Shown: one piece after another, positions 1 through 64,000 of the stretch | Position numbering within the stretch: position 1 is the first letter of the stretch | How the letters are laid out: every line of letters begins with the position of its first letter | Assembly: GCA_964106915.2 (NCBI GenBank) | Contig: OZ066914.1 | Source of the DNA: Podarcis gaigeae | Lineage: Eukaryota | DNA length: 64,000 nucleotides | Strand: one strand, 5' to 3' | The notes under the pieces: generated by a model | Database searches by the model: none | Seen by the model: only the letters and a program-made list of their open reading frames with translations | Told to the model about the DNA's origin: nothing | Made by a program: the position numbers and the translations under genes

Positions 1-1433
1 AGAAGCGGGGCACAAATTGTATATTATACACCTTGCACAGCAAACACAACTGCTCCAGCAACAAGTTATTTACTCCAGTGCCTTGTGCAACAAATGACCT
101 GGCCAGGTGGCTCTCTGACACTGCTTTATAAAAGATGCACCTATTCTGTAAACGATATCTTATGCAGAAAATAACTGCTTAACACCATGTATCCAGGAAC
201 AGCATCAGCTACATGAAGCATGGACTTGCCTTTCAACTGCCAACCTACTGAAGCAGGGAGATGCATGGTTTTATACCCTACTGTTCCCTGACCTGTTGGG
301 ATTGAGGACAGGTCATCAGTCAAAATAACAGAATGCACACCTATTCTCATGAAGACATGAATAAAAGCATCCACTTTCATAAAGGGAAGGCGCTGGAGAC
401 AATATTGTGTAGTTCCTGACTAGGCTAGCTTATCAGACCCCCATCTTGTCCAGAAACTGAAGCAACCCGGCTCCTAGCCACCTTCCTTCTAGGATAAAGG
501 ATCCATCGTTTTCTACAGCGGCTTGAGATTTTCCAACACTGATTTGCCATGGAAGTGAATAATTCCCTTGGTATCCAATTCAACGATCCAAGATCTAATG
601 TAACAAACGAAATATCTTGCAGCCACTAATTGGGGTGGCCTTCAGCGATACCAGCTGAAAAATACGACCCAAGATGGATAATCTTGACAGCAGTGCTGCA
701 TGAAACCCATTGCACGGAGGCTGCTAAAGCCTTCTGGAGTGTATTCCGACTTATTTGAGCGTCAGATATCCCTCTAACATCTATGATAGCTGAGCTCTGG
801 GGGCATTCCAGAGTAGCTTTGCCCAGCATTGAGACTAGCCTTCTTTTCAGATTCTTTTCTTTTGTAACACGAGCTGCCTTGCTGCCAAATGTCAGACAGT
901 GTCTCTTGTGTTCCCCGGCACTGCACGCCTGCATACTGTATGCAGTGCAGAGGACAAAACAGAAAGACAAAGGAAAATGTGACCTTTAAAAGCTGCTGTC
1001 TAAAGGAATCCTTGACCCTCAGACCTCAGCCAAGATGTGGCTGCTCCCTGCTCCCCTTGACAGCTAGGCAAAACTTCAAAGCCAAATGCAGGGAAAAGGA
1101 ACAGTGACCATCTCATTACATAATATTTCATTAATGCTTTCATTTCCCTGAAAACAATTAAAGAAAGTATCACTTGGTTATCTCATCCACTGATAAGTGC
1201 AATGGTCTCCAGGAAAAATAATAATATAAATTTACATAATATATAAATTTGCAATCTGGGTTTCATAAGTGCTAAACCTTTGGGACCTTCTTGCATCTTC
1301 TCACATTGTGTACTGTTGTGCTGTGTTTTACGGACAAGGAGCAGAAGAAATAAGCATTTAAAGAATGAGTGCAGAAAATGGATTCTGAGAGGTTGCTTTA
1401 TTGTATACTGTAGTCACAATATAGCCATTCTGA

Positions 1434-1776
1434 AAAGGTAAAGGGTCCTTTACCTTTCATGGGCAACTCTGGGGTTGCAGGGCTCATCTCACTTTATTGG
1501 CCGAGGGAGCCGGCGTACAGCTTCCAGGTCATGTGGCCAGCATGACTAAGCCGCTTCTGGCAAACCAGAGCAGCGCACAAAAACGCTGTTTACCTTCCCG
1601 CCAGAGTGGTACCTATTTATCTACTTGCACTTTGATGTGCTTTCGAACTGCTAGGTTGGCAGGAGCAGGGACCGAGCAACGGGAGCTCACCCCGTCGCGG
1701 GGATTTGAACTGCCAACCTTCTGATTGGCAAGTCCTAGGCTCTGTGGTTTAACCACCCATGCGCCACCCGTGTCCC
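1434..1776 (-). mobile_element. Sauria SINE
   Basis: AAAGGT tail and CTACTTGCAC...GGTTGGCAGGAGC...CGCCACCCG core on the plus strand, i.e. a reverse-oriented copy. Confidence 0.9.
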
Positions 1777-2360
1777 ATTCTATAGCATCTTGCAAAAGAA
1801 GCAGTTGCTTTCATGAAGGGCCTAGGTTGAATTCAAACTAGGAGCTGAACATTCAACATCTATTCTTGCTTTTTTACATACTGTACTACTTTTCTGAGCT
1901 GTCGCGGGATAAAATCAGGAAGCTAAAAGAGGGCAAGTTACTTTCATATAATATCCACCTACAGCCACCTGTTTAGAACTGAAGCGGCTCTGATCTATTT
2001 ATAATTTCTGTGCTTTCAATTGAAAAAGAGCTTTGAAGATTGTGTTTACCATCCCAACATCTCTGTAGAAGCAAGCTCATCATTACTGCTATTCTACAGA
2101 TTTTTTTTTTCTAACTAACTCTGCCTGCCCAGCTTTCCACCTCTGCATGAGCACAGCAGGACAAGCAAGGACACAAGTTTCCAAAATGGAAGGCTCTTCA
2201 GGTATTTATTTAACAAAATTAAACAAATTATTTAAAAGGGGGAACCCTCTACGCGGTTCTTTTCTATCCACATCCATACACAATCTGTAGCTTTCTGGTA
2301 AAAGAAGAACATTAAGTTCAGAGCATATGCCTAGATTTAATCTCAGGTATCTCCAGTTCA

Positions 2361-2755
2361 GGGGACGCGGGTGGCGCTGTGGGTTAAACCACAGAGCCTA
2401 GGACTTGCTGATCAGAAGGTTGGCGGTTCGAATCCCCATGACGGGGTGAGCTCCCATTGCTCAGTCCCTGCTCCTGCCAACCTAGCAGTTTGAAAGCACA
2501 TCAAGTGCAAGTAGATGAATAAGTACCACTCCGGCGGGAAGGTGAACGGCATTTCCGTGCGCTGCTCTGGTTCGCTGGAAGCAACTTAATCATGCTGGCC
2601 ACATGACCTGGAAGCTGTATGCCGGCTCCCTCGGCCAGTAAAGTGAGATGAGCCCTGCAACCCCAGAGTTGCCCATGAAAGGTAAAGGACCCTTTACCCC
2701 AGAGTCGGCCACGACTGGACCTAATGGTCAGGGGTCACTTTACCCTTTATCTTTT
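2361..2755 (+). mobile_element. Sauria SINE
   Basis: GGGACGCGGGTGGCGCTGTGGG head, TTTACC tail, TSD TATCTCCAGTT. Confidence 0.92.
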
Positions 2756-3316
2756 TATCTCCAGTTAGTCTGTAGGCAGCAGGACTGCGAGGAGAGACCC
2801 TCAACTAGATTTCTTGTACAGCTACTGCCAGAGTGAAAAATACTGAATTTGATGGTCTGATTCTGTATAAGGCAGCTCCACTTGTTCAAAATTCAGGATT
2901 AATGCTGCTTTTTTCTAGCAGACAGTAAAGTGCCATGGAGACTCTGTGTTAAACAGCTCTTCCTCCTCCTCCACTCATCAGACCAGACTCTTTTTGGTGC
3001 CAGAACAGGAGCACTTTTCAGATCAAAGTGATCTCGTAGCCTGACCTGGACTGAGTATCACACACACCTAAAAAACCCCACTATTAGGTCATTTACTTGC
3101 TACTGCTTTTGTTCAAGACAGTGAACAAAATAAACCAACAAAGGTCACAAAAACAGCTAATACGTATACAAACAATAAATTAAAAGGAGGCATTAAAGAA
3201 GCGATAAAGTAGCACCAGAGATACAGAACACCCCTCGTGATTCACTGTGATCTCAGCCGAGCATCACGTGGTGCAGTGTAACAGCTAAGACACTCAGCCA
3301 GCTAAGGCAATCTCAC

Positions 3317-3560
3317 AGGGTGGTGTAGTGGTTAAGAGCAGTGGACTCGTAATCTGGGGAACCGGGTTCGATTCCCCGCTCCTCCACATGCAGCTGCTGA
3401 CCTTGGGCCAGTCACACTTCTGTGAAGTCTCTCAGCCTCACTCACCTCACAGAGTGTTTGTTGTGGGGGAGGAAGGAGAATGTTAGCCGCTTTGAGACTC
3501 CTTAAAGGGAGTGAAAGGCGGGATATCAAATCCAAACTCTTCTTCTTCTTCTTCTTCTAC
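3317..3560 (+). mobile_element. tRNA-derived SINE with (TTC)n tail
   Basis: A box TGGTGTAGTGGTT, B box GGTTCGATTCC, GACCTTGGGCCAGTCAC core, L2-like 3' end. Confidence 0.8.
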
Positions 3561-5048
3561 TTTGAATTACTGCTTCACTCAAGAGTCCAGCACAGCCCCT
3601 CTATCTGCAACGCAGAAATAATACTCACCTGCCTTATCGGTAAGAGTCGTGTTCATATGTAGCAATAAACCAAAGTTTGTAATAAACCATAGTTTAATCA
3701 TGAATGTGACTGCCTGCACAGTCCTTAGAATTCTTCGTTTATTTCTGGCTTTCTAGGTTTTGAAGTAAACCACAGTCCACTTTTGGATGACACAACAAGC
3801 CGAACTATGGCTTGTTTGAAGCATATACGTGCCAACGTAGGGGTGGAGGGAAGACTGTCTTTCAAATGTAACAAAATGGAAGCCCTATAAATTAAAATTG
3901 CTCCAAATTATCTTGAAGTATTAAGGTTCTTCTAGTTTGATGTGCCCCAGAATATATTTAACATTCATACTCATGACAGATTTATATCTTGGCCGAAACC
4001 CTCTGAAGTGAGTTTTTGCCATAAATGGATTTATAAGCAAATTCAACAAACAGCTGAGTTTTAAAAATCTGAATGTATGCAGTTTTATGTTATAACCTTA
4101 GTGTTTTCCATTTCCAAAAGCTAGAAACGAAAATAATTTCACCTTTTCAAAGTACTAGTAAGTTAATGATTGACGATGCAATCATTCCCTCTAATATCCT
4201 GGATGTGAAATCCCCCGGGACTTGCATTTAATCTTAAAACACATTATGCAAAAGTAGGATTCATAGATGGAACAAATTGTTGTTTTTTAGACAAAGAGAG
4301 AAAGAGCAAACAAACAAACAAACAAACAAATTCAGCTGTTTAAAAGAGAGATAGATTTGGAGATAAAAAATATAACCCAAGCATAAAGTATGTGTGTCAT
4401 TCTTGAACCAATCACAGTGAAACTAATAGAAAAATCTGTTTCGGTTTCTTTTGAGATTCTTTCATTGTTGAATGTGCCTCTAGTTGATTTCATCAGGTAA
4501 GAAAAAGTGCAATTCATTGCTAAGGTGGCTGGGGTACTGTACCATTCCTATTTAGAGAGAGAAATGGTGTAAGCACCATTTTGGCAAACACCATCAACAG
4601 CAATTCACGCATGCACATTAATCTGAAAAATGAAGAAGAGAAACATGGCAGACGTGTGAGAGGAAAAGCAGCACACCACCACTGCAACCATCTTTTCCGT
4701 CAACGTATTTGCTCCCACACAGTTTTGTAGAATCAAAACGCCTACCTGAGATGGAATATCACACAGCCTGTAGTTGAGAGACTTGACAGGCAGATCAATG
4801 GCACCTAAAGCCACAAAAATGCCCATTGAAAGCAGATTTAGAACCAACATCCCATGCTTAACACTGGCCTGAAAGGCTGTTCTGAATTCAAAGTTCCCAA
4901 CGAATGGTATGAATGACTACAAAACAGGAATGGTAAGAACTCTGCATCATCCTGCTGGTAACCCATATTATGAACCGAGCCCTCTGAATTCCACTCCAGA
5001 AAATGCCTTTTCTCCTTTCAAGCATGCTACTTTGTGGGATCACTTTGT

Positions 5049-5513
5049 GACATCACCTTGCCAACAAAAGTCCATATAGTTCAAGCTATGGTTTTCCCAG
5101 TAGTGATGTAGGGAAGTGAGAGCTGGACCATCAAGAAGGCTGATCGCCAAAGAATTGATGCTTTTGAATTATGGTGCTGGAGGAGACTCTTGAGAGTCCC
5201 ATGGACTGCAAGAAGATCAAACCTATCCATTCTAAACAGAATCAGCCCTGAGTGCTCACTGGAAGGACAGATCCAGTACTTTGGCCACCTCATGAGAAGA
5301 GAAGACTCCCTGGAAAAGACCCTCATGTTGGAAAAGATTGAGGACACAAGGAGAAGGGGACGACAGAGGACGAGATGGTTGGACAGTGTTCTTGAAGCTA
5401 CCAGCATGAGTTTGACCAAACTGTGGGAGGCAGTGGAAGGCAGGAGTGCCTGACGTGCTCTGGTCCATGGGGTCACGAAGAGTCGGACACGACTAAATGA
5501 CTAAACAACAACA
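5049..5513 (+). mobile_element. BovB/RTE LINE 3' fragment
   Basis: ORF C-terminus (RVPWTARRSN...YFGHLMRREDSLEKTLML), (CAA)n tail, TSD ACTTTGTGGGATC. Confidence 0.92.
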
Positions 5514-6479
5514 CTTTGTGGGATCTTGCAATTTATAGAAGTGGCAGGAACATCGTAACCATAGAAAGCCAGGACTCATTCTGGAGATGGGGGCAGGATC
5601 CCAATACATCACCTTCTCTGAGCCCTTCAGCACGGGTACAAAGCCTTGCTGCAGCCAATCTCGCTTTGTCGTTTGGGGTTAATTCACACATTACTTGATT
5701 ACTCAACATTTGAATGAATCGACTCCACTGAAAAACTCTACGTAAGGGGACAGAATGCTATCCTTTCTGTGGGAATTGGATTTGTGAGAGCTCGCAACAC
5801 ACCAGTCATTGCTTCACGCTGCAGCCATGGAATGGTCAATGCACACGTCTGAGTGGAGACAGGCAGGCCCTTGTGTGGCAGCTACCGGTCATTCCCATTT
5901 AAGGAATGAAAAGGAGCCGCTTCAATCAATTTACCTACATCAACGGCAAACCACCTCCTAAGTGGCTCTGTCATTTAAGTGTCCGTGACAACCTTCACAT
6001 GTCATTCTGCATAGAATGTGAAGCATGAAAAGGAGAACGAAATACAGAAAAATAGACTCTCTCTCAACATCGGTAAAGAATGCTTCTTAGAGTAAAATGT
6101 CTCAGAGGGCTTAAGCTACCCGCACTCAATTATCGCAACCCCTCACAAGCCCATACGCAGGAAAGCAACGATTCGTCGCATCTAGCCCACCGACACAACA
6201 CACGCTGAGAAAAGGTACATTATCCTCCCCCTGCTAGTCGCTTCATGAAAGGGACAAAGCTCCCTCAATTCCAATTCCTTTTTAAAGCCTGTTCTTGTAA
6301 GCTTAGCAGAAAAAGAAGCTTGAGGCACCTGATGTGCGTTAAGAACAGAAGGATTTTGTTGGGGGTGGAGGGAGAATTAGGAGACACAGGTGCCAGGCCT
6401 TCTGTAGAATTTGCCCTTCTGCTCCATTAATTGCTGACATATCCTCCCCCCCCCCTCCAACTCAGCCCCTCGGGAGAAC

Positions 6480-6800
6480 AGCAGAGCAGCAGGCCCAGAC
6501 TGGTACCCAGCAGCAACACCAGCAGCAAAAGTAGACAATTAGGTGCCAGAAGAAAAGGGGGGGGGAGAGAAGATGCAGTTGCCTAGCAACCAGACAGCAG
6601 AAGCAGCTGTGTAGCAGGCCCAGGCTGGTACCCAGGCACTGACAAGCTAGCCAATTAGCACACTGTATTTAATGCTGATGTGGTTTCCTAGCAACAGGAT
6701 GCAAAAGTCTGTCTGCGACACACTCTTCCCCCACATTTCTCCCCCCCCATCCCTCATTCAAACCATTACTTTCTTTTCTTTTGCCCTAATTGACAACTCT
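6480..6800. promoter_or_regulatory. Candidate intronic enhancer with two RFX X-boxes
   Basis: GTTGCCTAGCAAC 6578-6590, GTTTCCTAGCAAC 6683-6695, CAATTAG twice. Confidence 0.55.
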
Positions 6801-9800
6801 CTGCTGCTTTAAATTGCCATTATTATTTTTTTGTCCCTGGAGAGGTTAGGAGAACTTAAGAAGAAGAAAAAAGTAATAAGAGCTTTTAGTTTCAACTTCG
6901 CTTTAGCACTAAGAGCTCTGGATATATGACAAGCCAACAGCTGCAAAACCAGCAAATAAGGAGCAGGGAGATGTCAGTATTTCAGCCCACTGTATAAGCT
7001 TTCCTTAGAATATCATTCACAATATGGTAACCGCTAGCTTAGACCACCACTCTTACATTATTTCGCCACACGGCAAAAACCCTCCTGTTTAGGCAAGCGT
7101 CTGTTTTATTGGATAGATATACTTTTTATCTGATGTCCATCTTATTCATTGCAATTGTCTCTGATTTTATTATAATGCATTTGAGGAGGAATTTTATTGT
7201 TGTGATGGGTTTCAATTGTTGTTAACTGCCCTGAGTAGCACGTAAGCACTAAAAAAGCCAGAATATAGATTTTTATATGATTTTGCCTTTTTCTTTTCAT
7301 TTTATCCAACAGAAGTCTATTTATGACCTTGTCTGTTAGAACGCAGCGCACAGCATTAAAAGCAGATACCGATATTTTGTGGATCTGTGTCTGGGGGGGG
7401 GGGGGGGAATGCAATCATCAGACCGAACACAAAAGACTAAATATTACCAATATGGCGAGGTAAGCTTGCTATGCAGGGTTAACAGTATCCACTGCCCCAT
7501 ATTGAACATGCTAGATTGATGCATAATACACATAGCAGGAAACCTGTACAAATGTGGCTTCCCTAAAACATGAGGCAACTGTGCACTGCTCACCAGAGGA
7601 ATCTGACGCACTGCAGTTCAGAATCTTTGCCCCATTACGGCACATTCTTGGCAGCCACGGGTACTCCCGAAGAGCTGGTTTCGGCCCCATGAATATATTC
7701 TCCCCAATCCAAAACTCTTGATCAGTTTTATTTGCCTAACGCGGTCAATCTACACACAAATAGAAACCGTTCTGAAAATGTTTCTTCTTTTTTAAGCGTG
7801 TTTTTTTTTAAAAAAGCACACACTGAGTTTTCCATAAGACTCACCATTGCTATCTAGCGTCACATTGTATATCGCATTCAAAACACACTTTAAATGTTTT
7901 ATTTACAGCTGTGGAGCTGAGTTCTAGTTGTCTTTCTAGTCAAGGGTTGTTTACTCAGCTCTCTAGGGTCTTGGGCAGAGAGAGCGCTCTCCCACCATCT
8001 GCTCTGTGTGCCTTTAAAAAACTGGGGATGCCAAGAATTTAAGGTGAGGCCTTATGCACATGGAAGTTAAGCCCTACCAACAATGACCCCTTCACCCCCC
8101 CCCCCATTTTTAATGGACATTTTGTTGGTGTGACCATCAACACATGCCTCTCTGAGCACTTCAGGAGGCAAGTGCCCTAGTGCATAAAATCCGCACAACG
8201 ATTCTGAGTCATTTTTCTGCATCCCATCAATGACGCCTTTTCCTCACAGCCATTTCAAAAGTGCATTGTGTCTGCACCAAAGTTTATAGGAATTAGTTAT
8301 GCTGCTTGAGCCGCCGTGTGAGTTAAAATGAAGCAAAACAAACAAACAAACCCCAAGTCCCTTTCATCTTCAAGGAATCATAGATGTCGGCCTGGTTCCT
8401 TTGCATAATTTATGCCATTTTAACAAACACCATTAATGTTTGTTACCTCCCCTTTACTCTCCATTCTCTCTCTCTCTTTTTTACATCTTCAGGCGCCCAT
8501 CCCCTGCTAGGACTCCCTAGGTGGTCACTCTGGATTCCAGATCCCAACAGGATAAGGCTCCTCATCAACCATCTTGACAGGCCTGCCTCACCTGGGGCTC
8601 AGCTGACTGCTCTCCCCTGCCTGCCCCTCCTTGCTGCCATTAACTCTTTCTTGACCCAGTGTTGCTTCCCTGTTGCATCAGTCACCCCACTCTTCCATCA
8701 CGTCGTGCTGCTTCTGAATAGACGAAGCTTGAGCCCCCAACCTGCCTCCCCATTCCATTTGTTTCTGCAACAAAAGCACTGCAAGTCTCTACAAGGTGCT
8801 GCTCTAAGCATCATTTCAGATTCAAATTGAGGCTCGAGCCAAACTAACCCTTCCATAGAAGGGTCTTCATTTAATTTTTAAGGCACATTTCCCCATCAAA
8901 ATATCTTGATTCCCTTCTTAGACAATGACACATTTATACTCTGTGAATTACTTTTTTTTTTTTTTTTTGCTTTTGTTCAACCTAAATTAGCTCTCCTTCT
9001 GTCACTTGATTCAGTGGCATTTGCTGAGATGGGGCTGGAAAATTCTCTTCCACCCCCCACCCCCCTGCAAGAAGCCAAACTGTCACTGCTTGCAGAAGTA
9101 TCTGCCATGCAATTAAAACAGGGGGCAAATGTGTTAAAGCTAGATTTATGCCCCCCAGTCAATTAAGTACCAGTTCTATTTCAGTTCCTCACACCCACGA
9201 AATAGGTGCTCTTTTTCCCAACTGCAGACCTCACTTTCCCCTGCTACCTAGAGTGCTCTTTCGCACATCTTTTCCCATATGACAAGCGACTTCTCCATTT
9301 TACTCCGGGCCAAAATCTGGTCCCACCTTTTTGCACGATCGTCCTTAGCAACGTCTCCTTGGCGCAACATAAATTAGCACCACCACTTAAAAAAAAAAAA
9401 CCCTTCAGTTAACTGAGACCAACAAAATAATTAAAAAGAAGGATCTGCTTCTTGTTCTGCTCAGCTGAATTAAACTCCTTTCCCTACACAGTGGCTCCAC
9501 CAAACAGTTGCATTCCAAACTCTTCATTTGCCAGAAATTACAATATTCAGAGGGAACTGTGCCTCGTGCCAAAGTCAGATCATGGATCCATCTGGCCCAT
9601 AGTGATTGGTAGTGGCACACCGGTTTCAGGTGTGAGTCACTCGGGAGCCCTGCCTTGGACCTTGGACCCTTGGTTTGCACAACATGATCTACCGTTGAGC
9701 TATGCGTGTCTGCGTTTTAACAGAGCGGAAGATTACGAGTCATAGGGGTGTGGAGAGGGTGTGTCTGAACTTAACAGCGCTTAAGCTTATTTTCTGATTG

Positions 9801-12800
9801 CTATATTCTGAATGTTAGCATTGCTTTATAGATTATAAATGCTGTGTTGATCTGTTAATCATACAATATGACTTTTGCTTTAATTGTGACGTTCAGCTTA
9901 TTTTTTTTAAAATTGTTGACAGTGTTTTATAGATTGTCATTGTTTCATTCTATATGGTTTAAGCTGTATTTGTGATGTTTTACTGTGTTCCGCTGGGTTA
10001 TCGTTCTTTGCTGTCAGTAAGCCGCTTTGAGGTTCATTTGAATGAAAAGCAGCACAGAAATATAATAAATCAAATCAAATGGAAAAACCCTCCCTTCTCT
10101 CTCCCCTCGCCCTACAGCAAATCTCATCCGTCCACCAGAGTTTCCAAGATGATTGCTTGAGACACTGCATGGCAGAAGAAACCCATCCACTTATGTTCAA
10201 GGAGAGAGAAGCCTTTGTCTTTCCGTTATATTGTAGAGATGCAGAGCAATTAAGCCACACAGAGCCTCCTCTTCTCCTGCACATGAGAGCGCTACCAGCA
10301 GCCAAAGGGAAAAATAATATCTCACAATCTTTTCAGACCTTCAGTTCAGCTGTCAACTGAGCCAAGTGGCTGGCAGCCATTGGCACTGCCAAGCATGTTC
10401 ACAATTGACAGTGTATTACGCTGATGATGGTTCCAAGAAGCTACGGCTGCGTGGAAAGACAAAGGACCCAGCAAAATAACTGCTCCGTGGCTGTAATCTT
10501 GGGTACGTGTGCTTGGGATCCTGACAATACACCCCAAAATTTCCAAACCACACCCCTTTAATACTTCCTATTTTGGTTTTGGAGGCAATTTAGCTCTCTT
10601 CCTGCATAAGTAATGCTAGCTTTATTGTCGAGAGGGATCAGACGGTGCAGATTGAGAAAGGCAAGCCATGTAAACATAAGCACAGCTGTTCTGGGTCAGA
10701 CCTCTGGGCCCACCCAGCCCAGTATCTCATTTGCAATAGTGATCAGGTCCAGAAATGTAACTACACAAGCGAGGTGAGAGGGTGCTTCATTCTATGTATC
10801 TAGCATGTGAAGGTGTCAGGGACAACACGTATAGGAGGGCTATATCCTGCACATAGCCACTGACCTTCTTTCTCTTTCCGATGAATCGGTTCAAGGCTGA
10901 AAGGTGTGGCCCAGAGCTGGGGGAGTCAGAAGGTAGATTGGGATTCACTGGTAGATATCTGGGTGATTTGCATTTGAATGGCAAGGGAAATTCCCAACTG
11001 AAAGCTACAAAAAGCATCTCCCCTCATTAAATGAAATGAACAAAGCTTAGAACAGGGCCAGGAAAGACGAGTTCAGTTCTGAAACTAAATACTAGTTCTA
11101 CTTCTCAGTAGGAATCATGCCAGAACCTTAATTCAAGGGTGTGTCCACTCCCTGAAGTCATTTTTTACACCTGGTTTCACCTTTTGTTCAAAGAAGTTCT
11201 AGTCCTGCATGTCTGAAGACTGCCTCTCGATGATCTAGAACACAACACAGCTTTCCTCTGCTAGTTGACTGCTGCCAGGAAGTCTTGATCTGACCAGTAT
11301 CAGGTTTGAAAACTAGACTCACCGAGAGTCACCGTGGACCAAATGTCCATGAAACCCAACCCCCTTGCTCTTCTCACACCAGACCATTCAAACATCAACC
11401 TAAGCTGATGGACCAAAGTGTGCCACAATCAGATAACAGTGCTGATCTACAACTTATGAGTAAACTGAAATTATTACCTCCAGTGGCATGAGAAGCACTA
11501 ATACCAAACATGGATCATATAGCACTTTAGGGAGTTCAGAGCACTTCACTTTAGGTTTAGAACACAGGAAGCTGCCTTTTATGGATTCAGCCAATCAGTC
11601 CATCTAGATCAGTCATCTACACCAGGGCTGAGGAACCTCTAGCCCTCAGATGCTGTTGGACTACAACTCCCATCATGCCATCAACTCCCAGCTCCATGAT
11701 GAGCACTTTGGTGTGATGTCCAAACTGACAAAACATAGTTATGAGCATCATTTTGCTAATAGTTTGGATTTTAAATTATTATTAGAGCAAACCATGGTTT
11801 GGTGTGCTGCTGGAACGGAACCCACAGTTTGCCCAGCACTTGGTCCTTGAACAAGAGGTGATTTTAAGCCACTACAATGCAGAAACTCTACGGCACAGAG
11901 AATAGTTCAGTCTTTGAAAATCCTCTGCATAATATTAATTTCTACTAGTCCAGGAAATTTATCTCTATAAGGGTGGAAACCTATCTCTAGGAACTCTCTT
12001 TTATAAAGACATGTTAATGGCATGGTGGCATTATCATCAAAGACTGCATGTACAACAGCAAAATTGAGGAAACTGACTCAGCAGTTCCTTTAGAAGCAAA
12101 AAATAGCACAGCAGTCATGGAACTGTATCATCCTCATGAGCAAAGCTGAGAAAGAGAGCAGAGACATTAATCAATTGCAGAATAATTATTTTGAGAAATG
12201 CTCTGAGAGTAGAGAGAGTGTAGAGAAAGAAGATGGGATAGCTCAACTCATGTAATCCGAATATTTAGAGGGGAAAGAACTTATGGAGAACTGGGTGTTT
12301 AAAAGGTCACTCATTTCAATTTGTTCTTTTCTCCTGTTTTCCACTGAGAAATTCTGACACAAGGACGTTTGCAATCCACATTGTGCATACTAAGACTGTA
12401 GAGTTCAGCTAAAGGTTTATACCGTGGGCCTCCTTGAATGTCTAAAATCATTTCTAATGTGATGTAGTTCACACAGCGAAAAGCTCTACATGAAGAGGAT
12501 ACAGTTTGCTAGACAAAAAACTAAACTCTGACTGGGACACCTGGATTCAAATTTGTGGTCAGCGATAGGTATCTGTGGCCTTGGGCAAAACACTCTATGT
12601 CAGCTGCCACATCTGAACATGGAAAGAAGCAATGACCTTGCAAGATTACTCTGGAACGAATTAAGGAGGTGGTGTTTTACAAGTGTGATGGCATGGTAAA
12701 TGATGATGATGCAAAATCAACAGCACAGAGTTATTCCTAGGGCACATCTCAAGTTTTGGGGTGTTTCTTTGCAATTATTTGAAACCTTTTTTTAAAAAGT

Positions 12801-12801
12801 A

Positions 12802-13061
12802 CCTTATTTTTTGCTCTATAAGACTCACTTTTTCCCTCCTAAAAAGTAAGGGGAAATGTGTGTGCATCTTATGGAGTGAATACAGGCTGCACAGCTATCC
12901 CAGAAGCCAGAGCAGCAAGAGGGATCGCTGCTTTTGCTGCGCAGAGATCCCTCTTGTTGTTCTGGCTTCTGAGATTCAGAATATATATTTTTCTTGTTTT
13001 CCTCCTTCAAAAACTAGGTGCGTCTTATGGTCTGGTGCGTCTTATAGAGCAAAAAATACGG
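12802..13061. mobile_element. Tc1/mariner (Tc2-like) MITE with internal hairpin
   Basis: TA-flanked CCGTATTTTT...TATAAGAC-type TIRs; inverted homolog of 33483-33741. Confidence 0.85.
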
Positions 13062-14227
13062 TACTCTTAAGATACTGAGAGGAAGCCCCATCTCAAAGGC
13101 ATAGAAACACCACCGCCCAGAAAAATTCCTTGATCCTAGCACAAGTGACATTTCTAAGCACACTGAGAAGTGTCATTTCAACTACCAGCCTAAGCACATA
13201 TATGCACCTTTATAAATAATCACTATAGTTTAAACAGAAATACAGTATGTCTCAGCCCAGTGGGAAAGACTGTGACCTGTGTGTTTGCTGAGTCTGCTGT
13301 CCAGACGTTAACTGTTTGTGGGATGGGAACCAGGGTGCAGGTCTTTCGAAGTTTACATTTCTTTTGACAATGGGACTAAAGCCGTTTCCCTCAAGGTTTT
13401 TTACAGAATCCTATTAGTTCCCAGACTTCACCACTTGAAATGCATGCGACCATTACAAAGCTAAACTGATTAGAATCCAGCCCACTCTTCTGTCCTCAAC
13501 TCATTCCATCAAAGAACTGCCAGACTCATAAACCAGGTGTGAAATAAAGCCAATTCACTCACCCCCTTGAGCTAGCAGCATTGACAGTGCATTAATCCTG
13601 CTACATTAATCCGCATCATTCACGGAGAGAATATATGCTATACTTGGAGGTGCTTTCTGTGACCAAGATATGCAAAGCTAGATGCTTCAAACAAATAGCA
13701 AAAAGCTTTTCACATCCAATGACCTGTGCACCCCATTGGCCGTGTTTGCATGTAACAGTAATCCAGATTTCACAAACAATGTGCTCCCAACATGCTCTCA
13801 CTTTGCTCCTCCCCTGGCATGAGTGGGGTGAACAAACCAGCAAACCTTGGCTTTCCATTACCTAAAAACTCACGATCATGGTTAAAGCCCTGGTTGCTTT
13901 GTTCGCTTGAAGATCGTGTCTTGCAAATGCTGCTTGCTCACAGTAAACCAGAAGATGTGGCATAGCATTACATGTGAACACAGGCTTTGCATCCCCAGTG
14001 TTTTGGGGGAATTCTGAAATGTGTACCAAATGCAGGGAAACCTGAGACTCTTTCAGGGGTCTTCCACGCAAGCAAGGTCATACTCAGATAGCAAATTCCC
14101 ACCCCGCACTTCAGAAACACATGGAACACATTGCTCCAAACCATCTTCCAATAGACAACTCTCATCTAGGGACTTCCAACTCTGAACATAACAAACAAAC
14201 AAACAAGCAAGCACGAGACCCAAGTAC

Positions 14228-14837
14228 CTGTGTGAGTCCTCTGGTGCGCTTTTAAGTGTGAGCTCTTTGTATAAACCTTCCGGCACCCATTAAACTGACA
14301 GCGATGAACCCTCTTCTTGTTTTCCGGCAAAGCATCTGCCCCCGTCCCTCCTTGCTCGCTGTCACTAAGCGCACACTTTGTTGTGCTGGCCGGTGCTACC
14401 ACACCGACTTTTATAGAGCTGAGGGCGGTCTTCTTTGCAACTAACTTCAGCGTAACTGTGCCATCCACCGCGGAGACAGTCTGTGAGGTTTTTACAAGAT
14501 GGCGACTGAGCTCAGGGGAGGAGGGAGGCGTTAGTGAGGTCACTGCGTTGAGTTGGGCCTGGTTAACGGCAGTATAGCCCTCTGTGGAGGAGCTGGTAGG
14601 CTGCAAGCTGAGGCAAGTCTCGGACAAGAGTTTGTCCCGCGAGACGATAACGTCCATGTTGGAATTCTTGTCGCAAGGACTCATGTCTACAGGTAACAAG
14701 AGGGGGTCCAGCTGCTGGATGGTGTCTTCTGTGTCTTGAGCGGAGGCAGTGTGGAGGAAACAGTCCAAATCATCACCAAAGCTCTCCGCTATCTTCCTGG
14801 GCTCCGTCTGAAGGTATCGTTCCAGCTCAAGGCATGT
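14228..14837 (-). CDS. KLF7: Krueppel-like factor 7, coding exon 2 (610 nt; Ser-rich region, basic NLS, C2H2 zinc finger 1)
   Basis: Acceptor ...TCTGTCTGCAG|ACA gives TCLELERYLQTEPRKIAESFGDDLDCFLH...LTPPSSPELSRHLVKTSQ...ENKKRVHRCQFNGCRKVYTKSSHLKAHQRTHT. Phase-1 donor G|GTACTT at 14227. In frame with exon 1. Confidence 0.97.
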
Positions 14838-15109
14838 CTGCAGACAGAGAAGGAAGACGCCATTAGATCACCCAATCCAGCAGTTGCCAACACTGCCGAG
14901 AAACAGAAGACAGACACAGGGGTAGGGAACACATGGCCCTCCAGGTACTGCTCGATTCCCATCATTGGCAAGGCCAATGGGAATGATGGGAAGTGTAGCT
15001 CAGAAATATCTGGAGGGCCACAGCTGCCCCATCCCTTCCCTAATTGGTGGAAACATATGGATAGGCCAAAACAGTCATAAAAAAAGAAAGGAGAAATACA
15101 TTATCTGCT

Positions 15110-15252
15110 GTGCTATAGCTCAGTCGGTATAGCACAAGACTTTTCATATCAGGGTGGTTGGTTCAAAGACCCATGTTGGGTAAGAGATTCCTGCTTTGCA
15201 GAGAGTTGGACACAATGACCCTCAAGATCCCTTCCAATTCCACAATTCTATG
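15110..15252 (+). mobile_element. Short tRNA-derived SINE with CR1-type 3' end (Squam3-like)
   Basis: TAGCTCAGTCGGTA A box, GGTTCAAAG B box, CCCTTCCAA..ATTCTATGA terminus. Confidence 0.7.
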
Positions 15253-16154
15253 AATTTCCCCACAGAATAACAGCTACAAGTGCCACTTCTCCTCCATTCT
15301 GGGAGGAGGACGGAGGACAGCAGAGGCCCTTTCCAGTTGCCTAGCAACCCCAGGAGCAACCACTTGTGAACCAACCCCCAAATGCTAGGAGGCTGCTCCA
15401 CAATCAGTCAAATTCCTTCCCCTCCCCGATCCATCTGAAAGGTTTGCTTAGCACACAAGCAGACTATTCGCAGGCTGCAGTTGCATCTTCTCTGGGGTCC
15501 TGGCACAAATACCTCTGTGCCAAACAGGGGAAGCTTTAGTTTTTGTGGGGTGGAAGGCACAGGAAGTGCTCCTCTACAGTGCAAACCAAATTACTTTCGG
15601 CCCAGTGGCTCATAGCTCCTTTCAGCAGGGCAAGAGGAACCAGCGGGGAAAGCTCCTTGAGGCTCCGCTCAGAACCGCTGGCTGTTGGTGTAAATGCCAG
15701 GCCATCGGGACAGAAAAATGGGATATCGAAAGTGCTGTAACAGTCCATTTATATAGGCCAGCCTTTTACATTTTAGCCTTTCCACGCAATGCTGATTAGT
15801 CAAGGGAAAACACCCAGAGAACAAGAGTTGGTATAACATACAAACCAGTGTAAGGTCCACTCCCCACCCCCCAGGTAGAATTCAGTAAGTATTCTATGCA
15901 ACTGGTGCACATTTAACTTGTGTGCATTCAGCTTTACATGCCTGGCAAACAAACAAAACAAAACAAAATTTAAAAGGGGGGAACTGAGCACAGGAGAAAA
16001 AAGTCTTTGGCAATCCCACCCGCCATTGCACTCAATATGGTTTGACTACACTTGATTTTGGCTTTAGGCGCTATCCCTGATACGTTGCCTCTGTGTAAGT
16101 TGAGGGCTTACTGTATTAGGATGTTCCTTATTTCTATCACAGGGCTGAAATATT

Positions 16155-16179
16155 TCCCTCCCTCCCTCCCTCCCTCCCT

Positions 16180-16233
<54 letters not shown>
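16155..16233. repeat. (CCCT)n(CT)n microsatellite
   Basis: Read directly from the sequence. Confidence 0.95.
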
Positions 16234-16236
<3 letters not shown>

Positions 16237-17976
16237 TGGCCTCAGTTTACTCTCTGCTGCACAGAAAACTCTTAAGAGCATGTAATCCCTAGGTTAGCAA
16301 GCATGGAGGCTGCTATGTCTAACGCCAGTCATTAGAATTCTCCACTGCCTGGACATTAAAATGCTGGGTTTGGTCTCCAAACTTCTTGTGGAGAGGGCGG
16401 GGGGGGGGGGGAGATGTCCCTTTAAGGCATTATTCCTCTTATGACAACCATGGTGGTTCTGACAGACTTCGAGCCTTGTCATTAATTTTCCATAAAGAAC
16501 AGTTCCCCGCAAGCCCCCTTTGAGGCAAGGCCTGATGCTTCAGAAACCTATAATTATTCTTGTATTCCACCCCCTGTGGTCTTTGCACCTGTGTCAGTTC
16601 AAGATACCAGCTGGTCAAGCCTTGCCTTCTGCCTCGGAAACAAAACCACCTCTTCAAGGCCATCTCCCTCAAAAAATAAAAAAAACGGGGTGGTGGTGGT
16701 GGGGAGAGAACTCAAAAGGTTGGACGGGCGGAGAGGGAAAAAGAAGAGGACAAAGTGAAAAAGATACAGCTTTCCACAACAGGAACAAAACCCTAAAACA
16801 CACCACGGCTAGACAAGGTTCTGATAAGGCTAAGCGATATATGGCTCTATTTTCAGGATACAGAAAGTATCCATTTAAAAAAAAAAAAATTAAAGAGGTT
16901 GCTTACGTTTTAAAGCACAATGCTAATCAAGTGGAGGTGGGAACGAAAGAAACAATTTGTTGCATTTTGATTGCTATGATTTCGAAGTTCATATATCAGT
17001 ATTTTTTCCCTGTGGCTTGTCCACCGTTGGGGAGAAGCTGCTATTGAATTAGGCTGCGCACTTACTAGTGACTGAAACCCGCTGAACACAGCAAGACAAA
17101 ATTCTGGGTAAACCTGTGTGGGGTTGTGCTGCAAGGCTGTTGTGAAAGCAGCACAACCTGCCTGCCACATTCCTAACGGTCATCTGCAAATTAATTATAT
17201 GAAGCCAAATATGCATTGTTATCTTTAGCCTTCCAGTTCACAGAATTCTTCTGTCTTTAACACTTCGTCTGTGCCATTAGAGAAGAACTACAGATAAAAT
17301 ATTTGCAAAACAAAATGAGGAAGGGCCGTCCTCCTTTGAACCCCAATTCTTATCCGCCTGCTCTTTGCTACAAGTTGACGCTTTTTCATGCATTACAGAG
17401 ATTCTTTCTTCACATGCAATTTTGCTGCTCCGGAAAACATCAAATACAGTACCTTACATAACCTTCTTCCTTCTCAGTCCGACATCACAAGTAAAAACAC
17501 ACACACAAAAACAAGATCTCCGGTTGCCAAGCTTATGTTATAAAACAAATTTGTTGGCATAACACCGCCACCCTGGCCCCCAAATGGAGAATGAGAAGAA
17601 GGTGCTGTTGTTTTATTATTTATCTGTTTGCAAAAATTATCGTCAACCACCATGGTGGTGAACACCATAAAACAGTAAAAATTACGTCCATAAAACAAAT
17701 TCGAAATACGTTGCAAATTGGAGTATCAAATTACTGTATCAACATAGATGGATCACCCCGCAGTGAAAGCCTTGAGTGAACAGGTGAGCGTAAATGCCAA
17801 GATGGAAGGTGCCTGGTCTGCTGTTCATTGGAAGCACATTCCCAAAGGCAGGTGCTACCACACGACAGAACTACTAAGAGGGCCTCTTGCAAGGGCAGAA
17901 GTGACCACACAGGGGAATAAAAAAATGTAAGGCCTCCCTGAAGGTAATCCGGTTCAGAGTCCCAAATATGCTAATA

Positions 17977-18203
17977 GGTAAAGGTAAAGGGACCCCTGAC
18001 AGTTAAGTCCAGTCGCGAACGACTCTGGGGTTGCACGCTCTTCTCGCTCTATAGGCCGGGGGAGCTGGAGTTTGTCCACAGACAGCTTCCGGGTCATGTG
18101 GCCAGAATGACTAAGCAGCACACGGAAACGCTGTTTCCCTTCCCGCTGGAGTGGTACCTATTTATCTACTTGCACTTTGATGTGCTTTTGAACTGCTAGG
18201 TGG
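17977..18203 (-). mobile_element. Sauria SINE (5'-truncated)
   Basis: GGTAAAGGTAAAGGGACCCCTG tail plus core. Confidence 0.85.
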
Positions 18204-18408
18204 AAGACCTTAAACCTGACGCATTATCTTACCCAGACCCTGTGGGACTCATGCATCTTTTTGGCTTGGTGATTTAATTTAACATGCTGCTATTATTTTC
18301 TGAGGTGTGTGTAAAATGACTGTATTTTGCTTTATTCCTGGTGATTGCTACTCATTATTTGGTGTTTACATTGCTTCATGCTATTATTAGTATACAAAAA
18401 AATGACAA

Positions 18409-18411
<3 letters not shown>

Positions 18412-18443
<32 letters not shown>
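18412..18443. repeat. (CA)n microsatellite
   Basis: Read directly from the sequence. Confidence 0.95.
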
Positions 18444-18447
<4 letters not shown>

Positions 18448-18861
18448 ATCCAGCAGCATACTGGCAGCCAGTGAAGCTCTTTCAGAACAAGTGTTAGTCA
18501 CCTCCTTGAGCAGCCTTGCTGCCATATTCTGCACTAGAAAGTTTCTATTCTGCCGTAGAAACTTTCATTGAACAAAACATTCAGAAATGCATTAAAACTC
18601 ATCTGTCCAATTCTACTCGTAACCACTTGGCTTTTTCTGTTGCATTTCACTGCGCTGTTCAAGAGGCCTACCTTTTCGCGTGTGCTAGTTAGCAATGTGG
18701 AGTGATTATTTTCCCCCCAGAAAACATTACTTGTAAAACGTGCTTTATATGCTTTTTCGTGGAACTTTTTATTTCATAAATTCATTGGTCACAATGAATG
18801 CATGCCAACTGCAACTATAACATTAGACAAGCTCCAACATTCTAGCTCTGCTTGCTAAATA

Positions 18862-19103
18862 CGGTGGTACCTCGGGTTAAGTACTTAATTCGTTCCGGAG
18901 GTCCGTCCTTAACCTGAAACTGTTCTTAACCTGAAGCACCACTTTAGCTAATGGGGCCTCCTGCTGCCGCCACGCCACCAGAGCCTGATTTCTGTTCTTA
19001 TCCTGAAGCAAAGTTCTTAACCTGAAGCACTATTTCTGGGTTAGCATAGTGTGTAACCTGAAGCGTATGTAACCTGAAGCGCATGTAACCTGAGGTACCA
19101 CTG
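18862..19103. mobile_element. Tigger/pogo-like MITE, family A
   Basis: TA TSD; TIR C(A/G)GTGGTACCTC(G/A)GGTTA. Confidence 0.88.
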
Positions 19104-19579
19104 TACATGTAAACCAAACACAGCGAATTAAAGCACTCTTGGGCACCAGAAAGTTTTCCAATGCAAAGTATCCTAATTTGTATAGGAAAATTTTCCAAAT
19201 CCCATTTTCCTAGGAAACTTGCTAGTGTTACAGGCCATAACCACCAAAGCTATAAGCCTGTTATGAGTAGGGAAGCTGCTGATATTCTCAGGTAATGTAT
19301 ATTCCGTGCTAGATACTAGAACCAACATAGCAGTTCTCAGAAAACAGAGAAGTCCTGGTGATGGAATACAAGGATAAGTTTTGCCTAACAGATATTCACT
19401 GTGTCTGGAATGGGCTCGAAAGTACTAATGTATGCCAGTGATCTGCACAAAGTAACCTGGAATGGCACAAAGTTCTCTGTCAATTTTCTCGCAGATCCAA
19501 AGATAGTTAAGAGATTAGCAATATTTTGGAGAAGGTTTTGTGGCTCAGTGCTTCAAAACAAAAGCCTTACTTAAAAATA

Positions 19580-19756
19580 CAGTGGTACCTCGGGTTACAG
19601 ACGCTTCAGGTTACAGACTCTGCTAACCCAGAAATAGTACCTCAGGTTAAGAACTTTGCTTCAGGATGAGAATAGAAATTGTGTGGCGGCGGCGCAGCGG
19701 GAGGTCCCATTAGCTAAAGTGGTACCTCAGGTTAAGAACAGGTACTATTTCCACTG
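19580..19756. mobile_element. Tigger/pogo-like MITE, family A (opposite orientation, internally deleted)
   Basis: TA-CAGTGGTACCTCGGGTTACAG...CCACTG-TA. Confidence 0.85.
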
Positions 19757-19788
19757 TACACTAAATCCAACTTGAGCCTTGGCGAATA

Positions 19789-20003
19789 CAGTAGTACCTC
19801 GGGTTAAGAACTTAATTTGTTCTGGAGGTCCATTCTTAACCTGAAACTGTTCTTAACCTGAGGTACCACTTTAGCTAACAGGGCCTCCCACTGCCACCAT
19901 GCGATTTCTGTTCTCATCCTGAAGCCAAGTTCTTAACCCGAGGTACTATTTCTGGGTTAGCGGAGTCTGTAACCTGAAGCGTCTGCAACCCAAGGTACCA
20001 CTG
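19789..20003. mobile_element. Tigger/pogo-like MITE, family A
   Basis: TA-CAGTAGTACCTCGGGTTAAG...GGTACCACTG-TA. Confidence 0.88.
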
Positions 20004-20254
20004 TATCACTGGTGCATCATACCAAAGACCCGTTAGATGGTGGGGAAGGAACACCTACAGCCTCTAGTAAAAAACCAAAATCCAAACCATAGCTCCACTT
20101 TACACTAGCATGCAGCAAGCTAAAAGAGGAGACAGATTTGCACTGTGAAGATTGATACAGAGCAAAAGACACCTAAAGATAAATGACGTGGCACAGCTGC
20201 TACATGATAAAGAGAAGTTGATAGATGTTATTCGTTGCCAGAGTCACTGCAGGA

Positions 20255-20763
20255 CGTGATGGACAGCGTTTGAAGAAGAATGAGGTTCCTTAAAGAGAAA
20301 TGAGAAGTAGGCGTCTGATTGTTCCAGCTTGCGGGGGGGGGGGGGGTAGAGATCCTATCTCTGTGGGAACTACCATTCTGGGGCATGGGTGATGTGATGG
20401 TTATATGGGGTTGCTCGTGCGTAAGTTGTCGCCACTCCTGGCTAGGTAGCCTGGTTAAACCTTTCCTGGCTGGACAGCCCTTCACTTCATGGCTGTTCAG
20501 TCGCTAGCAGAATCCGTCAGTGGGCGTTTCTTAAACTTCTTCCAGCAAAGAAGCTCTTTGACGCCAAGTCTACACCTACTTTCCCTGCGCGGAAGTCTTC
20601 CTGGAGCCCCCTCTCCGATTCCCCCATCCGCCCCCCTTTATCCCTGGTGTTACGCTGATTTCCTTCCCCAGCCGATGAGTTCCCTCTCTCCCTGCTTGGC
20701 CCTTCTCCCGCATCGCTTGGGAGCCCTGCCTCCACTTCTGGCTCCGATGTCAGTTCCCTGACA
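20255..20763. mobile_element. Possible solo-LTR-like repeat
   Basis: GC-rich block ending CAGTTCCCTGACA; no clear TSD. Confidence 0.4.
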
Positions 20764-21711
20764 GGTGAGAACCCTCGCCCAATGCCCCCTCTTCCCAGAA
20801 GTTAAAGCTCAGTATCTTTGATTTTACCGGTCTTAGCTTCTTCTGCCTCCACACACACACACCCCCCCCCCCCCGCCCAAACGTAGGCCAGGTCTTCGGA
20901 GGCTCAGATCCTGAGATGGCTGGGGTGGAACTTCACAGAGCAGGGGATGGAGTGTGATCGATAGGGGTGAAGTCTAAGACAGGGGTGGGGAACTGGTGGT
21001 GGTGGGGAACAAGGTGTTGAACTTCAGCCCCCCAGCCAGACTGCCAATGGGCAGGGTTGGTGTGATTTGACTTTTCATGGACTCAACATGCTTAATCTAA
21101 ACTGGACTTTTCTTTGCAACCCCTTCAGGTTTTAAAGAAATGTGTTGCTGTTTTTACTTTTGTATAACTCAAGGTTCATCCAAGCATTCTTACGCTTCCT
21201 CTCTCGTTTCCCAGCAGCCCCATTCAGTATTGCCAATCATTTTTATCTCCAGTCAACCACTTGAGTTTCCTATTACAGGGGGAGGGGAGGAAGATTCATG
21301 GTTAAGAGCAGCAGGAGGAGCTTTTCATGGCCTCATGCAAAGAAGCAACCCAAAGATGGTAACACATTGGCCTTTTTTTTGGGGGGGGGGTGCCAGTTTC
21401 ACATCAGGCCTCAACTGCTGCTTAAAACCAGCAACAATAAAAGCACTCTCTTAAATCTTTCTTATGGAGCCCAAACCGAAGGAAGAAACACAGGTAGTCT
21501 AGACACATATAAGGAGCTGTAAACTTAGGCCTGCATTGAAGAGTACCATTTATAAGGATCCACAAGGACTCACTGTCTCCTTGTAAGTCTATTAGTATGA
21601 TACACATGATGTCTAGAAACAGATGCTGGTCACATCCACCCATTCCACATCCATCCATTTTTGCAGCATGCTTAGCACATCTTGGGTACACACCTAGCAA
21701 GGAATTTAGTA

Positions 21712-21963
21712 CAGTGGTACCTCGGGATGCGAATGGGATCCGTTCCGGAGCCCCGTTCGCATCCTGAAGTGAACGCAATCCGTGCCTGTGTGTGTGCGGG
21801 TCGTGTTTAGCCACTTCCGCACATGCGCGTGACATCATTTTGACCGTCTGTGCATGCGCATGCGGCAAAACCCGGAAGTAACGCACTCCGTTACTTCCGG
21901 GTCGCCGCAGAGCACAACCCGAAAATACTTAACTTGAAGCACATTTATCCCAAGGTATGACTG
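21712..21963. mobile_element. Tigger/pogo-like MITE, family B (CpG-rich core)
   Basis: TA-CAGTGGTACCTCGGGAT...ATCCCAAGGTATGACTG-TA. Confidence 0.85.
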
Positions 21964-22143
21964 TATTGCACTAAAACAAACATTATAGTTGAGCAAGGAT
22001 TTCTGCTTGTCTAACAGAACAACCTCTCCTCTCATCCCCCTGCATGTTTAGGGGTACTCTCATTTTCCTCCTCATATTGAAATACTGCCCCTCAATGAGG
22101 CCAAACTTAGATTCACAAAAGGTTTAGGGGTATGCGTCCCCCT

Positions 22144-22478
22144 GGGACGTGGGTGGCGCTGTGGGTTAAGCCACAGAGCCTAGGACTTGCTGATCAGAAG
22201 GTCGGCGGTTCGAATCCCCGCGACGGGGTGAACTTCTGTTGTTTGGTCCCAGCTCCTGCCAACCTAGCAGTTCAAAAGCACGTCAAGTGCAAGTAGATAA
22301 ATAGGTACCACTCTGGTGGGATAGTAAACGGCGTTTCCGTGCGCTGCTCTGGTTCACCAGAAGCGGCTTAGTCATGCTGGCCATATGACCCAGAAGCTGT
22401 ACGCAATAAAGCGAGATGAGCGCCACAACCCCAGAGTCAGTCACGACTGGACCTAATGGTCAGGGGTCCCTTTACCTT
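22144..22478 (+). mobile_element. Sauria SINE
   Basis: Full head and tail; TSD TATGCGTCCCCC. Confidence 0.92.
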
Positions 22479-22576
22479 TATGCGTCCCCCCCAGAAAAAA
22501 AGCAAGGAGGGTGGCATGTCCCATTCCACTAGCGGGAGACCTTAGTTGGAACTACTTCATGGAATCTGGCTCCTAA

Positions 22577-22720
22577 TGTTTTTAAGCAAGCTGTTTGGGG
22601 AAAATTTTACTGTTTGATGTTTTATCGTGTTTTTAATATTCTGTTGGGAGCCGTCCAGAGTGGCTGGGGAAACCCAGCCAGATGGGCGGGTATAAATAAT
22701 AAATTATTATTATTATTATT
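22577..22720 (+). mobile_element. L2 3'UTR fragment
   Basis: CCAGAGTGGCTGGGGAAACCCAGCCAGATGGGCGGG plus (ATT)n. Confidence 0.8.
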
Positions 22721-24228
22721 AAATTATTATAGTTGAAGAAATTTAAATGGTGCAAACCAATCGTGCATGTTTTATATCCCATTTTCAAGCAGTTATCGGT
22801 GCTCTTCACTGAGTGGGAGGTGGCCTTCAAGTGAAATGCACAAGGGCAAGATGTTTAAAGGACAGCCAGACAGCCATGTGCTTCATGTGACTGTCACACC
22901 GATCACTGCAAAAATCCCAGGTGATAATTTTCAATTGCAGCTTTTAGGAAGCCAATGAGAGATTTTCCTTACCCTTGTGGATGTTGAAGGCAGAGACCAC
23001 ATGAGCACTAAGAAACATAATAAAAAGCCCTAGGAATCAGTGTTGCAATATTATCACTTCTATTGCAATATCTGCTGTTTTTATTAATGCCCCAGGCACC
23101 AGGCAGGCAATTAGAAAAGAACCTCAGCTTTCATTAAAGAAAAAAAAAGTTACATTCTAGCTCTTGAGGTTACAAGAGAATGTCTGAAAAACACGATTCC
23201 CTAAGGTTTGGGAGTACGGAAGCAATTAAAAAGAGCACTGAATTCCTTTAAGAAGTATATATGACACACACATATCCCTAAATTGGGAATGTTTCAGGGA
23301 AAACTGAAAGATCAAAACTTCAAAAGACAAAGAGACTATGCAGACAGGAAGAAGGTGAGATGAAAACACAAGTTAGCAGATGAGGTCAAGGAAACTAAGC
23401 AATGTTTTTCTGTGGCCAAATGTGATTCCTTAGAAAGGCATCAGATAGTTTAAACTATTAGTGATTGCTAATTCAAATTCTTCTTCACATCATGCACGTT
23501 CTCCAATTATGTCCACAGTGATCCAGTAAAGAGCTGAACTCTTAGCAGAAATACAAAGTTAAAAAAAACCTCTAAGCAGAAATCTAAAAAGCTGAATTTA
23601 GAGTATACGGCTCTGTTGAAATGATTGCTTACTTTCGCATCAGCATCCTGAAAACCGTGAAATTATAAATGACTGGGCTTTGGCCACACCTAAATATCTC
23701 AGTAAAGTGACAAAAAGAAAATGGGGGGGGGGGGGAGAGAAGGACAAAACTGTATGTGGCTGGATCCTTGTTCATGACGGCACCTGTTGAAATCCTGTTA
23801 TGCAGATTTGGCCTTGTAAACGTGGGTGACCTGTTGGCTCATGCTTTATGATGTGCAATAGAGTGTACACACAGGAAACACATTTGTGATTTGCAATGGG
23901 CAAAAGTGCCCCAGATCTGTTACGTGAAATGCCCACGTTATACTGTAGACACAGTTTCCAATGTCAACCCTTTTTGGATGCTGCATAAGAATGAATCAAA
24001 CTTTCTACAGGGAAAACCCACTTCATCAGTTGGTTGGTTGAGAAATCCTCAGTCCATTTCATGAGAAATCCCCAACCATTTCCCATGAAATTCCTACATA
24101 CTGCAGAGGATGCCCAATTTTACTGTATGCTTTACATCTGCACACCCCATTCAAATGACATGCCTGAACCGCAAAGTCATGTGTTAGGGGCAGGAAGGGG
24201 CAGCGATGCCTTAAGGCAGAGCGTAATA

Positions 24229-24229
24229 A

Positions 24230-24274
<45 letters not shown>

Positions 24275-25120
24275 TTATTTATACCCTGTCCATTTGGCTG
24301 AGTCTCCCCAGCCACTCTGGGCGGCTCCTAATCAAATGTTAAAAACAGTACAGCATTAAATATTAAAAACTTCCCTGAACAGGGCTGCCTTCAGATGTCT
24401 TTTACAGATAGGATAGCTGCTTATTTCCTTGACATCTGATGGGAGGACGTTCCACAGGGTGGGTGCCACTACCGAGAAGGCCCTCTGTTTGATTGCGTGT
24501 AACCTCGCTTCTCACAATGAGGGAACCTCCAGAAGGCTCTCGGCACTGGATCTGAGGCTGAACAATGGGGGTGGAGACGCTCCTTCGGGTATACAGGACC
24601 AAGGCCGTTTAGGGCTTTAAAGGTCAGCACCAACACTTTGAATTGTGCTCGGAAACATACTGGGAGCCAATGCAGATCTCTCAGGACCGGTGTTATGTGG
24701 TCCGGGCGGCCACTCCCAGTCACCAGTCTAGCTGCTGCATTCTGGATTGGTTGTAGTTTTCAGGTCACCTTCAAAGGTAGCCCCACATAGAGCGCATTGC
24801 AGTAGTCCAAGCGGAAGATAACTAGAGCATGCACCACTCTGGCGAGACAGTCTGCGGGCAGGTAGGGTCTTAGCCTGCATACCAGATGGAGCTGGTAGAT
24901 AACCGCCCTGGACACAGAATTAACCTGCGCCTCCATGGACAGCTGTGAGTCCAGAATGACTCCCAGGCTGCGCACCTTCAGGGGCACAGTTACCCCATTC
25001 AGGACCAGGGAGTCCCCCACACCCGCCTGCCCCCTGTCCCCCCCAAAACAGTACTTCTGTCTTGTCAGGATTCAACCTCAATCTGTTAGCCGCCATCCAT
25101 CCTCCAACCGCCTCCAGGCA
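24229..25120 (-). mobile_element. L2 LINE 3' fragment with (TAA)n tail
   Basis: RT C-terminal peptides WMAANRLRLNPDKTE, SLGVILDSQLSM, RLDYCNALY, LHWLPV. Confidence 0.92.
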
Positions 25121-25926
25121 TTCATGTTGATGACACACTATTTAGACATGCACCATTTCGTGACGCAGTAATTCAGTGACGCAGTAATTTAGCAAACCGG
25201 AGGTTAAACTAACCCTTTTCCAGCCCTGAGAGGAGCGGAGGGAGCGTTTGCATGACACACCTACACACTGCAGCCGACACACTAACATGTCGCGACACGG
25301 TCTGGAAAGCTCTGCCCTAAGTGCACGGCTCCTGGCACACAGCCTGCAATCGGCCCTGATCTAGGGGTACCCATGTGCCAGTGTGGCCATCTGCAAGGGG
25401 AGAGAGGGAAAGGGAGAGACTGACCGACAGGCAGCACAAACCATTATTTGTGCATCGACTTCCTCAGTGCCTGGATGCCAACATAACTGGGTATTCTGGT
25501 TGCATGGAAGCTTCTGTAAAAGCAGCTGTTTGTGCACAGATATGAAAGGGGCATCAGAGGAGTACTGAGGAGCAGGGCTGTGCTCCTAGCCCACACTGCC
25601 AGGATCAGGTATGCTGCCTGGCCCTGCCTCTAGATATCCTTTTGCTAGCAAGGTCTTCAGCAAAGAAAAAAACATTCCCGGGTTCTAGCATAGCAGCCCC
25701 TTCACGCAATTTCCCCAGACTTGGATTCCCATAGGTTATTCAACTACATCTCCCATCATCACTGGCCAAGCAAGCTGGGGATATTTGGCGTCCCAGTGTT
25801 GGGGAAAACTGCGTTGGATTCACCACATTCCAATCAAATACATCTGTGCATTTCACTAGAACTGTGTCAATTACAGCACATTCTTCCATTGCATGTATTC
25901 ATTCTTAAAGTTACTAAGGAACTATA

Positions 25927-26177
25927 CAGTCGTACCTTGGAAATTGAACGGAATCCGTTCTGGAAGTCCATTTGACTTCCAAAAAGTTTGAAAACTGAAG
26001 TGCAGCTTCTGATTGGCTGCAGGGAGTTCCTGCAGCCAATCGGAAGCCATGGAAGCCCATCGGATGTTCGGCTTCCAAAAGAACGTTCGAAAACTGGAAC
26101 ACTCACTTCCGGGTTTCGATCGTTCGGGAGCCAAAACGTTCCGAGAACTAGGCTGTTCGACTTCCAAGGTACGACTG
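25927..26177. mobile_element. Tigger/pogo-like MITE, family C
   Basis: TA-CAGTCGTACCTTGGAA...TTCCAAGGTACGACTG-TA. Confidence 0.88.
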
Positions 26178-29166
26178 TATATGAATGGAGCTGTGAGGCT
26201 GTTTTCCTTCACATTCAGGCAGTTGAGTACCTTGGACAGCTGCAAAATGTGTACTCCAAATTCACCCAATGTGTCTTTTGAGGAATCAGCATGTGCCAAT
26301 ACTTAGTCATAGCCAGCCATGTTAACCTTGTCAGGAAAGGGAAAGGAAACATGTCTCAGATCCCCAACATCAGTAGGAAGATTCAGAAGCTGCTGGTGCT
26401 CAGAATCAACCCAGATCTCCTGCTTTTCAGTCCTTTTCCATTTCTCAAGACCTCTCTCATGCCACACCTCTGCAGACTTCAAAATACCACAACAAAGGCT
26501 CGATACAACATCCTTTTTGATCCTTCCAGTGTCAAGCCCAGATGATCCCACAACAAGGAACGGTGGAGGGCCAAGTCAAGAGTTTCCACCATTCTCAGTC
26601 TACAGTTCCTACCTACTGGACTTTACAAGTAGTAAAGCAAATACAAGAAACGTGGAGAGATCTGATGGTGTTCCCACTGAGCTAACCAGTGGGGAGGAAC
26701 AAATGAACCTAGAATGAACGGAGAATGACTTGAACATATATCTGAATTAAAAAGCATCATAACAACCTATTAAAAAAGGTAAACACTCAGATGCCTTTGC
26801 ACCCGCCCACCCAAATTAGAGTCTGAATGCATAAAATAAATGCTCTCTTTTCCCCTTTCTCCATCCCCAGTCTCTGCTTTTTATTTCCAGAGCTAATAGT
26901 TTGACTAAGGAAAACACTTAGGCCAATGAATAACAGCATGAACATTTGCTCTTATGAGAAATGCCACAGAGTCATTAATTATGGAGGTAGATAACACGGC
27001 GCCTCCATTTGCAATGTCTCAGAGAGCATCTTCCATACAGATCTGCTTTAATCTACCAATGAAGTCTTAAAAGGGAACCAGCAGGCAGGGCCTTTTCAGA
27101 TTTGAAGCCTCAATATTATTTTAGGTATCTCAAGCATGATGAAAATTATGTTAATTTTAAGTTGTCTCCCATGGCTTTTGTTGGCGCCCTCTGCTTAAAC
27201 CAGGCTTGTAAAATTATTTGCCTGGGCACACCTGAGATAAGGAAGAATCGGCTCAAAGCAGCTGCGAGGAAAGCTTTATAAACATGGCCTCTCTCTTAGG
27301 CCACAAAACAAGCTTCTGTGTATGAGCAGATCAGCTAGTCGCATGTGTGTTTTAATTTCAGAGGAGTCCAGCTGCAGCTGAATGTCTGAACTGGCCCTCA
27401 AGGAATATCCTGCAGGACAACCATTGTGAAAATTGCCTCAATATATATATTTTCATGATGGCTACTGCTTCTCACGGTCCACGCAGAATGCATCTTAACT
27501 GCCAGGTCAACCGTTTCAGCAAGGGCTTGGCAATACTGAAATTAAAGCCCTTTGTTTTTAGTTTGTTCTGTCCCATACTCAAAACTTTAAAAAGCCACCA
27601 AAAATGTTGGTCCTTGTCCCTGACTGAAGAAAGCTGTCAATAGGCAGACCGTCATATGAAAAAGTTTTATCCACAATTTTGTTATTAGCGCAGCTTCTCA
27701 GGTAGAGTAATCTGCCAAGCAAGGTCATGACCAGCAGCTTTTAAAATAAAATACCTTGAACATTTTCTCTCACACCATTCTGCTACTGTTGTTCTGCTCA
27801 CCTCTCCTGTTCCCGTAAGGGCATGTTTATCCACATTCCAGCGGCAGAAAGCACTCACTAACTGCCTCCTTGAGGAGTTTCTCAAGGGCACGGATTCAGA
27901 TCTTGTTATAATCATGCGTTAACCTTGATGCTTGACTAAATTCCAGTTCGGAAGTGTAGAGAAGGCACGTGGTACAGTCCTCACAGAACCGTTCCATTTC
28001 AGAATGCGGCTGGGAGAACTGTACCATCTATCCACTTTTTCCGAATGTTCAGAGTAGCTCTTAAAGGAATGCAAAGCAGGAAGGTCTCAGAGAAAGCATG
28101 CACAGAGGAGCAAAACTGGACACCTGAATTCTTATAAAAGGACCGCGCATTTTAACCCAACATGCTTTGTTTTAAAGGTAAATGGAAAATGCATTTTAAA
28201 ACTGCACAAGCGTTTAAACTAAAGGGAACTACACCTACTGCCTGAAAGCCTAGCTAAAATCAATACTGTATTATAGAGAAAAGAAGGAAAACCACTTTAT
28301 AAGCTTTGCTGAGCTTGAAGTAGAGAAAAAAGTGCATCTTTCTCTATCTCCACCCCACCCCCTACCGCTAAGAATTTGCCTGAGGGGTTGGGGGTTAGAA
28401 ATAATTGTCTCTACAGAAACTATTTCATCAGAGACATTTTCCCTGACACACTGGAAGTTAATATGAAAGAAACCCAAGGATGAACAAATAAGAAAGCACG
28501 CGTCAGAGACTAGGAAAAACTCCAAACAGCCAATATCAGCAAGTTGAAGCTTAGTTAATATAGAGGATCACTTAAAATGGTGACACTTTATGAGCAGCAT
28601 GAGAAATGCAGAAATATCCAAAGGGAGAAGAATCCTGCCAGAAAAAACACATATCCTGCTGGGGGTAGGGAGAAAGAATGATAAGAAAGGAAGAAATCTG
28701 TATCTATTGCCCTGATCAGTCTTTAGAAATTAAAAACCATGAAATGAAAGTGTTAATAGCTTGGACAATTTGTACCCACCACCTGGCATACTCAAGGTTA
28801 TTTCAAGGTGGCTTATTCAGAATATTTCTTCTGCTGCAACAATCCCTGTTTACATAAACAGACACTCCCACAGTAACGTCCTCTCCCAATTCACTCAGGC
28901 TGATCCCCACTTAACAGGAAACAGTAACCATTTTATCATTTAAAGCCAAGTGGTGACCATCAGAAGAGCAAAGATTAAGCCTAAGAGTCCTGAACACATA
29001 TTCAAAAACTCATTTCCCATTGTTAAAATTAAGTAGGCACTCAGTGGACCTCTCTGGGGAGGGCATTCCATTAGCTGGGTGCCCCCACTGAGAAGGCCCC
29101 GTCCCTGGCGTGGATAATGGGGGCACCTGCAGATCCCTTATGAAGAGCTTAACATATGGGTAGCCA

Positions 29167-29520
29167 GGGATGCGGGTGGCGCTGTGGTCTAAACCACCAA
29201 GCCTCTTGGACTTGCTAATCAGAAGGTCAGCGGTTCGAATCCCTACAACAGGGTGAGCTCCGGTTACTCTGTCCTAGCTCCTGCCAACCTATCAATTCAA
29301 AAGCACGCCAGTGCAAGTAGATAAATAGGTACTGCTGAAGTGGGAAGGTAAACAGTGTTTCCATGTGCTGTGGCTTCTGTCACAGTGCACCAGATGTGGT
29401 TTAGTTATGCTGGCTTGGAAAAGCTGTCTGTGGACAAATGCCAGCTCCCTTGGCCTGAAAGCGGAGATGAGCGCTGCATCCCATAGTCGCCGTTGACTGG
29501 ACTTAAGCGTCCAGGGGTTC
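29167..29520 (+). mobile_element. Sauria SINE inserted into an old L2 fragment
   Basis: TSD TATGGGTAGCCA; flanks 29060-29166 and 29533-29700 resemble degenerate minus-strand L2. Confidence 0.85.
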
Positions 29521-29702
29521 TATGGGTAGCCACATATGGAGAAAGGGGCACTTCAGGCATGCCAAAGCCATAAAGGGCATTAAAGTCAAAGCAAGGTGGT
29601 TTAAAAGGCACTTTCTCAAAACCCAATTGGTGCAGCACTACCAATTATGTTATGATCACAACACCCAGTCCTGGTTATTAATCCAGCTGCTGTATTCTGA
29701 AC

Positions 29703-29850
29703 TGTTGTTGTTGTTTAGTCGTTTAGTCGTGTCCGACTCTTCGTGACCCCCTGGACCAGAGCACACCAGGCACTCCTGTCTTCCACTGCCTCCCGCAGTT
29801 TGGTCAAACTCATGCTGGTAGCTTCGAGAACACTATCCAACCATCTCGTC
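29703..29850 (-). mobile_element. BovB/RTE LINE extreme 3' fragment
   Basis: TGTTGTTGTTTAGTCGTTTAGTCGTGTCCGACTC tail on the plus strand. Confidence 0.88.
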
Positions 29851-31802
29851 TAAGCTACTGATTGCCTGCCTGCCTTTTTTATTCCCCCGCTGAAACCTAA
29901 GTAGCAATGAGACTACGACTTCGCTCTCAGTAAGATTTTGCCTACAAATTAAATATTGACTCATACTGGGGGATTAGAGACTAAAGCAGATACACTTTCT
30001 CAATACAGCCTATAGTACACAAGACGAGATAGTTGCACCCCCCCTTTTTTAAAAATAAAAAAGTCTCCTGCATCTTGCCTGCTATCACACAGTAACTTGT
30101 GTGATTTTGCTGTTCAGCAACTTTCTCTGGTGCCTTTATGCAGCTTCTTGCCCCATCCCAATTTCATAGCAGGTGCTTCCAAACTGTTTAGTCAGAAGCA
30201 ACCCCCCCTCAAAACAACAACAACAACAACAACAAACCAATAACCACCCAGATTTACGAGAAAGGTCCACTGAAGTCTGAGAAGCTGTGTCAGTTTATGG
30301 CATTTTGAGCATCTGGTCCCATAAAAGCCCATAAAATCAAACACTGAAGTTTCAACAGCTGAATCAAAGCTGCTCACCAGAGGGTCTCTCGTTACAATCT
30401 CTGCCACACACTATTAGTGCAAGACCATAAAGCAAGGCTACCTCTCTCCAGCCAACCTCCCACCTCATAAACGTTTCCTGAATTATTAGAAATACACGTT
30501 TAAAGGCTTAGGAAAACAGTGCAGATAAACACCAGTTGGAAGGAAGCATGTGAATGCCATCAGGCCCAGGGTGCTGAAGTACAGCAATCTCTAACGGTAG
30601 ATGCGTTCCCCAGAGGGGGAGAAACATCTACTGCTGGTCCAGGGCAATTAGATTCCAGGAAATGAAGCTAGACTCTACAAGGCCACAGGGAAGGAGGCGA
30701 GCATCCATAGTAACTGTAACAAGCAAGAGGTTGCACAACTCTGTTTCTTCACCTCGCCGCCAATATATGCTCTGTTTGTCAAACGCCCCCTGCAAATGTA
30801 CTTTTGAATAGCTGGTGGAAGGTTGAACAAGTCCTGAAAAATCTTTTCCTTCAAGTACAGAAGCAAAGATAATAAATAAATAAAAATTGAAATAAATCTA
30901 GAATGCATGTGTGTTGTGTATGTGCCCTGCACACTCCAAAGGGTTAAGTGGCCAGATCCTAGATCTTGAGAAGAACAATCAGTCTGCAGCTAGAATTCCA
31001 GCTCAGCCTCCTTGGAGCAGATCATTGCTTCAACAGACCAAAATAAGCAACTTTTGCTCACAAACACTGATTTCTGGCATCTTCTCTGACATGAACTTAT
31101 GAGTAAGCATTTTTACGGCAGATACTTTTAACATGAAATCTCAGCTACAATTGATGTAGCATGAATGACCAGAAAATAAGTAGCAAAAAAGTACTACTGA
31201 TTAAGTAACACATACAAAGAGAAAGAGAGAGTTATAGTGTAACCCTAATTTAGAAATTGGGAGCAAACTCTTTTGATACATAAAATAACTTAAATAATCA
31301 AGTACCGAAGATGTGAATTATAAACAGGATTGCTTGTGATCACCTAAAATAACCGCAGATTTAGGCTACAACAGCCCTAAAACCACTGACCTAGGAGTAC
31401 CCAATGAACTCAGTGGAACTTATTTCTGAGTTGATGTAAAAGATGGAGCTGGAAATATTTACTGCCCCCAGACCTTTGTTGGCAATATACCCACAGTTGC
31501 TGAAACCATCAACCGATAGAAAGTTGTTTAGACGAAATGACTTTGCAGCATCTAACAAGCCAAACATTCATTGTTTAGAGAAAGTTATTTGTTATTGCAC
31601 AATATGAAATTATGAAAATACAAACATCCGATTTAGATTTGTTACGCATGGAAAGGAAGACAAAAGAAGATGTTTAAGTTGCTCTGCTACAGTGACCAGC
31701 AGTCCTCAAAATCTTGCCTTGGGTATCAATGGATTATAAAAAGAAAAAAACCCATTGCATTCTTTATAGGCTCTATTAAGGCTCTATTTTGATTGCTTAG
31801 AG

Positions 31803-32297
31803 TAGTGGTTTCTAACCAGTGTGCCGTGGCAACCTGGGGTGCCTTGAATGGTGCTCAGGGGTGCCGCTGGCGACACTGACCTCTGTTCCTCTTCCGGTCT
31901 CTTGCATCTCTGCCTCCCAAAGGCTTGCACAGCTGTTTGTTGCACCAGCCCTGGCTACAAGCTCTGCAGGGGAATGGTGCCTCTGGAGCTGGCCAGGGGG
32001 TGCTTCCCAGGCCTCTGTGGGGCAGTGTGAAGAGGCACCTCTCTTTGGGGCGGTGGGAGGGAGCAGCTCAGAGACCAGGGCAGCTGCTGCAGCTGCCCAG
32101 AGGACTCCCAAGGAGAGGGGAGAAGAGAGGAGGCCGAGGGAACACTCCACCAGGGAGGGTGTTTGAAAAGGGGTGAGGGGTTGCCGGTTCTGCAGGCAAG
32201 GGGTGATATAACTGGGCTCCTGAGCCCCACAGGGGTGCCGCAGAAAGAACGTAGTTGGTCAAGGGAGCCGTAGACCCAAAAAGGTTGGAAACCTCTG
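31803..32297. mobile_element. Non-autonomous hAT (Charlie-like) element with GC-rich interior
   Basis: Imperfect TIR TAGTGGTTTCTAACC / GGTTGGAAACCTCTG; perfect 8-bp TSD GCTTAGAG. Confidence 0.85.
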
Positions 32298-32328
32298 GCT
32301 TAGAGAGAGGCTTATTCATAACTGCTAA

Positions 32329-32425
32329 TTGGTATCTGAAGAAGTGTGCATGCACACGAAAGCTCATACCAAGAACTGACTTAGTTGGTCTTTAAGGTGC
32401 TACTGGAAGGAATTTTTTTTGTTTT
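32329..32425 (+). mobile_element. Penelope-like element terminal fragment
   Basis: CTGAAGAAG...CGAAAGCTCATACC...TTAGTTGGTCTTTAAGGTGCTAC motif; flanked by TGCTAATTG repeats. Confidence 0.65.
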
Positions 32426-33482
32426 TGCTAATTGCCAGTCGTATGGAAAGAGCAAGGCAAAACTTACACATACGTTGCAGCAAAGCTAAATTGTGATTCC
32501 CTATTGGAAAAGAGGCTGTGGGTTTTAATAAGGTTCCTTTTTGTATGAATAGACTATGAGTTCCAATTTAAGGGTGGCATTTCAGGAGAGTTTTCTAGTG
32601 TGGGTTCTCTGACAAGCTTCCAGAGAGTCCTCGTTGTGGCAAGCTTTTTCGCTTGGAAGGAGAATGCTATTTCAGGTATGGAGGGAAGGATAAAAATACC
32701 CCAGGAGTTTATGAGCGGCTGTGCTCAGGTTGCTGAGCAGGCAGGAAAATGAATGGAGGAAATAAGATAAAGGGATTATAATGAAATACAGTCTGCATTT
32801 CTGGATTACAGGGAACTAAACAGAAATGACAATGTTGTGTCTTTTAAAGGTTTATATAATGTTTGAAAGCTATGTTGTAATGTAGGTCCCTGACTTTGCA
32901 TGGAATTATACATTTGTACATGGAGTTACAGTAGAGCAGTATAGTTTATGAAATGTTTAAAAGGATTTCCTTTTTATTTTATTAATGTCTGGTTCAGTGC
33001 CCTTCCACACATAGAGTTCCAAGTAGCCTAAGAATCATAATCAGAACAAGCCCTATCATTAGGCAGTTGAGACAGTGTTGCCTCGGGCATCAGATGTTAA
33101 GGCATCTCTGTACCTGGGCTTCTGACACCTGAGGTGCCTTTTTTTTAGGACCCACCCTATTTCTGAAATGTTAAGTTGTTTTAAACCATTTTTAATACTG
33201 TGTCTTAATTGTTGTAAGCTGCCCTGGGACCGGGGGGTGCAGGGTGGTTAATAATAATAATAATAGGCATATTTTTATGGCATTTACCTCCATGCTGAAG
33301 GACAGCACCGTTCTGATTTTCTGTCTTCAGCAAACAGACAATCTCCAGACACCCTAATGAGTGACAGTCCCATCTTATGCTGAGAATTATACAAATATAT
33401 TTAAAATAAAAATTAAAAAAATGCAGCACTCCCTGTAGCATTCACTGGATTCAGGGTTCCCTTACACCAACTCTACTAATTA

Positions 33483-33741
33483 CCGTATTTTTCGCTCTAT
33501 AAGACGCACCAGACCACAAGACGCACCTAGTTTTTGGAGGAGGAAAACAAGAAAAAAAATATTCTGAATCTCAGAAGCCAGAACAGCAAGAGGGATCGCT
33601 GCGCAGTGAAAGCAGCAATCCCTCTTGCTGTTCTGGCTTCTGTGATAGCTGTGCAGCCTGCATTCGCTCCATAAGATGCACACACATTTCCCCTTACTTT
33701 TTAGGAGGGAAAAAGTGAGTCTTATAGAGCAAAAAATACAG
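33483..33741. mobile_element. Tc1/mariner (Tc2-like) MITE with internal hairpin
   Basis: TA TSD; TIR CCGTATTTTTCGCTCTATAAGAC; internal 71-nt hairpin at 33572-33642. Confidence 0.88.
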
Positions 33742-34243
33742 TATATTGCTATCCCTTTTAACCAGCCTCCCAAACCTCCCAAACTTGAAGCCTGGATCTT
33801 TCCCTACTTGCAGCAATTTTGAAATGTGCAGAGACGGAGGACCAAAATCCCCTCGTCCGACTGGCCAGGCGTCTTCACTGTAGTAAGCTCAACAGAAAAC
33901 TGTGCAGTCAAACTTCTAAAGACAATTATTCACACTGCATTTCACATCCAGATTGGATATCCCTTTCTGGTCATTAGCAGCTGGCTGGTGTTATAGTTAT
34001 TTACAACCCCCTTAGGCTCTCCGCTCCTCCCGCCAGATATTAAATGGAAATCAGTGTGGATTAGGGAAGGGGTGTTGTTAAGTCATGTGAGCAGCTCATG
34101 TGCTTTCAGCACTCTCTCGGTTTATATATCCCCGTTAAGTGCTGCTTATTTAGCAGTTGAAGTTAGCAATGGCCTGACCGCTGATCGTCACGTCTGACAG
34201 GTAGCTCCCGCAGAGAGGCCATTTCTCGTACAGAGCAATGTCT

Positions 34244-34429
34244 AGATGGAGGGCACAAGGAGAAGTGGGCGACAGACAGAGGGTGAGATGGTTGGACAGT
34301 GTTCTCGAAGCTACGAACATGAGTTTGACCAAACTGCGGGAGGCAGTGGAAGACAGGAGGGCCTGGCGTGCTCTGGTCCATGGGGTCACGAAGAGTCAGA
34401 CACGACACGACTAAACGACTAAACAACAA
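34244..34429 (+). mobile_element. BovB/RTE LINE 3' fragment
   Basis: Matches the 3' end of the 5049 copy; TSD AGAGCAATG. Confidence 0.88.
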
Positions 34430-34884
34430 ATTCAAGAGCAATGAAGAAAGCAGAACCTTAGATAATATAATAATACTGAAGACAATGGAAACTGATACCA
34501 CACTATACTAGGCAAAATGGCCATCGATAATAGCACTATAAATTAGGTCCTCCTCTACCTGCCTTTCTCTGCAATACTATACTTAGATTTGTGCACCTCA
34601 TTGCAGAGCAAAGATCTTGACAAGCTGGCAAACCTCCAGGAAAGATCAACAGAAATTGCTGAGGTAACGAAAACAGCTATTTATAGGCAAAAATAAATTT
34701 GAAAAAACAGAAAAGTGTTCAATATTCATCCTGTGGCAATGCCTAGAGACCCAGCCACAGATCAAAACTTGACCATGTTAGATGTTGTCAGAAGCCCAAC
34801 TGATTAGCCAAACTTAATTTCTCCCCAAGTTGCTCCTCAAACTCAGATACAATAAGACAAATATCTAGAAAAGTGAAGAAGTGT

Positions 34885-35060
34885 GCTAACCCAGAAATAG
34901 TGCTTCAGGTTAAGAACTTTGCTTCAGGATGAGAACAGAAATCGTGCTCCGGCAGCATAGCGGCAGCAGGAGGCCCCATTAGCTAAAGTAGTACCTCAGG
35001 TTAAGAACAGTTTCAGGTTAAGAACGGACCTCTGGAACGAATTAAGTACTTAACTTGAGG
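34885..35060. mobile_element. Tigger/pogo-like MITE, family A (truncated)
   Basis: Internal GCTAACCCAGAAATAG...AGGCCCCATTAGCTAAAG matches the 18862 and 19789 copies. Confidence 0.75.
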
Positions 35061-35533
35061 TTGGCTTTCTTTGCGCGCGCACACACACCACTATTAGTGT
35101 TCCTGCTATAAGCAGACAAGTTTCAAGTCCTCTTTTAAGGACAGATTAGCAGTGGACAAGAGGGTCTTTTCACAAAGACCCTGTGCAACATAGTAGGGAG
35201 AGGGAAAAACCCCATTCCCTAAAAACCAAGATGACTAACCAGCATTTCTTTAAATCTTGTGCCAAGGAACGCTTTAGAAGATTCCAGTGAAGGAGTACCA
35301 GCACCACTAACCTGCAGTATTCAGCCAATAACATCCCCCCCACCCCGCAGCTGATCTTGAAATCAGAGTTCCACGTTCATCAATGCAATAGATTCCATCC
35401 AGTCTGTTTAATGCTCAGAAATACAATGATTGCCCTTTTAACAAGACAAATGTTCCCATAGATCTTTTCATACTATGAAGTAAGAGATACAGTATGAGCC
35501 AACATTCGAGTTTGCCAATCCCTGATGAACTAC

Positions 35534-35731
35534 CAAAACGTTCGGAAACCCAAGTGCGGCTTCTGATTGGCTGCAGGAAAACTTCCTGCAGCCAATCAGA
35601 AGTTGCAGAAGCCCCGTCGGACATTCGGGTTCCAAAGAACGTTTGCAAACCGGAACACTCACTTCCAGGTTTGCAACGTTCGGGAGCCAAAATGTCCAAG
35701 TACCAAGGTGTTTGGGATCCAAGATACAATG
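35534..35731. mobile_element. Tigger/pogo-like MITE, family C (degenerate)
   Basis: Same GATTGGCTGCAGG..CCTGCAGCCAATC core and right arm as the 25927 copy. Confidence 0.7.
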
Positions 35732-36565
35732 GTATTTACCACTCTTGCTGAATATTTTGATGCTTCTCAGGATAGGCGCATTTCAAAGCTCTCCTGCTAT
35801 GCACCTTTACGTTTTTAAAAGGTCATATTCTTAGGGTACCATCCTGAGCTCAGAAATGCATGCTTCATGACAGGAGTACTTATCTCAGCCAGTTTGGGCC
35901 AACTTCACGAAACTCTTATACACAAGAAGAGCTTCCTTGTCTTCTTGAGCATGGGATGCTTATGCAAGAATCCCACCCATCTTTAATAAAAGCAGAACAC
36001 CCATATTTACACAGATTTCAAAGTGAAAGACTGAGAAACTAACCGGGTATTAAAGAGCGGTTTTACAATGGTCTGGTTCAAAACTGAAGGCGGTGCATTG
36101 ATGTTTTATTATCTTCTTTGGGGAAAAGCAGCGTTCCCTGCATAACTAGGCAGATTTATGGTCTGGATGCATTCAAGAGAGAATATAGATTAGCCGGCAA
36201 AGTTCTGAGTAAACGATCTTGCAAATCAAGGTGGAGGTCAGCGAAAGAAGAACTTGTACTGTGCCACCTTGAAGTTATGTAAAGATAATTTCTATGTCTG
36301 AGGCCGCTGGTAGCTTTCCAAGATTGTTCCGTTGACGGACTTTATAGCTGGTGGGCAGGCGGCGTTCATCAATTCTCAGTTTTAAGGTTCCCCAGCTCAA
36401 GGCAGCCAACTCAGGCAGCGTAAACCCAAGAGATGGATGCTCCTCCCACCAGATATGGGAGGCAATGGCAGCGGAAGGGCAGAACCCCTCGATTTAAGAA
36501 ATAAAAAACTGCCTGGAATCTCTCCAAATGTAACTAAGGCAAAGCCAAAACTGATTTAAGTTACT

Positions 36566-37113
36566 TTAAAAAAATAAATCTTTATTGATTTAAAATATCA
36601 TCTTACATACATATTACAGAGAGTTACATCAAAATTAAACACAAAAATATAATAGGAAAAAGATAAAGAAAATAAAAATAAAAAGCAATAAAGAGTTAAT
36701 AAGAAATGAATATTGGTTATAACATCCTGCCTTCTCTAATAAAGTCTTCTGAAAGAAATTTCTAATTGTTCTCATTGTACTTTTTCTATTGTCTTATAAC
36801 AGTTTGTTTTATAACTTTTCCTATATATTCCTATATATTCCTATATATTCATCTAGTATATTTATTCCATTTGTTTATTATATACAAGTATCATTCAGTT
36901 CTGCTAGGATAACGTCGTCATCTTATATATTCTTTGAATAGTCTCCATTCTCTGAATATTTTTTGATTTGGGGCTCCTCTGACTTTTCCGGTCAGCTTCG
37001 CTAATTGAAAGTACTTTAGCATGAGTGATTGCCAATCTATTATTATAGGTGTTGTTTCACATTTCCAACTTCTGGCTATCAGTATTCTTGCAGCCGTAAT
37101 TGAATACGTAAGC
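36566..37113 (-). mobile_element. 5'-truncated L1 LINE
   Basis: ORF2 C-terminus-like peptide (TAARILIARSWK...DW...W..FKEYI), AATAAA, 16-bp TSD ACTGATTTAAGTTACT. Confidence 0.85.
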
Positions 37114-37503
37114 ACTGATTTAAGTTACTGGTGGTTTTAATAAACGCCTAAGAAGGCCAGCTACAGCAAATGTGCAAAAGTGCCTCATAATGTCACATGC
37201 CGGCAAGCGATAGGAAGACATGAGCTTGGAATCCCTGATCTTCACTATTAGCCTCTTCCTTGTCAAGATAACGTCTTCGAAGGCCACCAAGGAGAAGCTG
37301 AAGGTTACTGTGTTGACAATCCTCCACCACCTTCCCTGCCACGCACAATTTGCAAAGAAAAAGTAAAGTGTGTTGTAACTTCGAGACTCCTCCTGCCCTC
37401 AGTCGACACAAGGGCTCCGAGGTACAAATTCAGAAGAGAGTGTTGGCATTCTACGTCCAGGTCCAGTTAATAGGCATCCTTACTTTTCCCAGATCCATTT
37501 TAT

Positions 37504-37981
37504 TTTTTTTATTTTTTTATGGAATATTTATTAAAGTTTTACAAAGACATAAATACAAAAATACATGAAAAAATAAAAAATACAACATACAACATACAAA
37601 AGACAAAAAACAAAAACAAAAATAGGAAAAAATTAAAAACAAATCCGTTTTTTATAACTTTAAACTCATTTGCTTGTTTCCTTGACCTCCTCTCACCTCC
37701 CCTTTTTGTAATCCCATTTACATAATCAAATCAGCAAATCCTTGCCCTCTTTCATTTATCTTAACTCTATAACTTAACATATTATAACTCTATATTTCCA
37801 TCCATTATCAATTCATTTTTACATATTCTTAATAACTTTGTTGCTAAAGCCACATATTTTCAATCCAACATCATTTTAACATTCATTAGTTTTACAGTGT
37901 TTCTGCAGATAGTCTTTAAATTTCTTCCAGTCTTCTTCCACCAACTCTTCTCCCTGGTCTCGTATTCTGCCAGTCATTTCC
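37504..37981 (-). mobile_element. 5'-truncated L1 LINE (second family)
   Basis: EMTGRIRDQGEELVEEDWKKFKDYLQKHCKTNEC*, AATAAA and poly(A), TSD TTCCCAGATCCATTTTAT. Confidence 0.85.
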
Positions 37982-38175
37982 TTCCCAGATCCATTTTATA
38001 TCTATTTATGTAAAGCAAGAGGTAGGAGGAAAACAGAAGAAGCTCATGTCTTTCCAATACTGTCTTACACCTTCTTAAGGAGGCTCACCTCTGTGTCCCA
38101 GAACTACAGCCCTGAGACATCTTTCTAGGATACCCAGGCAGCATGATAGCTGCTGAAAAGCCACCTGCCATGCGA

Positions 38176-38572
38176 GGTAAAGGTAAAGGTAAAGGTACCC
38201 CTGCCCGTACGGGCCAGTCTTGACAGACTCTGGGGTTGTGCGCCCATCTCACTTAAGAGGCCAGGGGCCAGCGCTGTCCGGAGACACTTCCGGGTCACGT
38301 GGCCAGCGTGACATCGCTGCTCTGGCGAGCCAGAGCCGCACACGGAAACGCCGTTTACCTTCCCGCTGGTAAGCGGTCCCTATTTATCTACTTGCACCCG
38401 GAGGTGCTTTCGAACTGCTAGGTTGGCAGGCGCTGGGACCGAGCAGCGGGAGCGCACCCCGCCGCAGGGATTCGAACCGCCGACCTTTCGATCGGCAAGT
38501 CCTAGGCGCTGAGGCTTTAACCCACAGCGCCACCTGCGTCCCGAGACTGCGTCCCGAGACTGCGTCCCGAGT
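38176..38572 (-). mobile_element. Sauria SINE with triplicated 5' end
   Basis: TSD CTGCCATGCGAG; (CTGCGTCCCGAGA)x3 at the 5' junction. Confidence 0.9.
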
Positions 38573-38926
38573 CTGCCATGCGAGAGCAGCTGAAAAATCA
38601 ATGGCACATGGGCAATGTGCCATGCCTCTATATGCAATTGAACATGTAATGCCGGGGACTCGTGCAAATGCCCCTTATAAATGCTGATATACAGAGTTCT
38701 GGGGTGACCATCATATGCTCAGGCGATGTGTAAATTGAGTCGCAAATAAAGCTGCCACAATTAAGGTTTTCTTTGAAGAACTGAGGTGCCTACATAGGCT
38801 TCTCAACCTACAACTTACAAACACACACAACACACACACACACCAAAAACAATTAAATTATCAGTTGGCTTTCAAGTGTCTATTCTTCCAGTCACAATGT
38901 ATTGCACCCGTAACCTGCTCTCTCCT

Positions 38927-38932
<6 letters not shown>

Positions 38933-38976
<44 letters not shown>
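38933..38976. repeat. (CT)n microsatellite
   Basis: Read directly from the sequence. Confidence 0.95.
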
Positions 38977-38981
<5 letters not shown>

Positions 38982-38996
38982 TATACATGATAAGAT

Positions 38997-39347
38997 AAAG
39001 GTAAAGGGACCCCTAACCATTAGGTCCAGTCGCGGATGAATCTGGGGTTGCGGCGCTCATCTCGCTTTATTGGCCAAGGGAGTCGGCGTGCAGCTTCCGG
39101 GTCATGTGGCCAGCATGACTAAGCAGCTTCTGGCGAACCAGAGCAGCGCACAGAAATGCTGTTTACCTTCCCACCGGAGTGGTACCTATCTATCTACTTG
39201 CACTTGGACGTGCTTTCAAACTGCTAGGTTGGCAGGAGCAGGGACCGAGCAACGGGAGCTCACCCCGTCACGGGGATTCGAACTGCCGACCTTCTGATCG
39301 CAAGTCCTAGGCTCTGTGGTTTAACCCACAGCGCCACCCGCGTCCCT
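38997..39347 (-). mobile_element. Sauria SINE
   Basis: Full length; TSD ATGATAAGATA. Confidence 0.92.
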
Positions 39348-40050
39348 TTATATGATAAGATAGTAAGCATTTTATTTTGCTTGCGTTCAAACAACAGAAC
39401 AAAACCTAAAACATCAAGATTATCTGCAAACAGGAACATCTAGCAGCAACAAATATTTTAGCAAGGATGCCTGAAACATCATATCTACCATCACAGAGGA
39501 TCAGTCAACACAGTAGTCACAAAGCTGTCTCTGATAAGTAGGGAATTATGGATGAGAAATATGTCTATTCTGACTATTAACTGGCACGGCCCAAAAACAA
39601 CATTTACTATGTCACCTTAGAGACTAACAGCCTGATCCTTTGTGCATTTCCTTACACACCTCATTGAATACAAGGATACCTGGGTCCCACCTGCACCATG
39701 AAGATAAAGGATGTTAGTCTTATGCCCCTTTAGCAGTCGTTGCTTCCTCCAAAGAACCCTGGAATCTGCAGTTAGTAAGGGATTTGGAGAGTCGTTAGAA
39801 CATTAATAAACTACAGTTCCCTGCAGTATTCGAAACCCCCATTGCTCTAGGCGTATTTTGCGACGGGGAATTTTATGAACGTGGGCAGCTTCTGAGCTCT
39901 GGGTGCAGTACTGTGCCTAAGATTTCAGTTTACAACTGCAGAGTGGAAGGAAAGGAAGACCCTTTTCTGCCTCCCCACTTCCAGTTACTCTCTGAAGACT
40001 GGATAAGAGACCCTTTTAAGAATATTAGGGGGTGGGCAGGGGAAGGACTA

Positions 40051-40402
40051 GGTAAAGGGTAAAGGGACCCCTGACCATTAGGTCCAGTTGTGACCGACTC
40101 TGGGGTTGCGGCGCTCATCTCGCTTTATTGGCCGAGGGAACTGGCGTACAGCTTCCGGGTCATGTGGCCAGCAGGATTAAGCCGCTTCTGGCGAACCAGA
40201 GCAGCGCACAGAAACACCGTTTACCTTCCCGCCAGAGTGGTACCTATTTATCTACTTGCACCTCGTGCTTTCAAACTGCTAGGTTGACAGAAACAGGGAC
40301 CAAGCAACGAGAGCTCACCCCGTTGCGGCAATTCAAACCACCAACCTTCTGATCGGCAAGCCCTAGGCTCTGTGGTTTAACCCACAGCGCCACCCGCGTC
40401 CC
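40051..40402 (-). mobile_element. Sauria SINE
   Basis: Full length; TSD AGGGGAAGGACTAG. Confidence 0.92.
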
Positions 40403-41157
40403 TTTTAGGGGAAGGACTAGACCATGTGAAAAATGAACATAATATTTTAGCTGCAGTTCATTCATTTTCAGCTTCGTATTCTTTGTTATATAAATAAAAA
40501 GTGCACCGAGACATTATGTTGTTGCGCCCATAACCTCGGTTTAAGGTGACGTTTAGCTCCTAGCTTTCATATCTCAGTTTCTAACACTGGTTCCCTGGGT
40601 TCTTGGGGGGAAGCCATGACTGTTAATAGTGGTATAAGAGTGCTTTAAACACACAGGGCTGGATTCAACGAACCCGGGGTGCTAGGAGAAACCAGCAGAC
40701 AGACTCCCGCTAGGCTAGGGCAATAGGGCTTTCCCGCTACTCTCTTCCCCCAGCATATCCTTTGCGCCTTTCCCAAATCTGCTCTGGAGGGTCAAGAGAA
40801 CCCCCAGAACAACCAACGAGGGGTGGGGAAAGGGGAGATTGTTCCATCATGAAAGCAGAAATGCTGGTAGGAAGGTTGCTGAATTGGCGTGGATGTGACC
40901 TTCCTTTCAAACAAGCATACATCAACCACAGATCACACCTATAAACAGTCCTTTGGGTGACCACCTGTGAGAATAAAGACAAGCTGACGACCAGGCAAGA
41001 TTTGCACACCTACGCACACAAAATTACCAACTGCTTTTTCCATTTTAGCTGACAATGACAAACGAGCACGCAAACCAAAATGTCTCCATGGTTGGTCTAA
41101 CTGGCGGGGGGGGGGGGGGACGGACACAATCATGTGAATGTCCCAGAAACCTTATGT

Positions 41158-41456
41158 CAGGGGTCGGCAACCTAAGGCCCATGGGCCAGAAGCAGCCCAC
41201 TGAGGCTGTTTAACCGGCCCACGAACTGCCCCTGAACCGAGATGCCCATGCTGCGCTAAACACAGTGCAGGGACTCTCTTCCGCAGCTCCAGAAATCGCT
41301 TCTGCACATGCCCAGACGCCAGAAATCGCCTCTGCGCAGGCATGATTTTCGGGGTCTGGGCATGCGCAGACTCAATTTCCAGCGTTGCACTGCGGCGGTC
41401 CAGCCCACTGAGGATCTCTGCGGGAGTGATCCGGCCCATGCCCTTGCCAACCCCTG
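41158..41456. mobile_element. hAT MITE
   Basis: TIR CAGGGGTCGGCAA / TTGCCAACCCCTG; 8-bp TSD CCTTATGT. Confidence 0.88.
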
Positions 41457-42100
41457 CCTTATGTTCTCCAGTAAGCCCAGCCCAGTGAATATCAGACCTC
41501 CAGTCTCCCACCCTCGTACAGCGAGAGCAGCCACTGCCGCCAGCCCCTGGAGACTTGACGTCTTCCTGTTTCCTCATTCTCGTCACACAACATGGAGACT
41601 CTGGCAGACGAGGCTGGGACAGAGCCTTGAACACACTCTCAGCTGTCTTTCAGAGCCCTAGCAAGGACACTGGAGGGGAACAGCCTTGCCCAGATAGTAA
41701 TCCTGAAACAAACAGTAATGCACGAGTCTGCAAGTGCACACAGCATCCATAATTATTTATTGTTCAAATACAGCGATTTTTTTAAAAAGAAAGGACCAAG
41801 AAAGCCTGACGGCAGGTTTTCATCGCCATTCCAATCTGCTCAGTAACGTGCAAAATTTGTCCTAGGTGGCACTCGTCCAGGCTTCCATTAGACACTTAGC
41901 ACCACTTTTCTAGCAGCTATATGTCAAAGACAAAACAATATTTGAAAGAGGCTGGGTTTTTCTTTTTTGCATCAAATGCTCCTTTGCACTCTCTCCTTAT
42001 TGCTTCTCTGTAGCAAGGAGTTCGATTCAGCAGCTCTTAGCGACTGGAATCTTTTCAGGGCAATGTAAATTTTCCAGAGCAATTCTGAGATTAAATAGCT

Positions 42101-42103
42101 ACA

Positions 42104-42160
<57 letters not shown>
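42101..42160. repeat. Compound (AC)n(AG)n microsatellite
   Basis: Read directly from the sequence. Confidence 0.95.
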
Positions 42161-42163
<3 letters not shown>

Positions 42164-42431
42164 AACTAGCTATGAGCCCTTTGAGGAAAAAACTGGTTTT
42201 TCGAAAAAGGCAAGAAAATAGCCAAAGTGGTTGCCATGGTTAGGACTAGAAGATATTCCCTGAGTCAAATCCACACCTCATTGAAGACAATGACTAAACT
42301 CTCATAGGTTTTAATGGCTCTGAACTGGAAGTCATGTTTGCAAAATTTGCCCCTGGTTGCAGTTTCCATGCTGCTGCCGAAAAAGTATCTCGACTTCAGT
42401 GAGACCACAGACATAGGCAGACCCCCTAGTG

Positions 42432-42680
42432 TAGGGGCCAGCTAACTTTTTCAGCAGGGGGCTGGTCCCCTGTCCCTCAGACCTTGTGGGGGGCCGGACT
42501 ATATTGGGCGGGGGGAATGAACTAATCCCTATGCCCCACAAATAACCCAGAGGTGCATTTTAAATAAAAGCGCACCTTCTACTCATGTAAAAACACGCTG
42601 ATTCCCAGATCGTCTGTGGGCAAGATTTAGAAAGTGATTGGGCCGGATCCAGCCCCTGGGCCTTAGTTTGCCTACCCATG
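42432..42680. mobile_element. hAT MITE (MER30-like ends)
   Basis: Ends TAGGGGCCAGCTAAC / GTTTGCCTACCCATG; near-perfect 8-bp TSD CCCTAGTG/CCATAGTG. Confidence 0.7.
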
Positions 42681-43850
42681 CCATAGTGCAACCATCCGCA
42701 ATATATTGGACCTATAGAAGCACATCTAATGAACTGAAACATTCAATATTTGCTTGACAATTATGTGATACTCAAAAAAATAAAGCCACACACATGAAAC
42801 CCTTTTTTTAAAACTACACGTAAGAACAACTTGTGGGGGGAACTCTGCAACATTATCTCTCAGGTCTTGCAGTCCTTTTATTTTATTTTTTTAAAGACTT
42901 TTAAAATCTTACTAGGAATTACGATTGAAAGCCCTGTCTGAATGAAGATCTTGGATTCGTGGGTCTTTAGGAAAGCACATCATGTCTGCAAAGTGTGTGT
43001 GGGGGGGGGGGGGGTTTAGAGTGCCAGAGATTCTGCACCTTGGGAATTTCCTTTCCTTTCAAAAATGTTTAAGACAAAAACAAACTCCTACATTCCTCAG
43101 GTATTGCGGGGAGAAAGGAATGCTTTTAAAAAAAGGTAGCAAATGTTTCAAAATTCACATCATGGAGGTTTTTCCACTTTGTAATCACTTTTGTTTCTCT
43201 TTCTCTGCAATAATTAAGGATGTCCTTGAGTTACAGATTTTAAAGAGCAAAGCTGATAAGATGGAATGTTTAAGGATCCTAGTGCTTCTCCCCCCCCCCA
43301 TAAGCTGCCCGTCTACAAAGAGTCACATTTATCCCACAAAGCCTATCGTTTGTTTCTTGAGTTAAAGAAAGATTTGCGACACACAAAAGCAAAATACAAG
43401 TCAGCAGAAGCACCACAGTTAGCTCAGCTAACAGTAAAGCAGCATGAGAAAACAGAACCACAACCAAGTTCATCATGGACTGAAAACACCTGAGAAATAA
43501 AATGGGGTTTGCTTCATACCAACAAGGTAGAAAAGTGGGTATAGATAGGGCACCACCACCGAGAAGGCCTTCACTTCCAGTTCCAGAATACGGCCATCCA
43601 AGAAGCCAAGCTGGTAAGCAATCCTTCAGGCAGCCTGAGTCCAATGTACTGAAAAGTAAAGCACAGGGCCAGCCCAAACATGAGACAAGCTGAGGCAGCC
43701 ACCTTGGGCTGGGGAAGCCTTAGAGGAGGAGGCGCACCACCTCTGCCACCGGCACAGCGCACAAGATCTCACACGATTTTGGCAAGTTCTCGTACGATTT
43801 TGCCAGAACCTATGGTCACTGCCTTGTTTATGGTCCAGCTGGACCATAAT

Positions 43851-44455
43851 GAGCTGGACCATAAAGAAGGCTGATCGCCGAAGAATGGATGCTTTTGAAT
43901 TATGGTGCTGGAGGAGACTCTTGAAAGCCCCATGGACTGCAAGAAGATCAAACCTCTCCATTCTGAAGGAAATCAGCCCTGAGTGCTCACTGGAAGCAGA
44001 GGCGTAGCGTGGGGGGGTGCAGGGGGGGCCGGCCGCACCGGGCACAACATCTGGGGGTTAGGGTTAGGGGGCGCAAATCCACAGGTTAGGGGGCGCAAAT
44101 CCACAGGTTAAGGGGCGCAAATCCACGGGTTCGGGGGCGCAGATTACTTGCCTTGCCCCGGGTGCTGACAACACACGCTACGCCACTGACTGGAAGGATA
44201 GATCCTGAAGCAGAGGCTCCAAGACTTTGGCCACCTCATGAGAAGAGAAGACTCCCTGGAAAAGACCCTGATGTTGGGAAGGATGGAGGGCACAAGGAGA
44301 AGGGGACGACAGAGGACGAGATGCTTGGATAGTGTTCTCGAAGCTACCAGCATGAGTCTGACCAAACTGCGGGAGGCAGTGGAAGACAGGAGTGCCTGGC
44401 GTGCTCTGGTCCATGGGGTCACGAAGAGTCGGACTAAACGACTAAACAACAACAA
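43851..44455 (+). mobile_element. BovB/RTE LINE 3' fragment interrupted by the hAT MITE
   Basis: BovB sequence is collinear on both sides of the ACTGGAAG duplication; (CAA)n tail. Confidence 0.9.
43997..44188. mobile_element. 192-bp hAT MITE (empty sibling of 63084-63622) nested in a BovB fragment
   Basis: TIR CAGAGGCGTAGCGTG...CACGCTACGCCACTG. Perfect 8-bp TSD ACTGGAAG (43989-43996, 44189-44196). The core is GGGTTAGGGTTAGGGGG plus ~22-bp tandem repeats GGTTAGGGGGCGCAAATCCACA. Confidence 0.92.
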
Positions 44456-44724
44456 TGGTTACTGCCACAGCTTTGCCGGTGCTGCAGCACAACCCAGTGA
44501 CCAGGCAGATCCCGTGGGCATCTCCAAGCCATGAGCTTGATCCTACAGACACAGCTGCATAAAAAGCACGTTAGCAACCTCATCCCACTATCTAATGTTT
44601 CACCGGCTCTCGCTCTCATCCGGTAAAGGCCGAAGTTCCAAACTAAGGGACAGCTCCTTATGCAGGCAGAAAACCTTCAACATGTCCAATGTTGCTGATT
44701 TTCCTACCACCCAAAGAAGCTGTA

Positions 44725-44948
44725 CAGTCGTACCTTGGATCCCAAACGCCTTGCGTCTTGAACGTTTTGGCTCCCAAATGCCGCAAACCAGGAAGTGAGT
44801 GTTCCGGTTTGCAAATGTTCTTTGGAAGCCGAATGTCCAACGCGGCTTCCGATTGCCTGCAGGAAGCTCCTGCAGCCAATCAGAAGCCCGCCTTGGCTGT
44901 CAAATGTTTTCAGAAGTCGGAATCCATTCAACAACCAAGGTACGACTG
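44725..44948. mobile_element. Tigger/pogo-like MITE, family C (inverted relative to 25927)
   Basis: CAGTCGTACCTTGG...CCAAGGTACGACTG TIRs. Confidence 0.85.
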
Positions 44949-45131
44949 TGCTTCATTATCATTTTGCACCCAGTAGCCACAGCATATTCTACAGTTGAAG
45001 CAACATTTGCAACTTGAGTCTAAAAGTTCTCATACCATTTCTTCTGAGGAGGGGTTCAGTCTGACACCGGCTTTTAATGGGCAGCTGCAGCCTTGGAATG
45101 AGACTGCCTTTTCCCATCCTCTTTTCTAATA

Positions 45132-45335
45132 CAGCGGTACCTCAGGTTACATACGCGTCAGGTTACAGACTCCACTAACCCAGAAATAGTACCTTGGGTT
45201 AAGAACTTTGCTTCAAGATGAGAAAAGAAATCGCGCAGCGGCAGCAGTGGGAGGCCCCATTAGCTAAAGTGGTGCTTCAGGTTAAGAACAGTTTCAGGTT
45301 AAGAATGGACCTCCAGAACGAATTAAGTTCCACTG
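45132..45335. mobile_element. Tigger/pogo-like MITE, family A
   Basis: TA-CAGCGGTACCTCAGGTTAC...CACTG-TA. Confidence 0.85.
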
Positions 45336-45642
45336 TACTAGTTAGCTCCCAGACTTCTGGGATTTGGCAGTGGGGAAGCTTCCAGACGAGGAGAGCTTGG
45401 GGTCTCAGGCCTCCAGATTTAGAAGCAACAACCTACAACACAAATCTTCATCTAGTTTCATGGAGTGACCTGCACCTTCGCTTGGCCATAGGGAACACCA
45501 ACCGACAGTGGCACAGCACAAAACAGAGCCCAAAAAACTCAGAAGGTAACAAAGTTTCGAGTAACCCAGGGATTTCCTGCTGCCTCTGCAGGGATGTATC
45601 ATGTGTGGGAGCAACAATAGAACTCATGCACACCCAACCAAG

Positions 45643-45800
45643 CTGAATGTTGGAAGATTCAGGAGGGAGAAAAGAAAGTCCTCCACGCAGGACAGCAGAG
45701 TCACCCTATGGAACTTGTTCCCCAAGGAAGCAGTGATGGACACCAACTTGAATGGCTTTAGAAGCGGATCAGACAGATTCGTGGAGAAGGAGAGGGTGAT
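45643..45800 (+). mobile_element. Old CR1 LINE fragment
   Basis: Degenerate ORF2 C-terminal motif (...LWNLFPKEAVMDTNLNGFR...DRF). Confidence 0.6.
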
Positions 45801-45865
45801 CAACAGTGTTAGAAATTGACCAATGGTACCAAATAGTATGGGAAACAGCCCTACTAGAAAAAATA

Positions 45866-46656
45866 CCGTATTTTCCGCTCCATAAGACGCACTTTCTTCT
45901 TCCTAAAAAGTAAAGGGGAAATGTCTGTGTGTCTCATGGAGTGAATGTGTGGTCCCTGGAGCCGAATTGCCCAGGGGCGAAAAGCAGATCATGCTTTAAA
46001 AAAATAATAATAAAAGAGGGAAGGGGGGTGTTGAAACAAAGCCGCTGATTGGCAAGTCATCGGGAGATAAGGCTGCTGGTAAAGGAGGCTGCCGAGGGAG
46101 GTAAAGACAGTGAACTTGCAAGGAGAGGAGACAGGAATACTAAAACAAGCAATGAGGAGAGAAATGAGAAGAAAAGGAGGAGCAAAAAAGTGCTCCAGCT
46201 AAGGAAAAGACACTAAGGCAAACAAGAGGGAAGGGAGTGTTGAAAGGAAGCAGCTGATCGGTGGGATCGGGAAAGAGATAAGGGATACGATAAAGGAGGC
46301 TGCCTGGGAGGGGGGAGGTAAAAGCCCATGAATCCTCAGGATTTTTACATTGGGTCACCCCAAATTCACCATCAGATCACATAGCATGTCCATGGCTACA
46401 GCCTGCACCAAAAAAATCACACACCCACTGTTGCGTGGGGCTGCAATGGTACAAATAATGTGGTTACAAAGCACGGACCCACATGGATCCTCAGGATTTT
46501 TGTATTTGGTCACCCCAAATTCACCGTCAGATCACATGTCTGTGGCCACAGCATGAACCACAAAAATCATACATCCACTGTTTCGTTCAGAATATTTTTT
46601 TTTTCTTGTTTTCCTCCTCTAAAAACAAGGCGCGTCTTATGGAGCGAAAAATACTG
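45866..46656. mobile_element. Longer Tc2-like non-autonomous element sharing arms with the 12802 and 33483 MITEs
   Basis: TIR CCGTATTTTCCGCTCCATAAGACGC / GCGTCTTATGGAGCGAAAAATACTG. The interior differs and contains two internally duplicated blocks. Confidence 0.8.
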
Positions 46657-46779
46657 TGACCAATAAACTGAAATTGACACGGGGACAAATAGAAGACGAC
46701 ACCTTCACCCCGGTATGGCTCCCCTTTATCACATACACAGCCCAACAAGACAATGACAAAAATTCACCAACAGCATACA

Positions 46780-46892
46780 GGAGCTGGAACCGAACAACAG
46801 GAGTTCACCCCGTCGCGGGGATTTGAACTGCCGACCTTCTGATCGGCAAGCCCTACGCTCTGTGGTTTAACCCACAGCGCCACCCACGTCCT
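46780..46892 (-). mobile_element. Sauria SINE head fragment
   Basis: tRNA-like head CCGACCTTCTGATCGGCAAG...CGCCACCCACGTCC. Confidence 0.8.
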
Positions 46893-48648
46893 TGAGCCTT
46901 ATTATATTGGTGTTCAAATCTAGCCAGGGGCCAGGCACCTCCACCCTCTGGAGCTGCATGCCTGGGGGATCATTGGATCTGGACTGTTTTGCTAGCAACA
47001 CCTCCTGCAGAATTCGATCAGATATATTTCATCTGCACATTCGGAATGAATTTCAGGACCCCCAATGCTTTTTCTGTGAAGCCTGAGCAGAAACAGTGAA
47101 CAAAGTTATAATCGACGGTCTTCAGTGCCCCCACCCCATTGTCCTGCCCACAGTTGCGGAGAATATCCCTACATTATGAATGTTTCATGTCACCATTAAG
47201 AAAAAGAGGTCGGAATGGGCCAATATATATGTGGACTATCCCCGGATCAAGTGACTTTTCTTCTTTAAGTTCTCAAAGTTCTTAACCTAGCTCAAGGTTG
47301 TCATGCGAACAATCCAGACGTTGAACTGATAATCAATCACAGCCTGTCCGTCATTTGAAAAACAAGGCTTTAGTGCCGCCTGGCCCCAAAACAACAACTA
47401 GACATTCCGTTTTTGTGACTGTAACCTTGGTAACCCTTTGGTGCCTGGTTTATATATCCGAGTTTCAAATACTGGTTACAGTATGTGGGAATGAAGACAC
47501 GTCACGTCATAGAACCCTGGAGAATCCACAGCCCAGTGGCAATTGTGGATTGTGAAGAAGGGCAAGAATCCCATGCCAATCACTCACACATCCCTGCAAT
47601 CTGTTCTGTTCTGCTTGGGAAGATAAGGGACTGAGTACCAGGACTTGCCAATGAAGGCAAACTTGCTTCTGCCATTGCCACCAGCCCTAGGAACTGGCAT
47701 GCATTTAACCGCTTGCCATACCTCATTAACCACCTTGGCCCAACGCCCCTCCATTTCTGCCACTTTTAGCTACTGAGGTTAAATCAATTCCACCTACTTG
47801 TTTACACTCGGCAAACGCAAACCAAGCAGTCATGTACAATTTGCAAGGCAGAGAAGGAGCAAGACAGGAGAAGATCGCACCTCCTCCATCTGAGAGATCC
47901 TCTCTCACTCCAGGTAAAAGCCTTTTTTGCAATGCCTGCAGTTTGCAGAGTGGGAGCTGTCCCACAATTTCAGGAAAGGCAAGCCCAGAACGGTGGCGTG
48001 GGGAACATAATCGCGATGCACAATAAAAGCAGTCCCCTGCCTATGCTGTAGTCATAATTAAACCTATTTAAAATGTGACACTCAGGTAAAGCAAACGGCA
48101 CAAAATGTGCTATAACTGTACAATAATTCCCACATTCTGCCACAGCTCTGAATTATTGCTCTGGAGGAAAGAAGGGAGGAATCACACTTTCAACAGTGAC
48201 AAAAAACGTTGAGGTTTGAATACAGGAAGAACGTGATTTTCTAGCAGCAGAAACTTTGCCTCAAGGGAAGATGCATGAAATCCTGACAAAAGCTGAACAA
48301 CAAAGCAATCCCTGTATGCCTGGAAACACCAATATAGGATGTTTTGCTAGAGGCCATGCTGACATTTGTTGTGCAAGTCCAATATCCTACCCATTGAATT
48401 TTATTATTATTATTATTATTAAAGTTAAAACACATTAGCTTATCATTCTTATTAAAAAACCAGGAACAAAGAAACATAACAAACAGGGAATATATGGCAG
48501 GGTTTTTTTGCATTTCAAATTAATCAGGAGTATGATCATAATCAAATGTATAACCCACCCTTCACCAGCAAGCCCCAGAGCAGGGTACAATTTAAAAGTC
48601 AGAAATTAAAAACAATTAACACAAATTACAGTCAGGGGGAATAGGGTG

Positions 48649-49073
48649 GGCAGTGGAAGACAGGAGTGCCTGGCGTGCTCTGGACCATGGCGTGTGCTGG
48701 ACCAGAGCATGCCAGGCACTCCTGTCTTCCACTGCTTCCAGCGGTTTGGTCAAACTCATGTTCATAGCTTCGAGAACACTGTCCAACCACCTCGTCCTCT
48801 GTCGGCCCCTTCTCCTTGTGCCCTCCATCTTTCCCAACATCAGGGTCTTTTCCAGGGAGTCTTCTCTTCTCATGAGGTGGCCAAAGTATTGCAGCCTCAG
48901 GTTCAGGATCTGTCCTTCCAGTGAGCACTCAGGGCTGATTTCCTTCAGAATGGATCGGATTGATCTTCTTGCAGTCCATGGGACTCTCAAGAGTCTCCTC
49001 CAGCACCATAATTCAAAAGCACCAATTCTTCGGCGATCAGCCTTCTTTATGGTCCAGCTCTCACTTCCATACA
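48649..49073 (-). mobile_element. BovB/RTE LINE 3' fragment with fold-back end
   Basis: ORF 48616-49074 reads YGSESWTIKKADRRRIGAFELWCWRRLLRVPW. Confidence 0.9.
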
Positions 49074-50950
49074 ACTAGACAATGGCAACTAGACATTCCA
49101 TTTTGGTCACTGTAACCTTGGTTTAAAGAGCCATTTAGTGCCTAGCTTATATATCTGAGTTTCTAACACTACCCCTGAGCTGACAATCTTCTTTGTCCAA
49201 TAAACATATACAAATACAAATCCATAGTTTAGTTACTTCAAATTTACACTTTGAACACAAATCCTGAAACAGGCGAGCAGACCTGCAGAGAGACCTAGTC
49301 AAAGGAAACCAACTAATATTCATATTTCACTGGAGAGGACCACAGAGTCAAGTAAGTAATTCCCACAAGGCCAGCATTGCTTTCTTTTTCCTTTCTTGCA
49401 ATTTTACTTGGCACTATTAAATCATTGGGAGGCAGAAACCCTTACTGATCTACTGCAAACAACCAAGAGATCTACCAGTACATCCTAACCTACCTTTCAC
49501 CCAGCTCTGATCTACAAGATCTAATAAGATTTCTAAAAAGATTGAATGGATCCCACAGTTCAGGCAGGCTCACATGGAAGATTATCCCGCTGGTCTTTTA
49601 GCAAATGTATTTCAGCCATCTATAGCTCTGTTAGTATATGGAGTTGCCTCGTTTTTGCCCTCATGGTGGCCTGGAGACTTGTAACACAGAGAAACCATAA
49701 TTTGTAACCAGGGTTTCTGCAGCCAAAACACGTCAAAGGCAAATCACCTTAAACCCTTTTACTTTACATCCTGCATTGTGTGCAAGTGTGACAGGAAGTG
49801 TTTTAGCGTACTCAACAGCCTTTTCCAATCCTCCGTAGCTCACAGGTGGCTGCTTCTTCTTGGAATTCAACTCTTCCTGCAAGCTATTCTCGCGGGGCAT
49901 GATGTACAATAAGCACTTAGAAATGTGTTTTGCTGTGACTGGAACCAAGATGAAATAGCAATATTAAAGGAGATGAGTTTGGTTTATGGAGTGGCCAAGT
50001 ATGCCATTATTCTAGAACAATGGGGAATGGCATGAAGGAAGGAATGTTCCGCCACGTGATTTATTCCTTTCCAGTAGCAGCGGAAAATTTTCGACCGGCC
50101 AGCAAAATGGCCCCGTCTGCCAAATATAAGTCAGCTTAATGGCTAACAGAGTTGTGCTAGATTAGTCCTGCCATTGTAATACTTCCATAGCCCCAGACGA
50201 CCTCACAGCCTCTCTCATCACTTTACAGCAACATCTCAAGAGGGGGAAATACGAGCTGCCCTAAATTATGACTGCCACTCCAAACAGCCAATAGGACTGA
50301 CAAGAAAAAAACCTTTGCACCTTACCTCAGAAGCAAATCCCACTGTGCTCAATAAGGCTTGTGCTCAAGGAAGTGTGCTTAAAACCTGCAGCCTGCATGA
50401 AAAAGCATATTTTGAGATTTCTTGTTTCAAAGGGCAAGGTTAGCCTTCTGAAGGTAAGGCAGAACAGAGGCTCTTTCTTGACCTCTCTCTCTCCCTTCCC
50501 CTAAGTGAGTGGGTATTGCCAAAGAGAGTGCGTTAATATGGCCCAGTGTGTGTAGATAGGATGATCCTCACATTGTTTTTGGTTAACACAGAGAACCTAC
50601 TAAGCAGACCATTTTAAACAAAAAACCACCAACGCAATCCAGCGTGACGTTTTCTCAAGCAAGCCTCACTGAACTCAGGGAGAGCTCTGCAAAAGTACGA
50701 CAGTCATGTGAATGAAGTCAGCGCTTAGCTAACTTGACATACACCTAGTTATTTGGGAAATGTGTGTGCATAAAAACAGAAACAATCAGGAGATTAAAAA
50801 AAACGCTCTCTAAAATGAAGGTCCATCCATGGACCTTTGGTCCTCCAGGAGCCACTGGGCTGCATCTCTCATCACTCCTGAATGCTCTCCAGGGTGACTG
50901 TAGTACAGTAAGATCTGAAAGAGACACAGGTCCAACCATTCCTAGCCTAT

Positions 50951-51300
50951 CACCTGAAGGAGCGTCTCCACCCCCATTGTTCTGCCTGGATGCTGAGGTC
51001 CAGCTCCGAGGGCCTTCTGGCGGTTCCCTCATTGTGAGAAGTGAGGTTACAGGGAACCAGGCAGAGGGCCTTCTCGGTAGTGGCGCCTGCCCTGTGGAAT
51101 GCCCTCCCATCAGATGTCAAAGCGATAAATAACTACCTGACATTCAGAAGACATCTTAAGGCAGCCCTGTTCAGGGATGTTTTTAATCTGTGATATTTTA
51201 GTGTATTTTTGGTTTCTATGGAAGCCGCCCAGAGTGGCTGGGGTAACCCAGCCAGATGGGCGGGGTACAAATAATAAATTATGATTATTAATTATTATTA
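50951..51300 (+). mobile_element. L2 LINE 3' fragment
   Basis: Same family as the 24229 and 61641 copies; ends CCAGATGGGCGGGGTACAAATAATAAA. Confidence 0.88.
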
Positions 51301-52459
51301 TTACATACAAATCAAAACTAAGCCTGGCCAATGCAAAGGGTCTCTCCTCCCTTCCAACAAACTTTTTTTTTTACTTAAGAGGCCTTCCAGCACAATGTCT
51401 GAAAAATCATCTGCCTTAAGAGCAGCAACAACCTGGAATCAGCTTGGTCCATTCATACTGTACCTCATTCCTCATGCTGGAGGTCCAGTGGTTTTGAAGA
51501 GACCCAAGGAAATATCATGCCACCTCAAGCCAGCCCAATGTGCTTCTCAACACAGAGTCTTTTCACACATCCAGAAATTATCACTTACACACCTGTATGT
51601 ACTAACTGTGCACATCCTAATGTTGCCTATAATGTGCACATTGTATCCACTTTTTTCTGTTTTTGACCACTTGCACATCTCACAGGGGATCAGTGCTTGA
51701 CTGCGAGTCATCATGCCATGTAGAATAATGCACATAACCATGGCTGCAGCAAGCTGCAGGATACACCGCAAATACCTGTATTATGCAAGGCATGTAGCTG
51801 CCCATTTGCACATGGTGCAAAATTGTTGCCAAGTGTCCACTGGAACCACATAATTGTGCATTAAACTTACCCTCTGTACCCAGGAGGAAAACAGACAGAC
51901 AAACCTGCAGTTGCACACCAGTACTGCCAAAATTCTGTGCCAAGAGAAGCTGAATTTGGAATTCAGTAACGTGTGTAAAATATGCAGGCAGCAAATGAGC
52001 ATATATTGGGATTGTTTTGCATGATTTATTCTGTTCCTGCTCAGCCTGGTGAGGGACACAGAGCACTGATGCCCCATCGTATGAACCTGGCTCAGTGACA
52101 GAACACACGCTTTGAATGTGAAAAGGTTCCAGGATCAATCCCTGGCCTCAGCAGCTGGAAAGGCTCTCAGGTAGCAGGGACAGGGAAAGACCTTACAGCT
52201 GCTGCCCATTGGAGTAAGCATGACCAACTGCCACTCACCAAAGTGTCAAGGAGCAGAGAAACAGTATGTTCCCATGTGCAGCATGCAGGTTATATCTGGT
52301 TATCCTTTGCATGCCTGAAAGGAGAGGGAGGGAAGGCTGCTGTGCAAAAGCCATCTCTTGTGTTTGTGAAATTCCATGATTACAAGAGATCCTCTTTCCA
52401 CCCTTTCAGAACATACCTAACAGTGCAGAACAGGAAGAACGGTATTGTTTTAAACATCC

Positions 52460-52938
52460 TCGAGAGGAGATACGATAGCCATATTCAAGTATCTAAAGGG
52501 CTGTCGTATGGAAGATGGAGCAAGCTTGTTTTCTCCTGCTCTGGAGGGCAGAACCCGAACCAATGGCTTCAAGTTGCAAGGCAGGAGGTTCCAACTAAAT
52601 ATCAGGAAGGACATTCTGACAGTAAAACAGTGGAAGGGACTCCCTTAAAAGGTAGTGGATTCTCCTTCACTGGAGGTTCTTAAGCAGAGGGTGAATGGGC
52701 ATCTGCCATGGCTGATTTAATGGAGTTTCTTGCATTGCAAGGGCTTGGACTAGAGCAGTGTTTCCCAACCTTGGGTCTCCAGCTGTTTTTGGACTACAAC
52801 TCCCATCATCCCTTGCTAGCAAGACCAATGGTCAGGGGTGATGGGAATTGTAGTCCAACAGCAGCTGGAGACCCAAGGTTGTTGGGAAACACTGGACTAG
52901 AGGATCCTCGGGGCCCCTTCCAATCCTATGATTCTATG
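52460..52938 (+). mobile_element. CR1 LINE 3' fragment (interrupted by the MITE above)
   Basis: Degenerate CR1 ORF2 C-terminus followed by the CCCTTCCAA...ATGATTCTATGA terminus. Confidence 0.75.
52756..52894. mobile_element. Palindromic hAT MITE (URR1-like) inserted in a CR1 3' end
   Basis: CAGTGTTTCCCAAC...GTTGGGAAACACTG; GGACTACAACTCCCATCATC core; TSD GACTAGAG. Confidence 0.88.
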
Positions 52939-54274
52939 AGCAAGGCTCCTAAACACCGATAAGCGTCTGTAGACATAAGACGCACACGTGTCATTAAAAT
53001 TAAAGTCGAGGGGCTTGCTAGTGGGAGATGAGCTGATCATTAAACAGATAGCAGATCAATGATATAACCAATGCAACCAATTTGCCGGTGTTGTGCTATG
53101 AGTCTCACCCACATCCCGGAGCTATTAAAGATCTGCGCTGAGACCAGGAGTTGGAGCAAATAAGGAATTTAAATGAACAAATTGTAAGCTGCACCCAACC
53201 TATTATTCCACATCACAGGCAACAATCTCACACTCCAGCCAAAAGTTCACACATACACACACGCTCTTTTATAAACATCCCAAGCTTACTTTCTGAACCC
53301 ACCAACCAATTTTAAAAAGCATGATCGAGGCATGTGGAGAACCCAACAGAACACACAGCCACAGGATAGCTGCAGATAACAAGCTGTTTCCTGTCCGTGA
53401 AATATTACGTAGGTTCATTCAAGATCTTAGAAGTCTATATTTAATTTCATTCAAGAGATAACATTTGAGCCGAGTATCCTGTGCAACACAGCCATTTGCT
53501 CTTTGCCCCACTCTTGTTTCTGTTGCAATGAGATGCTTCAGTCTTGCACAAGATTTTGACAATCTGCCTTGGGAACATCTGCACGAACAAGGATGCTGGC
53601 TCTTTTCAACAAATCTAATCTGAGGACAGACAGACTAAGGTGGCGGGGTGGGTGGGCGGAGATAGAATATGACCTGCTCAGAGCAACCAAGAGGAGAGAC
53701 TTGAGAACTATTGGGCTTGGGTCTAGAATCTAGATTGTGGGCTTCCCAGAGGTCTCTGATCAGGCTGCTGTAAGAACAGGAGGCTGGACTAGACGGGCCT
53801 TTCAACCTGAACCAGCAAAGCTCTTCTATTTAAACTTAGCTCTTCCCAGCCAAAGTCAGAGGGGCTACTCTAATCTCTTACTCTGGCTCCTTGAGCATTT
53901 GGAAATGGCCGAAATGATCCTTCCGACAACAAAACCCCCAAACTTGCTCACTCTGCAAGGGCTAAGAATTCACATTTTTCATTCCGCTCCATAAGGAATT
54001 CTGCTCTGCTGAATCCTACTGAAATAAAGCCATCAGTCCAATCTATGTCGCACCTTTTGCTCTCAGGTATGCACCAACAGCCCCTGCCAAAGTAATTTGG
54101 TTTAAAACCAGCGTGCAATGGACATCAATTCTCTTCCACCGAAAGGAGTCTGCCTGCTCCACATTTAACAAGTTATTCAGGAATTGCCTCATTGTAACTT
54201 TCCATGCAACTACTGTACATTCTCAGAAGCAGCGACCTAAGAACTTCCTCTTCCTTCAGCTACAGGGAACGGCA

Positions 54275-54308
<34 letters not shown>

Positions 54309-57300
54309 GATGGGTGACAGCCAGCAATTATTTAGCAACTGTCTTGGGTTATTGCTGCAGACACAGTACTATAGGGGTTTTAGGTTATGACACTTGACAG
54401 CTACACTACATGCAACTTTTTCTGTTCTGTATTCACAAAGTTGCAGCAAAGCAGTAGACAGGCAAGCAGAGAGACAGAAGAAAGATACAGTTCTCCACAG
54501 CTGTCAATCACAACCAAATGTCTACTGGGGCACAAAAGCTGCACCTCTAAGCATATTTTATTGAATGCAACTTACACAGATGTAAGTATTTTGAAGTCCT
54601 GTGGATTTCAGTGGGAGAGATTTAAGCAAGTTCTCAACTTCACCTTTCCCAAGAGTGTGCCTTTAGTATTTACACAGTGCTTTTCCTGAGTAGTCTAGAA
54701 GCAATTTCATGCACACTCTTACAACATCTCTGTAATTGGACTTCATGTTTCCATGTCCATGTTGCAGACAGAAGCTGTGGCTTGCCTAAGAACTGCCTAT
54801 CAGCTGGATGCTGGATCAGATGGGCATCTGGCCTGATCCATGCTCTTCTTTTGATTTTAAGACCTTAAGGTTCAAACTAGAGTCTTCCCTCGTTCTATTA
54901 CTTGCTGAAGGTTGAAGATTTCATTTTAGCAAGAAGCTTCGTACAGCTGAATAAAAAACCACGGCCCTTCAATAACAGAACTGTAACCTTCCACCATTTA
55001 GGAACTCCAAGTTGGAAGAAGTGGACCAAACCAAGGGTGGTGGGGGATTTTTTTTGAAAGAGTTGCGCTTTGGGAATCCATGTCTGGAATCAATTGCAAA
55101 CATCACTTGAACTGCAATCCTAGACCCATATACCTTGGAGTCCATAGGGCTCACTTCTGAATAGAGAGGTAGAGGACGAATGCTGTGATTCTAATCCCTG
55201 GAGGACCATCCTCAAACGCTGCTGAGATCTGGCCATGCTGAGGACAGCAAGAAGGGAAAAGGAATCAGAGACGCGCCCCCACCTGCTTCTCTCCTCCCCC
55301 CCCTCTGCCACCTCCCACCAAGGTAGTTTTATTGAATGTTGGGGTTTTCTACTGCATTGTTAGCTGCCCTGGGCAACCCACTGGGAGAAAGGGTGGGCCA
55401 GAAGCACAGAAATATAAAATGAATAAGGGTTGTCCTGGAATAAATTTCAGTAAAACTGAAAGCAACTGTGGCAATTTTGCTGCACTCCAACCCCAAAAAA
55501 CCCAGTTTTCATAAGCGTATGAGGATTCCATGGCGGCGCTCCCTTTAAAAACAAAGCTATAATTATCTTTTTCAAACTGTTTATCTTTTACTGATATTAT
55601 ACAGAACAATAACATTCAAGCTCTCCACCCACCAACACACAGAAGAACAGATTCATACAAGTCCCCCTACTAAGAGATGTTAGCTAAGAGTCCATAATTT
55701 GCAGTGAGTCGCTGATGGCCGATAGCCCTGCTCTGTTAAAAAAATCTTAGAAACTTGTTTGTCGTGATTTTTGTGGACATATGTCTGGAAATCATGGTGC
55801 CTGGGGGGAAAGTGAGAAAACAAAGCGTGTGCCTAGACAAGAATGGGTCCATTTGGTGATCTCAGGCTGTGGACATGCTTGTCTCATGTCTCCCTCTTCT
55901 TTAGATGATAATGCTCACTTACTACAAAATGTGACAAGAAGGCTGACCTGCTGCATTGGGGAGGGGTGTCCCCTGCCCAGGCTGCTGAATGGGCCAATGG
56001 ACATCTGCCACCCCACCCCCCAAATCCTGCCACCATGGCACCAATGTCTACAAATTATTTCTGTGCAGCTGAATCACCGTTCCATTTACCCTGTACCCAT
56101 CCTATTTTTTTATTTTTAGTGCCTTTGGCTGCAATCCAGTACCCACTTACCTGGGAGAACACCTCCCTGAATTCAATGCAACTTACTTCTAAGTAGACGT
56201 GCCTGGGACTACATGTTCAATGGCATGAAATGCGGTGTCCTGAATTCGAATCTCATTTCAGCTTTACTGAGGCTTTAGAGGAGCCACTATTCTCTAACTT
56301 GCCTCCCTCCCAAGACATACCATATTGTGGACTGGCCCTGCCTCCCGGGTTCTTTTTTCTTTTTCTTTCCGTGACGTTTAATGAGATAATGTACATGGGG
56401 CACTTGGAAAACTCAAAAGAATACTATACAGCGCGATGAGCTCGTGTAAGAAACAAAAATTGGTTTGATTGAAAGGTTCGTGTGATTATAAAACAAAGAT
56501 GGACTAAAGGATGTAGGTCAAACACCTGAGTTCTTAAAATACAAAGAACATGCCATGCTCCTTTAAATGTAGCATTTGGCAGTCGTGTGGCAGAAAAGAG
56601 TCAGCTTCCTTTCAGTGCGCTAGGACAACCTCACAAAGTGTAGCATACAGTATCTGCCTGAGGCATGCTGGCTATGTCAACAGATTATCTCGCATTGAAC
56701 TGTCTAGACTGTTATTAATATGCAACTGATTCAACAGCAAGGGCACTGCTGTTGGAAGCAAACTGGAAGAACTGTTAAGTGGGGCATTATTCGCCTCTCC
56801 AACTGAATCAGTCCCTTAAAGGAGAAACATGGAGAAAACCAGATGTGACTCATCAGTGACTATGCCTAGCAAGCAGGCAAACAAAAGGCTGCTCTTCCTT
56901 TAAAATGCCTCAACAAATGAAATGGATTTGTAAAAATGTTACACGGGGGGGGGGGGAAATACGAGGCATTATACTTACACTGTAAAACAAGAAAACCCTT
57001 AATAAAATATATTTTAAAAAAAGAAAAAAAAAAGAATAAAGCAGATCTGAACTGTCCCCCCCCCCCTTGCCTGCCAGCGCTGTATTTTGCCAGGAAACCT
57101 TTCCCTAAAGAAAGCAGGAACTCAAGGCTGAGAAACCCCTACAATAATGCCGGTCAACTATCAAAGTGGTTAACAATTCCACAGCAATAATATCCAACAA
57201 TAGATGCAGACAGCTAGAGCACGTGTGCAGTCTCCTTAAACACACACAAAACACACCTTTAAAAGTACATTGTAGAATCATGCTAATCAATATCATTTGG

Positions 57301-58363
57301 ACAAGTGGAAGATAAAATCCGGCACCTCATTATCTCACTCACCCTACAGCTGTCGGGGGGGGGGGGGGGGAGTGCAGTATGCAAGTTACATTTGCAGCCA
57401 CATGCTTCTTCAGCTACATCTATATCCTAAACTACACAGGCCAGGCTCCCCCCCCCCCCCAATGAAGACACAGTAGTTTGTACAATGGCTAAATAATCTT
57501 AGACTTGTAACCAAACCCAGCAGGGCAACTCATAGCAGCACGACTTTAGGTAATATTTTGCCCCAATGAAAAAAAAAACCCTTCCAGCTGCATCAAACGA
57601 TCTTCTAGTCATTTCCTCTCCCCATCTTTGTACATATTTAGGCTAATCAGAGATTTCACACCGAGTCGCTATCTTTCTCTGGATTCCCCATCTCTCCACT
57701 GTATTGTCAATCAGTTCGGTTTAACCTCATTACCCAATTTCCATCTCTGGTTGTATTTCTAAACCCCTTTGCTGTCTAAACTCTCTTCTGCGTGTGCTTG
57801 AACTGTCATTGTTCTAAGCGAAAACAAGCTTTCTTTTTTAACGGAAGCGAAGTAACACAAAGGATTTTCTTTTTTAAAAAAATTATTGCAGTGTGCGCCT
57901 TGGCTTCTGCAATCAAGTCTCTCCAATAAATGAACTGACTTGCCCCGACACACCAATTACCTTGCAAAAAATCTGAGAAATCTATTCAGCTTCCACCAGC
58001 TGTTAGTTGTTAACACTGGTTGAAAGCAATCCAGCCCCACCCCCCGCATTTTATTTTAAAGGGAACAGCAATGAAAGGAGAAGCAACTTTTTTATTTTGA
58101 AAAAATTAACAGAACCACAATGTGATATGAAAAAACACACTCAAAAGAACACCAGACCTCAGGTGCTCCCTGATCTAGGATTTAATGCAAGCAGCTTTCA
58201 ACAGGACTGCATGGCTATTGATAACATTTATGACAGTGTTGATTATTTTTTAAACGGGGGGGGGGGGGGCGACAAGATCACAGAAAACGAGAAACAAAAA
58301 GCCGCTCTGATTCACCAGCGCCTGCATTTAAGAGATTTCACAGGAGTAACGTAAATGGTTCAC

Positions 58364-58465
58364 CTGCTGCCAGTTGTCTTCCAAGGATGGCAAAGCCGAG
58401 AAGTAACCGGTGTCGTGGACGAGCTGCAGTTCCTGGAATATACTATAACTAGCCAAAACATCCAT
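58364..58465 (-). CDS. KLF7: Krueppel-like factor 7, coding exon 1 (aa 1-34, acidic activation domain)
   Basis: Translates [34 protein letters not shown], the KLF7 N-terminus (human has ...PSLEETWQQ). ATG at 58465-58463; phase-0 donor CAG|GTGAAC at 58363. Confidence 0.97.
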
Positions 58466-58794
58466 GTTGCTGTTGCTGCTGCTGATGCTGCTGATGCTTC
58501 TGCTGAAAACAACAAACCCCGACCCTTTCCTTTTAGGTTTGTGTTTGCAATTTTGCGGTGGGCTTTTAGTTCTGTTCATTAAAAAGGGAAAGGGGGAAGA
58601 GGAGGAGGAGGCGGAGAAGGGGGGGGGAGAAGAAGGACCGTTAAGAGCAATCAATCCAGCTGTCCTTGTCCTCTGTTTTGCTTTCGTTTGCTATATATAT
58701 GCATATGCTGTTTGTAGTCACACTTTCACGGACTGACCCAAAGCAGGAACAGGAGCGGAGGAAAGCGGGGGGAGGAAGGAGCCCCATCAACGAC

Positions 58795-58796
<2 letters not shown>

Positions 58797-58830
<34 letters not shown>
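58797..58830. repeat. (AG)n microsatellite in the KLF7 5' region
   Basis: Read directly from the sequence. Confidence 0.95.
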
Positions 58831-58837
<7 letters not shown>

Positions 58838-59099
58838 AGGGATAAATGCTCCCGAACGTGTACAGTGCAAGCCGTCAGCCAGGCAGCCAGAGAGGAGGAG
58901 GAGGAGGAGGGGGACACACTTCTTCTCCACTTGTAGTAAAAAAGCAATTGCCTTCCGGGGCTCTGTTGCTGACTCCAGCGCTTGCACCGGCGGGGAAGGG
59001 GGTGGGGTGGGGATGCAAACTCACTGACACGAGACTGCCATCTATTTCTGCATTGCTGCTCGCTGCTGAATGCAATCTTTGCTCTTTATTTTGGGGAGG

Positions 59100-59600
59100 T
59101 TGCATTTTCCGCCTTGCGCGCGCGCGCGCGCGCTCCTGGAGCCAGGCGCGCTCCCATACTTTCCTCTCTCTCCTTCCCTCCCTCCCTCCTCCCTGCGCGC
59201 AGCCGTGGGATCTTCAGAGGAAACTGTCCATTAAGGCAGCGCGTGACCATGTAAGGCAAGAGGGAGGCGGGCCGCCAGGGCCGCTCATGAAGTCACTGGC
59301 GCCCAATGGGGGCCCGGAGCGAGGCGGCGGAGGCGGGGCTGGGCACGGAAGAGCCGCGGCGATTGGGCCGAGGGCTGGATCCGACGTCCGCCTTATAAGG
59401 CAAGTGTAAGGGGAGCTATTTTTAGAGGGCTATATAAAGGAGCCGGAGCGGCTGGTGCGCGGCGGAGTTTGCAGGAGAGAGCAAGCGCGAGCGCGCCCGG
59501 GAAGCCGTGCGCGGACCTCGGGCTCCGGCGCTTTTGCTTGCAAAGGGGCTCCCGTGGTCGGAGGGTCTTTGCGTTGCAGCAGTAGCAGCAGCCAGAAAGC
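59100..59600 (-). promoter_or_regulatory. KLF7 CpG-island promoter
   Basis: CpG-rich. GC boxes (GGGAGGCGGG 59261, AGGCGGGGCT 59331), CCAAT/ATTGG boxes (~59303, ~59362), CArG CCTTATAAGG 59391-59400, MEF2 CTATTTTTAG 59416-59425, TATA-like TATATAAA 59431. The exact TSS cannot be determined. Confidence 0.8.
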
Positions 59601-61638
59601 ATTTTTTTAAAAAAAAATATTTTGCATGGCCAAGCGGAAAAAAAATCCGATAGAGAACGGGAATAAATGAGAAAGCAGGAATCTCCCGGTTTTACAATGA
59701 GCTATTGGCTGGGGAGGGGGAGCGCGCACAAGTTCAGATCTACTTCCCATTTTCCCTCTTTTAAAAAAAGAGAAGCCAGAATGCAATGGGGGGGGGGGGG
59801 AGAGAGATCGAAGAAAGCGTATTTATCCCGGGGGTTGGTGCTGTTTTGTGAACGCCGTTTGGGAAAGTTTCCGGGCGCTTCATTGCACTTGCTGCAAAAT
59901 GCGTGCATGGACTGGCGATTTGAAAGCGCGCGCGCGCATACACACACAAAACACGCTTTAAGTGCCTGCCGTCCTGTATACGCGCAATTGGGAGTGAGAC
60001 CCGTTGAACTCCATGGGGACTGGCTTCCGAGTAAGCATGCACAGGATCAGGCCCCCGCAACGTCTGCAGACCTTGCAAGTGCTAGCAAAAGTTTGGGTGT
60101 TCGTGGCATCCTGGCATCCTGTGGCAGAGTTACTCCTGGGTATAGCCTCCTCTGTTCCAAGTCTATCTGCCACTGAAAACAAAGTCAGAAATGTTCTGTT
60201 GTGACATGTGGCAGTCGGGGAGCCAGATATTGGACTAGGGAGAAGAAAGCAGAGGATTAAAATCTGTGACAACACTGCGTGAAGATAACCCCTTACGGGT
60301 ATCTGAAAGCACCGGGGACTTATGCCAGAGCACATCCTCTTGCATATTTTGTTGCCTACCAAGTTCTTCGCGCAAAGCAGTTTTAAGTGAGCATGTCAGG
60401 CTGAGTTTTTCCATAAATGGTTCGCTTAGGCCACATCTTCCCCAAGCTTTTCAGAGTGGTGGTAAAGGTAGTTTCAACTTGGAAGAAATGTCAGAGCTAA
60501 GGATTTGCTGCTTGCAATGTGATTTTGTTGAGTGGCAAACGGACAAGTATGCGCTCCTTTCTGTCCATTTTTAAGGCTTGGCAGGAGCTCAACTCTCCAG
60601 CCAGGGCTGGTCAGAATCCAGATGTGTGGGTTTCCTCATCCCCGCTGCCTTTTCTGAGGATGGGACAGAGGGGCTGTCACTTGCTGTAGATGCCACTTAG
60701 TGTACAGTGTTTTGTAACAGTAACCCTGCCCTTTCCTGTGTATATTATACAGTAAACAGCAGCCATGCAGAGAAGGAAAATTGCACATCCTAGTTGTAAT
60801 AGCTGCATGCTGTCTTTGCTGCACCCAGCGGAGGGTTTAAGCTTCTCAGTTTAGATGGGGCAGGGGAGGGTGAACCACAGTGAGGTTGCAAGAATGGGAG
60901 CAGGGCTGGTTGAGGCTGTGGGTGGGAGTTGTAGTCCCAAATATCTGGAGAGCACCGGATATCTGGCGAAGTGCTGGGATATTTGGTGGAAAAGAAGTTC
61001 AATTAAGCAGGCATTTCATGACTTGGGATAGGATCATTTTGAATGTCAACAAGCAAGGAAAGAGTAATATTGAGTTGTCCCTACAGCAATGGGAAGGAAG
61101 GAAGGAAGAGCAGATGTCTGCATTTATTAAGACATGCTGTCTAAAAACTATATCTTATTAAATAAACAAGACATAACCTCCTGGTCAAAGTAGGGTTTGC
61201 ATACAAACAGATTGGCTTGGAATACTGTTTTCTGATCTAGAATAATGGGGGCACACAGTCTAGAATTTTAGTTGGATGTTTTGAAAAATCTCCCCTACCT
61301 TTTTCAGCCCATTCCAGAGCTGAGCAAAAATTTCTCAAGACATTTTTAGGAGAAACAGAGATTTATCTCGTTCTGATTTTACCTAGAAATGTTGTGAATG
61401 CATTCCCCCCCTCCAAATATGCCCCAGCATCTTTATTTTAACGCACGTGTTGACAACCATTCTTTCCTCCACCATCCATGGCCCAAGATGATGCTAGATG
61501 CACTGTGGAAGATGCACAATGGCCAGGCAACAGCAGAAAGGATGAAATCTTTGGGGGGATGAAATTAGGGTGCTGAACACCCCTGGGGGATTTACACTAG
61601 CCTTTGCTGAGCCAGTGTTTGCTCAGCCAGAGTGGACA

Positions 61639-61640
<2 letters not shown>

Positions 61641-61686
<46 letters not shown>

Positions 61687-62455
61687 TTATTATTTGTACC
61701 CCGCCCATCTGGCTGGGTTTCCCCAGCCACTCTGGGCGGCTTCCATAGAAACAAAAAATACACTAAAATATCACACATTAAAAACTTCCCTGAACCTTAA
61801 GAGCCTTAAGATGTCTTCTGAATGTCAGGTAGTTGTTTATCGCTTTGACATCTGATGGGAGGGCATTCCACATGGTGGGCGCCACTACCAAGAAGGCCCT
61901 CTGCCTGGTTCCCTGTAGCTTTGCTTCTTGCAATGAGGGAACCGCCAGAAGGCCCTCGGCACTGGACCTCAGCGTCCGGGCAGAACGATGGGGGTGGAGA
62001 CGCTCCTTCAGGTATACTGGGCCGAGGCCGTTTAGGGCTTTAAAGGTCAACACCAGCACTTTGAATTGTGCTCGGAAACGTACTGGGAGCCAATGTAGGT
62101 CTTTCAAGACCGGTGTTATGTGGTCTCAGCAGCCGCCCCCAGTCACCAGTCTAGCTGCCACATTCTGGATTAGTTGTAGTTTCCGAGTCAACTTCAAAGG
62201 TAGCCCCACGTAGAGCGCATTGCAGTAGTCCAAGCGGGAGATAACTAGAGCATGCACCACCCTGATGAGACAGTTCGCGGGCAGGTAGGGTCTTAGCCTG
62301 CGTACCAGGTGGAGTTGGTAGACAGCTGCCCTGAATACAGAATTGACCTGCGCCTCCATGGACAGCTGTGAGTCCAAAATGACTCCCAGGCTGCGCACCT
62401 GGTCCTTCAGGGGCACAGTTACCCTATTCAGGACCAGGGAGTCCTCCACACCAGC
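61641..62455 (-). mobile_element. L2 LINE 3' fragment with (TAA)n tail
   Basis: ORFs 61778-62107 and 62126-62497 are L2 ORF2 C-terminal peptides. Confidence 0.92.
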
Positions 62456-63083
62456 ACTCCCATATATTTGGCTCAGCCAGGGTAGGAGACTTGGCACCCG
62501 CTGAGCCTGGAATCAGCTGGCTGAGCTGAAGATCAAATGCATCCTCAGCTGCTGATCTTACTGTGCTAGCACCTTGTCACCTGCACGGACGTCTAGTATA
62601 GTTCCAGGCCCAACTGCTTTGTTAACATGAGCAGCTTGACCCGTGGAGCAGAGCAGCAGAAAAAGCTTCCGGAATACAGTATTCCTGCTGATTATTAGGA
62701 GTGGGGAGGTTGGGGCTGTGCAGATGTACTGGTGGACCCAATCCAGCATTCCCACACATGCGTTCACACAGCCCTGACCTTGCCATCTTTTCTCACTTTT
62801 GGCGTCCGTCTGTCTTGAGAGACAACGGAGTGTGCATCTAGGGGTGAAGTCAAACCGTTGTGTTAGCGCCAAAGTTACCTCCCCTTGGCACAAGCCTGGG
62901 CAGTGTGTCTGAAGGTCCTGGGCTGCCCAGGCAAAACAACGCTATCAGCCTCTCTGATGTGGTCCAAAAGAAAGGAGAGCAACCATCGTTCGGACTCAAC
63001 TCCAGATATGTGAAGGATTTACTGATTAGCCCTTTCTTTCCCCAAAGATGTCCCACAAGGCAGTGGAGGTTTAGGGTCAAGAG

Positions 63084-63622
63084 CAGCGGCGTAGCGTGGG
63101 TTGTCAGCACCTGGGGCAAGGCAAGTAATTTGCACCCCCTAACCGGGGGCAAGGCAAGTAATTTGCGCCCCTAACCTGCCGCCGCTGCCAGCTTCTTCTT
63201 GCTGCTGCCTGGGCTAGGGTATTTACGGTAAGGTAACCACGGTGGCGGGTCTGTGTCAGGTGATCTGAGGCGAGTTGCCGCTGGCGCTGCCACCCAAACG
63301 ACGCCGCTTGCCGGGAGGAGGAGGAGGGCAGAGAGGCAAGGAAAATGCAACATAGCCCAGCAGCTGCAGCAGCGGCAGCGGCGGGGCTGTGAGGAGGGGC
63401 TGCCTGGCGCGCCCTCCATGGCCCTGACGAGCACTGAGAGCCGCTGCCTGCCGGACGCCTTCAGCCCGGACGCGCGCACAGCTCGTCGGTTCCGCGAGAC
63501 ATGGGGCTCTGCTACAGCCTGCACCCAAGGCTCTTTGGCGACTCCGGAGGCGGCGAGCGCGCCCCCCCAGATGTTGCGGCCGGTGCGGCCAGCCCCCCTG
63601 CACCCCCCACGCTACGCCACTG
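63084..63622. mobile_element. Non-autonomous hAT element carrying captured host sequence (Pack-hAT)
   Basis: TIR CAGCGGCGTAGCGTGGG...CCCACGCTACGCCACTG. Perfect 8-bp TSD GTCAAGAG (63076-63083, 63623-63630). Both arms match the element at 43997-44188 in opposite orientation. Confidence 0.92.
63501..63563 (+). pseudogene. GNAL: Captured 5' coding fragment of the GNAL long isoform (XL-G-alpha-olf) inside the hAT element
   Basis: ATG in a strong Kozak context (GACATGG) reads MGLCYSLHPRLFGDSGGGERA. The human XL-Golf N-terminus as I recall it is MGLCYSLRPLLFG (11/13 identical). GC-rich UTR-like sequence precedes it and the transposon arm truncates it. Confidence 0.8.
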
Positions 63623-63715
63623 GTCAAGAGTTTTCCTTCTCATAGATGGGCTACCTTCCTAAGTTGATGAGCCCCGTCTGCCCCTCACTTCCCTCTAAGC
63701 AGTAGCAATGAATAA

Positions 63716-64000
63716 AAAGGTAAAGGTACCCCTGCCCGTATGGGCCAGTCTTGCCAGACTCTAGGGTTGTGCGCCCATCTCACTCTAGAGGCCGGGAGCC
63801 AGCGCTGTCCAGAGACACTTCCCGGTCACGTGGCCAGCGTGACAAGCTGCATCTGGCGAGCCAGCGCAGCACACGGAATGCCGTTTACCTTCCCGCTGGT
63901 AAGCGGTCCCTATTTATCTACTTGCACCCGGGGGTGCTTTCGAACTGCTAGGTTGGCAGGCACTGGGACCGAACGATGGGAGCGCACCCCACCGCGGGGA
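63716..64000 (-). mobile_element. Sauria SINE (same subfamily as 38176; cut by the window end)
   Basis: AAAGGTAAAGGTACCCCTGCCCGTA tail and core. Confidence 0.9.

What the first reader, a model, noticed from the sequence alone, without database searches (positions are those of the whole stretch)
63084..63622. Pack-hAT transposon carrying the start of GNAL (XL-Golf), ~3.5 kb upstream of the KLF7 promoter
Seen: a 539-bp element with 17-bp TIRs and a perfect 8-bp TSD (GTCAAGAG). Its arms match the empty 192-bp sibling at 43997-44188, but it holds ~385 bp of CpG-rich foreign sequence (~63179-63563) ending in GAC-ATG-G and MGLCYSLHPRLFGDSGGGERA. Known: 8-bp TSDs with short CAG TIRs indicate hAT elements. 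The long GNAL isoform starts MGLCYSLRPLLFG (from memory), and GNAL is not a KLF7 neighbour in human. Gene-fragment capture by DNA transposons is known as Pack-MULE in plants and Pack-TIR in animals, but I do not recognise this lizard family or this cargo. Inference: a young hAT family captures CpG-island first-exon fragments and carries them, or acquires them in place, here beside a neuronal transcription factor gene.
Basis: partly seen in the sequence, partly recalled or inferred. Interest (0 to 1): 0.92.

Follow-up and report, generated by a model that had tools for sequence, protein, structure and literature searches.

The report
Lizard transposon carrying a gene start
In one wall-lizard lineage a small jumping DNA element landed 4 kb upstream of the KLF7 gene carrying about 385 bases of foreign promoter-like DNA, probably the start of the brain G-protein gene GNAL; this is a real but already described kind of gene-fragment capture, and nothing shows that it affects KLF7.

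Summary
The element is real. 63084-63622 has 17-bp TIRs (one mismatch) and a perfect 8-bp TSD. The orthologous site is empty in Podarcis lilfordi, P. muralis, P. raffonei and Zootoca, so it inserted after the split from P. lilfordi, the closest species sampled. Its arms belong to a young non-autonomous hAT-type family: four cargo-free copies of 146-192 bp, each at its own site. About 385 bp of CpG-rich DNA replaces the family's internal repeat core and has no source nearby. It reads as 322 nt of leader plus 21 codons from a strong ATG.

The GNAL long-isoform identity is likely (about 0.88) but rests on recalled sequence; no tool confirmed it. Donor locus, copy number and expression are untested.

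The closest precedent is the frog Pack-hAT carrying a CAPSL 5' UTR (Tan 2021). This scan has already noted similar cargo-carrying hATs elsewhere in this genome (PKD2, ATP1B3 and others; unchecked by me). Verdict: new member of a known kind; no evidence for an effect on KLF7.

The parts
63076..63083 (.). left copy of the 8-bp target-site duplication
   Evidence: present once at the empty site in P. lilfordi
63084..63622 (+). 539-bp non-autonomous hAT-type element with cargo
63084..63100 (+). left 17-bp TIR (one mismatch to the right TIR, at position 4)
63084..63178 (+). left arm; first 61 nt are 93-95% identical to cargo-free copies in P. lilfordi and P. muralis; 2 of its 3 differences from the majority sequence are CpG transitions
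63109..63174 (+). 33-bp tandem duplication of subterminal sequence (63109-63141 and 63142-63174), absent from all four cargo-free copies
63179..63500 (+). cargo, 322 nt upstream of the ATG: promoter or 5' leader-like, with upstream ATGs at 63345 (15 codons) and 63418 (75 codons, other frame)
   Evidence: no match in the rest of the window or in five orthologous loci
63501..63563 (+). cargo, ATG in strong Kozak context and 21 codons; probable start of the GNAL long isoform (XL-Golf), cut off with no splice donor
   Evidence: sequence: (lipidation-type start in 9 of 5000 shuffles); gene name from recollection, not confirmed by a tool
63501..63662 (+). 53-codon chimeric reading frame running from the cargo through the right arm into the flank; no evidence of expression
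63564..63622 (+). right arm, 90-97% identical to cargo-free copies; the junction lies in a C-run and is uncertain by a few bases; right TIR 63606-63622
63623..63630 (.). right copy of the 8-bp target-site duplication
43997..44188 (-). cargo-free sibling, 192 bp, own 8-bp TSD, inserted in a LINE-like repeat; site empty in P. lilfordi and in paralogous repeat copies
58364..58465 (-). KLF7 first coding exon (neighbour, not part of the element); annotated gene start maps to about 59041-59105, CpG island about 58941-59640

Best explanation
A Pack-hAT. (1, shown) Podarcis carries a young family of 150-190-bp non-autonomous elements with 17-bp TIRs, 8-bp TSDs and an unstable core of 22-bp repeats. 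(2, shown) In this copy the core is replaced by about 385 bp of CpG-island-like DNA that has no source nearby. (3, inferred from recalled sequence) The cargo is the 5' leader and first 21 codons of the GNAL long-isoform exon 1. (4, inferred) It was copied in by template switching during repair or replication of a break in the repeat core; the 33-bp duplication in the adjoining arm and an 8-base motif shared by the cargo end and the family core fit this. (5, inferred) With both ends intact, the loaded element was moved by a hAT transposase supplied in trans and inserted here. (6, shown) The insertion postdates the split from P. lilfordi. (7, inferred) It is most likely a neutral passenger: the exon is truncated, has no splice donor, points away from KLF7, and the arm shows CpG decay.
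For: TIR and TSD. Empty orthologous site in four relatives. Four cargo-free copies at four private sites with different TSDs; reciprocal empty sites clear for three, while the P. lilfordi copy sits in a CA microsatellite. Cargo scores against the window and five loci are no better than shuffles. Start codon with Met-Gly, Cys4, Ser6 and a purine at -3 occurs in 9 of 5000 dinucleotide shuffles (criteria chosen after seeing the sequence). An 11-of-13 start-anchored match to any of 50,000 N-termini has a chance of about 1e-4, if the recalled sequence is right. The published long-isoform exon 1 is 676 nt and contains codon 113, so its leader is at most about 340 nt, in line with the 322 nt here (PMC12408007). 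In Tan et al., in-place captures mostly come from within 15 kb while multicopy ones are distal and GC-rich (PMC8277862).
Against: No tool tied the cargo to GNAL: the 42-residue search returned six unrelated, mostly repetitive proteins, and no paper reachable here prints the N-terminus. No second loaded copy was found in about 570 kb, a very small sample of the genome. Only 6.3-6.8 kb beyond the site on the side away from KLF7 could be checked for a local donor. No autonomous partner was found. Junction microhomology cannot be assigned without the donor sequence.
Confidence: 0.65

Rival explanations
1. Capture in place: a cargo-free element inserted here first and was later broken and filled from the distant GNAL locus by gap repair, without further transposition.
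For: [quoted passage not shown] No second loaded copy was seen. The nearest sampled relative is 3.5% diverged, which leaves time for insertion and then filling.
Against: 57% of the Pack-TIRs in that study lie within 15 kb of the parent; here no donor lies on the KLF7 side or within about 6.5 kb on the other. The family was mobile within Podarcis, so a loaded copy with intact ends could move.
Confidence: 0.13
2. Shrunken composite: two family members flanking or near GNAL exon 1 were first mobilised as one larger three-TIR unit, and an internal deletion later removed the inner end and most of the exon, leaving this two-ended form.
For: Other elements in this genome were reported as three-TIR composites (s1-656164, s1-663188, s1-670733; unchecked by me). 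The exon is cut at a C-run shared with the right arm, as a microhomology-mediated deletion would leave. The duplicated 33 bp could be the remnant of a second left end.
Against: Only two TIRs are present. Both junctions fall inside the family's repeat core, as internal replacement predicts.
Confidence: 0.1
3. The cargo is host CpG-island DNA but not, or not only, GNAL: the peptide likeness is chance or misremembered, or the 5' part comes from a second gene.
For: No database confirmation. A donor-like motif at 63227-63232 follows a run of hydrophobic codons, and CpG o/e is lower in the 5' part (0.67) than in the 3' part (0.95).
Against: The motif appears in 8% of shuffles. The leader length fits the published exon. 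My recalled long-isoform sequence places Lys at 113, as the paper's variant does, which checks the recollection only indirectly.
Confidence: 0.1
4. Assembly artefact or chance arrangement.
Against: A perfect 8-bp duplication of exactly the sequence found once in P. lilfordi, family-specific arms on both sides and no N in the window are not what mis-assembly produces.
Confidence: 0.02

Closest known systems
Pack-hAT-N8_XT carrying 291 bp of the CAPSL 5' UTR in Xenopus tropicalis (Tan et al. 2021, PMC8277862)
   Same: Non-autonomous hAT ends around a few hundred bases of a distant gene's 5' region; absent from the orthologous site in a relative.
   Different: The frog case has a located parent and three copies with distinct TSDs; here neither parent nor second copy is shown. 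The cargo here includes a start codon and 21 codons. A text search of that paper finds no mention of lizard or anole.
Pack-TIRs of animals in general (370 cases in 100 genomes, PMC8277862)
   Same: Cargo of 100-5000 bp (median 224) between the two ends of one TIR family, enriched for exonic DNA.
   Different: Most are old, single-copy and captured from within 15 kb; this one is young, belongs to a recently mobile family and has no nearby donor.
Plant Pack-MULEs and Pack-hATs (Gisby and Catoni 2022, PMC8903248)
   Same: Non-autonomous TIR element with gene fragments; hAT type with 8-nt TSD; GC-rich cargo.
   Different: Plant cases number in the thousands and often join several loci; scale and mosaicism are not measured here.
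hAT superfamily MITE-like elements (Ac, Buster and Tip groups; PMC3942097)
   Same: 10-25-bp TIRs, 8-bp TSDs, conserved ends with repeated subterminal motifs, no coding capacity.
   Different: No transposase was found, so the group cannot be assigned. Targets lack the central TA that I recall for Buster; the nTnnnnAn pattern of Hermes (PMC10368747) fits this site but only one of the five family targets.

Membership tests
hAT superfamily (non-autonomous) | 8-bp target-site duplication | tested here: met
   five copies, five different perfect 8-bp TSDs; single target at the empty site
hAT superfamily (non-autonomous) | short TIRs of 10-25 bp | tested here: met
   17 bp, one mismatch; definition from PMC3942097
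hAT superfamily (non-autonomous) | repeated subterminal motifs inside the ends | tested here: met
   a repeated 22-bp unit and shorter motifs; transposase binding not tested
hAT superfamily (non-autonomous) | autonomous partner encoding a hAT transposase with the same ends | not testable with these tools
   none in the window or five loci; no lizard genome search available
hAT subgroup Ac / Buster / Tip | target-site consensus and transposase phylogeny | tested here: inconclusive
   five targets, no shared pattern; no transposase
Pack-TIR (Tan et al. 2021 criteria) | both ends from one TIR element, covering at least 10 bp of its termini | tested here: met
   criteria
Pack-TIR (Tan et al. 2021 criteria) | internal foreign sequence of 100-5000 bp | tested here: met
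   385 bp absent from four cargo-free copies
Pack-TIR (Tan et al. 2021 criteria) | unique parent copy at 90% identity or more, not flanked by the TE | not testable with these tools
Pack-TIR (Tan et al. 2021 criteria) | not a retrocopy (no intron loss) | not testable with these tools
   needs the donor; the cargo ends before the first expected exon junction
multicopy Pack-TIR (transposed after capture) | several loaded copies with distinct TSDs | tested here: inconclusive
   one copy in about 570 kb examined; far too small a sample
GNAL long-isoform exon 1 (cargo identity) | sequence match to the GNAL locus or protein | tested here: inconclusive
   noise only, as expected for 21 residues against 50%-identity representatives; 11 of 13 residues match a recalled human sequence only
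GNAL long-isoform exon 1 (cargo identity) | CpG-rich first exon with a leader of about 300 nt and a G-alpha-type lipidation start | tested here: met
   compatible with GNAL but not specific to it

The most novel reading that the evidence does not exclude
This element is one of hundreds of Pack-hATs in wall lizards: recently active hAT families that capture CpG-island promoters and first exons at their internal repeat core and spread them, giving plant-like (Pack-MULE-scale) gene-fragment shuffling in an amniote, where published surveys found almost only old, local, single-copy cases. A further step, that this copy acts as a new promoter or enhancer beside KLF7, I put at under 0.1.
Probability: 0.4. 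Interest if true: 0.72.

Novelty: new member of a known kind. Interest (0 to 1): 0.4.

Why it matters
Alone, the element is one more Pack-TIR, with a close published precedent in frog. It is useful as a clean test case. Loaded and cargo-free forms of one family sit 19 kb apart, the insertion is dated by empty sites in relatives, and both junctions fall in the family's repeat core. That makes the open question of how animal DNA transposons capture distant DNA (gap filling in place, template switch then transposition, or composite mobilisation) testable once the donor locus is aligned. If the similar notes from this genome hold, Podarcis would be an amniote with recent, large-scale promoter and first-exon shuffling, which would matter for regulatory evolution and for gene annotation in lacertids. 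No effect on KLF7 is shown.

Tried and rejected
Protein search with the 42 codons at 63438-63563 against cluster representatives: six unrelated, mostly repetitive proteins, none G-alpha; uninformative for so short a query.

I considered reaching a lizard GNAL protein through a typed G-alpha query or motif and left it out: it has no reference and could have drawn in human contigs. No contig that I take for human was fetched or compared.

Papers on GNAL isoforms do not print the N-terminus. The findings index has no GNAL note. Rfam finds nothing between KLF7 and the element.

Rejected: local origin of the cargo on the KLF7 side. Not supported: a canonical G-quadruplex as the break signal, since the strict motif occurs in only one of five copies and not in the core. 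Rejected: that the immediate flank is a common repeat; it is single-copy in the sequence examined.

Full report
Observation. The element spans 63084-63622. The same 8 bases flank it on both sides, and its ends are 17-bp inverted repeats with one mismatch at position 4. A generic scan for such ends with an exact 8-bp duplication finds five elements in the window and none in five shuffles. The window has no N. The first 95 and last 59 bases match the 192-bp element at 43997-44188, which lies in the opposite orientation and has its own TSD. The 385 bases between the arms are 68% GC with CpG o/e 0.80, against 0.40 for the window.

Setting. KLF7 lies on the minus strand. Its exon 2 is 95% identical to P. 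lilfordi KLF7 and 94% to Zootoca. From named cluster members I fetched the KLF7 loci of P. lilfordi, P. muralis, P. raffonei, Lacerta agilis and Zootoca vivipara (L001-L005). Over 4109 aligned columns the window differs by 3.5% from P. lilfordi, 4.4-4.9% from the other two Podarcis and 8-9% from the other genera. It groups with P. lilfordi at 95% bootstrap, so it is a further Podarcis species that I could not name. The element is about 4.0 kb from the annotated gene start and 3.4 kb from the CpG-island edge, with the cargo pointing away from KLF7.

Insertion. P. lilfordi has the flanks joined with exactly one copy of the 8-base target. P. muralis, P. raffonei and Zootoca have the same empty site, one base shorter; L. 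agilis lacks the stretch. This establishes a true insertion after the split from the P. lilfordi line. Within 1.5 kb the window also has a private LINE piece (61642-62454) and a private SINE-like insertion (from 63716). The flank is 85-88% identical to Lacerta and Zootoca, about the locus average. Nothing marks the site as constrained.

Family. Three more cargo-free copies of 146, 158 and 181 bp occur in P. lilfordi and P. muralis, each with its own perfect 8-bp TSD. The two P. muralis sites are cleanly empty in the window, the sibling's site is empty in P. lilfordi, and the P. lilfordi copy sits in a CA microsatellite where the window has no element. No copy is shared between species. Five copies in 371 kb gives about 13 per Mb (95% range 4-31), from one region only. 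The cargo-free copies differ mainly in the number of internal 22-bp repeats. TIR length and 8-bp TSD meet the hAT definition (PMC3942097). No transposase was found, so membership rests on the ends and the subgroup is open.

Junctions. The cargo starts within a repeat unit of the core and ends at the C-run that begins the right arm. An 8-base motif at 63559 is shared by the cargo end and the family core, and occurs only five times in the window; this is a candidate microhomology that needs the donor to confirm. The left arm carries a 33-bp tandem duplication that no cargo-free copy has. Both features fit template switching at an unstable repeat core; that step is inference. Two of the three differences in the first 61 bases are CpG transitions, which suggests the arm has been methylated.

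Cargo. It has no match above shuffle level in the rest of the window or in the five loci. These cover the whole KLF7 side but only 6.3-6.8 kb on the other side. It consists of 322 nt with two upstream ATGs, then an ATG at 63501 in strong context and 21 codons, with no splice donor after them. The frame runs on through the arm to a stop at 63662. A start with Gly2, Cys3 or 4, Ser6 and a purine at -3 appears in 9 of 5000 dinucleotide shuffles (criteria chosen after the fact). If that recollection is right, chance is about 1e-4 even against 50,000 N-termini. [quoted passage not shown] That GNAL and KLF7 are unlinked in other amniotes is also from memory. No tool confirmed the identity. I put it at about 0.88.

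Later work on the stretch was local scripting. A typed GNAL query has no reference and was left out. Donor locus, copy number, read support and expression are therefore untested.

Mechanism. Most likely (0.65): GNAL 5' DNA was copied into the core of a family member by template switching, and the loaded element was then transposed here by a transposase acting in trans. It now sits as a probably neutral passenger. Rivals are capture in place (0.13), a shrunken three-TIR composite (0.10), a different or mosaic donor (0.10) and artefact (0.02). The preference for transposition after capture rests on Tan et al. (PMC8277862): single-copy cases are mostly local, multicopy cases are distal and GC-rich.

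Comparison and verdict. Tan et al. describe a frog hAT that captured 291 bp of the CAPSL 5' UTR and spread to three chromosomes, and one multicopy case in alligator; 13% of their Pack-TIRs hold exonic DNA. Pack-hATs are known in maize (PMC8903248). My paper searches found no report of this for lacertids, but the library lacks most subscription journals. This scan has noted many similar elements elsewhere in this genome, with PKD2, ATP1B3, CENPW and other cargos, some reported as multicopy; I did not check them. This element is a new member of a known kind. The interest lies in the possible family-wide scale, not in this cargo or its position near KLF7. Interest 0.4.

Noticed in passing
window 39824-40589, 41158-41456, 52756-52894: Three other CAG..CTG elements with perfect 8-bp TSDs from different families. 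The first has counterparts with the same TSD in P. lilfordi, P. muralis and L. agilis at 382-1362 bp; the second is shared with P. muralis and P. raffonei; the third was not found at this site in the relatives' scan.
   Followed up: partly
L004 34381-35055 and 62608-63276: Lacerta agilis has a related family with similar terminal bases but a 670-bp AT-rich interior; the two copies are 87% alike and have different TSDs.
   Followed up: partly
window 63179-63240: A run of hydrophobic codons followed by a splice-donor-like motif at 63227-63232; it could be the end of a second gene's first exon, but the motif arises in 8% of shuffles.
   Followed up: partly
window 61642-62454 and 63716-64000: A window-specific LINE 3' fragment with a short-repeat tail and a window-specific SINE-like insertion; with the element, three private insertions within 2.4 kb.
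   Followed up: partly
window 59380-59450: Two TATA-like stretches in the KLF7 CpG island, upstream of the annotated gene start; one reads on the plus strand, which could mark a divergent transcript running toward the element.
   Followed up: no
window 63076-63083 versus L001-L005: The 8-base target has one more base in the window and P. lilfordi than in P. muralis, P. raffonei and Zootoca, a small shared derived change that agrees with the tree.
   Followed up: yes
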